Assembly: GCA_051362555.1 (NCBI GenBank)
Contig: CM120643.1
Location: forward strand, 20,960,848-21,024,847
Source of the DNA: Lingula anatina
Taxonomy: Eukaryota > Animalia > Brachiopoda
Direction: 5' to 3'
DNA length: 64,000 nucleotides
Below the pieces are notes generated by a model. That model ran no database searches. It saw only the letters and a list, made by a program, of their open reading frames with translations, and had not been told where the DNA came from. Each line of letters opens with the position of its first letter. Positions within the stretch are counted from its first letter, which is position 1. This document shows positions 1 through 64,000 of this stretch, in pieces. A program made the position numbers and the translations under genes.

Positions 1-149
1 GAATTTTTTTTTAAAGAGTTTTTTTACAGTTTCTGTAACAAAAGACCTCCCTAAAATTAACAGTGCATCTCTTAGTACTGCAGATATCCTAATTATTTAG
101 CAGCTTTTCTGCAATCAAATTCTCTATTCACAAATCCACTGCACAAACC

Positions 150-760
150 AGCCTTGCTGATATGGTTGGTAGGCAACAGGAGGCAGGCTCCAATACTGCT
201 TTATAGCTAGGATGTTTCTGTAGCTGTTCCAAACATGCACATACTGAGCTTCGTGGCTGTAGAACTCTGTGATACACTGAATATATGTGTGCCCACCACT
301 TTGCCACCACTGCCTAAACTCACAAATGCTTCTCCCTACATCACTTGTCTGGGTCTTGCGGAAATACCTCGGCCAGTCACTCACAAAGCCAGGTGTATCA
401 TGCTCCTGTTACCACTTCAAAAGTGTCCTGTTGCTATGCTAGCCAATACAGGTGCTACTTCAAAGAGACACACCACACAGCCTCCATTACACTGTGAAAT
501 GAGCTGTTAATCCAATTAAATCATCTGGCCCCATATTAATCATTGCTGCAGTCTACACCATGCTTACTGATGTGGGCATTTTAAGTCATGGTTGCTATAA
601 ACTCCAGCAAGCCTTGATTTCAGCACATTGATTTAGTGTGACCTTTGATCAGTGTTTTAACATGTTCAGAAATCCCATACTTCCCCATCGGATGTAACAA
701 GCTACTGTGCTATCACATTTCTCACGAGCCTGGCTCAGCTGCCTGGTATCCAGGATTAAA
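150..760 (+). mobile_element. Possible highly decayed DIRS/Ngaro-type tyrosine-recombinase retroelement remnant
   Basis: Broken + strand reading gives 'PNMHILSFVAVELCDTLNICVPTT' (reminiscent of the integrase N-terminal SAM-like region), 'KCPVAML', and a frameshifted 'SH.FPIG' near 673-692 (cf. GHSFRIG). Motif-level resemblance only, with stops and frameshifts. Confidence 0.25.
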
Positions 761-1024
761 ATACAACAACAGTGTTTAAGTTAGGCACTTAATATCAATA
801 CTGTTATTCCACCAGTTTTTGTCCTCAAAAAGGCAATTCAGATTGCTGTTTGTTTAGCTCTATGATTACAGAGGCCTGCCGATATAAAGGGTGTCATATA
901 ATAGGAATGCAATTCATATTTCTCTTACAAACACAGCCTGATATTGGATTTTGTTTACAAAGAAAATCAATGAAAGGCTCACGCTTTGTTTAATTTATGA
1001 TAAAATCTTTTGCAGGTACAATTA

Positions 1025-1038
1025 CCACCAGGTGGCAC
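1025..1038 (+). promoter_or_regulatory. CTCF-like motif
   Basis: ccaccaggtggcac fits the CCASYAGRKGGCRS core consensus. Confidence 0.3.
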
Positions 1039-2135
1039 CAGTTGACCATTTAAGAACCAAGTAACCTCCAATTTCTTATGAATAGAATTCAAGGCTTAGG
1101 TTTCAATTTAAATGTACAATAACAAAGTGTACTTAACCTCATCAAAAAAGGAGTGAAGCTCAATAAATGTTTACGTAGAAAATACTAGTTTTTTCTTGAT
1201 AGTCTTCAGGTAAATTAAACATGTTAAGCTGGCAAATATAACCTAAAAAGGCATAATTAGAATATAATTATCATTCCCATCATATTTATATGATAATTTC
1301 TTATGCTTTTTAAATACAGTTTTCTAGTACAACCTTAACTGATCATTTAAGAATGTGTTTTACTGTAACAAAGGTTGAAATACTCAGTATTTAGTTTGTA
1401 TCTTTTAAAAATATTTTCCTGCACTTATGTGAAATTTTCCATCTTAAAAGATACTAAGCGCAAAGAATCCCACTTGAGTGTGCAAAATGATTGCACAATA
1501 AATTATACAAGTATGCATTTTGCAATAATTTTGTTTGATAAACTAAGGCAAATGTGCTGAATATATATAGGTACAAGTTAGTGTCACTTATGCTGAGGCT
1601 TTTAGCAAATATACAGCTTTGTGACCTGAAAACATCATTAACTTTTCTCATTTGATCAACATCACAATATTTCTGAAGCTGTTGTTAGATTTTTAAATTA
1701 TTTAGAATGTTGGTGCTCACTCCTGTATCATTTCATCTTCATTCTAACACAAACTCAACCATTCACACACAAGCAAACAGTTCACATTACAAATCAAATC
1801 TGAGTATTGGTCATATAAATCTAATGTTTTATAACAGGTATTTAAAAAAATAAGTGCTATAATACTACTTACTAAATTGTTCCTTAGATTCAAAGTATAT
1901 TAATTACAAAAATTACACACAAGCAATATACTGGGTTCAAAGTGTGTTTTATTTGGATGCAGTGCAACTGGTCACATGAGTTTTTGTGTGTGTGCATAAT
2001 ATGCATGAGTAGTTTATTGGATATTTTCCTAATTAATACATATTTACAGAAGTACATTAAATATTTTGTTAATAATAAGACAAAGAGCAAATCTATCAAC
2101 TTTGAGATGTATTATATAACAACCATTATTCATAC

Positions 2136-3080
2136 CTCCGCCTCATGTTTCTGGATAAGCATAGCATTGATCTCGTCAGCTCTCTTCATATACTGCTCCT
2201 GTATCTCTTTGATCTTCTGTTTGGATGCCTCCACTGCATCATGGAGCTCCTCACAGTGCAGCTTCTGGCCCTAGAATATGATATACTGTTATTACATATA
2301 TTTCAATATAGAATCAAACAACGGTATATGTTAAGGTTTTACCTATAATAATAATAGGCCATGTTGTCCTTATCAATATGGACAATATACATGTATATTA
2401 TTTACATGTATTGACCTGTTGCATGTGATGTCAACAATAGTATATATGAGATGCACACCATAACTTCTATTCCGAAGTCTGTGCAGAAGTAAGTACTGGT
2501 CACATCCATGTTAACCTTCTGCTCTGAACTATTAGTAGCTACTTCAATGTTTATCTTTACTGAAGTCATTATAACCTATTTATTTAGCCACTCTGTCCTT
2601 CTGAACTAGAGATAACACATATTTCATCATTTTCATGATTCATTGAATTGTAAATACTGGGTGTGAAAGTCTAACTAAATTGTAAATACTGGGTGTCAAA
2701 GTCTAATTGATAGTTAGAGAAACATTGCTCGCTGCATAATTAACATTTATAACTGAAAATTATTTGTCTGTTGTCAGTGTTGGAGAAAAAGGTAAAAAGA
2801 ATATAGAAAACACTTTTGATCTTAGTGGAGAAGTGAAAATTCAATGGTCCTGTCATATCCAAAATGTCTAACACAATAAATTGCTGCAGTGTGAATGCAC
2901 TTCAAAACTTTCTTTTATATTCATTACCTCTAGCTCTTCTAGTCGTGCCTTCAACTCCTTGTTTTCTTTTACAATCTCTTGCAGGAAACCCAAAGTTTCG
3001 ATGTGCTTGGCTGCTAACCGTTCATTCTGCTCGTGCAGTTTCTCTCTTGGAATCCTGTCGGATTTATAACAGTTCTGCAT
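2136..3080 (-). CDS. Small coiled-coil protein, unidentified; at least two coding exons, 3' end uncertain
   Basis: Exon 3080-2928 (MQNCYK...KARLEELE, donor gtaatg) joins in phase 0 to exon 2270-2136 (GQKLHCEELHDAVEASKQKIKEIQEQYMKRADEINAMLIQKHEAE; acceptor ttctag, donor gtatg). Heptad-like, E/K/Q-rich. A candidate terminal exon at 1625-1602 (VTKLYIC*) is unconfirmed. Confidence 0.7.
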
Positions 3081-3487
3081 ATTGGAAGACCTTTACATAA
3101 ATGAACAGGAAGATCTGGTACCTAAAGTAAGCCCAATAAAGTCGATGTTTATCCGTTCATGCTATTTTAAACAGCTTCATTGACAACTGATTCGCATCAC
3201 GACTAACCGGAAGATAAATATCTGACGAGGAAATATAGTTCCAATATCTTCACACCTTTTCTTCTGTATTTTACCAAACAAAGTTCCACATTTACCAATT
3301 TTACTGTCCAAGGTGATACCTTAATTTGTGATCGCTTAAATTGAGGGATTGTGGCACTTCAAGCAAACGTAAATATTCCTACATATATTCCGGTCACACA
3401 TGCGCATAATAGAAAGGAGCCATATTTGCACGAAGTTGTTGTGTCATTGTGCCGGTTGTTGTGTTTTGATCAGCTTTTACAGCCAAA
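3081..3487. promoter_or_regulatory. Putative bidirectional promoter (coiled-coil gene / PSMD7)
   Basis: Divergent ATGs about 400 bp apart; contains ETS-like ccggaa/ttccgg and NRF1-like catgcgca motifs. Confidence 0.55.
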
Positions 3488-7053
<3,566 letters not shown>

Positions 7054-8033
7054 AGACTGACCCGGTTGAGCTGTACTCATAAATCTCACAATCTCTCAGT
7101 AATAACATTTTCAGCCACACCATTCACAGTGTAACAGGAACTGGTCTTGTTAAATATCAGAATGTTGTGAATGCCACTGTTAAAGAAGGTTACAAAATTT
7201 AACCCAGTTTGTCTGTTAGCCAGTCTGTTTGAGATAAAAGACAATTTTCATGAAGGACGTGAAACTGTGTTAAGCCACCTCTATTATGTATTTAGATGTC
7301 ATGTTCTTAAGCAGGAGTGTGTCACAAGGCTAAGAGAAGATGTATAAAATGTGAATATTATCTAACATAATTAAAGTCTTTTTCAAATCTTGGTGTTATG
7401 TAATTTACTGCTAAATTTCTGCTCTTTTTGCTTGATTTTTCTTCTTTTTACAAATGGAGACCAAATCTTGTGAACAAGGTAATGGCAACTTTTGCCATGA
7501 TGAATTCTCGTTCCTTTTTACAAACCCAATAACTAAAATATGGCAAACAAACAAATGTAATAGATAAAATATGAAAAATTTATTGCAGAACTTCTGATTA
7601 ATGAATGGCAAAACAGGCAATGAATGACAATCAGATTTCAAAGCTAAGAATGATTTTTTTTTACAAAGCAAGCTGCAATGTTTCTTTGTGGAACAAATTA
7701 AACAAAGCTTAATTTTACAAAAATATAATTTGCATGAAAGAAGTCAAATTTAAATGCCCAAAATCTTTGCACTTGCCTCTAGCGTCCAGACCTTCAATGA
7801 TTGATATAACAGTATCACAGTATGTCCATTTAAAAGATTCAATTCAGCAAAGCTAATGCCAGCACAATATATAAGAAATGTCTTAATTGTCAATTGACTG
7901 TTTTTTCTTTTTTTTTAAATTGACATTTAAAGAACTTTGTACGGTACAAAAAAGTCTGAATGAAATTCTAGAAGGTGGTCCAGCAGTTTTGTGTCAAAAC
8001 TTCTGTTGCACATTAACTGAACCATCTGATGAG

Positions 8034-8376
8034 ATGCTTTGTGCAATTTTACCAAATCTTTCTGATATATATTTGGACTTAATTATCACCAAATTGACCC
8101 CTTCTTAAATTTTATATAAAAATTTATAAAATTGGTTTTCATCATAATATCATTATAAGCTGTTATATAACATCTACAACATTAGGAATCACCAAAGATT
8201 GCCAAAAGTCTCATAATATGCTTTGCGCTATTTACCAAATCTTTCTGACACATGTTTGGATTTGATTTTCGCCAAAATCACTCCTTCCATCACTTTATAT
8301 ATAAATATACAAAATTGGTATTTATCATTATAAGATAATAAGCTATGTGACAACAAGATTTATAACATTAGGAATC
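8034..8376. repeat. Degenerate tandem duplication of about 180 bp downstream of the LDHD stop codon
   Basis: atgctttg..caattttaccaaatctttctga...aacattaggaatc occurs at about 8034-8190 and again at about 8218-8376. Confidence 0.7.
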
Positions 8377-8884
8377 GTCCAATCCTGTAATAGAAAATAG
8401 AAAAAATTGAGGGAGATTTGTTAGATTTCAAGGAGTGTAGGGATCAGAAATAACTGTAGACTAGTAAGTGCGATACAGCAATGAATAAAAGCTGACAGAA
8501 TTCGTCCACCAATATTCTTCTTATTACGGACTATTGCACAGCAATATGATTTTACCAGGTTTTGCATATCACTTTTTAAGTGCACTTGAAGACGCCATTC
8601 CTGGCCCACAGTTTCACCTTTGCTGCTTTAAAGGTAATCCCCACATCACCTAGCTATCTCAGATGATTTCCATACAGCACCATTTTCATTTATATAGCAA
8701 TGTTTCCAATTTTCACCTTGTGGCTCAACTTTAAGCAGTACATATTTAGATGAACTGCATAACAACTTTCCACTTTTAGTGAAATCAAAATCATGTGGCA
8801 GTTTCCTCAGATATTGCTTGTGACTCTTGATTATGAATATTTTTCTTCTCCCTAAATCTGGAAGTGATCCAGAATTTAATATCA

Positions 8885-11800
8885 TCAGTCCATAAAAATC
8901 TTCCCAGGATTCATGATGCCCTTGGGATCAAGGGCTGCCTTCAATTCTTTCATCACTTGAACCCCAACCGCTCCGATCTCCTTCTCTAAAAAGTGGCGCT
9001 TGCCCAATCCAATCCCATGTTCACCTGTGCAGGTGCCATGCATTTCCAGCGCACGCCTGAAATGAACATGGAAACAAATAATCCAATAGAAATTCCATTA
9101 GCTGTTCTATGTACTTATTTGCTTGTCATATGTGAGACATTGATATACAGGAGTGTCAATAACTGAATTCAGCAGTTTGAAGAAACTATTATAATTATGA
9201 CTTTTGGAAGAAATAAATCATCAGGACAGGCTGATTTAAAGGAGGACTGGTATTTTTCGTGAGTAATTAGCCCTGACTGACTTTCAGGCAGGTTTTGAGT
9301 TTCCAATTCTGTGAAATGAAGCTTGGGAAATCTTCAGAAGTTCAGCAATGCCAGAGGCACATAAAACCCTATTTCAAACACAACTTTCAAGACCGAATTA
9401 CTTATGTCTTTTTCATTTACAACAAAACTGTTTTATTATATTCTAAAGAAACTGTGACTAACATGGCCATCCTAGAAGCTCAGTCTTGCACTGAACACAT
9501 AAATGACATTAAACCAGATTTTACAAAATCTGATACTTCTGCCTGTTTTTTGGTATCATACTTGTATGTAACAAAGTTGATGACGCCTGCCATGCTATGT
9601 TTTAGATGAACTGTGACTTACATAGCCATCCTGTCTGTGAGACCTTTGACCTCTTCCACCTCCTTGGGGTTATTTGGATCAAAAACCAGCACAGTGTGAA
9701 AGTTACCATCTCCAACATGGCCAACTATGGGGCCTAGAAAAGAATGTGTTAACAAAATGTAAAGATCTCCATCATGGCCAACTATAGGTTTTTAAATTAC
9801 GATATTTTGTCATGTTATCAGTCTTTGTTATCAATGTATACTTTGTCAGATAAGGTCAATTAAAGGATCTAAAAAAAGAAAATCTTACAATGCTACCATC
9901 GCCACCATAACATACTATTGCTTACAAAAATATAAAAAATGCTTGCTTTCTTTCACAACTAAAGATAATTGCGATTATTTCTTTTATTTATAACTTAAAG
10001 GGATAATAACTGTTCGTTATGGCCAAAAAATGAATTTTCCTGGAGTAAACAACAATTTTCCCATACTTAACAATGGTTAATGAATTCATTTCTACATTCA
10101 TTTGAATGTAGAAATGAATTCATTAACAATGGTTAATGAATTCATTTCTACATTCAAAGTTAGTCCCTGTTTTTTTTCTAAAAAGTTTTTTTTTTGTTAT
10201 AATCTCTTAAAAGATTATTACAGAGTATAGCCACCTATGGAGGTCACGTGGTCCAATGACAAGCTCAGATATCAGAATAATAGCTATAACTGCCGTTGTT
10301 GTGGTAAAACAGAGTATACTATATTTCTATGAGTTGTTTACAATGTTTTTATTGTGAAATATAGATCTCATACGAAGAGTTATTATCCCTTTAAATACAT
10401 TCAATGTAAATATTTCCTTTATAACCGGCTTGCTAACTTTAAAGCAAATTAAAAAGCATGTGAGTGGACAAAAGCTATACTTTTAAAAAACATTTAAGAC
10501 CTTTATGGTATAAATTCAGCAAAATAGAAATTTAACTGGCTATGATGCAAACTCAGCATTATGTAATTGTACACAGGTAAATAGTTTGAGAGCTTCAAAA
10601 GTCAAGCAAATGAAACAAAAATTAAAAACTGTCATATCTTTTGACACAACATCACAGAGCATGCAAAGCATTTTCTTCCTTTCTAATAGTATCTATTCAA
10701 GCAAGCATGCTGGTTTAGAGAGAAGGCCAAATACAGCTACATCACAAAATGCTAAAGTCAAAATGCTGTTTTAAAGAAAAAAAGCAGTGGCTGTTACCAA
10801 GAACCATAATCAAAACACAGCAAAATTTTGAATGCTAGAAAAAACAAACAATTTTGGCCTGTTCTCTTACCAACAACTGAGGAGCTTTGTATGTCTTCCT
10901 TGGTCATTGTAATTAATTCTGGTAACCTTGAGATTGGAACACAGACATCCGTGATGCTAGCCTTAAACAGAAGCACCAAGAAAACCACATAATCACATTT
11001 CCAATTACTGCAATCCAACCCTCAAGCATTAGGGGCAACAGAGGGAGAAAGCTGATTCATTTTTTTAGCTATTTAAGCATTTGCCATATTGTAAATAGCC
11101 TAGATTTATAGCACATCATCTTCCCCCTGGGTTTGTACAACTACTGGCATCATTACCAGGAATAAAGGACCTGTCCAAGTCCTCCTTGGTTTCCGTGAGG
11201 ACCTGCGGCAGCAGAGAGATGGGGACACAGACATCTGTCATTTTACCCTGGATACACAGGAAGCAAGAAGATTCAAATGGGGCTGGGGCCAATTTTACAA
11301 TAAAACTTCAGCCTGAAAAATTTTTGTCTGTCTCTGTTTAAGATAAATTTATAGTAGTCCTTTTAATAGTTGCAATGTTGTGTTAAAGTAAACTAAACTT
11401 TAAAACTGAAAGGTTTGACCAATTTTCAGGCTAAAATTTTTGTTTAACGGGCCCCTGCCTGAGTGACCGAAGTCGGACTGGCCAAAAGCAAAATGTCAGA
11501 AAAATGTTCTACAGTATACTTTGAAATGGGTTATCTCAACATAACACATAATGCATAATATATAAGAAAAAGACTTTCACTTTTTTCTTTATTTGTACTC
11601 TTGTTTGATGGTTTGTAAGATACATCTAGGTAATGATGAATTTCAATTGGTGAGGAAACCAACCTCAGCTCATTTTAAATAAAGAAGTTTATTTACTTTT
11701 CACAGAGATCTATATAATGGAACAGTACTCAAATATTTTACCTTACATCCTGGCCTTAGTGCAATGCAGGCATAGTAAGCATCATGTCTGGCCTTCCACA

Positions 11801-13777
11801 GTTTATTTCTCACCTCTGGCTCTTTGGCCCACTGAAACCCTGAACCTTCATTATACTCTGCTATCTCAGCTGAAATGAAAGTTCATTTTGTTTCAGATAT
11901 CAATGTCACATCATATATCATCACTGCCTCACATCTGCAATATAGTACCATCCCCTTTCACTCATCAACATATAGTCTACACATTTTTGAAAATGTTACT
12001 CATTTATCTACTTATTTTTTATTGACAACAAATTCTATTTGATTTCAGCTATTATTCTCTAGAGTTATAAATAGCCATCTCAGCTTCACTGGTATAATGG
12101 TTTAACCCTAACATAACCCTTCATACAGAACATCCATCTCACCATACGCCTTCCCCAATTTTATAAATAATGGATTTCCTATAATCCAGGTGTTATAAAC
12201 CAGCTCATTTTCATTGGTATACTAGTCTGCCACATCAAATCTAACCATACACCTAATGCCAGTAAAACTGAACCTGGGCCATTTAAATTTACTAAATTTG
12301 ATCAGTTACAAGCCACCATTTCTGCTTTGAACGGTAGATTACAAGTCCCTGATGTCTCATAGGGGCAGGAGGTTAAAACCCATTTTCAGCACAGGCTGGT
12401 GTAATATTTTCACCCAATATCTCACCCACAGCCTTGGCCTGTTCCTCCACCCCAGACTCTGAGCCATGGAACTCCAGGAATAGAGTGGGGGACTCCTGGT
12501 AGTCAAGATGACTGAACTTGTTACATGCCATCATCTGAACCTCGTCTAGAAACTCTGGAAGTTCAGGCACAAATGTTATTAAAATATAATGGTGATACCT
12601 TGGAAATGCTGTAAGTGTTTAATGGTCAAACTGGTTACATGTACCATTTAAGGTATGAGTGACAACAAATAACTGTTCAGAGATGGAAGGAATCTCTCCT
12701 GGACAAGTATGTATACCAATAGCTATGTTTATGCAGTTCACTGGGATTATGTTTGGAGCAAACAGGCGCATTTTCTAAACAATTTCAACAAATGAGGCCA
12801 AACAAAGGACAAAAATGGTCAACTTAGACCCTTCCCCCTTTTTTCAATAAGTTTCATCTTTAACTATTTAAATAAATATCACTCAATTTTAGCATACAAA
12901 TGTCACATGTATAATTCTTAACATTATTATTGTATACCGACAGCGAATACTAATAAATGTGTCTTTCATGACCTATATATTCTGCCAGCTTACCAATTCT
13001 AGCCATGGGTATTCCACACTGTAGTGTCTGAACTGTTGTATCAACTGCTGCCTTTACTGAGGGAAAGTGACAGACTGCTGATATAGTCTGGAAGGAGCAC
13101 ATATGATTCATATTATATTTCATGATCAGTATAAAATTATGACAGTAGATATTCGGATGTGTTCTAAAAGTGATTTAAGCTTAAATCTTGTTCCATTTGT
13201 AAAAAAAGTTACTACAATATATGTTTCGTTTGGATCTATTCTTTTTCGCTCTTATTACAACTTGTGCAACTGAAATCTTGCAAACATGCCATATTCAGGT
13301 TATTTAATGAAAGTTAATCACTAAACTTGCTCTATCTAGATATAAAAAAACATCCCTTTTGGCTTTCAATGTACAATCCAGTCCAACTTTTTAAACAATA
13401 TTAAAACATTTTCTCAAGATCTGCTGGCATACAAGTACTCACACTCTCTGGTTGTCCATAAAGTTTTATTGTGGCCTTGGTGATGATGCCAAGAGTTCCC
13501 TCAGAGCCAACAAATAGGTTGGTCATATTGTATCCAGCTGCAGTTTTTCTAAATATAAAAAATAATTAGAAAAAAAATAAATTGTTTGAATATATAATTA
13601 ATAACTATAATAAACAAATAAATAAAAATCATAGAAAATTCTGAACTACACTTTACCAGTTAGTAAAATGTTAAAAGCATTTAAGTGCTATCTCCAAACA
13701 TGAAAATGTTCCACTAAAGTTACAGGTTTACATAACTTTGATATACATTTTAAGACAGCAAAAGAATGTCTCACAGT

Positions 13778-13873
<96 letters not shown>

Positions 13874-15903
13874 TACTTCGTTCTCCTCCCCTCCCCTGCT
13901 GTGTGGATAACTCTTCCATCACTGAGGACCACCTCCAAGTTCATGACGTTCTCACGCATGGTACCGTAGCGGACAGCGTTGGTGCCAGATGCACTTGTGG
14001 AACACATGCCGCAGAGAGAGGCGTCAGCCCCAGGGTCTGAAACACAAGTGTGGGTTAATAACATGATTCTGATTGTACAGTCCAGCCTTGCCCTGTTAAA
14101 ATATTTACTCAAGAAACAGATATTCACTTGTTAATAAAAGAATTAATTTACGACAAAAATGGAACAGATACACTGCAAGCAGGGCCGAGTTTAGAGTATT
14201 GCACTGGTACTGAATAATACTGGTTATATGTTTGTTTGGCACACTGACAACCTGGTCTCAGTCTTGCTTACAAACCATAGTGTCAGTGGTTCTCACATCC
14301 TATCTACCAGTACACCCTTCCCTTGATCATGGCCTTACCCACGGGAAACCATAGGCCTGTGTCATGGAGATAGTGGTTAAGAGCCATCCGTGTCACTCCT
14401 GCCTGGACAACTACATCAAAGTCCTCAACATGTACTTCCTCTATCTGGTCCATCCTCATCAAGTCAAATGTTACCCCACCCTGCAACGAACATGGCCTTG
14501 AATTTATTGTATCACAGATCTGGTCTCAGTAAAATATGAAACAAAGTTACATACTGAACGTTCTAACCATAATCTATTGGTACATAAAATTAGATGGTTT
14601 TGATACTGACATAGATGGTTAAAGAAAGTATCAATAAATAAGTGATGAATATAGTCCCAACTTGATACCAAAAACTGTACATGTAGCAAATAGTATAACG
14701 ATATTACAAGACATTCAACAGTGGGGAGAGAATGAGGGAAAATAAGCACTAAACTGTTATGTCAAGAACATCTCATCCTAAATCTGTTCTACCTTTGACC
14801 TTTGTCACCCCTTCCTCTACATCTGACCTAGCTGCCTCCACATCTATTCTGAACTTGAACCATGAGACCCCCCCCCCAATCCCAACTTCTGAAACACCTC
14901 CCTCAAAATCTTTAGTAACCTTGATACCTATGACCCATATCTGACCTGACCTTGACCCTTAAATAGTATGGCCCTCTTTTCCAGGACCAGTTCTAACCTT
15001 GACTCCTGTGACGCCTCCCTCCAGACCTGTTCCAGAGCCAAAGGGAATGATGGGAAGCCCCTCAGCGTAGCATATCTTGGCACATTCAGACACTTCCTCC
15101 GTGCTCCCTGGGGAGACGACTAAATCAGGTGGAAAAATGCTAAAAAAAACAAAAAAACTTTCAACTTCCTTGTTTCAACTTCCTTAACCTATATATCTTG
15201 CACTCAGACTTCACATTAAGTTTGGCACATTTACTAAGATGTAAATTCAATGTTGTTTACCTTGTTAAATAGGATTTAGAGTAATCGTGTGTTAACATCA
15301 ATATACAGCATCATAGTTAACTATAAAAGCACTCATTATTTGAATTATATTTTCTAATTGGAATAAAAATGAATGATGATGTAAACTATAGTAAGTTTTA
15401 CCCATGATAAGATTCATCCTTCCCATGATGCTCTCTCACAGCTTTAGCAGTGGACACATTCTTCTCTCCAACAACAGATGCAAAAGCCTTCAAAACATCA
15501 TCTTGGATCTCCTTTCTATTAACCTGCAGTTCAAGAAAGAATTGTGAATTATTAAGACAACAGATGACTTACAGAAATTTGAAAAGAGACATGCATATCA
15601 GTCAAATGCAACTTACATGTGCATTATTCAATTATTCTAACATAGGCCCTTTTCACATAATGCCATAAACTTTTCTGTACTACTTCACCATTTTGAATTA
15701 ATATCCTAGCTGGACATTACTGTGAGTCATCTTAGCCTCCTGGTATTGAGATGGACAGTTAACAGAATTAATTTTAATTGCTCGGAATAGTCGAATGTGA
15801 AATGGAGTTACCCCCCCTCCCCCCCCCCCCCCCCCCGCACACACAATCTGTAAAGATTGAAAGCAGTCCCTTTCACTTTTATGGTGAGTCCCCCCCCCCC
15901 CAA

Positions 15904-15936
<33 letters not shown>

Positions 15937-16335
15937 TAATAAATAATGATAATAATGTTGTGTTATTGCATAATAACCTTGTTATAACATAAAGTGATTG
16001 CTTTTTAAAAATATTTTTAGTATCATTATTTTTGTATGTGTACAAAATTAATAAATCGTGATTGACTTTTTTCACATTTTTTCACATTTTTCACATATCC
16101 CGGGTGAGATAATGAAGAATTTAGTTGCAATATTTTTATTGAAATCCATCGACCGATCAAAGGGCACAGACACTAAATGACAATAAAAGACTGCATCTGC
16201 AAGTGCAAATATCGCGACGCACAGTCGAACAAAGTTTCCAGGCCCTACCTGTGTCTGCAGCAGTCTAATGGAGTTTGCACTCTCGTACATGCGTTTGTGA
16301 GACAATCGGTACAGAGTCCTTAAGCTACGAAACAT
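8885..16335 (-). CDS. LDHD: Mitochondrial D-lactate dehydrogenase (FAD-linked oxidase, VAO/PCMH family)
   Basis: Exons 16335-16249 (Arg/Leu/Ser-rich presequence), 15523-15402, 15139-14998, 14480-14339, 14036-13877, 13548-13443, 13087-12994, 12554-12426, 11869-11742, [11247-11157 OR 10961-10871], 9733-9622, 9056-8885. Motifs [86 protein letters not shown]. Confidence 0.97.
9999..10390. mobile_element. Non-autonomous DNA transposon with TTAA target-site duplication (Kolobok-like)
   Basis: ttaa|agggataataactgttcgttatg ... catacgaagagttattatccct|ttaa: about 22-bp TIRs starting AGG, flanked by TTAA. Confidence 0.8.
10871..10961 (-). CDS. LDHD: LDHD alternative exon 10B (91 nt)
   Basis: Acceptor tgtttaag, donor gtaaga; encodes [30 protein letters not shown]+G; phase 0 to phase 1. 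Confidence 0.9.
11157..11247 (-). CDS. LDHD: LDHD alternative exon 10A (91 nt)
   Basis: Acceptor tatccag, donor gtaatg; encodes [30 protein letters not shown]+G; phase 0 to phase 1. Confidence 0.9.
11286..11454. mobile_element. Short MITE, PIF/Harbinger-like
   Basis: ctg|gggccaattttacaataaaacttcagcctgaaaa ... ttttcaggctaaaatttttgtttaacgggccc|ctg: imperfect TIRs and a 3-bp CTG (CWG) duplication. Confidence 0.65.
13781..13871. repeat. (CA)n microsatellite, about 45 units
   Basis: Pure CA run; reads (UG)n in the LDHD transcript, starting just after the exon 5 donor. Confidence 0.98.
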
Positions 16336-16655
16336 TTTGACACGTAAGCCGCCAGGGAACCATGAAAACTCTTGAGAAAAATGACCAGAGTCGGTTTACA
16401 CCTGGTCTCCCTCCAGCACCGTGCACCACTGATAAACATGAACTTCGCATCTAGGTCAAGGTCAGTAGTGGTAACATCAACAAGGCATTTCTGGATTATA
16501 AGAATTATTTTACAGTGGAAATAAATTCATAAAAATGTGAAAATTAACAATATGTAGATTAATACATGTAATTACAAAAATTGTTGTATAGTTTCACAAC
16601 TTCCCAACTTGCAGTGCGCGTGACGTCACACTGCCTCTTTCCGGCAAGAAACAGC
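16336..16655. promoter_or_regulatory. Bidirectional promoter LDHD/RPL14 with CRE and TCT/5'TOP start
   Basis: Divergent ATGs 320 bp apart; palindromic CRE tgacgtca at 16621-16628; pyrimidine tract ctctttcc at 16635-16642, typical of ribosomal-protein transcription starts, just before the RPL14 ATG. Confidence 0.8.
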
Positions 16656-19385
16656 ATGGTGGGTTGTGAGAGAAAATGTGCCCCCGAAATTAGCAAAATA
16701 TCTCTGTATAATAAGTTAATTCCTTATCAATAAATGTGTTTTCTTGTAAACAATATGCTATAGATAACAAATGGCTCAACATAACCCCTAAGTATTTCTT
16801 ATTATTTAAACAAAAACGGTATTTCATGGCCCTAAATCGCTGTGTGAAAATTGGATGCAAAGGTAAAACGAAGACGGACATTCGTGGCACAGTTAGCTTC
16901 AGTTTTTTGGTAAAGCGGTGACAGTAATAAAATATGCAGTGACTCACTTTGTGAAATATGCCTCCGATAATGTGGTCAAATATTATGCTGTAAATCCATG
17001 CGCTTTGCAAGTTCCATAATTACTGTTCATAATTAGAATTTCTGCAGTATGCCTCCAAACTTGAGCATGCTTGTCTTTGATTTTTTTTATGAAATTCGTA
17101 TAGGTGGTGACTTTGGTCAATGTCTCTTCCATTTATTCACTGAATTTTTGGTGTTCACGCCTGGAATGACATCGGGTTTCAATGTATTTGAATTCCTTTC
17201 AGTTTTCTTGATATGATATTGAATCATATTTACATCATTGCTGCCAGACTAATTGATTTTAGTTAGCGAGTCCGTAATCAACTTCACCACATCACTAGGT
17301 TTAAATAAATATTGACAATCCACAACTTGTCATTTTTAAAAAAATATTTATTTATTTATTGAGTATTTATTTATTTGTTGTTGTTGATGGGTGGGGGTTC
17401 TCCATGCTTAAGAGCCTTTGACACAAGCACTCATATCTGGATAAGTAATCCCTCATTAGCAACTATTAAGGTAACAAGAAAATTGATTTTCAAATAATAA
17501 ATGTAACAACCAATTGCAATTTTTGTCAAAGAAAATGTATGTGTACAAAAGTGATTATCTAGCCATATTTATTCATTGCAGGGTTTTTCCCGATATGTTG
17601 AGATAGGCCGTGTGGCCTTTGTTGCCTTTGGTCCAGACCAGGGAAAACTGGTCGCCATTTCAGATGTTATAGATCAGAATAGGGTAAGTGTGGTCAATGT
17701 GGCCCATAATGTTACTAAGTGTACCACATATTCTGATCTCTTGAATGGAGCACTGGTATCAAGGTTTGATGCTGTATTGATAAGCGTTGTTGAAAGGATT
17801 TGGTGTCAGAATAAATCTCGAGATAATCTTAGACTCTTTAATTGTTCTTTCGGCTATGCATTCCAACCTCCATGGTATAAGTTCACACTGATGATGAGCC
17901 TTAGGTTGATAGGAATTGCCGTCAGATACGAAGCTGACGATAACCTCCTAACCTGAAAGTGTGTTTACTAGTTTATCTTAATTTCATTGTGGGCTTACAG
18001 TAGAAGTAACTTCAGTTAAGTTTCTTTTTCTTTTAAGTTCATCTTGTTCATAATGGGACTTGAAGGAAATTTTTATATTGGAAGACCAATGGCCTTATGT
18101 TACAGTTTATGAAATTGTTTATTTAGTGACACTTGGTTTTAATTCCAGGCTCTAGTTGACGGCCCATGCACTGGTGTAGCCAGAAAATGTATGAACCTGA
18201 AACAGCTCCACCTCACCAAGTACGTGCTCAAGTACGGCCACGGAGCCAGGACAGGCACTATCCGCAAGGCCTGGGAGAAGGCGAAGATCAGTGAACAGTG
18301 GGCCGAGTCCACCTGGGCCAAGAAACTGGCCCGCAGGGAACAGGTGGGTACTCAGTTCAGTAGTGATAGATTGCTATTTGTACATGAGATTCGACTGCCA
18401 AACCTAAAGTGTGCTGAGTAAATAGGTCAGTTTTCAGTTTTTTTCCTGTGTTAAGAAGTACACCTGAAATAAACTGCAGGATGACAAAGCCATATAAGTT
18501 ATTACCTACTTCCGTGTGCTTTTGTTGTGAGTTTGCTGTGTGTAAAAGAAATAGAAGGCCAGGATTTCCTACCTACCCCATTGTACTTTTGGCCTGGTAG
18601 TCGAACCTCTTCGATGTACGTTCACACTGATGATGAGCCTTAGGTTGATAGGAATTGCCGTCAGATACGAAGCTGACGATAACCCCCTAAGCTGAAAGTG
18701 TTTTGAACAGTTTAATTTTCTTTAATTTTCGTTTGGAACCTGTCTAGAATGAACTTTAAGCCAAGTCTGAAATATGAAATGAATTAACGAGGAGTTGGAA
18801 ATAAAGCAATAGAATACTTTGAATTTGAGTCCAGACTTAATGCCACATTTGAAACAAACATTTTTTAAATTTAATTATTCAGCTCTTTTTTGCATTTTTA
18901 CAGAGGGCTCAGCTGACCGACTTTGACAGGTTTAAGCTTATGAAGGCAAAGCAAGCGGTGAGTAATAAGAATGATCAACCTCAAGAAAAAACATTTAGCA
19001 CATAATTGCGTTAAATCAACAAAATGCACTTTGCGAAGCCATTAGAATGTAGGTTTGACTACCAGACAGACGAGTGAACTTGAGTAAAGGTCTTGTAGAT
19101 GATGAACCTTGTTGATAGGAATTGCCGTCAGATACGAAGCTGAAGATGACTTAAAAATCTGAACAGACCTTCATAGAGTGTGCAAGTACATATCTTTAGG
19201 CGCTTCTCGGATTAGTGTAAAAATGAATCTTTTTTTGCATCGTTTGCTAACCTGGAATCGCTTTCCCTTTGCAGAGAAACCGCCTCATCGCCATTGAGTA
19301 CGGAAAACTGAAGAAGGCTGCCAAGGGAACGAAACCCAAACCAAAGCGCGCCAAGCCCAACAAAAAAGTACACAAGAAGCAGTAG
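16656..19385 (+). CDS. RPL14: 60S ribosomal protein L14 (eL14)
   Basis: Exons 16656-16658 (ATG only), 17582-17683, 18149-18343, 18904-18957, 19275-19385. Protein [41 protein letters not shown]...[20 protein letters not shown]...; AATAAA at about 19440. Confidence 0.98.
17884..17963 (+). ncRNA. Intronic C/D-box snoRNA copy 1 (SNORD65/snR77-like), RPL14 intron 2
   Basis: Terminal stem cacact/agtgtg, C box atgatga, guide ggaattgccgt followed by D' caga, C'-like tgacga, D box ctga at 17953-17956. The guide pairs with the conserved 18S segment GCGGUAAUUCC. Confidence 0.88.
18620..18708 (+). ncRNA. Intronic C/D-box snoRNA copy 2 (SNORD65/snR77-like), RPL14 intron 3
   Basis: Near-identical to copy 1; C box at about 18630-18636, D box at 18692-18695, terminal stem gttca/tgaac. 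Confidence 0.88.
19087..19171 (+). ncRNA. Intronic C/D-box snoRNA copy 3 (SNORD65/snR77-like), RPL14 intron 4
   Basis: Different terminal stem aaggtct/agacctt; C box 19099-19105; the same core gttgataggaattgccgtcagatacgaagctga; D box 19159-19162. Confidence 0.88.
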
Positions 19386-20943
19386 AGACTTGATGGAATG
19401 AATATTTTTTAATGAACAGAACATTTCGGGGAACATGTCAATAAATAAAGAAATATTGACTTCAAAGAACTACCATCTCCTTGTTGATTCTTTATGATGG
19501 TGCAATTGCTTATCATTTGTACTTACCCCCGGATTTAATTGAAGTCGTTGTCCGTTAGGCCCTGTTCAGGTATATGCAACTCGGCCGCCAGTTGTGCATA
19601 ACAGACATTTTGTTATGGCAGCTCACTTAATTCGGTCAAATTTCTTGCATGCTTCACTCACTGCGATGTTTTTTGCCTAAAGTTGTGAAGGATACCGAAA
19701 GAAATATTTACTTTAGATATTTTAACTTCGTATTTGAACCATAATCTGAGATATTCGAAATTTCTTTATTATAGTTCATATAGTCGAGCGCAGATTCTCT
19801 ATAATGCATATTAACCACTGAAACTAGTTTCTTACACGACTCGAATAAAGTCGATGTGCCCAGAGATAAACCGAATTAATCACTCGTCCAGCCGTAAAGA
19901 GCTTTAAAGTTGCAACTTTAAATACCTGGGCGTAGTATTGGACTTCATTATCCATTCCTACAGTCCACCAAACTGACGTAGCAATGTATGTCGCATTACT
20001 GCTGCGCCCGCTAAATTTATAATACATATTATAATAAATGTAACACATATTTACTAAAAAGCCAATCATTTTCTGTCAAAGTCGGGATATATAAGGTAAA
20101 TTATAAGCATGGACGTCCGCAGAAAATTTTCCAGGGGGTGGGGGTGGGGATCAAAGTCATTGAAGGGGGAAATAATAATTGGCTGGGTACCCGCAATAAA
20201 AATGCAGTTCCAAAATTCCGGGGGGGGGGGGGGATTATAAGTACTGGTCAGGTAATGGCTATCCGTGTTCCCAGAAGATGACTTGATAGACACTGACAGC
20301 TGCATGCGTTGGGTAGTGCTGTTGGAAGGATTTTTTGCATTATTTTAAGAAGGAAATAGGTGATTTTTGGTTCCTGATTTAATTTTTTTTTGACTAGTTA
20401 TTGCATTATAACTGAAATACTTTATTAAAAACATTCAAACGTTTGGAACACGGCCTGCTCAAGGGTAAATTCTCTGTTCATTTTACTGTACATTACTAAT
20501 TTGTTTTGATTTTTCTTTTTTTGGGGGGAATAATTCTGGCTTTTTCGATATTTTATTCATTATTGGGCATGGGAAGCATGGCATAAGAGTCAAAAACAAA
20601 TATTATGTTCTATGTTCTTTTAGATCTACTAGAGGTACCACAGACACTTTCTATAATGAAAACTTGCACACATTCGATACTGGTATCTCGTCAATCAAAT
20701 ATTTGGTACTTGATATCAATCCCTATATCATACTAAGTAATTCGTACACCTTATGGGGTTCATCACGACACACAAACCACCCGATGAAATAACTGCCCTC
20801 GACGCGCCTGCGCGGTAATCCTCTACTACACGACGAGATTCCAACACATACATGTACATGTACAAGGGTCTCCTAGAGGCCTAAAGTACACGTCAGATAC
20901 GATACGTACAAATTGATTTAGATTAACGGTAAAGAAGCCCAAG

Positions 20944-23176
20944 ATGATACACCCGGCATTGTCTTGTATGTATATCTGTATGCTGTTTAATCCAGGTGAG
21001 CACTTTTTTTAATATTGGCAATCGTACTTCGTTAATGTCATATAATCCATGCTTACTAGACATTTCCAGGACGAAGCTTTTATTACACCTACTTTTGTTT
21101 GATTGCGGTGCTTGGTTCTTGTTTATTTTCTGAACTCAGGTGAAACAAAAGTATTCGCTATACTGTTAGTTTCGTAAAATATGTTGCGGGGAGCAAAAAT
21201 GAAGCAAAAACTGGTGATTTTCACGATTTTACATGAACAGGATTGCTGATATACCTACTACATGTAAACTGATTCTGGCCAGGAAATGGTGCATGGATAA
21301 CACATAAAACAGGGAGACAAAGCATTAAATATGACCTATTTACCAGCGGCTGTCAACCTGTGAATGTTTTGAATATTAAGCGGGCAATCAAAAGAGTCTG
21401 GTAAAGAGTTTGGTAAACCCTTTATCAAATCTGATTTTTTTTCTGTTTTGTTTTTCGAAAATCAATTGTGTATCTATAGCCCCAAGACTCGCGAACGCAA
21501 CGATCTTTTACATAACATGTACTTGCCCAGCGCATCACTTGTCGCAAATTAAAAAAAGAGCCATTTCTCTATATTTATCTTTCTTCAGATCTTTCTATAT
21601 CGAAACAGCACCGGTTGGTACAGAAATGCTTGCAGGACGTAGTGGGACCATCACCCAGGGTTCTTTTAGAGTCATTTACAAACTGGGCAGAGCTAATAAG
21701 TTACGATCGCGTATTCGTGATGAAACCAAAATCGGTCGAGGAGGTAAGAAAGGAAATTGTTCGGGGAAGAAAAGAGGTGTATTTATGTTATTGTCAGTTA
21801 TTGAAGGTCTTGCTAGGACTGCACATGTAACAACTCACTTGGGCCTCTGTAACGTCTTTCATTTGAAGGAGACTTTTCTTATCGTGACCTTCATCTGTAG
21901 ATTGGTGTGTAATATACTACATGTATATTTATTTATGGGCTTAATGTATATACTACATGTAGCTCGTTGGTTGAACTAATTTTAATTTCTTAAAAGAAAT
22001 AAAAGTCAAAATTCATCCATAAAATTAAAGGCCCATAGGCCCGTCCCATTTTGAAAAAATAAAAAATTAGATGTGTTTTGTGTTATCAAAAATAAATAAA
22101 TTGCATTTGCCATTTGTTTTTTTACAAAAAAATGAAAAATGTGAAAATGATTGTCCTTGTTTATGTTCATTATATTCAGATACAGAGAGCGGTATACGCT
22201 GCGCACGCATGCGGAAGACAAGTGCGTGCTGTGGGCAGCTTGCATACAAGTTCTCCTCTCTTCGGCGACAGAGGTCAAATTCACTTAAATCTGTCCAATC
22301 TGGCTTTAGATGGAGGAAAAAGGGTGATTCTTCAGCCTTTGGTATGTCACCAAGAAAGGCATACAATGCGCATTAGATCCTCGTGAAGACAACATAGACC
22401 ACATTCTCAACAGCGGACTAATAGGTTCGTGGATCAAATATGGGGATCCAATTAAAAGCTTGCCGCATAGTCCCCTAATAGACACTGAATAGATTCCCCA
22501 CGGGGATAATGTGACGAGCATCCAAGTGAGCCATATTTGATCCGCGAATCTGTTAGTCCCCTGTACTTGCCTGGAAATTTCATAATTTTCCGTAATCACC
22601 ACGGAATGCTCCTTTGGAGCAATTCTGTCGATTTGGTACCTATCTCTTTTATCAGCTCCAATAAGTATCTTAATGAAAATAAACAATTTTAAAGAATAAA
22701 GATGCAGAAATTGAAGTATCTTCAGAAGGTAAATGTCGTTCCACTGACGTTGTCCATTACTGGATTGAAAGGCAACATTTCAGAACCCTAATCGGCCAGT
22801 TGCCTTGGTTAAAGTGGCACCTAGCGTCACCCAGGTGGAGCTAAACAGAGAGTTGGAGGTGCTGGGATATGCCTTTCCCTTCGGTCCCCTCGTTTCAGAC
22901 GTGACCATTGCTGGAGCCATAGCGACCTCATCACACGTGAGACTCATTGTTTAAATTTTTTATCAAACAACAAGAGGCTTTTGACTTTTTAATGCAGTAA
23001 AATGTTTTTAAAGAGCTTTTGCCCTTGAGCTGTTGTTTAGTTTGACCTATTTATTCTTAATTTAATTGTTTTTAAATGTATTAACTGAATTATCATTTTG
23101 TTTTCACATTTTAAACTGAAATGATTTTATATTTCTCTTTTGAAGGCTATAACAGAAACATATTTCTGTATTACTG

Positions 23177-23245
<69 letters not shown>

Positions 23246-24963
23246 ATGTACATGTAGGCCTACTGGTATATCAGCTCAATAAATTATAATTGTTGGTTTC
23301 GAAGTATAGTCGATGTAACAGACGGATCTAGGGTTTTCATAAGGAATCTGTCGATTTGGCGATTAGCTTAACACAAAGCACAAATGTTTCACCCTTTTAT
23401 TTAGTTTTGAAACAAATAGGATCTTTATGAACACTTGTAAAGTAATTTCTATAGATATTTAATATATATTGAACTGTAATAAATCAAAAAGTTATGTTGT
23501 ATTGTTTAATTTTTTTATTACAAGGATCCGAATTATCTGCGTAAAGTCCCCAAATGCCCTTTCTTTCAGTCTGCAAACTTCAATGAACCGTCGATGGGTG
23601 GCTTCATGACGGCAGTGAGATTGATTGACGGTAGGGGGAGCGTCAGGCAGTTTTCTGAGAACAGGACCCCCGTTGTTATGAAAGCATTGCGTTGTAATTT
23701 AGGGCTGCTGGGAATTGTGTTTGAAATTGAAATGAAGGTATTTATCCAATAATATGTCAAATGCAACCACTTTGCAATTTGATCAATAATAATAATAATA
23801 GTAATGTAATGGTTACAAATCTCACTACACATACGTGACAAACCAATAAGGGCATTAAGAGGCACAAGGAACATTGTCTTACAAGTACATAACAAATTCA
23901 CATGTAATAAACATAATCCTAAAAACAGACGATCGTAATTGTTGGAGCAGTGATGTACATGTAGACGATGCACTAGACCTTGTCACTCAGTCATATTTCA
24001 GCAAAATAAGTTGGAAGCAGTCAGAAATTTCAACTCAAATTGCATTTTGTAGGTGGTTCCACTAGAAACAGTCAGCGTTCGGCGCGTTTTCACTCCACTA
24101 CGGAACTTGTTCAAGTCGCACTTTCTCCGACATCTCGTGACGAAGAACTACATTGTAAATGTCATGTATGGGGCATATAATTCATTGACAGAAGAAGAGG
24201 CCAGATGGGCTTTGGAGACAGGAAGAGTACCAAGGACATGGGACAGTGCAAACGATTTGGTTTTGTTACAGTAATGCTCCTTGTGCACTTGAACAGATAT
24301 GTCCATTTAAGATAAATATCATGCTGATTAAATTCAATATCTCGAAGTTGGCTGATGAGATTGTTGCTGTTAATCAAATTTAAAACTGCACTTTGCCATA
24401 GTTATCAATATTACGTTTACCACAAGAAAATCGCTTAAAACTTCTACATTTACTAACTCCTACATTTTGCAAAATTTCCCTCCAGAATAATAAATCCGAG
24501 TTCAAAGTCTGTGAACCTCGCAATTGAGGACAAAAGGCCCGAGTCAGCTCCGAATGTTACGGTTGTTTCACTGGGACAGGTATTTATGTTCTTAAAGAAG
24601 ATAAATTTTGGCAAAATAATTGATTACGTTTGACCTGCTTTTTGAAAAACATTCAAGGAATTTAACACTTAAATGAACCAATAAATTCACTTAAAAGAAA
24701 CGGATTCTTATAGCTTTACAAACATTCCGTAATTCGGTTCATTGTATCCTTTGAATTCTTTTCAGACTAGATTCAACCAACTACTTTCTGCGCCTGCCTT
24801 CGTTATTTCAAACCTTAGTCAAGCCACCCACGTGCCTGCCGCCGTTCTGGATAAAACTGAGTTCTCGGAATACACCATTCAGCATTCAACTTTTACTGAA
24901 GATGCCAAAGTTTTGAAGGTATACTCCGACACACCGAAAAATTTTGATAGCATATATGAATTA

Positions 24964-25027
<64 letters not shown>

Positions 25028-28000
25028 GCACGTCCACATTACTGGGTAACAACAATGGGACATGGGCATCAAAATTTCAACGTGGCGCCGATCTTGTGAG
25101 CACGCTCTCCGCTTAGAATATTCATCGTATTTTGCTTTATATTCATATATTTTGGAAAATTTAACATTAAACACATACAAGAATTACCAGGGAAGAGCAC
25201 ACTTAACTTCACAGAGCTGGGAAAGCACGCTGCGATCCTAATTTTGCGGTAAAACAGTGATGACATAAAATCGTCACTTGGGTGCACGCTTTTTGTTTTT
25301 TCTCTAGTGTGTGTGTGCCGTGAATGATCCCTGAGATGACAAACAACATGACAATACTTTTCTGAAAGCTTTCTAATCTATAATGTACAGCTGAAAAACA
25401 GACTGGTATGTCTGTGTCCCAGATATAAGCTCTGTTTTAGAGTCATTTTCGGCTAAGAATTAAAAGTTTAAAATACACAGCAATGTTTGGAAACACAAAT
25501 TTGTTTTGTTATAAAAAGACAAATCCATCCCCTTTTACACAAAAGCACCCCCATTTTAATCCAACACATAAGAATATTTTGAAAGACTCTCAAAGATGAT
25601 AACCCATTGTTGTTACCCAATATAATGGACGTGCGGATATGGATATCATACATGTATTTCCTTATTTCATGCATGATATTTAGTTTCTTCTAGAAAAGCT
25701 ATATGTTTTAAAAAAAAAATGATAAAAAAGAGCTTCATTGCAGTGACGGAGCGACAAATATAAGGATCCCACTTTTACAGGAACGAGCTGGTGGTATCCC
25801 ATTAATAAAATCACTGCCAAGAGAGCGGTCAAACACAGATGATGTCGCTCAAGAATATGATATTAAGAAGCAGACATAAAAAACAAACGTTTAGAGAACT
25901 GCACCCTTTCAAAACCTTACTGAGAACATATTTTAAAGTCCTTAAAATGATGATTACAAAGTCTGAGTATGTTAGAATAATATTTTTAACGTGGCATAGC
26001 TGCTAAATGATGTTTTTTGTTTTTGTCCCTTTTTTGTCGGTGTCATCTTATTGATTTATTGGTAGTGTTTTCGTTTTAATATTAGATATTTTAATGTGTG
26101 AGGCGCATTGAGATTTTTTGAAATGTACCATAAAATCATTCATTAACTTAATGGGCCATAAATGTTCCTTCTTTACAGGTCTTGTCATCATTATTAAACG
26201 AGAAGTCTTATAAAAAAGGCATTCAGCCATTGCAACTCGGCCTGTTCAGATGGTTCGCTGGTGCGAATTGTTTTCTCTGTGCAGGCTCGGCGACAGTAGG
26301 GCGGAATCGACACGATAAGACCAAGGATCTCGGCCACTTCGCCTCTTTTCATCTGCACGACCTGGTTGATTCAAGACAGGACATCAAACGCGCAAGGGCT
26401 TTCCAAACTGCGGTATGGGCTTAGAAATTGAATTTACTCCGCTCTTACTATTTTTGAATTATATTCAATTCAATTCAATTTATTTCTGTACTGGTACATA
26501 AATAATCATGATCTTGTACAATGTAATAAAATAAAACAATACAATTGGTGCATTACCATTCTCTAGTTGGTAATTGGATTGCCAGTTTGTGAGTGGGCAA
26601 GCATATATCTATATATTTATATCATGAACAGATGTACTAGCTTAGTGGCTAATAAAATAAAATATTTAAGCTAGGCAGTGATCTTAAACTTAGTGTGAAT
26701 ATAGATTTACCATAGACATAAACTGTGAAGCATATGGCTATACGTTACACAATATGAATTTACAAGGAAGGGAGAACAACACATATATAAACTAAGTAAA
26801 TAACAAGGTTAAACTGATATAAGTATTGTGGCCCTTGACCATGTGCCATGTTCAGCCCCACTGCCGAGTCACTTCTCACAACAGTGGGACCATACACTGA
26901 CATTTTTCAAGGAATATGCTAGGAGTTACCAAGGAGAGCACTCACTTCATTTCTTTTCTTGAATGATTTTGCTATAAAATTGGAGAGGAAGACTAAATTC
27001 TCTTTGTTGACACTGTTAAATACTTTGCATAATTGACTCTCTGGTGACCTTGTATCAGCTTTTAAGATGGAGATTTTACTAAAGAAGGTATCTCGGTCTG
27101 TTTTGTATATTGGGCATTGGAATATAAAATGGTATTCATCTTCAATTTCCCCTTTGGTACACAGGTGACAGATTCTGTCACACTTTTCAGTTTTCGGCCT
27201 GGTGTGCCGCCCAGTTTCGATATGGAGTTTATGATCGCTAAGACGTAGCTTAGCAAATTAAGGGCTGATAAATTGTCATAATTTGTTACTGTATCAACAT
27301 ATGTTGCCCTTTCACATTTCTGGTAAAGTATATTGAGGAGAGCCATTTTACTGTTGGATTGAAGTTTACTACTGCGTAATTGGGTACAGTGGTCAATTTG
27401 TCTCTGTTTGAAAATTGTAGTGAAATTGTTTGGAGGTCACTGGCTAAGCCACACATCCCCAAGACCAAATGTAAAGAGGAGTTTTCGGATTCCCTCAGAC
27501 CACGACATGCATTATAGGTTACAGAGGTATATGGCATCAGATGAAATTAAACGTGGATGCGAAATAACTTGTGTATAGTCTGCATACAGCCCCCCTTCCC
27601 ACTTTTGTTGAGATAGCACTTTTAATATATAAGTACTACCTCAGAATATTGATTGTCCAGATTAGGTCATTGAATTAACGTAAAAAAGAATGGATGAATA
27701 ACGAATAATTAAAAATAGACATCCGTAACCACAGATAATGAGAGGCACCTTTAACAATGCATATAGAAGTCCAACTTTACTTACATCTGTTGTTCGCACA
27801 TCGATATTATTGTGGGCAAAGCCTATCAACGACTGGGGCAAGTTTCCATAAAGGACTTAAAAACGAAAGTTATGTCGAACTTTTAGAGAGAATATTTGAT
27901 TTATTTCAATTATGGAGGTAGGTGCAGTGGTCCACTTAGATAGAGTAAAGGTTGGTCTACGTTCTTGCTTAATTTTATAATGGTAAAACAGGCGCAATAT

Positions 28001-28472
28001 TTCATGTTTGGACTGCTGCTGATATACTAGGCAGGGTAGGGTTTTTTTGTCTAAATTTTTAGATTAAATAGTCTTTAGTTCTTTTGCGAAATATACTACT
28101 GGTCTGAACACCATGCAGTCAGATAATATAATAACGTATAAATAATCTAACGGCAAATATGAGAACGTTTTTATCTGGGGTATTGATGATAGTCACCATA
28201 TTAAAAGCGTAATGGGAAGACAGCAACTTACATTTTTTTTTTTGCTTTTTAACTTCCAGGTTATACAAGAATGGGACAAAATCGGTAACTTCGGGCGTCC
28301 TCACTGGGGTAAAGTTCTCCAGGTGTTTCCAAACCTGAAACAGCGGATTAAGCTCAGCTACGGTCTCGACTTGGACATATTCAAAACCATCCGAGAATCA
28401 CTTGATGCCCACGGAGTTTTCACTAATGCATTCTTAAGATATTTGTTTGATATTAAACGTAAAATACGTTGA
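20944..28472 (+). CDS. FAD-linked oxidoreductase, L-gulonolactone/D-arabinono-1,4-lactone oxidase-like, probably secreted (copy 1, about 530 aa)
   Basis: Exons 20944-20995, 21589-21743, 22180-22341, 22784-22936, 23570-23737, 24053-24270, 24486-24579, 24766-24918, 26179-26412, 28260-28472, all in frame. Motifs FTNWA, KPKSVEEIQ, VRAVGSLHT, VTIAGAIATSSH, LRCNLGLLGIV, GRPHWGK, LDAHGVFTNAFL; hydrophobic N-terminus. Confidence 0.9.
23179..23242. repeat. (TA)n microsatellite
   Basis: Pure AT run. Similar runs lie at about 24967-25025, 32417-32480 and 46719-46763. Confidence 0.95.
25025..25637. mobile_element. MITE with TIRs of about 35 bp in intron 8 of oxidoreductase copy 1
   Basis: tctgcacgtccacattactgggtaacaacaatggg ... 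cccattgttgttacccaatataatggacgtgcgga, with TA flanks; absent from the paralogous intron. Confidence 0.75.
26463..27530 (-). mobile_element. 5'-truncated non-LTR retrotransposon (LINE) 3' fragment
   Basis: The - strand encodes AKLRLSDHKLHIETGRHTRPKTEKCDRICHLCTKGEIEDEYHFIFQCPIY (ORF2 C-terminal CCHC region typical of invertebrate LINEs); (ttgaa)n tail at about 26463-26481; absent from the copy 2 intron. Confidence 0.85.
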
Positions 28473-29381
28473 AAAGATATCCAACACTTGGCATATTGTA
28501 AAAAATAATCTATATGTAGGACCTGCGATTATTCTTCTCACCTTCAATTTGAATTTGTATGATTATTTTCCCCCGAAAGGGAAGGGTAGAAGTTGCACCA
28601 TTCGGATATTTTCCCGGGAATTCTTTCTTTCGATTTCAAACCTCTGCAGCACGTGGTTATTGGCTTCATAATTGCGCAGAAGACACAAGATACACTTGGC
28701 TAGGTATCAGATCGCTCCTTTTATATTTTTTGGTGGGGATGGGTTTTTTGTCTGAACTCTGATGTAGATTGCCCAGGAAATATATTTCATGTCCAAATGT
28801 GTTAAGCTAGCTTGTTGAAGAAATGTATGAATAAATGCATTCCGTTTGCGCAAGGAATTTATATTACCAAATAGTTGCTCTCTCTCTCTCTCTCTCAGAG
28901 TTAGACGCACGGATTTAAGACCATCTGTAGCTTTCCACTTCATACATTTTACTGCTTTATCATCTCATCTAAAAAAGGAATTTTGACGATGCCCCATCTG
29001 CGTGCAATCGTATTGTGTAATTGTTAGCAAAAATTATTTGTCTGGGGAAATCAATATTCTTATTTCACACATGCAAAACGTGTTTTGCTTAAATAATGAA
29101 TGCTGTATTTTGACGTCAAGTTGTGGCTACCCGTGTCCCCATTCCGTGAAGATGACTTAAAAGACACCGAAATAAAGGTTAATTTTGTGTTCCTCATTCA
29201 ATGCGTTTGGTGACTGGTAATCCCATTATAACTGAAGTGCTTTATAAAAATCATAAAAGCATTTGTATCACGAAATGTTCAAGAGAAAATTTTGTATCAG
29301 TTTAGCTGTATATGGCTTATTTGTTTTTAATTTTTTTAAAATTATTTTGGCTATTTCGATTTTTTTTTTTTCATTATTGTA

Positions 29382-30334
29382 CATTAGGGTGACAAAACTA
29401 TTGCACCATTTTGCTTGAAGGTGAACAACAACTGGGTTTCTTGGTTTTTCAATTGGTATTTTATTGAAAAGTGGTTATGTCACGTTAGTATCTTAACTAA
29501 AGGTTTACAAACCAGTGCTTTGCCCTTATAAAACGCATGTTATTAGGCTAGTATTAACCTTTTGTAGTATAGCCACCCTTCTTGGCTTTAGATTGCTAAA
29601 GGTTCGGTTATCTTTTGAGGACAATGTTGGCCCAGGCTCTAGATACTTTGGATTAGAGCATTTCTGGCAAAGGGGAGAGCCTTCACCAATTGCTTTCCAA
29701 TCTCATTCTACAGGTTTTTTTATGGGATTTTTGTCTAGTGATTGGATAGACCAATTCACCCTGTTGATTTAATGTCGGTAAAGCCACTGTCCTGGCCCGT
29801 TGGGGTGTGGCATTATCATCTTGGAAACAAAAGAATGCTTTCCAGGCCTCATAAACGATAATTGCCGTTTGCTAACCGGAGGCGTAAATTTGTGAGCGCA
29901 AACGCACAAGTTAACGACTCCAGCCACGAATTAAGTACTGCAACGTATTTAATAAGGTTACACAATCTGAGCGTTTTATTACACAAACACAATTTGGCCA
30001 GCTTCCACCCGGGCCTTTGGCTGTAGACATAGGCCCCCTACGTGTTCTTTTTATACGGCAGTAATACGTTCTCGACAATCTCTGGGAGCCATCTATACCC
30101 TCCTCCCTCAGAGAAACAATTTCTGTTCTTTTGTCATTTGTGGGCTTCCGCACCATCACCATGGTTGCAACTTGACAGTCAGAAGAGCGTTTAACCTTCG
30201 ATGAGACCTTTTTTGTGCACATGGATGAAAATCCATCACTGGTTACGCGAGTAATAAACCGCAAATCACTTTTTAAGGACGCGTCCCCCATGTTCACAGA
30301 TACATAAATGGTGCATCACTTTGTCACCCCTCTG
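29382..30334 (-). mobile_element. Decayed Tc1/mariner transposon
   Basis: TIRs cattagggtgacaaaactattgcaccattt / aaatggtgcatcactttgtcacccctctg with TA on the left. The - strand has HTH-like 'MVRKPTNDKRTEIVSLREEG', 'FQDDNATPQRAR' and 'QSLDKNPI' (cf. QDNAP..H and SPDLNPIE). Empty site in duplication unit 1 at about 20560. Confidence 0.85.
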
Positions 30335-30702
30335 CACGTGTAGCATTGCGTAATAGTCTATGACAAATATTATATTTTACGTTTTTGTCAGATCTACCGA
30401 AGAAACAAGAGGTACCACAGTCACTTTCTTACATATAAAATTATACACAGACTGGTTTCCCTCAAACTAAATTTTGGGCACTATATATCAATCCCTATTT
30501 TCATACTAAGTTATTGTGCACCTAATGGGGTTCATCACGTTACGGAAACCCTGGTTGGAATAATTGTTCTCGACGCGCCTGCGCGATAACCTTCTACCAT
30601 ACAACAAGATTCTAACACATACAGGGGACTTGTAGGATTTAAAGTATACGTCAGATACCAAGTACGTAAAATTGATTTAGATCAAAGGAAAAGAAGCCGA
30701 AG

Positions 30703-32414
30703 ATGATACACCCTGCATTGTCTTGTATGTATATCTGTACGCTGTTTAATCCAGGTAAGTTCATTTTTTAATACCGGTGACTAGGGAGACCGGGGCTAGT
30801 TGGCCCAGCTAGATACGTTTGGCCTTGTAGAGCCAACTAGGAATGAGTTAGAGTAACAAAACCGGTTTCTAAGTAAGCCCCATGAACTAAGCTACGTATG
30901 CAACGTCATTATTTTTCAAATATAATGCCAGATGGCTCACAATTTGACAAAAAACGCAGTTGACGTCAGGGGGGCAACTTGCCCCGCCACGGATAGTTCA
31001 TTTCGCTTTAAAAGAAAGTAACAAATTCACTTTTAAACCATATAGTTTGTTTCATCAATGGTCTCTAGCTCTTTTGCGCGCAAAGGTTTTTGGGTAATAT
31101 GAGGGTCTAACTTTCTCCCAGTCAAGGGGGCCAACTAGCCCCGGGTGCACACTTTTTGTTTTAAAGGATGGAAGCCATTTATGGTTCTATAATGAGCAAA
31201 GATGATACATCTCTGTGAAACTTGAAATAATGGGCTTCAGTTTGATACCCTATACATATATTATATTCGATCAAAAGCCTATGAAAATAGATTTTTAAAT
31301 CTCTTAAACAAAATTACTTTTATGTGCAAAAATCGTTTATTTCGACTCACCGCTTAAGTAAAACTTTTTAACGTCCGACACTTCCTTTGCATTGTAGGCT
31401 ACGGTCTCTTTACAAGAGTATGTGGCCAATTCTTTTACCTCGTAGTTACTTTTTCATAAATTGGGGGGGGGGGGGAGGTCCGGAAACTTACCCCGGGGTC
31501 CAACTAGCCCCGATCTCCCCTACATACTTTGTAAATATTATGTACCGGGTAGTTCATGATGACAAGACATTTCCATGACGAACCCTTTTTTGTTTGACTG
31601 TAGTGTTTGGTTCTCGCTATTTTGAGAACTTCAAGTAAATTTTAGATATACGTTATACTGTTGGTTTGGTACCAATATGTTGTAGAGAAGAAAAGGTAAA
31701 AATAAGACTGGATTGTAAATGAAACGGTTTGCTGATAACATTCACATAAAACAGGGAGACAAAGCAATAAAGATGACCTATTCACCGTTATGTTAACCTT
31801 AGTTTGTTTGTTCAAGGATGTCCTTGGTTGTCTAATCCGAATTTTTTTAAATCCAGAGCCCAATTATATATCTAAAGCACCAAAGCTTGTGCACGCGAGC
31901 GATATTAAGTTAAACTTAATATGTCCTCTCCACGGACAGTCCAGCGCATCACTCGTCGCCAATTTTAATTTAAAAAAATCGGAGTCATTCTTCTGTTGCT
32001 ATCTTTCTTTAGATCTCTCTGTTTCGTCGCAGCTCCGGTTGGTACAGAAATGCTTGCAGGACGTAGTCGGACCATCACCCAGGGTTCTTTTAGAGTCATT
32101 TACAAACTGGGCAGAGCTAATAAGTTACGATCGCGTATTCGTGATGAAACCTGAATCGGTGGAGGAGGTGAGAAAGGAAATTGATCTTGTCCGCATTCAT
32201 AGACCCTATATATTTTTAGCTGTTTGTCGAAACTAATGAATAGAAGTAAAAAAGAGCTGCGTCATGTATTTTAAAATGTTATCGTCAGTTTTCAAGGGTC
32301 TTGCAAGGACTGCACATGTAACAACTCAGTTGGGCCTTTGTAACATCTTTCATTTGGATAAGAATTATTTATCGCGACACTGTGCATAATAAACCACTCT
32401 CTCTCTCTCTCTCT

Positions 32415-32482
<68 letters not shown>

Positions 32483-35400
32483 TCCTCAGGTATATAAATG
32501 TAGCTCTTTGATTGCACTAATAAATAAAGGTACTATTTCCATTATTAAGGCCCAAAAGTCCATCTCTTTTTTGACATAAAAGTTTTGTGTAATTAATAAC
32601 ATGTGACTTTCTTTTGCCATCTTTGACAAAAAATTTAAAAATGTGAAAACGATTATCCGTACTTATGTCCGTTATATTCAGATACAGAGAGCGGTATATG
32701 CCGCGCACGCATGCAGAAGACAAGTGCGTGCTGTGGGAAGCTCGCACAGCAGTTCTCCTCTCTTCGGCGACAGGGGTCACATCCATTTAAATCTGTCCAA
32801 TCTCGCATTAGAGAATGGAAAAAGGGTGATTCTTCAGCCACTGGTATGTAATTATGAAAGACAAACAATTCGCATTAAACTTTGAGTAGACTTAATTAAT
32901 TTTCTTGGAAATTGTGCATCTTTCCTTTATCGCCAAAGAATGCTCCATTCAAAACCGTTAAAAATTACGATCTTAAAACCCTTTTAATTTCTATCTTCTC
33001 AGGTGGGAATCACCAATATCCATCGCCACGACGAGGGTGATTAAAAAAATTTGTAGCTTTAGAACTCAAAAATTAAAACTGGGTTACAAATTATAATTCT
33101 GTAAATGGGTTGGGTATGGTATACAAACAACTCGGTGATGAGGGAATATATATATGCAATTTCTAGTACAAGAAATACTTTGTTTTATAAAGTCCTCAAG
33201 TTCATTGTGTGCCTCTGAAATAAATTATTTGTATGCTCTTCTAGTCTGTTTGCGATGCTCTGTTCACATTTTAAATGTTTCCATCCTTTGAAGCATTCCT
33301 GTCCATGTGATATCTACATGTATCTCTACGTTCAGCTTCAATTCGTATCTTAATAAAAGTAAATGTAACTATTTTAAAGAATAAAAAGGCAGGCTTTTGA
33401 AGTATCATTACAGTTAATATCTTTTCACTGACTTCGCCTGGTATTGGATTGAAAGGTAATATTTCAGAATCCCGATCGGCCAGTTGCCTTGGTTAAAGTG
33501 GCACCTAGCGTCACTCAGGCAGAACTGGACAGAGAGTTGGAGGTGCTGGGATATGCCTTTCCCTTCGGGCCCCTCGTTTCAGACGTGACCGTTGCTGGAT
33601 CTATAGCGACCTCATCACACGTGAGACACATTGCTTAAATTTTTATCAAGCAACAAGAGGCTTTTGACTTTTAAAGGCAGTAGGTGCTTTTTAGAGCTTT
33701 TGCCCTTGGTCTGTTCTTCGCTTTAAGTCTTAGTTCTTAATCTTTTTGTAATTTTCCTTGTATATTAATTAAATGTTCACTTTTTCACATTTTAAACTTA
33801 AATGATTTTACATTTCCCTTTTAAGGGCTCCAACACAAACCATTCCTGATGTATATTTTATATACATATAGGCCTCCAGTGTATACCATCTGGATATATT
33901 CGTCTTATTGTTGGTTTTGAAGTATAGTAACTGCAACAGACGGATCCGGGGTTCTTTATAAGGGATCTAAGGGGTGCTCAGGGTTAAAGAATGTTTTGCC
34001 TCGACAAATACTAAATTCACCATAGTACGGGGTTTTTCACATAACTTGATCTACGAAGATTTAAGATAATTTAAGGCAGTGAAATGATACCCTTTAACTA
34101 CACCGGTAAACTGTAGAATTTTGTACGCACCCTGAGTGCCAGGGCTACCTTGAAACTTTCCTCCAAGTATGCTGATAACAGAGTGGTGGGTTCAAGGACC
34201 ACAAACCCAGGGTGTATGTTCGTTGATTTGTTGGGATGCTTAATCTAAAGCACAAAGATTCATCCTTTTATTTTCTAATTTAATTTTTGAAACGGAAAGG
34301 ATCTTTATGAATACTTGGAAAGTGTTTCTTTTACAAATATGGAACTGATACTGAATCAAATAAGTTGTGCTGTTATTTTTTTTATTTATATTTCATAGAT
34401 CAGATAGGCGAATTATTTCCAAATGCCTTTTATTTCAGTCTGCAATCTTCAATGAACCGTCGATAGGTGGCTTCATGACGGCAGCAAGATTGATTGACGG
34501 AAGGGGGAGCGTCAGACAGTTTACTGAGGACAGGACACCTGATGTTATGAAAGCATTGCGATGTAATTTAGGACTGCTGGGAATTGTATTCGAAATTGAG
34601 ATAAAGGTAATTATCCAATCATATGTCAAATGCAATCTCTTTGCAATTTGATCAATAATAATAATAATAATAATAATAATTATTATTATTATTAATTGGT
34701 TAAAAATCCCACTTCGCAGGCGTTAGAACCCTAGAACCCTATTAGGGCATTAAAAAGCACAAGGAACCTTAGATTTGATTAAAAATAAACATATTATTGA
34801 AACTACGTATCAAGTTTACATGTTATAAACGTTTTCCTAAATACAGACGAAGATAGGGCCTACTTGTTGGAGCAGTGATGTTATGTAGGAGATGCAGTTC
34901 TCATTGCCACCCAATCTCATTAAAGCAAAAGACAGTCAGAAAATTCAACTCAAATTTCATTTTTTAGGTTGTTCCACTAGAAACAGTCAGCGTTCGGCGC
35001 ATTTTCACTCCACTGCGTAACTTGTTCAAGGCTCACTATCTCCGAGATCTCGTGACCAGGAACTACATTGTAAATGTTCTGTATTGGGCATATAATTCAT
35101 TGACAGAAGAAGAGGCCAGGTTGGTTTCGGACACAGGAAGAGTACCAAGGACATGGGACAGCGCCAACGATTTGGTTTTGTTACAGTAATGCTCCTTGTG
35201 CACTTGAACACATATGTCCATTTATGATAAAGATCATGCTGATTAAATTCATCACCTTGAAGTTGGCTAATACAGTTGCTAATATTCATTATATTAAAGT
35301 ATTTAATAAGCCATAGTGATCAATGATACGCTCACTGTGAAAATCGCGTAATTTCTACATTTTTAAATCTTTTTCGAGAATAATACAGCCAAGTTTGAGT

Positions 35401-37608
35401 TCTGTCAACCTCAGATTTGAAGATGAAAGACCAAAATCGGCTTCAAACGTTACGATTGTTTTACTAGGGCAAGTACGTATGATTATATGTTTTTCCCATT
35501 TTAAAATGTTAAATTGAAAAAAACGAACTTAAAATTTGGCAAGATGATTGCATTATTCAGAACCTGCTTCTTGATATACACTGAAAAAATTAACTCTACG
35601 CTAATGCTTAAATGGACGAACAAATTCACTTAAAAGAAGGGTGCTTATGACCTAACAAACATACCAGAAACGAATCCTTCTGTGAATTCTTTTCAGAATA
35701 ATTTCAATCAAGCACTTTCTGCGCCTGCCTTCGTTGTTTCAAACCTCAGTCAAGCCACCCACGTGCCCGCCGCCACCCTGGATAGAGCCGAGACCTCGGA
35801 ATACACCATTCAGCATTCAACATTCACAGCAGATGCCAAAGTTTTGAGGGTAAAATCCAACACGGCATAACATTTTGACAATATATAAAGTAAAGCTTTG
35901 TAGATAACATACATGTACCTGTATTTCCCAATTTCAGGTATCGTATTTTTATTACAATCTGTATTGAAAAAGGTATGTATTTCTGTTTATCATGCATAAT
36001 AAATATATAACATTGGAAACGCATCTACAAAGATTGACTATGGCAGATAAATGTGCCTGATTCTCCTATTTTAGTCTCTGAAGAAGACACACAAGCCGAA
36101 AGCTCGGACTCTTTTTATCTATCATATTTGATCTAAATAGACGCGTTTTCAGTGTAATCTATTTATTTGTTATACAAGAGATCAACACGGTGATTGCGAT
36201 AAAGTTTATCATGCAGTTACGAAGTAAACGTATTAGTAGTGGCGGAGTGACCGTATACCCTTCATATATCTTGAATGCGCTGGTGGTATCTTTTAGATCA
36301 TTGCCAAGAGTTCGATCAAACACAGCTGATGTCAATCACGAAAATACAATGTTAATAACAAGTGGACGTAAAGAAAAAAAAAAAAACGTCCAGGGCTCGC
36401 TTTATATGTAATTTAAACCTTTGCTAAGCTGCTAAATGATTTTTTCGTTCTTTTTATTAACAATGTCATCTCATTGTGTTAATTTGCTCATAAATATTTT
36501 TGTCACAGGTTCTGTCATCAATCCTAAACGAAAGGTCTTATAAGGAGGGCATTCAGCCTTTAGAACTGGGGCTGTTCAGATGGTTCGCTGGTACGGATTG
36601 CCTCCTCTGTGCGGGCTCAATGCCAGTAGGGCGGAATCGACACGATAACACCAAGGATCTCGGCCACTTCGCCTCTTTTGATCTACACAAACAAGTAAAT
36701 TCAAGGCAGGACCTCACACGCACGAGGGCTTTCCAATCCGCGGTATGCATATAAAAAGCTCATTTACTCTACACGTTTTGAATTTTGATGATGCAGGTAA
36801 AAGTAAACGTGGATGTGAAATTAGTTGTGTTTATTCAGTATTACACCCACACCCTTTAATTGAGATAGCACCTTCAATATACATGCATAATAAGTACTAC
36901 CTCAAAATTAATTAACTGACATCTGGTGTTTGCACGACGATATTATTGTGGACAAACTTGTCACCGACTGGGGCAGGTTTCACAACAGGACCTAATATGA
37001 AAAGTTACTCAGAACATTTGATCTATTTAAGTTCTGGGGGATGGTGCAGTAGTCCACTAAGATTGATAAAATGTTTTTTTTATATAATGATAAAATGTTG
37101 GGTCTTCTTTCTTGTTACAGCTGTAAAACAGACGCAATATTTTATTTAATAAGACTAATGCTGTATACTGGGCAGTCTAAATTTTGTGGTCTATTTTTAA
37201 AAAGTTCTATTGAGAAACAGGCTACTGGACAGAACGCTGCACAGTCAGGTAATTTAATAACGTATAAATAATATAACTTCGAATATGAGAACACCTTCAT
37301 CCTGGGTATTGATACTTGTCAACATATTAAAAAGGCGTCATAGAAAAAGTACCTATTATTATTATTTTTCTTTTTTTAACTTCCAGGTTATACAAGAATG
37401 GGACAAAATCGGTAACTTGGGGCGTCCTCACTGGGGTAAAGTTCACCAGGTGTTTCCAAACCTGAAACAGCGGATTAAGCTCAGCTACGGTCTCGACTTG
37501 GACATATTCAAAACCATCCGAGAATCACTTGATGCCGACGGAGTTTTCACTAATGCTTTCTTAAGAAATTTGCTTGATATTAAACGTAAAATCTATTATA
37601 TTGATTAG
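30703..37608 (+). CDS. FAD-linked oxidoreductase, L-gulonolactone/D-arabinono-1,4-lactone oxidase-like, probably secreted (copy 2)
   Basis: Exons 30703-30754, 32013-32167, 32682-32843, 33468-33620, 34439-34606, 34968-35185, 35379-35472 (GAG acceptor), 35697-35849, 36509-36742, 37387-37608. Same internal exon sizes and phases as copy 1; VRAVGSSHS and GRPHWGK present. Confidence 0.88.
30784..31520. mobile_element. Non-autonomous TIR element with TA duplication (Tc1/mariner-pogo-like) in intron 1 of copy 2
   Basis: ta|gggagaccggggctagttgg ... ccaactagccccgatctcccc|ta; internal repeats of the ggggc(a/t)agttg motif at about 30970, 31126 and 31486; absent from copy 1. Confidence 0.8.
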
Positions 37609-40421
37609 ACATTCACCACGTGCCATATTGTAATGGGTTATGTAGGACCTACGATTATTCTTCTCACCTTCATTATGGTTATTTGCACCCAAAAAGGAAG
37701 GCTAGAGGTAGCATATAACTGTATAAACACCTTGCTAAAAGTTGCACCATTCGAGCATTTTTCCAGGGATTCCTCTTTTAATCCTTTGGTATCACGCAGT
37801 TATTGGCTTCATAATGGCGCAGTGGACACTTGGCTAGATATCAGATCATTTCTTTTTTTATTTTTTGATAGGGATGGGTTGTTGTTTCGTCTGATCTCTT
37901 ATGTAGGATTGCCTGTAAATATATTTCACGTTTAAATGTGTTAAGCTTGCTTGATAAAGAAATTTTTGAATAAATGCCACTTCGTTTGCGCTCATGTGTA
38001 CAGTCAGAGAACGGATGTACACATTTACGAAATGCGGTAGGTGCTCTCTCTCTTTCTCTCTCTCTCTCCCTCTCTCTCTCCAGAGAGACGCACGAAATTA
38101 AGAGCATCTGTAGGTTTCCACTTCAAACAAATTACTGCTTAATTGTCTAACTTAAAAAAGGGACTTGGCGATGCCACATCTGCGCGCAATCGTATTGTTT
38201 AATTGTTAGCATAGATAATTAGTCTGGGGAAATTAATCTCTTTTATTTCGCACATGCAAAAACGTCTTTTGTCTAATTAACAAATGCTGTATGTTGACGT
38301 CCCCAATCCCAAGACAAATGAAAACAAATGGTGACATGGTGTCAGTATTACAAATTCATTGGCATAATAATTAAATAATTGATGAATTAATTGATTTCCA
38401 AACGTGCCAGATATCTTTGGACCCAATCAAACTCAAACTCTGGAAAGGTGTCATTTTCAATGAAGCTCGATGTGGCAATTTACAATTACACTGTTCTTCA
38501 GAATTGAAATCTGACACGTTATAAATAAATGTTTTTAGCACGTGTAATGCGTTTTTACGTTCGTGCATATAATTAGGTTAAAAGTAACAATGTTATGTCA
38601 ATGGAAATTCATCGTGCGAATCAATACGGTTGACATTAGTCAAACAGAGGTAATTAATGGTGTTGTATTTTAACTTATTGTAATGAAGGCTTGTTTAGGG
38701 ACGTTGTGCCTCTCGGTCGATATATGCATATGAGGATGGAACAGACAAACTTAATTCATATCCTCAAAACATTGACCGAAAGGCAAAAGATAATTGATTG
38801 TGTGAGTACTTTTGTGCATAAGTACGCCGTCTTCCCTAAGACGTAAATTAACGGCGAGGCCTTCCTATAAAAGGTGCATATTTTGTGCTACTTGTCACAA
38901 CGAAAATGAATAGGGTCGAAGAGTACACCGATAAAGTAGAATAACATTTTCTCCTATTTAAGACATCGTGATATTCTCTTCCGAGGGGCAGCTTTTTAAG
39001 AGCAGTATTGTCGTAGTGTAATAATGTGTACCTATATATATATATCACACAAACACCCATCCTGATACACTGACAAGTTCAGGGAATTTCTAAGAGGGGG
39101 TGGGGTGGGGTGGGGGGCAAGAATTATAAGCAAATATAGTACACGAGGATGGTTTTACTATTACATGTAAGGTAAAAGGATATATTATTTGCTTAATTTT
39201 GCCTCTCCTCGCTCTCTTCCTACTGTTTTAAAGTAGAGTGAATGGAGAGGAGGAGTATCCGAGAAACTATCAAGGTGTGGGGGGGGGGGGGGCGGATGAA
39301 CGTGCTCGATGCCCCCAAGATCCCCAGTAGCTGATGTTAAGTAATCATTTATGTTGATCGACGCAATATCACACCTTAGTCTAAGTCTACAATGTTATTA
39401 CGTGAATGAAGGCTGTGTCCGACTTTTTTTTCATCATCAACACATGTTCTTACAAACCGCACTTCTCACAGATTACGCGTAGAAACAAATCGATACACTT
39501 TCAATAAGAACACATGCATAATTTAATAATGCACAAATGAATAAGATAAACACTAGGTCCTTCGGGGCAATGACAAGAACCTGAATAACTGTCTGGAGAG
39601 ATTAATACAACGGAACAATGCCCCACAGACAGGTGCTTTTTTGTGAGAATTTATTGTCCGTGGATATTAAGACTCTTATTAATGCAATTTCACCATGGAT
39701 ACGAACTTGGTTTATCTTTAGGTTATTCACCTGTTTTTTAATGTGTGTATGTGTGTGTGTGTGTGTGCGCGCGCGCGTGTGTGTGTGTGAGAGAGAGAGG
39801 CTGAATCTTATCTTTGTTCGAAAAGTTAGTTTGTGTGAATACCGAACCACGTGATACTGTACATCATCTTACGCCCCGCTCGTAAATAACACATAGGCCT
39901 ATAAGACGTTTATAAGACGACCACAAAGATTCACTTGATTTCGGAACCCATATACATGTACATATAGTCATCCTGAGTCTTTTTATTGTCATGGATTGTC
40001 TCCATGTTAGCTATTGGGCATGCATGTATTTCCACTACATCTACAGTGTACATGTACATACATGTATAATGAAAAACAATAAAAACAATAATATAGATTT
40101 TTTTGAAATGTCACATACAATTATCCTTTGTTTTTTATGAGTCCGTGTATCCAAGTCAGCTTAGAGGGATATTTTGGTATACCTCATACACGAAAGTCAA
40201 ATGAAAAACTGACAAACACTTGTTGATGCATATCTATTACGAACACGTTATATTGCAACTATTAATCAATAAAACAAACTTATTCTAATACAATTTTGTG
40301 CAATACATGACCTATCAAACCCAGATCACTGGCCATGTACATGTAAAAGTCACTGCCAATTCTTAGTAATATGTTATAACGATTCAAATGACCTTCATTA
40401 CCAGAGATATGGTTTACATAA

Positions 40422-40440
40422 TGGCCACCAGGTGGCGCAG
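40422..40440 (+). promoter_or_regulatory. Strong CTCF-like motif
   Basis: tggccaccaggtggcgcag closely matches the TGGCCACCAGGGGGCGC consensus. Confidence 0.45.
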
Positions 40441-42141
40441 GAACATGAGGCGTGGAAAAGACAGCCAAAAGACTCCGTTTTCTGATATGTTCAGTATAGT
40501 TGGCAGTCTGTATTGAGCAATATCCCCGTTGTAAGTTGGAATGGTCTGATAAAGAAGAACTGTCTAATTTGAATCCACCATTAAAGGTAATTAAGACTGA
40601 ATAGCCTCTCCTTTTATAACCAATTTATTTATTTATTCGTTTATATATTTGTTCTTCTAACTTCTTCTGATTATTATTATTATTATTAACCACTTACATC
40701 TCCACTCCTCACCGTGTCCAGTGTCCATGGGTACATGCAGTCGCATCATTAAACAAGGGGTCATATCTTAATCTTAAATATTCATTTAGATTGTTTAAGC
40801 TTAGGGGTATGCAGCACTAAGCAAAGTTTCGACTAGTGACGTGCAGTTTTTTTTTTATATATTAATGAAAGTGTTTACGCTTATACATGTAGATGAAACT
40901 GGTTACAAAGCAGCTTACTCGATAGATAGATAGATAGATAGATAGATGTCTTATTTATTCTGAATAGTGAGCAGAAGCACAAGAAATAAAACAGCATTTT
41001 TTTTTCTTTTTCACAATATCAGCAGGTCAAGCCATCAAAATTGAATCACGCATGTATAACTTACACGTACTGCTACGAATAGTGATATGCAGCTATTTTA
41101 GTTACTGACTTTCGTAAAAGTAGAATGTAAATTACTCTGATATATTGTGCTCATTTTAACTCGATGTCTTCAAACGGTCTTGGGTATACTGCAGTGTTTT
41201 ATTTGGTACTAGTATCTTGCTTAGATCTAAATTTAGCGATCGGTAAACCGCAATTGCTTTCGATGACAATGCAAATCAAACGAGGGTTTTAACTCAAGTG
41301 ACGAGAGGGATTAAGCGCTTCAAACGACTCTTTAAAATAATGTGTCAAATGTCAGTGTATTGATTCATCCTGATCGTTGCCATTGTTATATATACAGGTG
41401 TATGAAACGGCTGAGATATAATCAGACGCTTACAGATTTTCTCCGGCTCTCCAACCGGTCTTAATTTACTGGATAATGGTATCTCCATGTAGACTAGAAA
41501 TACACATTCACTGGTTTCCATCTTAATCCCGGGGCTCCAGAGCTCCTTATAAACACCAGTGTTTGGATATCGTGCGAATCTCACATAAGATGACCTGACA
41601 GTTGGGTTTAATATCGACTCGCTCATTTCAGATCCGAAAAAAAATCTATGACCAGCCCATTTATATTAAACACACGCCGGTATATTTTACTGGCGTTTTA
41701 AGGTTATTTAACCTAATTAATAATTTACAGAGTTCTGCTGTCTATTCTCGGAAAGCACCCGCTTATATTATGACGGTTTAATAACCATGCGTGAGAGTTC
41801 GTTAAGGTAGACCGTCTGTTTACATTTAACTGGTTAGGTTTTAAGACGAACAAGCGGCTCAATTGCGCAGTTCTGTCTCGAAATATCGGTAGGCATGGTT
41901 GAGGCTCTCACATGAGAGAGCTGTTCTTGGTTGGCCGATCTTTCTTCAATATGTAGTTATATAAATACCTGGGCGATTGCGGGTGAGATAAACGCGTTTC
42001 GCAGCGTGAATTACGGTCATTTCGAACTGGCGTGCGTTGCTTTTAATAATCCAATAATGCGGCCAATGTGCGTGTATGCTGTGCTACATGTACGTGAGAC
42101 TTGGATGGTAGTGTTGGTTCCGCAGCCCCTCGAGGTCGGAG

Positions 42142-42155
42142 GTGACGTATAAATA
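42142..42155 (+). promoter_or_regulatory. Candidate TATA box with adjacent CRE half-site upstream of the RGK-like gene
   Basis: gtgacgtataaata within a CpG-richer stretch about 640 bp upstream of the ATG. Confidence 0.3.
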
Positions 42156-42787
42156 CCACGTCATCCAGGCATCTATCGCGCATATTACTCATTGCTTCGG
42201 AGCTTCGGGAGAGATAGACGTGCTGCCGACCTCTGAGAAATTTGAAGTCGGTCCCGCGGAGTTTACGATCAGAAACGGGACGAATGCCGGGGAGATGATA
42301 AGTCAAACGTAATCGCAGTAATTTAGCTAATGTCATAAGTCGAGCGGAAAAAATCGGCTCGATATATCTTGGAGTAGTAGGTGAACTTTTGCACGACGGT
42401 ATTGCTATAATTTCCTGCCGGGTTTCAGTGGTTGTTGGCGAAACTTGTCAGTGTGTGGCTCGCTAATACGTGCGACAGTGATCGATTTTCAAAAGTCCAA
42501 TCATCTTGCCTCTCGTGGACTCGTGCTTCAAGGCAATAACACGCGCTGCAGCACGGGACTTGTATCACTTGAGGATCAGCAGCTCTATCTGACGGAGTTG
42601 GCGGAAATTGATGACACAAAGAGAGAGATAGACAGACAGAGAGAGAAAGAGATAGAAAACGCCTTGTGTGTTTTGATATCGCAGGAATGGGAGGATGCCA
42701 TTAAAATGACAACAGCTTGAGTCTGTAATATTCAGATTGTGTTTTGTAATACATATTTACATCAGAAAATAACTGTTTAACGTAGAA

Positions 42788-43678
42788 ATGACAAGGGAGA
42801 ACGGCAAGGTGATGACTGCGGACCCGCCACAAATTGAAATGGACGTGGAGGCCAACTCCAACTCTCCGGACTGCGGTCCGACCGACTTCAGCAAGTTGTT
42901 TGAACAGGCGGCAAAGCTGCAAGTGCAGGACCAGCTTTTATCGGTCTCGACCGATGCTCAACGGCCCGCGGTGTCAGCACCAACTTCGAGGCAAGGGTCT
43001 GTGAAAAGGTCAGGTTCCGTGAAAAGATCAGGCTCGGTGAAACGCTCCGGTTCCGTGCGGAGGAGCGTGAAGCCCAAGGCAAGCGACGGAGAATCCTTCA
43101 ACGCGGCTCGGACTAGAACGAATAGCTTACCGATGCTGGTGTTCCCGGACTCGGACGATAAACGAGGGAGTGCCCACAAGATGCCCGGGGACGACAGCGA
43201 CCAGGACGGGGATTGTATACGCGTCAGGGAGTTTCACCTCTCGCCGAAAGGCGGAATCACGCATAGGGGAGATTCGTTTCGCAGAAAGGGCAGGAGTAAC
43301 GTTAGTGTGAATTCCATAAACTCCGCCAAAGGAGCTACGGGCGGTGTCCAGCAGGACGCCTCGGGGGGACAAGGGACAACGTTACTGGGGAGGGAGGGGA
43401 GTATCCATTCGCATACTAGTGCTAAGAAACACGCACCTGCCCCGGAGGAGGGAGACGACGGGGAAGGGCTGAAAAAGTACAGAGTGTTCATGCTGGGAGC
43501 ACATGGGTCTGGCAGGAGGGCAATAACACAACAGTTTACCACGTGCGAATACCTGGATACTTTTAACACCTCAGAAGGTAAGGAATGCATGGAGCTCTGG
43601 TTAAAACTCCTGATTGTAGTCTGTGGACAAAACAATGCGTATGGCTGTAACATATCATATCATATGCAAAGTTGCGCG

Positions 43679-43773
<95 letters not shown>

Positions 43774-45971
43774 GTATGTTATGCATTTTGAAAAGAAGTA
43801 GGGCCTATCCACAAACAATTTATCCGGTCCTCTACATTTATTGTGTCGTCTACAGCCATTTAACCTGTTACACAACCCCTGGCCTATATGACACCCATTG
43901 GGTATTCACTGGGATGGGTGACTACACATGTAATGAACTGTACTTCCAGGGGAAATTTCTCAGCGGTGTCAGTGAAAACGATTTCTTGTTCTTATGTTGC
44001 AATGGGGTGAAAATTAGACAATGGTTTATTGTGTGGGAGAACAGAGTGGTTTAGCTGAAATTTGATGACCCGACAATCTCCCTGACAAAAAGTTACAGCT
44101 CACATGTTGTACTTATGAAACTGTAATATATTATATCTTCTGAACTTGACCATGGACCTTTAAACTGGAACGTACAGCTTTAGAAGCACGCTTACACGTT
44201 GCATAAAAATGTATATTCATATATATGTATATGTATATGTATATGTATATGGAACCCCACATAACATGGCTAAATGCAATGCTATCCGTCCATAAAGAAT
44301 TAAAATATAAATTCGGTTCCAGCACGTTAAAAGGCTAATGAAGGAAAAAGTCACAGCAATTCCACCCAAATCTTGGCTTAATTTGCTTAAGCAATGTCAA
44401 AAGTTCGATACCAAAATGTGCTGAGACGCGACCATCAATTTTCCTTCGCTTAAATGTGCTATGAACGGCACTTAACTCCACAAAGATACTCCATCAGTCA
44501 GAATATCCCCAGACAGATAGCATTTCTATTAGTCTAATAGGCCAGTCTTCCCTCCCCCCCCCAACCCGTAACCCCGCCTACGCGCACTTTGTGCACTCAC
44601 GGCAACTCCCACGCGGAAATCTCCACGCACAAACGCCCCACTCGAGACTAAACAGCACCTGTCATTCTGGAAGCTTAGAGCATGATCGTTTCCTTGAATC
44701 AATTTTATACCATTCTGGGTGATAAAAGCTGTCTGAGACGCCATTTATCATGGATTGTCCATGTCCAAGTACGAGTAAATCCCCAGCTCTCTTTGATCTT
44801 ACAAACGAAATACACAGTTGCAGCGCATTCATTTAGCCTCACACTGGTTTCAGTCTTATTTCACCATGTCAATGCAACCTTTTGGAACCGAATTAATACA
44901 GATAGCATTTTATATAATTTATTTGAACAGAATACGCCTACAGTACCTTAAGATTGATTTCATTTTTGCTCTGGAAGCGAACTGATACTCTATATAATTC
45001 ATATTAATTCAGGACATTGAAACAGTGTATAGAAGTAGAACTGGAACTGTATATATCTTTTCTTATGATTGTAACCCGATATAAAATAGCAGGTGTAAAA
45101 CCATCTGAATGAAATGTGCTAAAAAGCTAACAGAACTGTACTCAGTGGAAAATTATTTTAGACTTTGTGCAAAGATTTGATACAGAGAGCGACTTCCTCT
45201 GGACGGAAGATATCTCTACAACATATGATAATTTATTCGACAATAATTGTATTGTTAGACAGGATTTACCACGACTCCACTATTAGAGGTGTAGGAAGGC
45301 AGTTAATTATAGCTTATTACAGTGCGACTGCAGGTGCAGGTGTGTATATATCTTATATATATATTACCCCATATGGGTTTTACAGTGCTGAACAGAAATG
45401 TAAAATGCACGATGCACCAAAGCCCCACTGAAATCTGATAAGTGTAGCTATACATATGGTTGTCACTGTACTTAATTCCGATGTTTAGCTTGTAAAATTC
45501 GGGGAAATAGAAGGGAACTTGTCTCTAGACTGCATATGATCTTGTCATAGGGCACACCAGAATAGAACATTCAGATTTCATCTCCAAGAAGAAGAACCTA
45601 CCTTTAACCCCACAAGCACAGAAATAGGGTATAACTATGAACGTGTTTATGTGGCTTTCGGAATGGTGAAATAAAGATTTTTTACAGCTGTTAAAACAAT
45701 TTTAAACAAAACGTAAAGAAAGGTAGAGGGAACAATGAGAGGTCACCGTACTAGAAATAATCGATCTTGTGAATTCTTCAAAATCTTTTTAGGAGTGTTT
45801 TCATTTCATTTCACCGTTTTTTGAAGGCCTCCGACGTCAACCTTTTTTTTTGTGCTAGCTGAATATGGACCTAGTTGGTCCAAGGGCTGCGTCATAGAGC
45901 TGCTTCACCCATACGTTACCCCCATACAGATACACGCACTGATGCACGTACGCACACACAGGAGCTTGCTT

Positions 45972-46016
<45 letters not shown>

Positions 46017-46513
46017 CACACACTTAACAAACACGTGCTAATACAACATACATGGAACTTGTATTGGGATCAATTATTGTAATTCGACTCAAAGGGGCGC
46101 GGAATGTGGAAAGCCCAAGTAACCTCAAGGTATTGCCATTCTCTTGGGAAAAACGGTTTGGCCGTGTTCTAGGAAACAACCGCGGTCAACCACACCGGCG
46201 TCAGGCCATTGTTCATGGCACTTGCATTAAGATGTGTCAAATGAACCGGTGTAAACCAATTATCTGTCACAGTTCGGTTGCATTTAACTCTTTATCAGGG
46301 GGCATTAACGTAAAACTCCTGTTTTATTCTATTGCTTATCCTGCAACTGACAAAACAAAAAAGAAAGCCTGAAGGAAATGCTTATCAATGGTCATACTGA
46401 TATCGGCAATATTGTTTGATGACGCTGCTTTGTTTGCCAAACACTCTGGCAGCGATCTATATATGCACAACTACATAGGTAGCGTGAGAGTGATTTGGTG
46501 AACGCGCGAGCGT

Positions 46514-46587
<74 letters not shown>

Positions 46588-46713
46588 CTGTTTAACATAG
46601 TACATTAAGAATGGTTTCGTAAATATAATAAGAATAACAAAATATAAATTTACACCATACTGCCGTTTCGCCACGCATATCGGCTACTAGAATCTACAAG
46701 TAATATGCCGCAT

Positions 46714-46767
<54 letters not shown>

Positions 46768-49700
46768 ATAAAATTGTGTGCAATATAAATATGTCGACAG
46801 GTGTTTGCGGCGATATTTGCACAGCATATTGCCCATGTTAGAATAACCTTGAAGAATGAAGAACATGTATAGTAGGCCCTGGCTGCAATATGCTTTATGC
46901 CAAAATCCAGTAAGCTGAGATGGGCATAATAAAAGTGAAATCATAGATAAGCAAATGTGGATCCGTACTTGGACGAGCTTTCCCTTACAATCATACTTAT
47001 GACACCTTATCAGCCTTATCCAGGTTGAGAAAAAATTCTCGGGGGAGGGAAAAGCTGTTGAAATCTTATTTAACGTGCAAACAGGTTTTTTTTTTATATA
47101 TACCGACTGTAGTAGCAGTCTGATTGAAAGAAAAGTAAGAAGCTTCTGATAGATTGAAAGAAAGGAAAAGGGTAGCATTTTGTATAAATCCCCCAAAATC
47201 TTTTTAAAAGCGAAACTTAAAAAATTGCGGTCCAATTCAAATCAATAATGAAGTCGGACCGGTATGACTATTATGAGATTCCGGTGTGACCGTTAGTCCT
47301 GCACCCTCAGTTTCAGAAACCAGGGTCCACATCAAAAACAGGTTCCCCTCCGATAGATCGTGAAACGGAGACTCCTGGTGTAATATAAACTAATGATCCC
47401 AGGACCGTCAGGACCCTGAGATTCAAAACATAGCGTCCTGAGACCCCTCCTAGTTTTAATAATGGTATTCCGACAGACTGTTCGTTATAAAAATGTTGGT
47501 CTGCCGGAAATGGCGAGGCTCTCTGTCACGTCACACCAGCAATTTTGATGAAATCCGGGTTTTCACATTTGCCTCCAAATATTTACTTCCGCAAAGGAGG
47601 TTTCGTTTTCCCTTCCCTTGGTCTGTGTTCGTCACCAGCCATACGTAAAAAATTAACTTTTAAAATATCTCAGCAAGTGGTCAAACTCAAAAAGTGATCA
47701 TATTTTGCTTGTGATCCCGATCACCATCTGATCATAAAACCAGGAATTTTTGAAAAGATAATTTACGATTGCCAGCTTGCCTATGACTCCACAAATAATT
47801 CATTTATTAATTGTAATTGAGAATTAAGTTAATTATTTAGCTGATTTATGAATAATTTATAATAATGAGAATTAAATTGGCTTGGCGGAGACCTGGTCTC
47901 TTTGCGTGCTTTTCTAGTTACGGACTGCATTAAGCATAGACTACGGAACATAAAACAAGGCAGTTGCCAAACTGAGCTCCCAATCAAGATATGAGAACCA
48001 CCACGAATACAGAAAGATCCCGTCGTATACTTTCCATGGTATAAATCGCCATCATCACCCAGACCTTGAAATTGTCAGTGATGGCCGGGTGTTAGCTTAT
48101 ACGATGCAGTTTTGATGAGGCGATATTTTCCTAAACCGTCATCAATCATGTCGTGGGAAATAATTGAAAGATATTTCAGGGAGGGCAGTCAGCATGCATC
48201 CCGAATATTCTTTACATTGAGACTGTTTAAGGCATGCAATACGCGTTACGCCTTTATATTGCAAGGTATACCTTATCCAAAATTGCTAAGAAATTTTTAC
48301 CTGTAAACCCATTTTGAAATTTTGGACCTCTTTATTTCTAACTTGTACCGATAGAGTGAAACTCGCCAGTTTCCATCTCTATTGCAAGAGGATTCTTCAC
48401 CATACCTCAGAAATTAGAAACCAAGAACTCAGAACCAGGTGTTTAGATTGAAATTTAATCAACGGGTTAAGACATGGTGCACCTTGGTGATTAAGAGGAA
48501 AATGTTGAAAATTCCAGGAAAAAATAATTCTGTGCTTTATATTTTAATACCAAAGTGTTCCTGCGTGCATTTAAAGAATGGCATGATCTGCGGTAACATT
48601 CTATTATGCAATGGTGACTCAAACTCAGACATTGCGTTGCTCCAATATAAGTTATTCTTATAGTTGAAATCAAAGCTTTAATTTTATAGATCAGTAGAGA
48701 AGTTCAGGTCATCGTTTTGCAGCAATGTCGTCGATTGGCAGAACAAAATATGCCTTGGTATGTTTTGACCCGTTCGATATTGTTCCAAGAAGTACCTGCG
48801 TGAGAGAGCAGACGTGGATCGTATTGGAATTGTATTATTTCTTTTTAACAGACACGATAAAACCTCAAAGTCAGAAGCAGTGTCCGATTAGAAATAAAAA
48901 AACTAATTTCCCGAATATCACTTTTGCGTACAATATCATTAAGTCCTCTCTTTTTCGAGGATTGTATTTCTCTAGGTAAGATCTCTTCAGTTGCAGTTAC
49001 ACTGAAACGCTCTAATTCATGCTTTTTATATACAGTTTACATGTATTTTATTTCTTTATGTGTGTTAATGTATATTACACGCGTGTATTTTTTTCTGATT
49101 GAAGTATGCAAGTAATTGAATAAGTTATCGCTTACAAACAATGTTTCTGGATGAAATAGAAAACACATGTTAGGAATTTGACAGTTGGAATAAATGATGA
49201 TAATGCAAGTTCCATGCAAGGAGGAGAAATTCAATGCCAATTAGAACATCGGCCACAGAAAGCATTAAGTGACTGTCGTACATATACCAAGTGACACCCA
49301 CAGGGGAGCTGGCTATTAAACGACAGGATGCGATTGAGATATAAACGATCCCGTCTTGAGATATGACTGAGTGCGTAATTCTCACGCAACCAGTAAGGTC
49401 AAGCTTAAAATCGGTACAGAACATCGATTTCATTGATCGTGGTAGATTGTTAAATTATGGTTAGTTTTCGCTGGCACAATGGGGTATCCATTTATTTATT
49501 TGATTATGTTTGTTCCTTTTTATTGAGTTACTACATTCATTATCCATTTGTCAACCAATCAAATTTATTTTTCTATTAAAAATACATAATGGGGTTTATA
49601 TCTATTTGGTTCTTTACTAAATTTATTTAACTACTTCATTAATTATTTATTTGTCTCTTAACCAATCCATGAAATTCATTTATAACCAACACACAGTCAA

Positions 49701-51823
49701 AAAACATGTATATCGAGTTTATTTGAAATTATAATGTAGTTTTATCATCACACATGAAAAGTGGCCCTATGATATGGTATCTTGAGAGATTTTACATGTG
49801 CAGGATGGTGTGAAGGTTTTAACGTAGCCGTACGGAGCGCCTGACGCGGTCATTATCAGCCATAAAGATACCAAAATGGTACAATGGACCTATGCATAAC
49901 CATCTCAACATATAACCGTTCTGTCTTGAGACTGTAACTAGAATGTACGTGAGCATTCTATGTTTACAGAAGAACCACTACTATAGCCCGAACATTGGTC
50001 TAAAATTTTTTGGGCCAAAATCTTGGTAATGTTTGGCCGAAGATATATCAACAGTAGCCAAATGAAATGAAATGTTGCGGCTATTTAACGAAAGGCATTT
50101 CTGATTTTTCATGCAAATGATCTAATTGGATTTTATGTTTTTTTCATGTTGTCGAGCAAAAATTTGGTCTAATCGTTCAGACAACTTTTCGGGCTAAGTG
50201 TCTGAATCCGGGCTGAGGTCATCCACACGTCATTCAACTGCATTGTAACTTATTTATATGTCTGAAGTCCACAATTACTTTTACTTTGCGACTCTTTACA
50301 CCACATAACACATCAGTGCTGAAATCGTATGAACTTCGACCCCTCATACGTATGTTATATAACTCGAAGCCAAGACACCTATTATCTCTCATTTCGTTTT
50401 TTTTAAATACAACCATGATTCTAGTTCTTACCTATGATTATGTTGGGAAGTTAGCCAATGCCAAATCTTGGCAACGCCCAGCCCAACCCTAATACATGTT
50501 AATTGCGGTATTACCTAGAGAACGGATTCGTTGAAGCATAATGCCAGATTCCGGCAATTTATACTCTGGCAATTACCTGGACATTAAGGAACGGCGGGCG
50601 GTGAACCTTGGTAAAGATTAAGCTTTCACCGTTGCTTTGAACCGCTTTCATTGATGTTTGCTTCAAACTATCAACTTCCTTAAAGCTTAACAATGTTGTT
50701 GTCAGCTTCGTCGCTTGCAAGGGACTAATTGGTAGATTCATTTTCCAAGGTCTGATGCACAGGATCCGGTCCTTTAAAGTCGTCTACTTTGAAGTGTTAC
50801 TCACTTCGCCGTGCACAATTGAACATAGCGGGAATGATTTTTTGTAAGTGTCCAGTGACAAAATAAAAAACGCAAGTGGATTCGCCACAAAACGCCTTTG
50901 TCTCGAAAAAAAAGTGAGACCGTTTGTGCCATCTTTCAACTGTGCTTTAATGGCATTTGTATCTTGGACTAGCATTCGCCTTAGACATAACCAATGTTCC
51001 GATTTGGAAATATCATGGACATTTTGTATAAATTGAACATATACTTGAAATCAAATGGCAAAAAAGTACATATATCTGGTGTATTGGTCATTATGTGTCT
51101 CACCTTGGCAGCTATTTTGTGATATATTCCCCACTAAAAGCCATATATATATATATATATGGGTGATGCCCGCCAACATAAAGTTAGTTCTTCTTGGACT
51201 TGCTGAATCTCTTATATGTATACCATGTTATATCATTTCTGTTACCCATACATTATTGAATCGTCGCTGTTTTTTTTTTGTGTGTTTACATAACCTGGGC
51301 AATGGAAAGGCAAGACGCCAAATAAAACCAGCATCCACTGATTATATAAGACTCTTTGGGATCCACAATAATGAGAATGGGTTTAAACACCACGTTGTTG
51401 CCCATTTATTCCCCATTTTGACACTCATCCCCTCGTAACGTTAAGTATGTTGGTCTTATAATCTGACGTGTAATCCAGAAGCAGAAGCGATCATGATATT
51501 TGCACCTAACTGCACAGTTAACTGTAGATTACGGACTAAATAATTGCAGTAACGTTACCAAATGGAGCTATTTTGGTAATCGAGAGATGCAATTACTGTT
51601 GGTGGAATCGGTTCGGAAGGTCTTAGATGATTTCGTGTTGCGCGATGATGTTCCCGGGTTGTTCCCACATGGGAGTTTCACTCATCTGTGTAGTTCATGA
51701 ATGCACAAATGAAGTTTCGTTGGTAATGAAACCGGTCGGTGGGACTTTACATTGAAATTAAGCTTTATTTTAGCTTAAACAAAGACTATCTGCCTGTTTT
51801 ATTTATTTTGGGTGGCTGTTCGG

Positions 51824-51864
<41 letters not shown>

Positions 51865-51982
51865 CATTATTTTTCATAAATTATTATCTCTTGCAGATGA
51901 TACTCGCCATGAAATCCGCCTGTCAGTTGCTCTGGATGGAGAAGAATCGGAATTAAACTTCGTCTGCCCGCCACCCGACCAT
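42788..51982 (+). CDS. RGK-family (Rad/Gem/Rem-like) Ras-related protein, 5' part; remaining exons not found in the window
   Basis: Exon 42788-43577 has the invertebrate RGK N-terminal motif RVREFHLSPKGGITHRGDSFRRK and YRVFMLGAHGSGRRAITQQFTTCEY, donor gtaagg (phase 1). Exon 51897-51982 encodes DDTRHEIRLSVALDGEESELNFVCPPPDH (cf. VSVLLDGEESEL.FID), donor gtaagt. Confidence 0.85.
43683..43769. repeat. Compound (GT)n(GA)n microsatellite
   Basis: Seen directly. Similar runs lie at 46515-46583, 45973-46014 and 51827-51861. Confidence 0.95.
45901..46014 (+). repeat. Interspersed repeat, copy 1 (copy 2 at 54159-54250)
   Basis: tgcttcacccatacg..acccccataca.atacacgcactgatgcacg.acgcac.cacaggagcttgctt+(ct)n occurs twice in the same orientation. 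Confidence 0.85.
47583..47919 (+). mobile_element. Non-autonomous Helentron/HINE (Helitron2-type) element
   Basis: 5' ttacttccgcaaaggagg, 3' subterminal inverted repeat cttggcggag, short hairpin remnant, ending gtgcttttctagtt. Confidence 0.75.
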
Positions 51983-54158
51983 GTAAGTCACCAACACATT
52001 TTTTGAATTGTTGACAAAATCATATGTGGAGTGCTATCTTTAGAATAAAAGAACACAATGAACTTGTTTTAAGTTAGACAGGAAGGCGTCAGCGATGATG
52101 CATTTCAGTTACTGATTAAGCACTGCTTATCTAAAAAAAGTCTAAAAAAAGAACTGAACCCAAATTCAGGGACATCTTGAGGCGCTTCTAAGTGAAACCA
52201 TCTGACAATGTCACGCTCTATTGCAACGCCTAAGCAGCATTCAGTAAATATTTCTTAATGACTCAGGTAGTATATGTTAGCTTGTCTATGATAATATATT
52301 TGAAAAAGGCTTTAGGATGCTTCAAATGCCGGTCGTATTTTTTTATGAATGCTGAATGCACCTAGCTGAAAAAATCTCATGTACGACAAATATCTATAAA
52401 ATGACTAAAACAATTAAGATTGACCCGTATCCCCGGCAGCATTGCTGAGATTGCAGATGAAATTTAATATTGGCTTTAATATTCTTAGAGCGCAGTGGAA
52501 GGCTTCAGTAAAGAAGTGTTTAAAATGCCCATACCGCCTCATATGAAGTGAAATTTAGCCGTGCCATCGACAAACACCACTTAAGCTGAAACATGTTTTA
52601 GTTTTACTGCAGAAAGTCTGGAAAGTTAACGGTTTCATTGCAATTTTGAAATTCACCAGATCTGAAAGATATTTTGATGGTTGTTTGGAACATGGCGGGT
52701 TCATGGCTGGTTCATGCAATCATAAAGTTTTCTTCCTGCTGTCAACAGAGAGGCGATCTTACTTAAAACCATGTTAAATGCATCCGAATAGAAGTACACT
52801 ATACTCGTTCTTTACAGATGTATTGCAATGGTTTCAACCGATAAAAACGACAATGGCCTGGTTTTATAGCCGATAAGATAAGTCACGAGAAACGACCATG
52901 TACGCCAAGCTGATCGCTGGCAATTAATTGCTTACTATTAAATTAGATATATTACGGTATGCTTACTGTGTTTAAGAACAAACCACAACCAGTGTATTGG
53001 AAATCAAGACATTGCTTCTTGCACAATATATCTTTCCAGTCATGCTTTCTCAACGATATATATTTTATTGAACATCATTCTATAACTCGATAAGTATTCA
53101 TAATCACTGCTTCTGTGGCAGCACTGTCAAATTATTGGTTTAAATATCGTGCAATCGAAGGCAATCACTCGCATGGGAATAAAGAGCAATCATATTATGT
53201 ATTGTTCTAAATGTTTGCCAGGGTTTTTCTTCATAATTTGCTCTTCTTCTTCTGGGCAGGAAAGTGCATTCAGTGAATATGCTTGGTTTTGAGACGAAAA
53301 GAAATATTGATTTGCATTGTTTTTCAAAATGTTTCTTGCCTCGAAGTGATACAAATGCACTTCATGAAAATAGTATCGTTTCAAAATAATTTAAACTCTA
53401 GCATCTTCCGTATAAATGCGAAAGAGTTCACGAATGTAATTGTAACGAATGTATAAGGGACAAAACTAAAAAAAAAGACATTACGACTTGCATATTGGTT
53501 CCAAATAAGTTTAATTGTAAAGTTATGTTGTGTTGGTAGTTGGTGCTGGTAAATATCTGACAAGGTCGGTCAATATCTACGACTGATTTAGATAATCATT
53601 GACAGCACTAGCCGATTCAGGATTGTGCTACAGTGCAGCACTTCCCTCGGCACAACTATGTGCAAAATAGTATGTAGATGAGTAAAATAGAAAGCGAAAG
53701 AGGGTGGCAATCTGGATTTGCCTGTAAGTCTGAGCTGTAACCTTGTTTAGCACATACGTACATTTACTTTAACAAGTCTTTCTCTAAATGGAGTCTTGGG
53801 GATACAAAGATGCAAATCAACCTAAACCTAAAAAGCTTAACTGACGTCACCAAAAAGGTAGATTACGTTGGGGACTAGAAAGGAGCCGCTGCAGTGCATT
53901 GGCGCATTAATTGTGAATATCACTTCATCAATCTGATGGACCGAAAACGCTAGTAATCCCCTTCCGGTTATATTTAGCACGTTCGGTAAATCACCTATGA
54001 AGCTGAGTTCACAAGATCCATCAAAGCAGACTATGCACCATTTGTTTCGGAGCATCTGTTCTGCCAATATCGAGCAAAACTGAGTGCTTTACCTCATATT
54101 CATGGGACATATCTAGGTACCATTTCTTATCAGTGTTCCCCTTGGTACCTTCAAAATT

Positions 54159-54229
54159 TGCTTCACCCATACGAAACCCCCATACACATACACGCACTGA
54201 TGCACGCACGCACGCACAGGAGCTTGCTT

Positions 54230-54250
<21 letters not shown>
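54159..54250 (+). repeat. Interspersed repeat, copy 2
   Basis: Matches 45901-46014. Confidence 0.85.
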
Positions 54251-54261
<11 letters not shown>

Positions 54262-55533
54262 ACACCCACACCCACCCACCCACACCCACACACACGCACA
54301 CACACACTTTGTATAACAACACTCATACACAGTGCGTGAATCTCCGTGGTAGTGGGTCTCAAAATAATCACGTAGCATAGATACTGCCGTGTCGTCTCTG
54401 TGTGAAGCCGTATGATACCGTAATAGGCTGAGACCTGTCATAATCTGTCAAAGGCAACTGGGTGTTTGCTGATAACCCTTCATTTCACCCGATAACTCGA
54501 CATGCCATTCTGTCAAAGTGAGTTTACGTAGCACCAGGTAGTAACCTAAAGTTAAATGCCATGGAGCGACTTTTGAAAATAACATCTAAAGCGCTCTTTT
54601 TATTAATCGGGTTTTATCTAGCTATCTCCATCTCCTAGATTCGTAGATTCGGAATGAGTTGATACGAGATATGTTTTGATCAATCTGCGAGACACAGGGA
54701 TGCATGTATAGACGGGAATGTGTGGTTTCAGGTCGATCGTTTTGCCGATTGCTTGTCCACCGACTAAGCTGTTGAACCTTCTGAGCTGTTGGAAGATCAA
54801 TTTATAAATATTTAATCTCTCGAAATTGATTTTGACACTTGTCGCTGTGGCGTGGAAGATATTCATGGAAGTAAACAGAAGGTATTTTCACACCAAACTC
54901 TTGACTAACAGGCAGAGTGGGGCTAGGTAGAAAACAAGCAAGCAAACAGGAACACAGATCTATATGAACAGTGACACATGTATAGGCGAAAATAATGAAA
55001 GCGATGGTTCGATCCTAATGGTTATCGTTGGCCGTCAATTTGAATCACTAACCAGTTTATTCAAAAGGTTATACCGAATTATCACTCCCAAGGCTATGGG
55101 AACTTCAAATATCGAGGTTTGCGCTCTGTGAATTGCATTGACCTCAAGTGAACTACTGGGCACTTAATTTCTCTGAACGTGCGTTCGAACAGACGCTGCG
55201 GGGATATTTCATCAGTTATGTGATAATTGACATAGGGGGAGGATCTCGTTTTATTTTTTCGCCGAGATATTGACGTTTGTGTGTCTATGCTTTTGACACC
55301 GGGAGTGTAATTTGCAAAGATGGTAGCAACAATCCGTTTTATAAACTGCGTCATTCCATTAAAGCAACACTGTTGGGAGAAAGGGTCAATGACACCAGTA
55401 CTAAGTGGCACATTATGATAGACAGATAGACACGGTCGACGTCACAATAAGCAGTTACATTTTCCAATCCTCGCTGTGCTAAATGACGAATGGTAAATTC
55501 AGGTGAAACGTATTTCATGTTGAGTTCAAAAGT

Positions 55534-55850
55534 CAGGCCTACCCAACTACCAGACTCGGCACCGAATGATCCTGAATTCACCGGTAAATCGGACCACACT
55601 ACCCGTTTTCAAGGTGTGTGTCAGATCGCATTAAACAGTATCAGACGCGACACCGCTCTTGCCTAGTACGCGATGTGATAGTGACGATTCTCAGCTGGGT
55701 TGAAATGCATTGCATCACCACTCAAAATTTGTTCAGGGTATGCTACTATGTAATGCGATCTGACACACACCTTGAAAACGGGTAGTGTGGTCTGATCTAC
55801 CGGTGAATTCAGGATCATTCGGTGCCGAGTCTGGTAGTTGGGTAGGCCTG
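55534..55850. mobile_element. Foldback MITE with 100-bp TIRs and a 5-bp target-site duplication (AAAGT)
   Basis: Arms 55534-55633 and 55751-55850 are reverse complements with 2 differences; termini CAGGCCTACCCAAC; aaagt directly flanks both ends. Confidence 0.92.
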
Positions 55851-56782
55851 AAAGTATATAGAGAAAACAAGAAAAGAAAAATACCATATCAAAGTCATAG
55901 TTTCGGAAATATCTACAGCCTCGTCGTTAGTTTGTCTAAAGGATGGAATCAGCAAATATTCAGAAAAGATAAAACACATGGGAAAAATAATTTGTGAAGA
56001 CATGTCTTTTGCTCTTTCCCCATTAAAGTATTTGGTCGTTTAGATATACCGGGCCGTTTTAATAAGAAATAGCACTAAACTGAATTGATTGAAAAAAAAC
56101 TGCATTTTATCTGACGTGCTCCTTCACACCAATAACTCGCTTATGTCAGAAACTGCAATGGATTTCAGTGTGACTGTCTTAAATCGTGAATTATTTGTGG
56201 TCTCAATAATTGAATATGCACAATAAGTAATAAAGGCGTGCCTTACAACGTGGCAAAAAGAAGTCTTCACACCAATCCCTCCTTTTTTTAGCAATCCATA
56301 AATCTGGGACACATAACCCCTCAAATGAGATATGGATGAAGATCCGACAGAATTTTCTTCTTGGAAGAGTGATTTACTTCTGGGAAAGTTGGAGATAACA
56401 AGTCTCTTTGCATGTGCTTGCTAATTAGCAGTCTGTTTTCTAAAAACCGTGCTGAAGAAAGCAGAACTGCTTTAATTCATTTCCCACAGTTTTGGTTGCG
56501 TGCTTATCTACAAGGCAGTGAATATATAAATATACAAATCCAAATCCCATAATAACATCAATATTTGTAAATCTTACATGACTGACAAATACACACACAG
56601 CTCTGTCTGTGTAGATCAGTTGATGTGTGGCTTAGAAATAAGCTCTTACTGGCAACGAATGCTGGTGCAACTTCATTGAACCATGCATAAGCTTGTTTAT
56701 TTGGGTTAAGACACCTGATACATATCACCAGTCTGTAAGTCGACTGCAGATAGCTCCAAAGCATGGAACAAAGGTGCATATT

Positions 56783-57057
56783 AGGGGACCGGTTCCATAG
56801 AACAATTTTGGTCCGAAAGTTGGTCTCAGATTTTAAAACAAAATATAAATCTATTAGGCTTATTCAATTCGGGGTATATCTGTAGTCCACGTGATAATAA
56901 TAATTTCGTTCTTGCTATAGGGTAGGCACAACATGTGATATTACTGGACTACCATTAATACATTTCGGGTGAAAGTGGGCTAATACTTTTAAGTCTTAAA
57001 AGACTAAAGGTTTAGACCAACGTTCTGTCTAATCTCACTTAGTGAAACGAACCCCAG
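56783..57057. mobile_element. Degenerate Harbinger-like MITE
   Basis: ggggaccggttccatag ... cttagtgaaacggaacccc imperfect TIRs, similar in style to 11286-11454; a related end occurs at about 57870-57890. Confidence 0.45.
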
Positions 57058-58514
57058 GCCGAGATTATGAGCCCTTCCTTCTCACCTTAACGAACTGTTT
57101 TGTGTAGCTCATTTCCCGCTTAATTGCAAAGCATGCAAGTGCTTTCAATACAGGTTTCTAGCAAAGCACTTGCATGCGCTTAAAATACACCCTGCAGGCC
57201 TGCATACAGAAATGGCCAGGTAACACATATTCTGGTGTGTATTGGAAGAGGGGGAGGGGTTTTCTTAAAATAACTTCGGCCGAGAAATTGTTCTTAACTT
57301 TTCGACCAAAGTCTGGTCTGTTTCAGTTCAAGATACATCTATGGTAGTCCACTTGAAGAAAATGGGTATTCATCTAAAACATTAGCCAAGTCTTTTGTAT
57401 TTAAACAGGCTCAATATTTCATTTACTTATATACTGTATACTACTACTGATTTATCTGGGGTAGAAGTAAGCTTGTTGTTTACCAAAAAGTTTATACCAA
57501 TTTTCGGGGCATGCTTCACAAAAATGTTTCAAGTATTTGGGCTGAGCTTGGACCGTTAACCTAAGATCGGACAGCCAATCGAATACACAAAGTCGACTTG
57601 CAGCATTGGTGTTAATTATTTTAAAAGCTATTGGCCCACCATTAATGCATTTGGCATACCTATATGATACCATGGGCACTGAAAGTAAAAATCTTTGGCA
57701 AAACAACCACAGTTTGCCGAAGATGCTTAGTTAAAACTAAGTCCCACCAGGTGGGCCCGAGGTTAAAAGGCCAAAAAAGGGTCGAAGCCTATTTATTTAT
57801 CTTTATCAAACGCAACGTAGTAGGCTAAGTCCAGGTAGACTATGATGTTAGCCCAAACACTGACTATTGACTTTTATGAAACGGGTCCCAGAGCAGTTCC
57901 TTTGGGATAACCCATTGTCTTTATATCGGTGAATAGCAGGCGATTGGACGTCTTACGGTTTGTTCATTTTGTAACACGACCAGCGAGCGTCTGTTTCTAT
58001 GTTAGTTGTACAGAAACTGCGCGACCTAGCTCATAATTTTATAGCGACGCTGCTAATTACAGATATTGTGTCTTTCTACGAACTATTCTGATATCTATAT
58101 GTACAAATAAAGAACGCTTATACTGAGTTAATTCAAGCTGTATTGAAAAGTAGGGTCTTCACAGGAAAAACGTTCTTAGAGGTTAAAAGAGTCAAATCGG
58201 CTTTTGGGAGGCTGTATTGTTCCTGGAAATATTCAAGCCAGCTGGCGTTCCCTCCTGGCGCACGTGCATGTGGGCGGATTGCTCGTGCTCGTATTTATTT
58301 AAGCCTCCGTGTGATAACATGGCTGGGAATACAGTTGGTGGGGCGCTGTGATTGAAAGGCGGTCTGGAACTGGAAAGGAGATTCTAAAATAACTCCTACT
58401 TAACATTTAGATGTTTTTATAAGCTTCGTTACCGTGTGCACTCTTCACCTATGCCGTGTGGATATCTTTCGTACGTATGTTCTACATCTAGGTCAGTGTA
58501 ATTATCTATCGTAT

Positions 58515-58826
58515 CCCGCAAGAAAACGCAGTAGATACTCCAGCGCAGTAGACTACTGCAATCATACTGCAAACCGCAGTAGACTACTGCAATCATAAAA
58601 CATGCTTCAAATCTGCTTCGATTTGGGAGCTAATTAGCATATTTGAAACATATGTTTCTATCATGCTGCTAATCTACTGCATTAATGCTCCTCTCTGTAC
58701 AAACCTATGTACTTTTTGGAGTAGAATTGCAGTAGGCTATGCTGCATTTCTACTGCAAATATGCTCCACACCACTACTGCGTTAATGCTTCTTTGCTACT
58801 TCGATACTACTGCATTTTCGTGCGGG
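58515..58826. mobile_element. Non-autonomous CMC/EnSpm-like element
   Basis: at|cccgcaagaaaacgcagtag ... ctactgcattttcgtgcggg|at: CCC termini, 2-bp duplication, many internal gcagtag/ctactgc repeats. Confidence 0.75.
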
Positions 58827-60211
58827 ATTTAGGACCAGATTTAGGTCTCTTGGTGGGCCAAGTACTGCCAGCACCCTGGTCACCCTACACATGAACGATT
58901 GACTTGTGGCAAGCAAGCTTTGCACATTGAAATTCTATTGCTACATACTGCTCTTATACAACCCTTGTACTCTTTCTACTTTCTTTTTTTCACCTCTGTC
59001 ATCCAAATGTCATTTTCTCAATAATGTTAAACCGTTTTTCTTTTTTTACATATTTTTCGTGTTTTTCTGGCAACTGGCTTAGTTTACTTATAAATAAATC
59101 CGGTCTTGATCGTAACTTTGCATATAAGGTATTTTGACTTGAAGTCTTCAGTGACTGATATCATTTGCAAATTACAAAGCATCTATCGAATGTAAATATA
59201 AGTTGTACAAAGTGCCTAGTTTAATGCCGTCCTGAGCAGTTGGTAATATGTTACTAAATAGATTACGTCTTGCTTGGAAATTTTTGAGTTGAAAAAAAAA
59301 AAAAAAAAATTACGACATGAACCAAGTTTTGAATGTCTTAGTATCTTTTAACATCGAACTGCATATCTAACTGAACCAGTCTAGTATAACGTATTGACAA
59401 TTTGCTTAATAGTTTTTGTACTACGTGAGAGAGTCACCTAAACAGAGCCCCCCCCCCCTTACCATTTAATAACCTTAACTTAACAGCATAAAAGAAAAAA
59501 GAAAAAAAAAAAACCTGTGGAGAATAATTTGTCAAGGGAGTAATGCCTATAATAACTACTGATAACACTTGGTAGGTTTACAAGTAGAATGAGTCTTGCT
59601 TAGGCTAGTTCGGCAAATGAGTTCGTTTTCGTGCAGGTGGACCGTATGATGTAAGACGGCATGCGATCATATAGTCATTTATTTGCTATATGTGTTTTCC
59701 ATGATCATCAACTACTTGGCTTATTAGCAATGAAAGGAATCTGCTATTTGTGGCACAAGTGATTCATGTGTACGTTGAAAGTCAACTATCATTTATTATC
59801 TCTTAGATTTCCAAGATACACGTCCTGGGCAATATGGAGGGGGGAAGGCTGTGAAACCAAGTCGAGGCACAACACAGAAGTTTTAAAAAAGCACTAAAAC
59901 AATATTACACGCTAACTTTTCTTTCTCGATCTTCCATAGTGTTCCGATTTATGGTCTTCTTTTAAAAGGCCTCAATAACACAAAGCAGTAGTGGCAGTTT
60001 CTATCCTTTAATCGTACTATTTTCTTTAACTGATTTGATATCAAGATATGGGTAAGAATGCAAAAGCCGTAGGCCTAACCTCTGATTATGCCAGTTAAAG
60101 ACAGTTCTACCTATAGACTACTAGTAGATAACCTACAGATGTACAATAATAGACTCGTTCTACAGATCAGTAAGAACTGGCTCGTTGAAACAACGTAAAA
60201 AGATAGGAGAA

Positions 60212-60276
60212 TCCGAGAGAAATAATGTGATTATCCGAGAGAAATAATGTGATCTCCAAGAGAAATAATGTGATCT
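60212..60276. repeat. Three tandem units of about 21-22 bp
   Basis: tcc(g/a)agagaaataatgtgat repeated three times. Confidence 0.9.
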
Positions 60277-63200
60277 CTTATTTATTTTTGCACATGCATA
60301 CCGCGGTATTGCAGATCAGAATATAATGTTTGGAAAACCTTACAAATTCTTCGCTGTCTTGTTAACATCTCTTAACTCCAAAACAAACAAAAAGTTTTTT
60401 TGAGTTACCAATTTACAATGCATGCATTGAAGCTCACTGTTACTGTCCACGATAGTCAAACCAATATCATTGACCTAGAAAATCACGCCCAGATAAACGG
60501 TGAAATTCTAGTCCTTTCGAGTGGGATTCATATGGAAAGCACGAGTATGCTCCTAGCTGGTCGATTTTGTTTTTTCCAGGTAAAGCAGCTGTCCATCGCA
60601 TAGCTAACATATCCAGTTTCGTGCTCCAGTAGAGCGGGTCTATTTACATTACTTAGAAAAGTGCTGAACAACAAGGTTAATCAATCAAGTAAGAATGTCC
60701 CGTCAAAATGTAGCCCGCCTAGTCTTGCTGGGATGTTTTATTATGAACAGATTGGCTTTGCGTGGTGGTGTTTATTTATCATTAATGTGGACTTCTTCTG
60801 GTTTCTTTTCTTTTTGTTCTATCATTCTTTCGTACTGTCCTTTTATTCTGTCTCATTATGTGGGTTATAAGGTTCATACATTAACTCCCGTTTATTTCTT
60901 CTCTCTCTCTCTCTCTCTCTCTCTCACGTACGTACGTACGCGAGCACACATTTGCACACGCATGAGCTACATGTAATACCACAATAAAAATAAGTCTTTA
61001 CATCGTACATTTAATCGCCTTCTTTATATTCTAACATTGTAAAAACCGGTGGTAGCTCATCATCACCAGAAGCAGCAGGTTCTATGTGTTCCAGCTTAAA
61101 AACTTGATTTTTATGATGCATTCATACTAATTCGTGTTTTGTAGTTGGCGGAAATCAGATATATGCCTCCTTGAAAAGATATGTGGCGTAATTTTCTTTT
61201 AATGGGAACTGATCACAATCCGAGTTATTACTTCACCTTTGTTGCCTCATGGTGTGTACTGGTATTAAGAAAGCTTACAGTATCTTCTCTGGCGCCTATA
61301 TGAGCACGATATCTATCTATTTTGTCGAAAGTACTCACAGAAACCTTCGATTTTTTGGAAACAGAGATTGTTTGTACTCTTACACTATCTATACGGGACT
61401 ACCCGTGAAGTAGAGCAAGGCCTTGTATCTGTCTTCATCAAACTCAGAAACGAAGTTTATTTGAAAGCTGCCAGTCGTAATTGGACAACAAAAAGCACCA
61501 AATGGATAGAGTAAGTGAGTAAACCGTAAGATGAATGCGTCTGATAAGTCCAAATTGCTTGGCGGTTTCCTTTATTTGCGGGGAAACTAGGGGATTTATC
61601 AATAAGAGGCCTATGATTCTATGTTTTTTTAATGCGTATTTTGTCTACTGATAATTGACTGCATCTGTACCATTTCTAGATCGTCAGTTCTAGGCTCTCT
61701 GAAAGACCTCGATTTATTATTAGCAGTTAGCGTCAGGATGATTTATAAGCGCAAACAAGTGTGTTAAGTCCTCAAGATACGTCCAGGTAAACTGATTCCA
61801 GATATTTCGGACGTGCCAACATTTTTTAAGATTCGATATGCCTGTCTCACCCGTGATGTTTCCCCGTTGGATACTTCCCTTAATTTTGAGATTTTTTTCC
61901 TTGGTCATCCACCTGTATCACGTGTACGGGGTTTTAACTTCGTCGATTTGCAAGCTGATTTAAAAAATAAGAAGTGTCCCGCAATTTAATCATGGATAGC
62001 AATAGATTAAGAACCATAGTACAATTTACCTTTTGAATAAAAGTCCAAGTTGTTTCTTTCTGCTATATTACGTGCTCCATGAAGAAATGAAGGGGACTGG
62101 TTTTTTTTTAGTTTTATATCGATAACTCATGGCTGTAGTGACTGCGGGAACACGAACTAAAGAGACGTATGCCGTGTGGAAACCACCATAAAAGTGGTGT
62201 ATGTGCCGTATTATTAATGGGTGCTACCGTTAACATGATATAACGCTAAAAGATCTACCTTGAAAAAGGGAAACGCCGTTCATCACGTCAATACAATTAC
62301 CAAAGTGGAAGGGTTTGTAGCACTCAACCATATCAAAAGCGCTTTTCTTTAATCCTTAATCAATAGCGTGGATTTTTGCAATAAGTGGAATTTTGGGAGG
62401 TCCAGATTGGTTCTGTATTTGGCGCCTGCACTTCCTGCAATCTCAGGGCAAAGCACATTTACTGTTTATCTCTCCTTTGCACAAACTGACTTTGGCAAGA
62501 TTTTGTTACATCTTCGGCCAAGCAATTGAATAGCATGGCTGAGAACTTTCAACAATGTGTTATGAAAGATTGAGTTTTGGTGTGTTTTTTAATTTGCAAG
62601 GGTAGAGGCTAATACATACATACATACATATATACAATATGTACTCTTCCAACACATACACACACACACACACATGCCAGTGTGCTTTTTTTATCAGTAA
62701 CATATTTGAGTTCAGTGCCATATGGGCACGTAGATTACTAATATGGTGTACCACTACCTTTAAACCTAATTACTTGTGATGTTTATACACCTGTCTATCA
62801 CATTACCTATCATATACAACCACGGAAAGCACATATTTTTACTCAGAATGCAATGAAAAAGATAACGGTCTGGTTAAAAAACATGTTGAAATATATCCGG
62901 AGACATTTGCTTTTCAAAAGAGAACAGCATTCACATAGCACAACTCTGTGTTTATGGATCAGAATATCGCTCCCAGGCGGGGGTGCAGGCACTCTATGCA
63001 GACTTTAATCAGGGTCTGTATAAAAGAGGACCTAGTAAGGTTAAAAAAAATCAGTGTCTCTACATAAATTGCGGTAGAAATTAGATATTTAGAGCTGGAA
63101 AACGGTGACAAGTGACAAGGTTCAAAATTTTAAGTTTGAACTTTATAGATAAAGTCTAAAGCGCGCTGCATGCTTCTAAACTGGCGCCACCAGACGCTTA

Positions 63201-64000
63201 CATTCATTGGCCAACAAAGAGTTTCAGAATTTTAAGGCGCAACGTGTGTCCCTCCCCATCGACGACGCGCACTGGTTGTTTATAAAACATGGCGTCGAGA
63301 GTGCTCTAGAGATAAAGATTATTAAAATTTTAAGACAGAAAACATTAATCGAATAGTTTTTGTGGGCGATTCTATCAGACCACTCGATCTACCTTTTTAT
63401 TCGTGATTGTATTTGTTTTAATCTTACATTTCCATCCATTAACCTAATTTGCCTCAATTTGGAACGTGATAAGCATAAGTATTAGTCTCAGTGAATAGAA
63501 ACTATCCAAATTCACCAGCAAGTTATCGATAGATTCCCTGGAGACGTTTTTTGGTATTGTGAATCTATAAAACAGGGGAGTGAGGGCCAGCGTACCAAGT
63601 GACCTGTACTGAATAATTAACCTGGTTTAGAGGCACACAATAAGTGATGTACGTTAATAATAATAATAATAATTATTATTATTATATATAATTATTATTA
63701 TTTTTTTTATTTCCAGGAAAAAACATTTTTCTTTACAAAGGTCTACCTTTTTAAGGCTTCAGGTGCGTTAAAGTAGTGAGGTGTATCCGTGATTATTATG
63801 CACTGAGACCTGCCTAGTAAGAAACGAGCTCAATAAGTGGTGAGGGTTATATTTTCACCGATACATTTGTCCAGGTTTTTGCTACCCAGTAAATTGTCAT
63901 TCTAAAAAATTCCGAGCTTTTTTTGGTTCAGTTCAACTTTCAAAAAATTAACCCTAATTGTTTAGATAGTTTGGGGAACGCAGTGCTTTGGTTACGGAGC

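What the first reader, a model, noticed from the sequence alone, without database searches (positions are those of the whole stretch)
10871..11247. LDHD has two duplicated, apparently mutually exclusive exons that swap part of the substrate-binding domain
Seen: two homologous exons, each exactly 91 nt with intact AG/GT sites and identical phases (0 to 1), encoding [31 protein letters not shown] and [31 protein letters not shown]. Including both, or neither, shifts the frame. The nucleotide sequences are strongly diverged while [10 protein letters not shown] and TKED are kept, which points to an old duplication with both exons under selection. Established: in LDHD/D2HGDH-family enzymes the strand just before this Asp lines the pocket for the 2-hydroxy-acid side chain (from memory, human LDHD GYSTD aligns with D2HGDH VYKYD, whose Lys binds the distal carboxylate). 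The two exons differ exactly there (GKMTD vs ASITD). Inference: one gene makes two D-2-hydroxy-acid dehydrogenases of different specificity through a splicing switch, possibly tied to tissue or anaerobic D-lactate metabolism. I do not know of a description of this for LDHD.
Basis: partly seen in the sequence, partly recalled or inferred. Interest (0 to 1): 0.88.

Follow-up and report, generated by a model that had tools for sequence, protein, structure and literature searches.

The report
Brachiopod LDHD swaps a pocket exon
The lamp shell Lingula splices one of two duplicated exons into its mitochondrial D-lactate-oxidising enzyme, swapping residues that in the mouse enzyme line the substrate pocket; database isoforms of corals, molluscs and feather stars swap the neighbouring pocket exon instead, so animals likely evolved a splice-tuned pocket in this enzyme more than once.

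Summary
Observation confirmed. Two 91-nt AG/GT exons (A 11247-11157, B 10961-10871; 57/91 nt, 16/30 aa identical) lie in the Lingula anatina LDHD gene. RNA reads join exon 9 to A and to B, and each to exon 11. No A-to-B joint was listed, and using both or neither gives an early stop. The A share runs from about 0 to 0.83 between runs. RefSeq holds both forms, as two separate genes.

The swap changes mouse-equivalent positions 363-365 (GKM/ASI). Position 365 lines the side-chain pocket, but the change is Met/Ile, both hydrophobic, and the Lys is not D2HGDH Lys401. A modest tuning is likelier than a new substrate class; no activity was tested.

New here: (1) a candidate docking-site/selector RNA pairing in intron 9; (2) of 33 database isoform sets, 19 (cnidarians, molluscs, crinoids) swap exon 11 instead, always Phe versus non-Phe at pocket residue 407. 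Only Lingula and the annelid Owenia swap exon 10, and no set swaps both. The scan earlier noted the mollusc exon-11 pair on other DNA. Six literature searches found no description. A known kind of mechanism (like coq-2) in an undescribed case.

The parts
11157..11247 (-). LDHD alternative exon 10A (91 nt; GKM at mouse positions 363-365)
   Evidence: spliced to exons 9 and 11 in reads; RefSeq XP_023931491 has this form
10871..10961 (-). LDHD alternative exon 10B (91 nt; ASI at mouse positions 363-365)
   Evidence: spliced to exons 9 and 11 in reads; RefSeq XP_013391040 has this form
10962..11156 (-). 195-nt intron between A and B; branch-point-like CTAAT with its A 128 nt from the A donor; partly retained in some runs
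   Evidence: intronic depth in X5 and X6
11448..11482 (-). GC-rich candidate docking element in intron 9 (GC 0.71 against 0.32 for the intron); predicted pairing only
11278..11322 (-). Candidate selector upstream of exon A; predicted hairpin with 11459-11423 (34 pairs, mean probability 0.92)
   Evidence: I4; z -4.4, 0 of 200 shuffles
11012..11036 (-). Candidate selector upstream of exon B, covering the branch-point-like CTAAT; predicted duplex with the docking element, -34 kcal/mol
   Evidence: 0 of 60 shuffles; 0 of 130 real-sequence controls; three read variants in X6 would weaken it to -19.4
11742..11869 (-). Constitutive exon 9 (carries Arg347 and Tyr at the mouse Trp351 position)
9622..9733 (-). 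Constitutive exon 11, single copy here (His398, His405, Val at mouse Ile407)
   Evidence: among the tblastn rows shown it was the only strong exon-11 match in the window
8885..9056 (-). Last coding exon 12 (Glu442-His443 motif, stop codon)
12426..16335 (-). Upstream coding exons 1-8 of LDHD (1: 16335-16249; 2: 15523-15402; 3: 15139-14998; 4: 14480-14339; 5: 14036-13877; 6: 13548-13443; 7: 13087-12994; 8: 12554-12426)
   Evidence: exons 4-8 by script, joints for exons 6-9 in reads; exons 1-3 read by eye against P0053

Best explanation
Lingula LDHD carries a tandem-duplicated exon 10 whose two copies are spliced in an either-or way at sample-dependent ratios, giving two full-length enzymes that differ at 14 of 30 residues, including positions that line the side-chain pocket in mouse LDHD, which likely tunes, rather than reverses, their preference among hydrophobic D-2-hydroxy acids. 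Shown: either-or splicing, intact frames, mostly synonymous variation in both exons, and the mapping to mouse residues 363-365 (G/A, K/S, M/I). Inferred: Met versus Ile at 365 with Gly versus Ala at 363, against Tyr351, Leu101 and Val407, reshapes subsite B and shifts kcat/KM between D-lactate and longer or branched hydroxy acids. Inferred for exclusivity: the 195-nt intron is too long for a steric block, so exclusivity probably comes from a GC-rich docking element in intron 9 that can pair with a sequence ahead of A or one ahead of B but not both, backed by decay of double-inclusion and double-skip products, which carry early stops. Inferred for evolution: this parallels the exon-11 pair (Phe versus non-Phe at 407) in cnidarians, molluscs and crinoids, on the neighbouring exon of the same pocket.
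For: Junction reads for all four expected joins and none listed for A-to-B. A share about 0.0, 0.19, 0.23 and 0.83 in X1, X2, X4, X7 from binned depth; downstream junctions 18:5 in X8 against 12:13 in X5+X6, Fisher p 0.04. Both forms exist in RefSeq and differ at one residue outside the exon. 9 of 11 read variants are synonymous. Ungapped alignment to mouse LDHD with all subsite A residues kept. Position 365 is Ser or Ala in 217 of 234 distinct stretches, so both Lingula residues are unusual; the closest relative in the tree (P0011, support 99/88) also has Met. 19 of 19 exon-11 isoform pairs are Phe versus non-Phe at 407, and Owenia swaps exon 10 with Thr versus Ala at 365. Predicted competing pairings.
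Against: Met and Ile are both large and hydrophobic, so the pocket difference may be small; 11 of the 14 differences lie after the pocket strand, in the following helix and loop. No mutagenesis of Ser365 or Ile407 was found in the main text of PMC10589216. Read counts are small (16-80 reads laid per run), and the runs differ in individual, library and study, so ratios may reflect genotype or library rather than tissue. X6 reads carry Thr366Ile in exon A (6 of 7 reads, 2 start places), a change in the near-invariant TD motif. X6 reads also carry three changes in the candidate B selector that cut the predicted duplex from -34.1 to -19.4 kcal/mol unless compensated in the docking element, which no read covered. 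The downstream pairing tested in the same call was at chance (13 of 60 shuffles). Isoform pairs in other species are database gene models; their DNA and RNA were not examined.
Confidence: 0.5

Rival explanations
1. The splicing is real but the two isoforms have essentially the same substrate range; the duplication is kept because both copies work (redundancy), or because the swapped helix changes stability, metal or FAD loading, or docking to the electron acceptor.
For: The pocket change is conservative (Met/Ile, Gly/Ala). Most differences fall in the helix H380-395 and the loop after it. Purifying selection on both exons is expected whenever both are translated.
Against: Both exons depart from the Ser/Ala found at 365 in 217 of 234 stretches. 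The independent-looking Owenia pair also differs at 363-365, and 19 of 19 exon-11 pairs differ at pocket residue 407. Usage differs strongly between runs.
Confidence: 0.33
2. A sharp class switch: one isoform acts on a different kind of substrate (dicarboxylic D-2-hydroxyglutarate or D-malate, or glycolate), or serves anaerobic D-lactate turnover, in the way coq-2 exon choice switches quinone synthesis.
For: coq-2 shows that two residues in a mutually exclusive exon can switch substrate in facultatively anaerobic animals (PMC7434440, passages). A bulky residue at 365 could narrow the pocket towards small substrates, as Tyr at the Ala363 position does in GlcD (PMC10589216 section 13). Exon A has a rare Lys at 364.
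Against: The D2HGDH pocket needs Thr390, Lys401 and Asn443; Lingula has Tyr, Met/Ile and Val at the matching positions in both isoforms. Lys364 is one place off the pocket register. No hypoxia data were available.
Confidence: 0.1
3. One exon is a decaying or lineage-restricted spare copy, included by leaky splicing.
For: Thr366Ile in exon A reads of X6, and a 6-nt loss in the pyrimidine tract of exon B in X5 and X6 with retained intron reads. Exon A has a long branch in the exon tree. No second brachiopod genome could be checked.
Against: Each exon is the major form in some run. Third codon positions are near saturation while frame, length and splice sites are intact. Variants are mostly synonymous.
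Confidence: 0.05
4. Assembly artefact: two alleles or two paralogous genes were merged into one locus.
For: RefSeq lists the two forms as separate genes on separate scaffolds (534 kb and 4.9 kb), and the species is highly polymorphic.
Against: 63% nucleotide identity is far below allelic variation. Reads from single runs join both exons to the same flanking exons, and X6 depth is continuous from B through the intron to A. The two RefSeq proteins differ at one residue outside the exon.
Confidence: 0.02

Closest known systems
Mouse LDHD (PDB 8JDx series; PMC10589216: abstract, sections 9, 10, 13 and passages read)
   Same: About 60% identity, TM-score 0.83-0.90; ungapped alignment; Arg347, His398, His405, Glu442, His443 all kept.
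   Different: Subsite B is Val101/Trp351/Ser365/Ile407 in mouse and Leu/Tyr/(Met or Ile)/Val in Lingula. The paper's main text has no occurrence of 'isoform'. No exon-10 or exon-11 swap was seen in the 5 fish and shark isoform sets examined.
coq-2 mutually exclusive exons 6a/6e (PMC7434440, passages read)
   Same: Homologous either-or exons in a mitochondrial metabolic enzyme of invertebrates, changing a few residues next to the substrate.
   Different: For coq-2 the specificity switch and its link to anaerobic life were shown experimentally. Here neither is shown, and the residue change is more conservative.
Docking-site/selector control of mutually exclusive exons (Dscam type; PMC6071210, abstract read)
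   Same: One upstream intronic element is predicted to pair with either of two sequences, one ahead of each duplicated exon, as expected if one arm of an old hairpin was duplicated with the exon.
   Different: Only predicted from one haplotype; no conservation or compensatory-change evidence; variants in one run weaken one arm.
Exon-11 isoform pair of LDHD in cnidarians, molluscs and crinoids
   Same: Same gene, same pocket, equal-length homologous swap.
   Different: Different exon and residue (407: Phe versus Val/Leu/Ala, with Ser/Ala365 constant). Lingula has one exon 11 (Val407) and varies 363-365 instead.
Tandem duplicated exon substitutions in general (PMC9741552, passages read)
   Same: Equal length, conserved core, conservative substitutions, convergent appearance in orthologous genes.
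   Different: That human catalogue has no mention of LDHD in its main text and is enriched in ion channels; here it is a metabolic flavoenzyme.

Membership tests
LDHD (FAD-linked D-2-hydroxyacid dehydrogenase, VAO/PCMH family) | FAD-binding PF01565 plus FAD-oxidase C-terminal PF02913 architecture and fold | tested here: met
   best PDB match mouse LDHD, E 3e-194; Foldseek TM 0.83-0.90; PF02913 on P0006, both domains on full-length homologues
LDHD (FAD-linked D-2-hydroxyacid dehydrogenase, VAO/PCMH family) | Subsite A residues Arg347, His398, His405, Glu442, His443 | tested here: met
   all present in both isoforms by alignment
LDHD (FAD-linked D-2-hydroxyacid dehydrogenase, VAO/PCMH family) | Hydrophobic subsite B | tested here: met
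   Leu101, Tyr351, Met/Ile365, Val407 by alignment; not identical to mouse
LDHD (FAD-linked D-2-hydroxyacid dehydrogenase, VAO/PCMH family) | Mn2+-dependent oxidation of D-lactate and hydrophobic D-2-hydroxy acids | not testable with these tools
   needs enzyme assay
D2HGDH-like specificity | Polar, basic subsite B (Thr390, Lys401, Asn443) | tested here: not met
   Tyr, Met/Ile, Val at the matching positions in both isoforms; Lys of exon A is one residue off (register counted from the conserved Asp, not from a superposition)
Tandem duplicated mutually exclusive exons | Adjacent homologous exons of equal length and phase with intact splice sites | tested here: met
Tandem duplicated mutually exclusive exons | Each exon joined to the same flanking exons in transcripts; never both | tested here: met
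   'never both' holds only down to the 3-read listing threshold in 4 runs
Tandem duplicated mutually exclusive exons | Both copies conserved in related species | tested here: inconclusive
   no related genome available; one relative has an A-like pocket residue; shared or separate origin with Owenia unresolved, p-AU 0.29-0.66 for five groupings
Sterically enforced mutually exclusive exons | Branch point too close to the upstream donor (about 50 nt; threshold recalled) | tested here: not met
   intron 195 nt; only branch-point-like match is 128 nt from the A donor
Docking-site/selector controlled exons | One docking element complementary to a selector for each exon, pairings overlapping | tested here: met
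   predicted only: -44.4 and -34.1 kcal/mol, overlapping at about 11459-11450
Docking-site/selector controlled exons | Conservation with compensatory base changes; mutation and rescue | tested here: inconclusive
   three variants in selector B in X6; docking element not covered by reads; no orthologous introns available

The most novel reading that the evidence does not exclude
Most invertebrate lineages sampled run LDHD as a two-pocket enzyme chosen by splicing, and this was built at least twice on neighbouring exons: an exon-11 Phe/non-Phe pair in corals, anemones, molluscs and crinoids, and an exon-10 pair in a brachiopod and an annelid, with hemichordate gene duplicates (Phe versus Val at 407) as a third route. 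Animals would then need two distinct mitochondrial D-2-hydroxy-acid dehydrogenase activities, one with an unidentified physiological substrate, and vertebrates kept a single broad-pocket form.
Probability: 0.3. Interest if true: 0.8.

Novelty: new member of a known kind. Interest (0 to 1): 0.62.

Why it matters
Clear cases where exon choice remodels an enzyme's active site are few, and the physiological substrates of LDHD are still being worked out (PMC10589216). A recurring splice toggle on two different exons of one pocket, across cnidarians, molluscs, crinoids, a brachiopod and an annelid, gives natural matched pairs of enzymes. Assaying them would test directly how residues 363, 365 and 407 set substrate range and whether animals use a second D-hydroxy-acid substrate. 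It also corrects an annotation: RefSeq lists the two Lingula forms as two genes. If the isoforms prove kinetically alike, it remains an ordinary duplicated exon.

Tried and rejected
No whole genome was held, so copy number and related introns could not be checked. The first read lay was swamped by a repeat at about 9950-10440, so the A and B joints were not among the 15 of 84 joints shown; a second lay without it gave them. The run search listed no RNA holder; the runs used were same-species additions. One search had wrong exon 4/5/11/12 borders, so its frame test is void; corrected. One search printed a binomial test for 5 of 5 synonymous in exon A; the true count is 4 of 5, corrected (p 0.03 alone). 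A second exon 11 in Lingula: not seen among the rows shown; two short look-alikes flank exon 11 (33 nt at 82%, 37 nt at 81%), too short and too similar to read as an old decayed exon. Steric exclusion rejected. Pairing that would loop out exon B is at chance (13 of 60). A 30-column tree of exon 10 could not tell shared from separate origin in Lingula and Owenia. The AlphaFold model (pLDDT 74, 16 sequences, B form) confirmed the fold only; no ligand distances could be measured and no A-form full model was made. The D2HGDH-like reading was rejected on residue register. Literature: searches found no description of alternative LDHD exons (listings only; the one hit was opened and concerns RNA editing). 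MetazExp includes Lingula and calls such events automatically, so the event may sit in that database unremarked. The library lacks most subscription papers. Supplementary Fig. 12 of PMC10589216, which bears on the Lys401/Ser365 match, was not seen.

Full report
Observation. The minus strand holds a 12-coding-exon LDHD gene (16335-8885). Between exon 9 (11869-11742) and exon 11 (9733-9622) lie two 91-nt exons, A (11247-11157) and B (10961-10871), both with AG/GT and phase 0 to 1, 195 nt apart. They share 57 of 91 nt and 16 of 30 residues; third codon positions match at only 12 of 30. Either alone completes the frame. Both together stop at the first codon of B; neither stops at nt 7 of exon 11. 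Both faulty products stop well upstream of a later junction, so they would be decay targets by the usual rule (established knowledge, not tested).

Identity. Exon 9 is 100% identical to a Lingula anatina protein. Its cluster has two RefSeq entries: XP_013391040 (494 aa, exon B form) and XP_023931491 (280 aa, partial, exon A form, on a 4.9-kb scaffold), differing at one residue outside the exon. The window differs from both at single residues, so it is another haplotype. The best solved relative is mouse LDHD (E 3e-194; TM 0.83-0.90).

Transcripts. Eight of nine listed raw RNA runs were laid. In one search (X3, X5, X6, X8), exon 9 joins B in 1, 4, 0 and 6 reads and joins A in 0, 0, 0 and 11, with 7 more short ends in X6 and 5 in X8. 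Loose ends matching exon 11 follow B (7, 6, 5 reads in X5, X6, X8) and A (5, 7, 18). No A-to-B joint or exon 9-to-11 end is listed at the 3-read threshold; one loose-end row was hidden. From binned depth, the A share is about 0.0, 0.19, 0.23 and 0.83 in X1, X2, X4, X7 (approximate, as bins include intron). Tissue, individual and library are confounded. X5 and X6 show reads in the A-B intron. Of 11 variants seen in the two exons, 9 are synonymous (p 4e-4). The two others are Met-to-Ile in B, also present in RefSeq, and Thr366Ile in A in X6 (6 of 7 reads, 2 starts), which counts against strict constraint.

What the swap changes. In mouse LDHD the side-chain pocket (subsite B) is Val101, Trp351, Ser365 and Ile407, and Ala363 contacts Trp351 (PMC10589216, sections 9, 13 and passages). 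The alignment is ungapped: Lingula has Leu, Tyr, Met (A) or Ile (B), Val, with Gly (A) or Ala (B) at 363 and Lys or Ser at 364. Among 234 distinct exon 10-11 stretches from proteins of 400 aa or more (animals and bacteria; the partial A-form protein is excluded), 217 have Ser or Ala at 365; the only Met is P0011, an unnamed protein that groups with Lingula in a tree built without these exons (99/88). Both Lingula forms thus have an unusually filled pocket, differing in shape more than in size. A shift in preference among hydrophobic D-2-hydroxy acids is my inference; the remaining 11 differences lie in the following helix and loop and could act otherwise.

How exclusivity may be enforced. The intron is too long for a steric block (branch-point-like site 128 nt from the A donor). 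A scan found a GC-rich element in intron 9 (11482-11448) that pairs with 11036-11012 ahead of B: best 30-nt duplex -33.1 kcal/mol against -23.0 +/- 2.0 in shuffles (0 of 60) and -24.3 +/- 2.7 in real window sequence (0 of 130, nearest -31.8). Its 3' end also opens a hairpin with 11319-11281 ahead of A (mean pair probability 0.92; z -4.4; -44.4 kcal/mol). The two pairings overlap, the layout of a docking site with two selectors, which PMC6071210 (abstract) proposes arises when a hairpin arm is duplicated with an exon. The element drew no reads, so it is not a common transcribed repeat. Against: two directions were tested, the evidence is one haplotype, and three variants in X6 reads drop the B duplex to -19.4 unless compensated.

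Other animals. I compared 33 species or locus isoform sets from cluster look-ups. Nineteen swap exon 11: four cnidarians, thirteen molluscs (Octopus, four Mytilus, Saccostrea, Pecten, Dreissena, three Haliotis, Pomacea, Littorina) and two crinoids; in 19 of 19, one form has Phe at 407 and the other Val, Leu or Ala. Two swap exon 10: Lingula and one Owenia locus (SIT versus GFA at 363-365), each with one known, non-Phe exon 11. Twelve show neither (Amphiura, two Ptychodera loci, two Branchiostoma sets, five fish and shark sets, two unnamed clusters). None shows both. These are gene models, the sets were chosen because they had several members, and absence from a database is weak. Hemichordates have separate gene copies with Phe or Val/Ile-type exon 11. 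Whether the Lingula and Owenia duplications are one event is unresolved. Two earlier notes of this scan describe the exon-11 pair in octopus; I had found it before reading them, and the cnidarian, crinoid and exon-10 cases are not in the lines shown.

Known or new. The mechanism is a known kind: tandem duplicated exon substitution (PMC9741552, passages), with coq-2 as the closest functional model (PMC7434440, passages). Six searches gave no description for LDHD. PMC2570690 (passages) notes that several molluscs and a polychaete have only D-lactate dehydrogenase activity, but it does not mention brachiopods and does not bear on splicing.

Verdict. The feature is real and expressed (about 0.95). 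Functional tuning of substrate preference is the best single explanation (0.5), near-equivalent isoforms the main rival (0.33). The recurrence at the same pocket across phyla and the testable RNA pairing keep it at 0.62.

Noticed in passing
database proteins P0008/P0054, P0132/P0224, P0244/P0245, P0195/P0257, P0113/P0261, P0143/P0316 and mollusc pairs: The LDHD exon-11 either-or pair (Phe versus non-Phe at 407) extends beyond molluscs to sea anemones, corals and crinoids; it may predate the cnidarian-bilaterian split or have arisen repeatedly.
   Followed up: partly
P0197/P0259 (Owenia fusiformis): An annelid LDHD locus has two equal-length models differing only in exon 10 (20 differences; Thr versus Ala at 365); Owenia also has a second LDHD gene (P0096).
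   Followed up: partly
window 9756-9788 and 9437-9473: Short look-alikes of the start of exon 11 (82% over 33 nt, 57 nt upstream) and of its end with donor (81% over 37 nt, 159 nt downstream) lie in the flanking introns.
   Followed up: partly
window 9950-10440: A repeat with 23-nt inverted ends (9995-10017 / 10372-10394) and an internal 34-nt direct and inverted repeat draws reads at hundreds-fold depth on both strands; it looks like a high-copy miniature transposon.
   Followed up: no
window 11247-11239 and 11741-11735: Exon A begins GGTAAAATG, which contains the same 7 letters as the intron 9 donor (GTAAAAT), one base out of register; possibly chance, possibly a cryptic donor.
   Followed up: no
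window 10968-10973: Intronic reads of runs X5 and X6 lack 6 nt of the pyrimidine tract ahead of exon B (2 of 2 and 6 of 6); X6 shows no exon 9-to-B joint and has reads in the A-B intron.
   Followed up: no
window about 17900-19400, minus strand: What look like exons of a ribosomal protein gene, with three copies of one roughly 45-nt intronic sequence near 17940, 18680 and 19140 that may be intron-encoded small RNAs; read by eye, names not tested.
   Followed up: no
P0093, P0207, P0262 (Rotaria): Bdelloid rotifer models carry two exon-11-type segments in one predicted protein (Phe and Ile/Val types), either tandem genes fused by the annotation or unresolved alternative exons.
   Followed up: no
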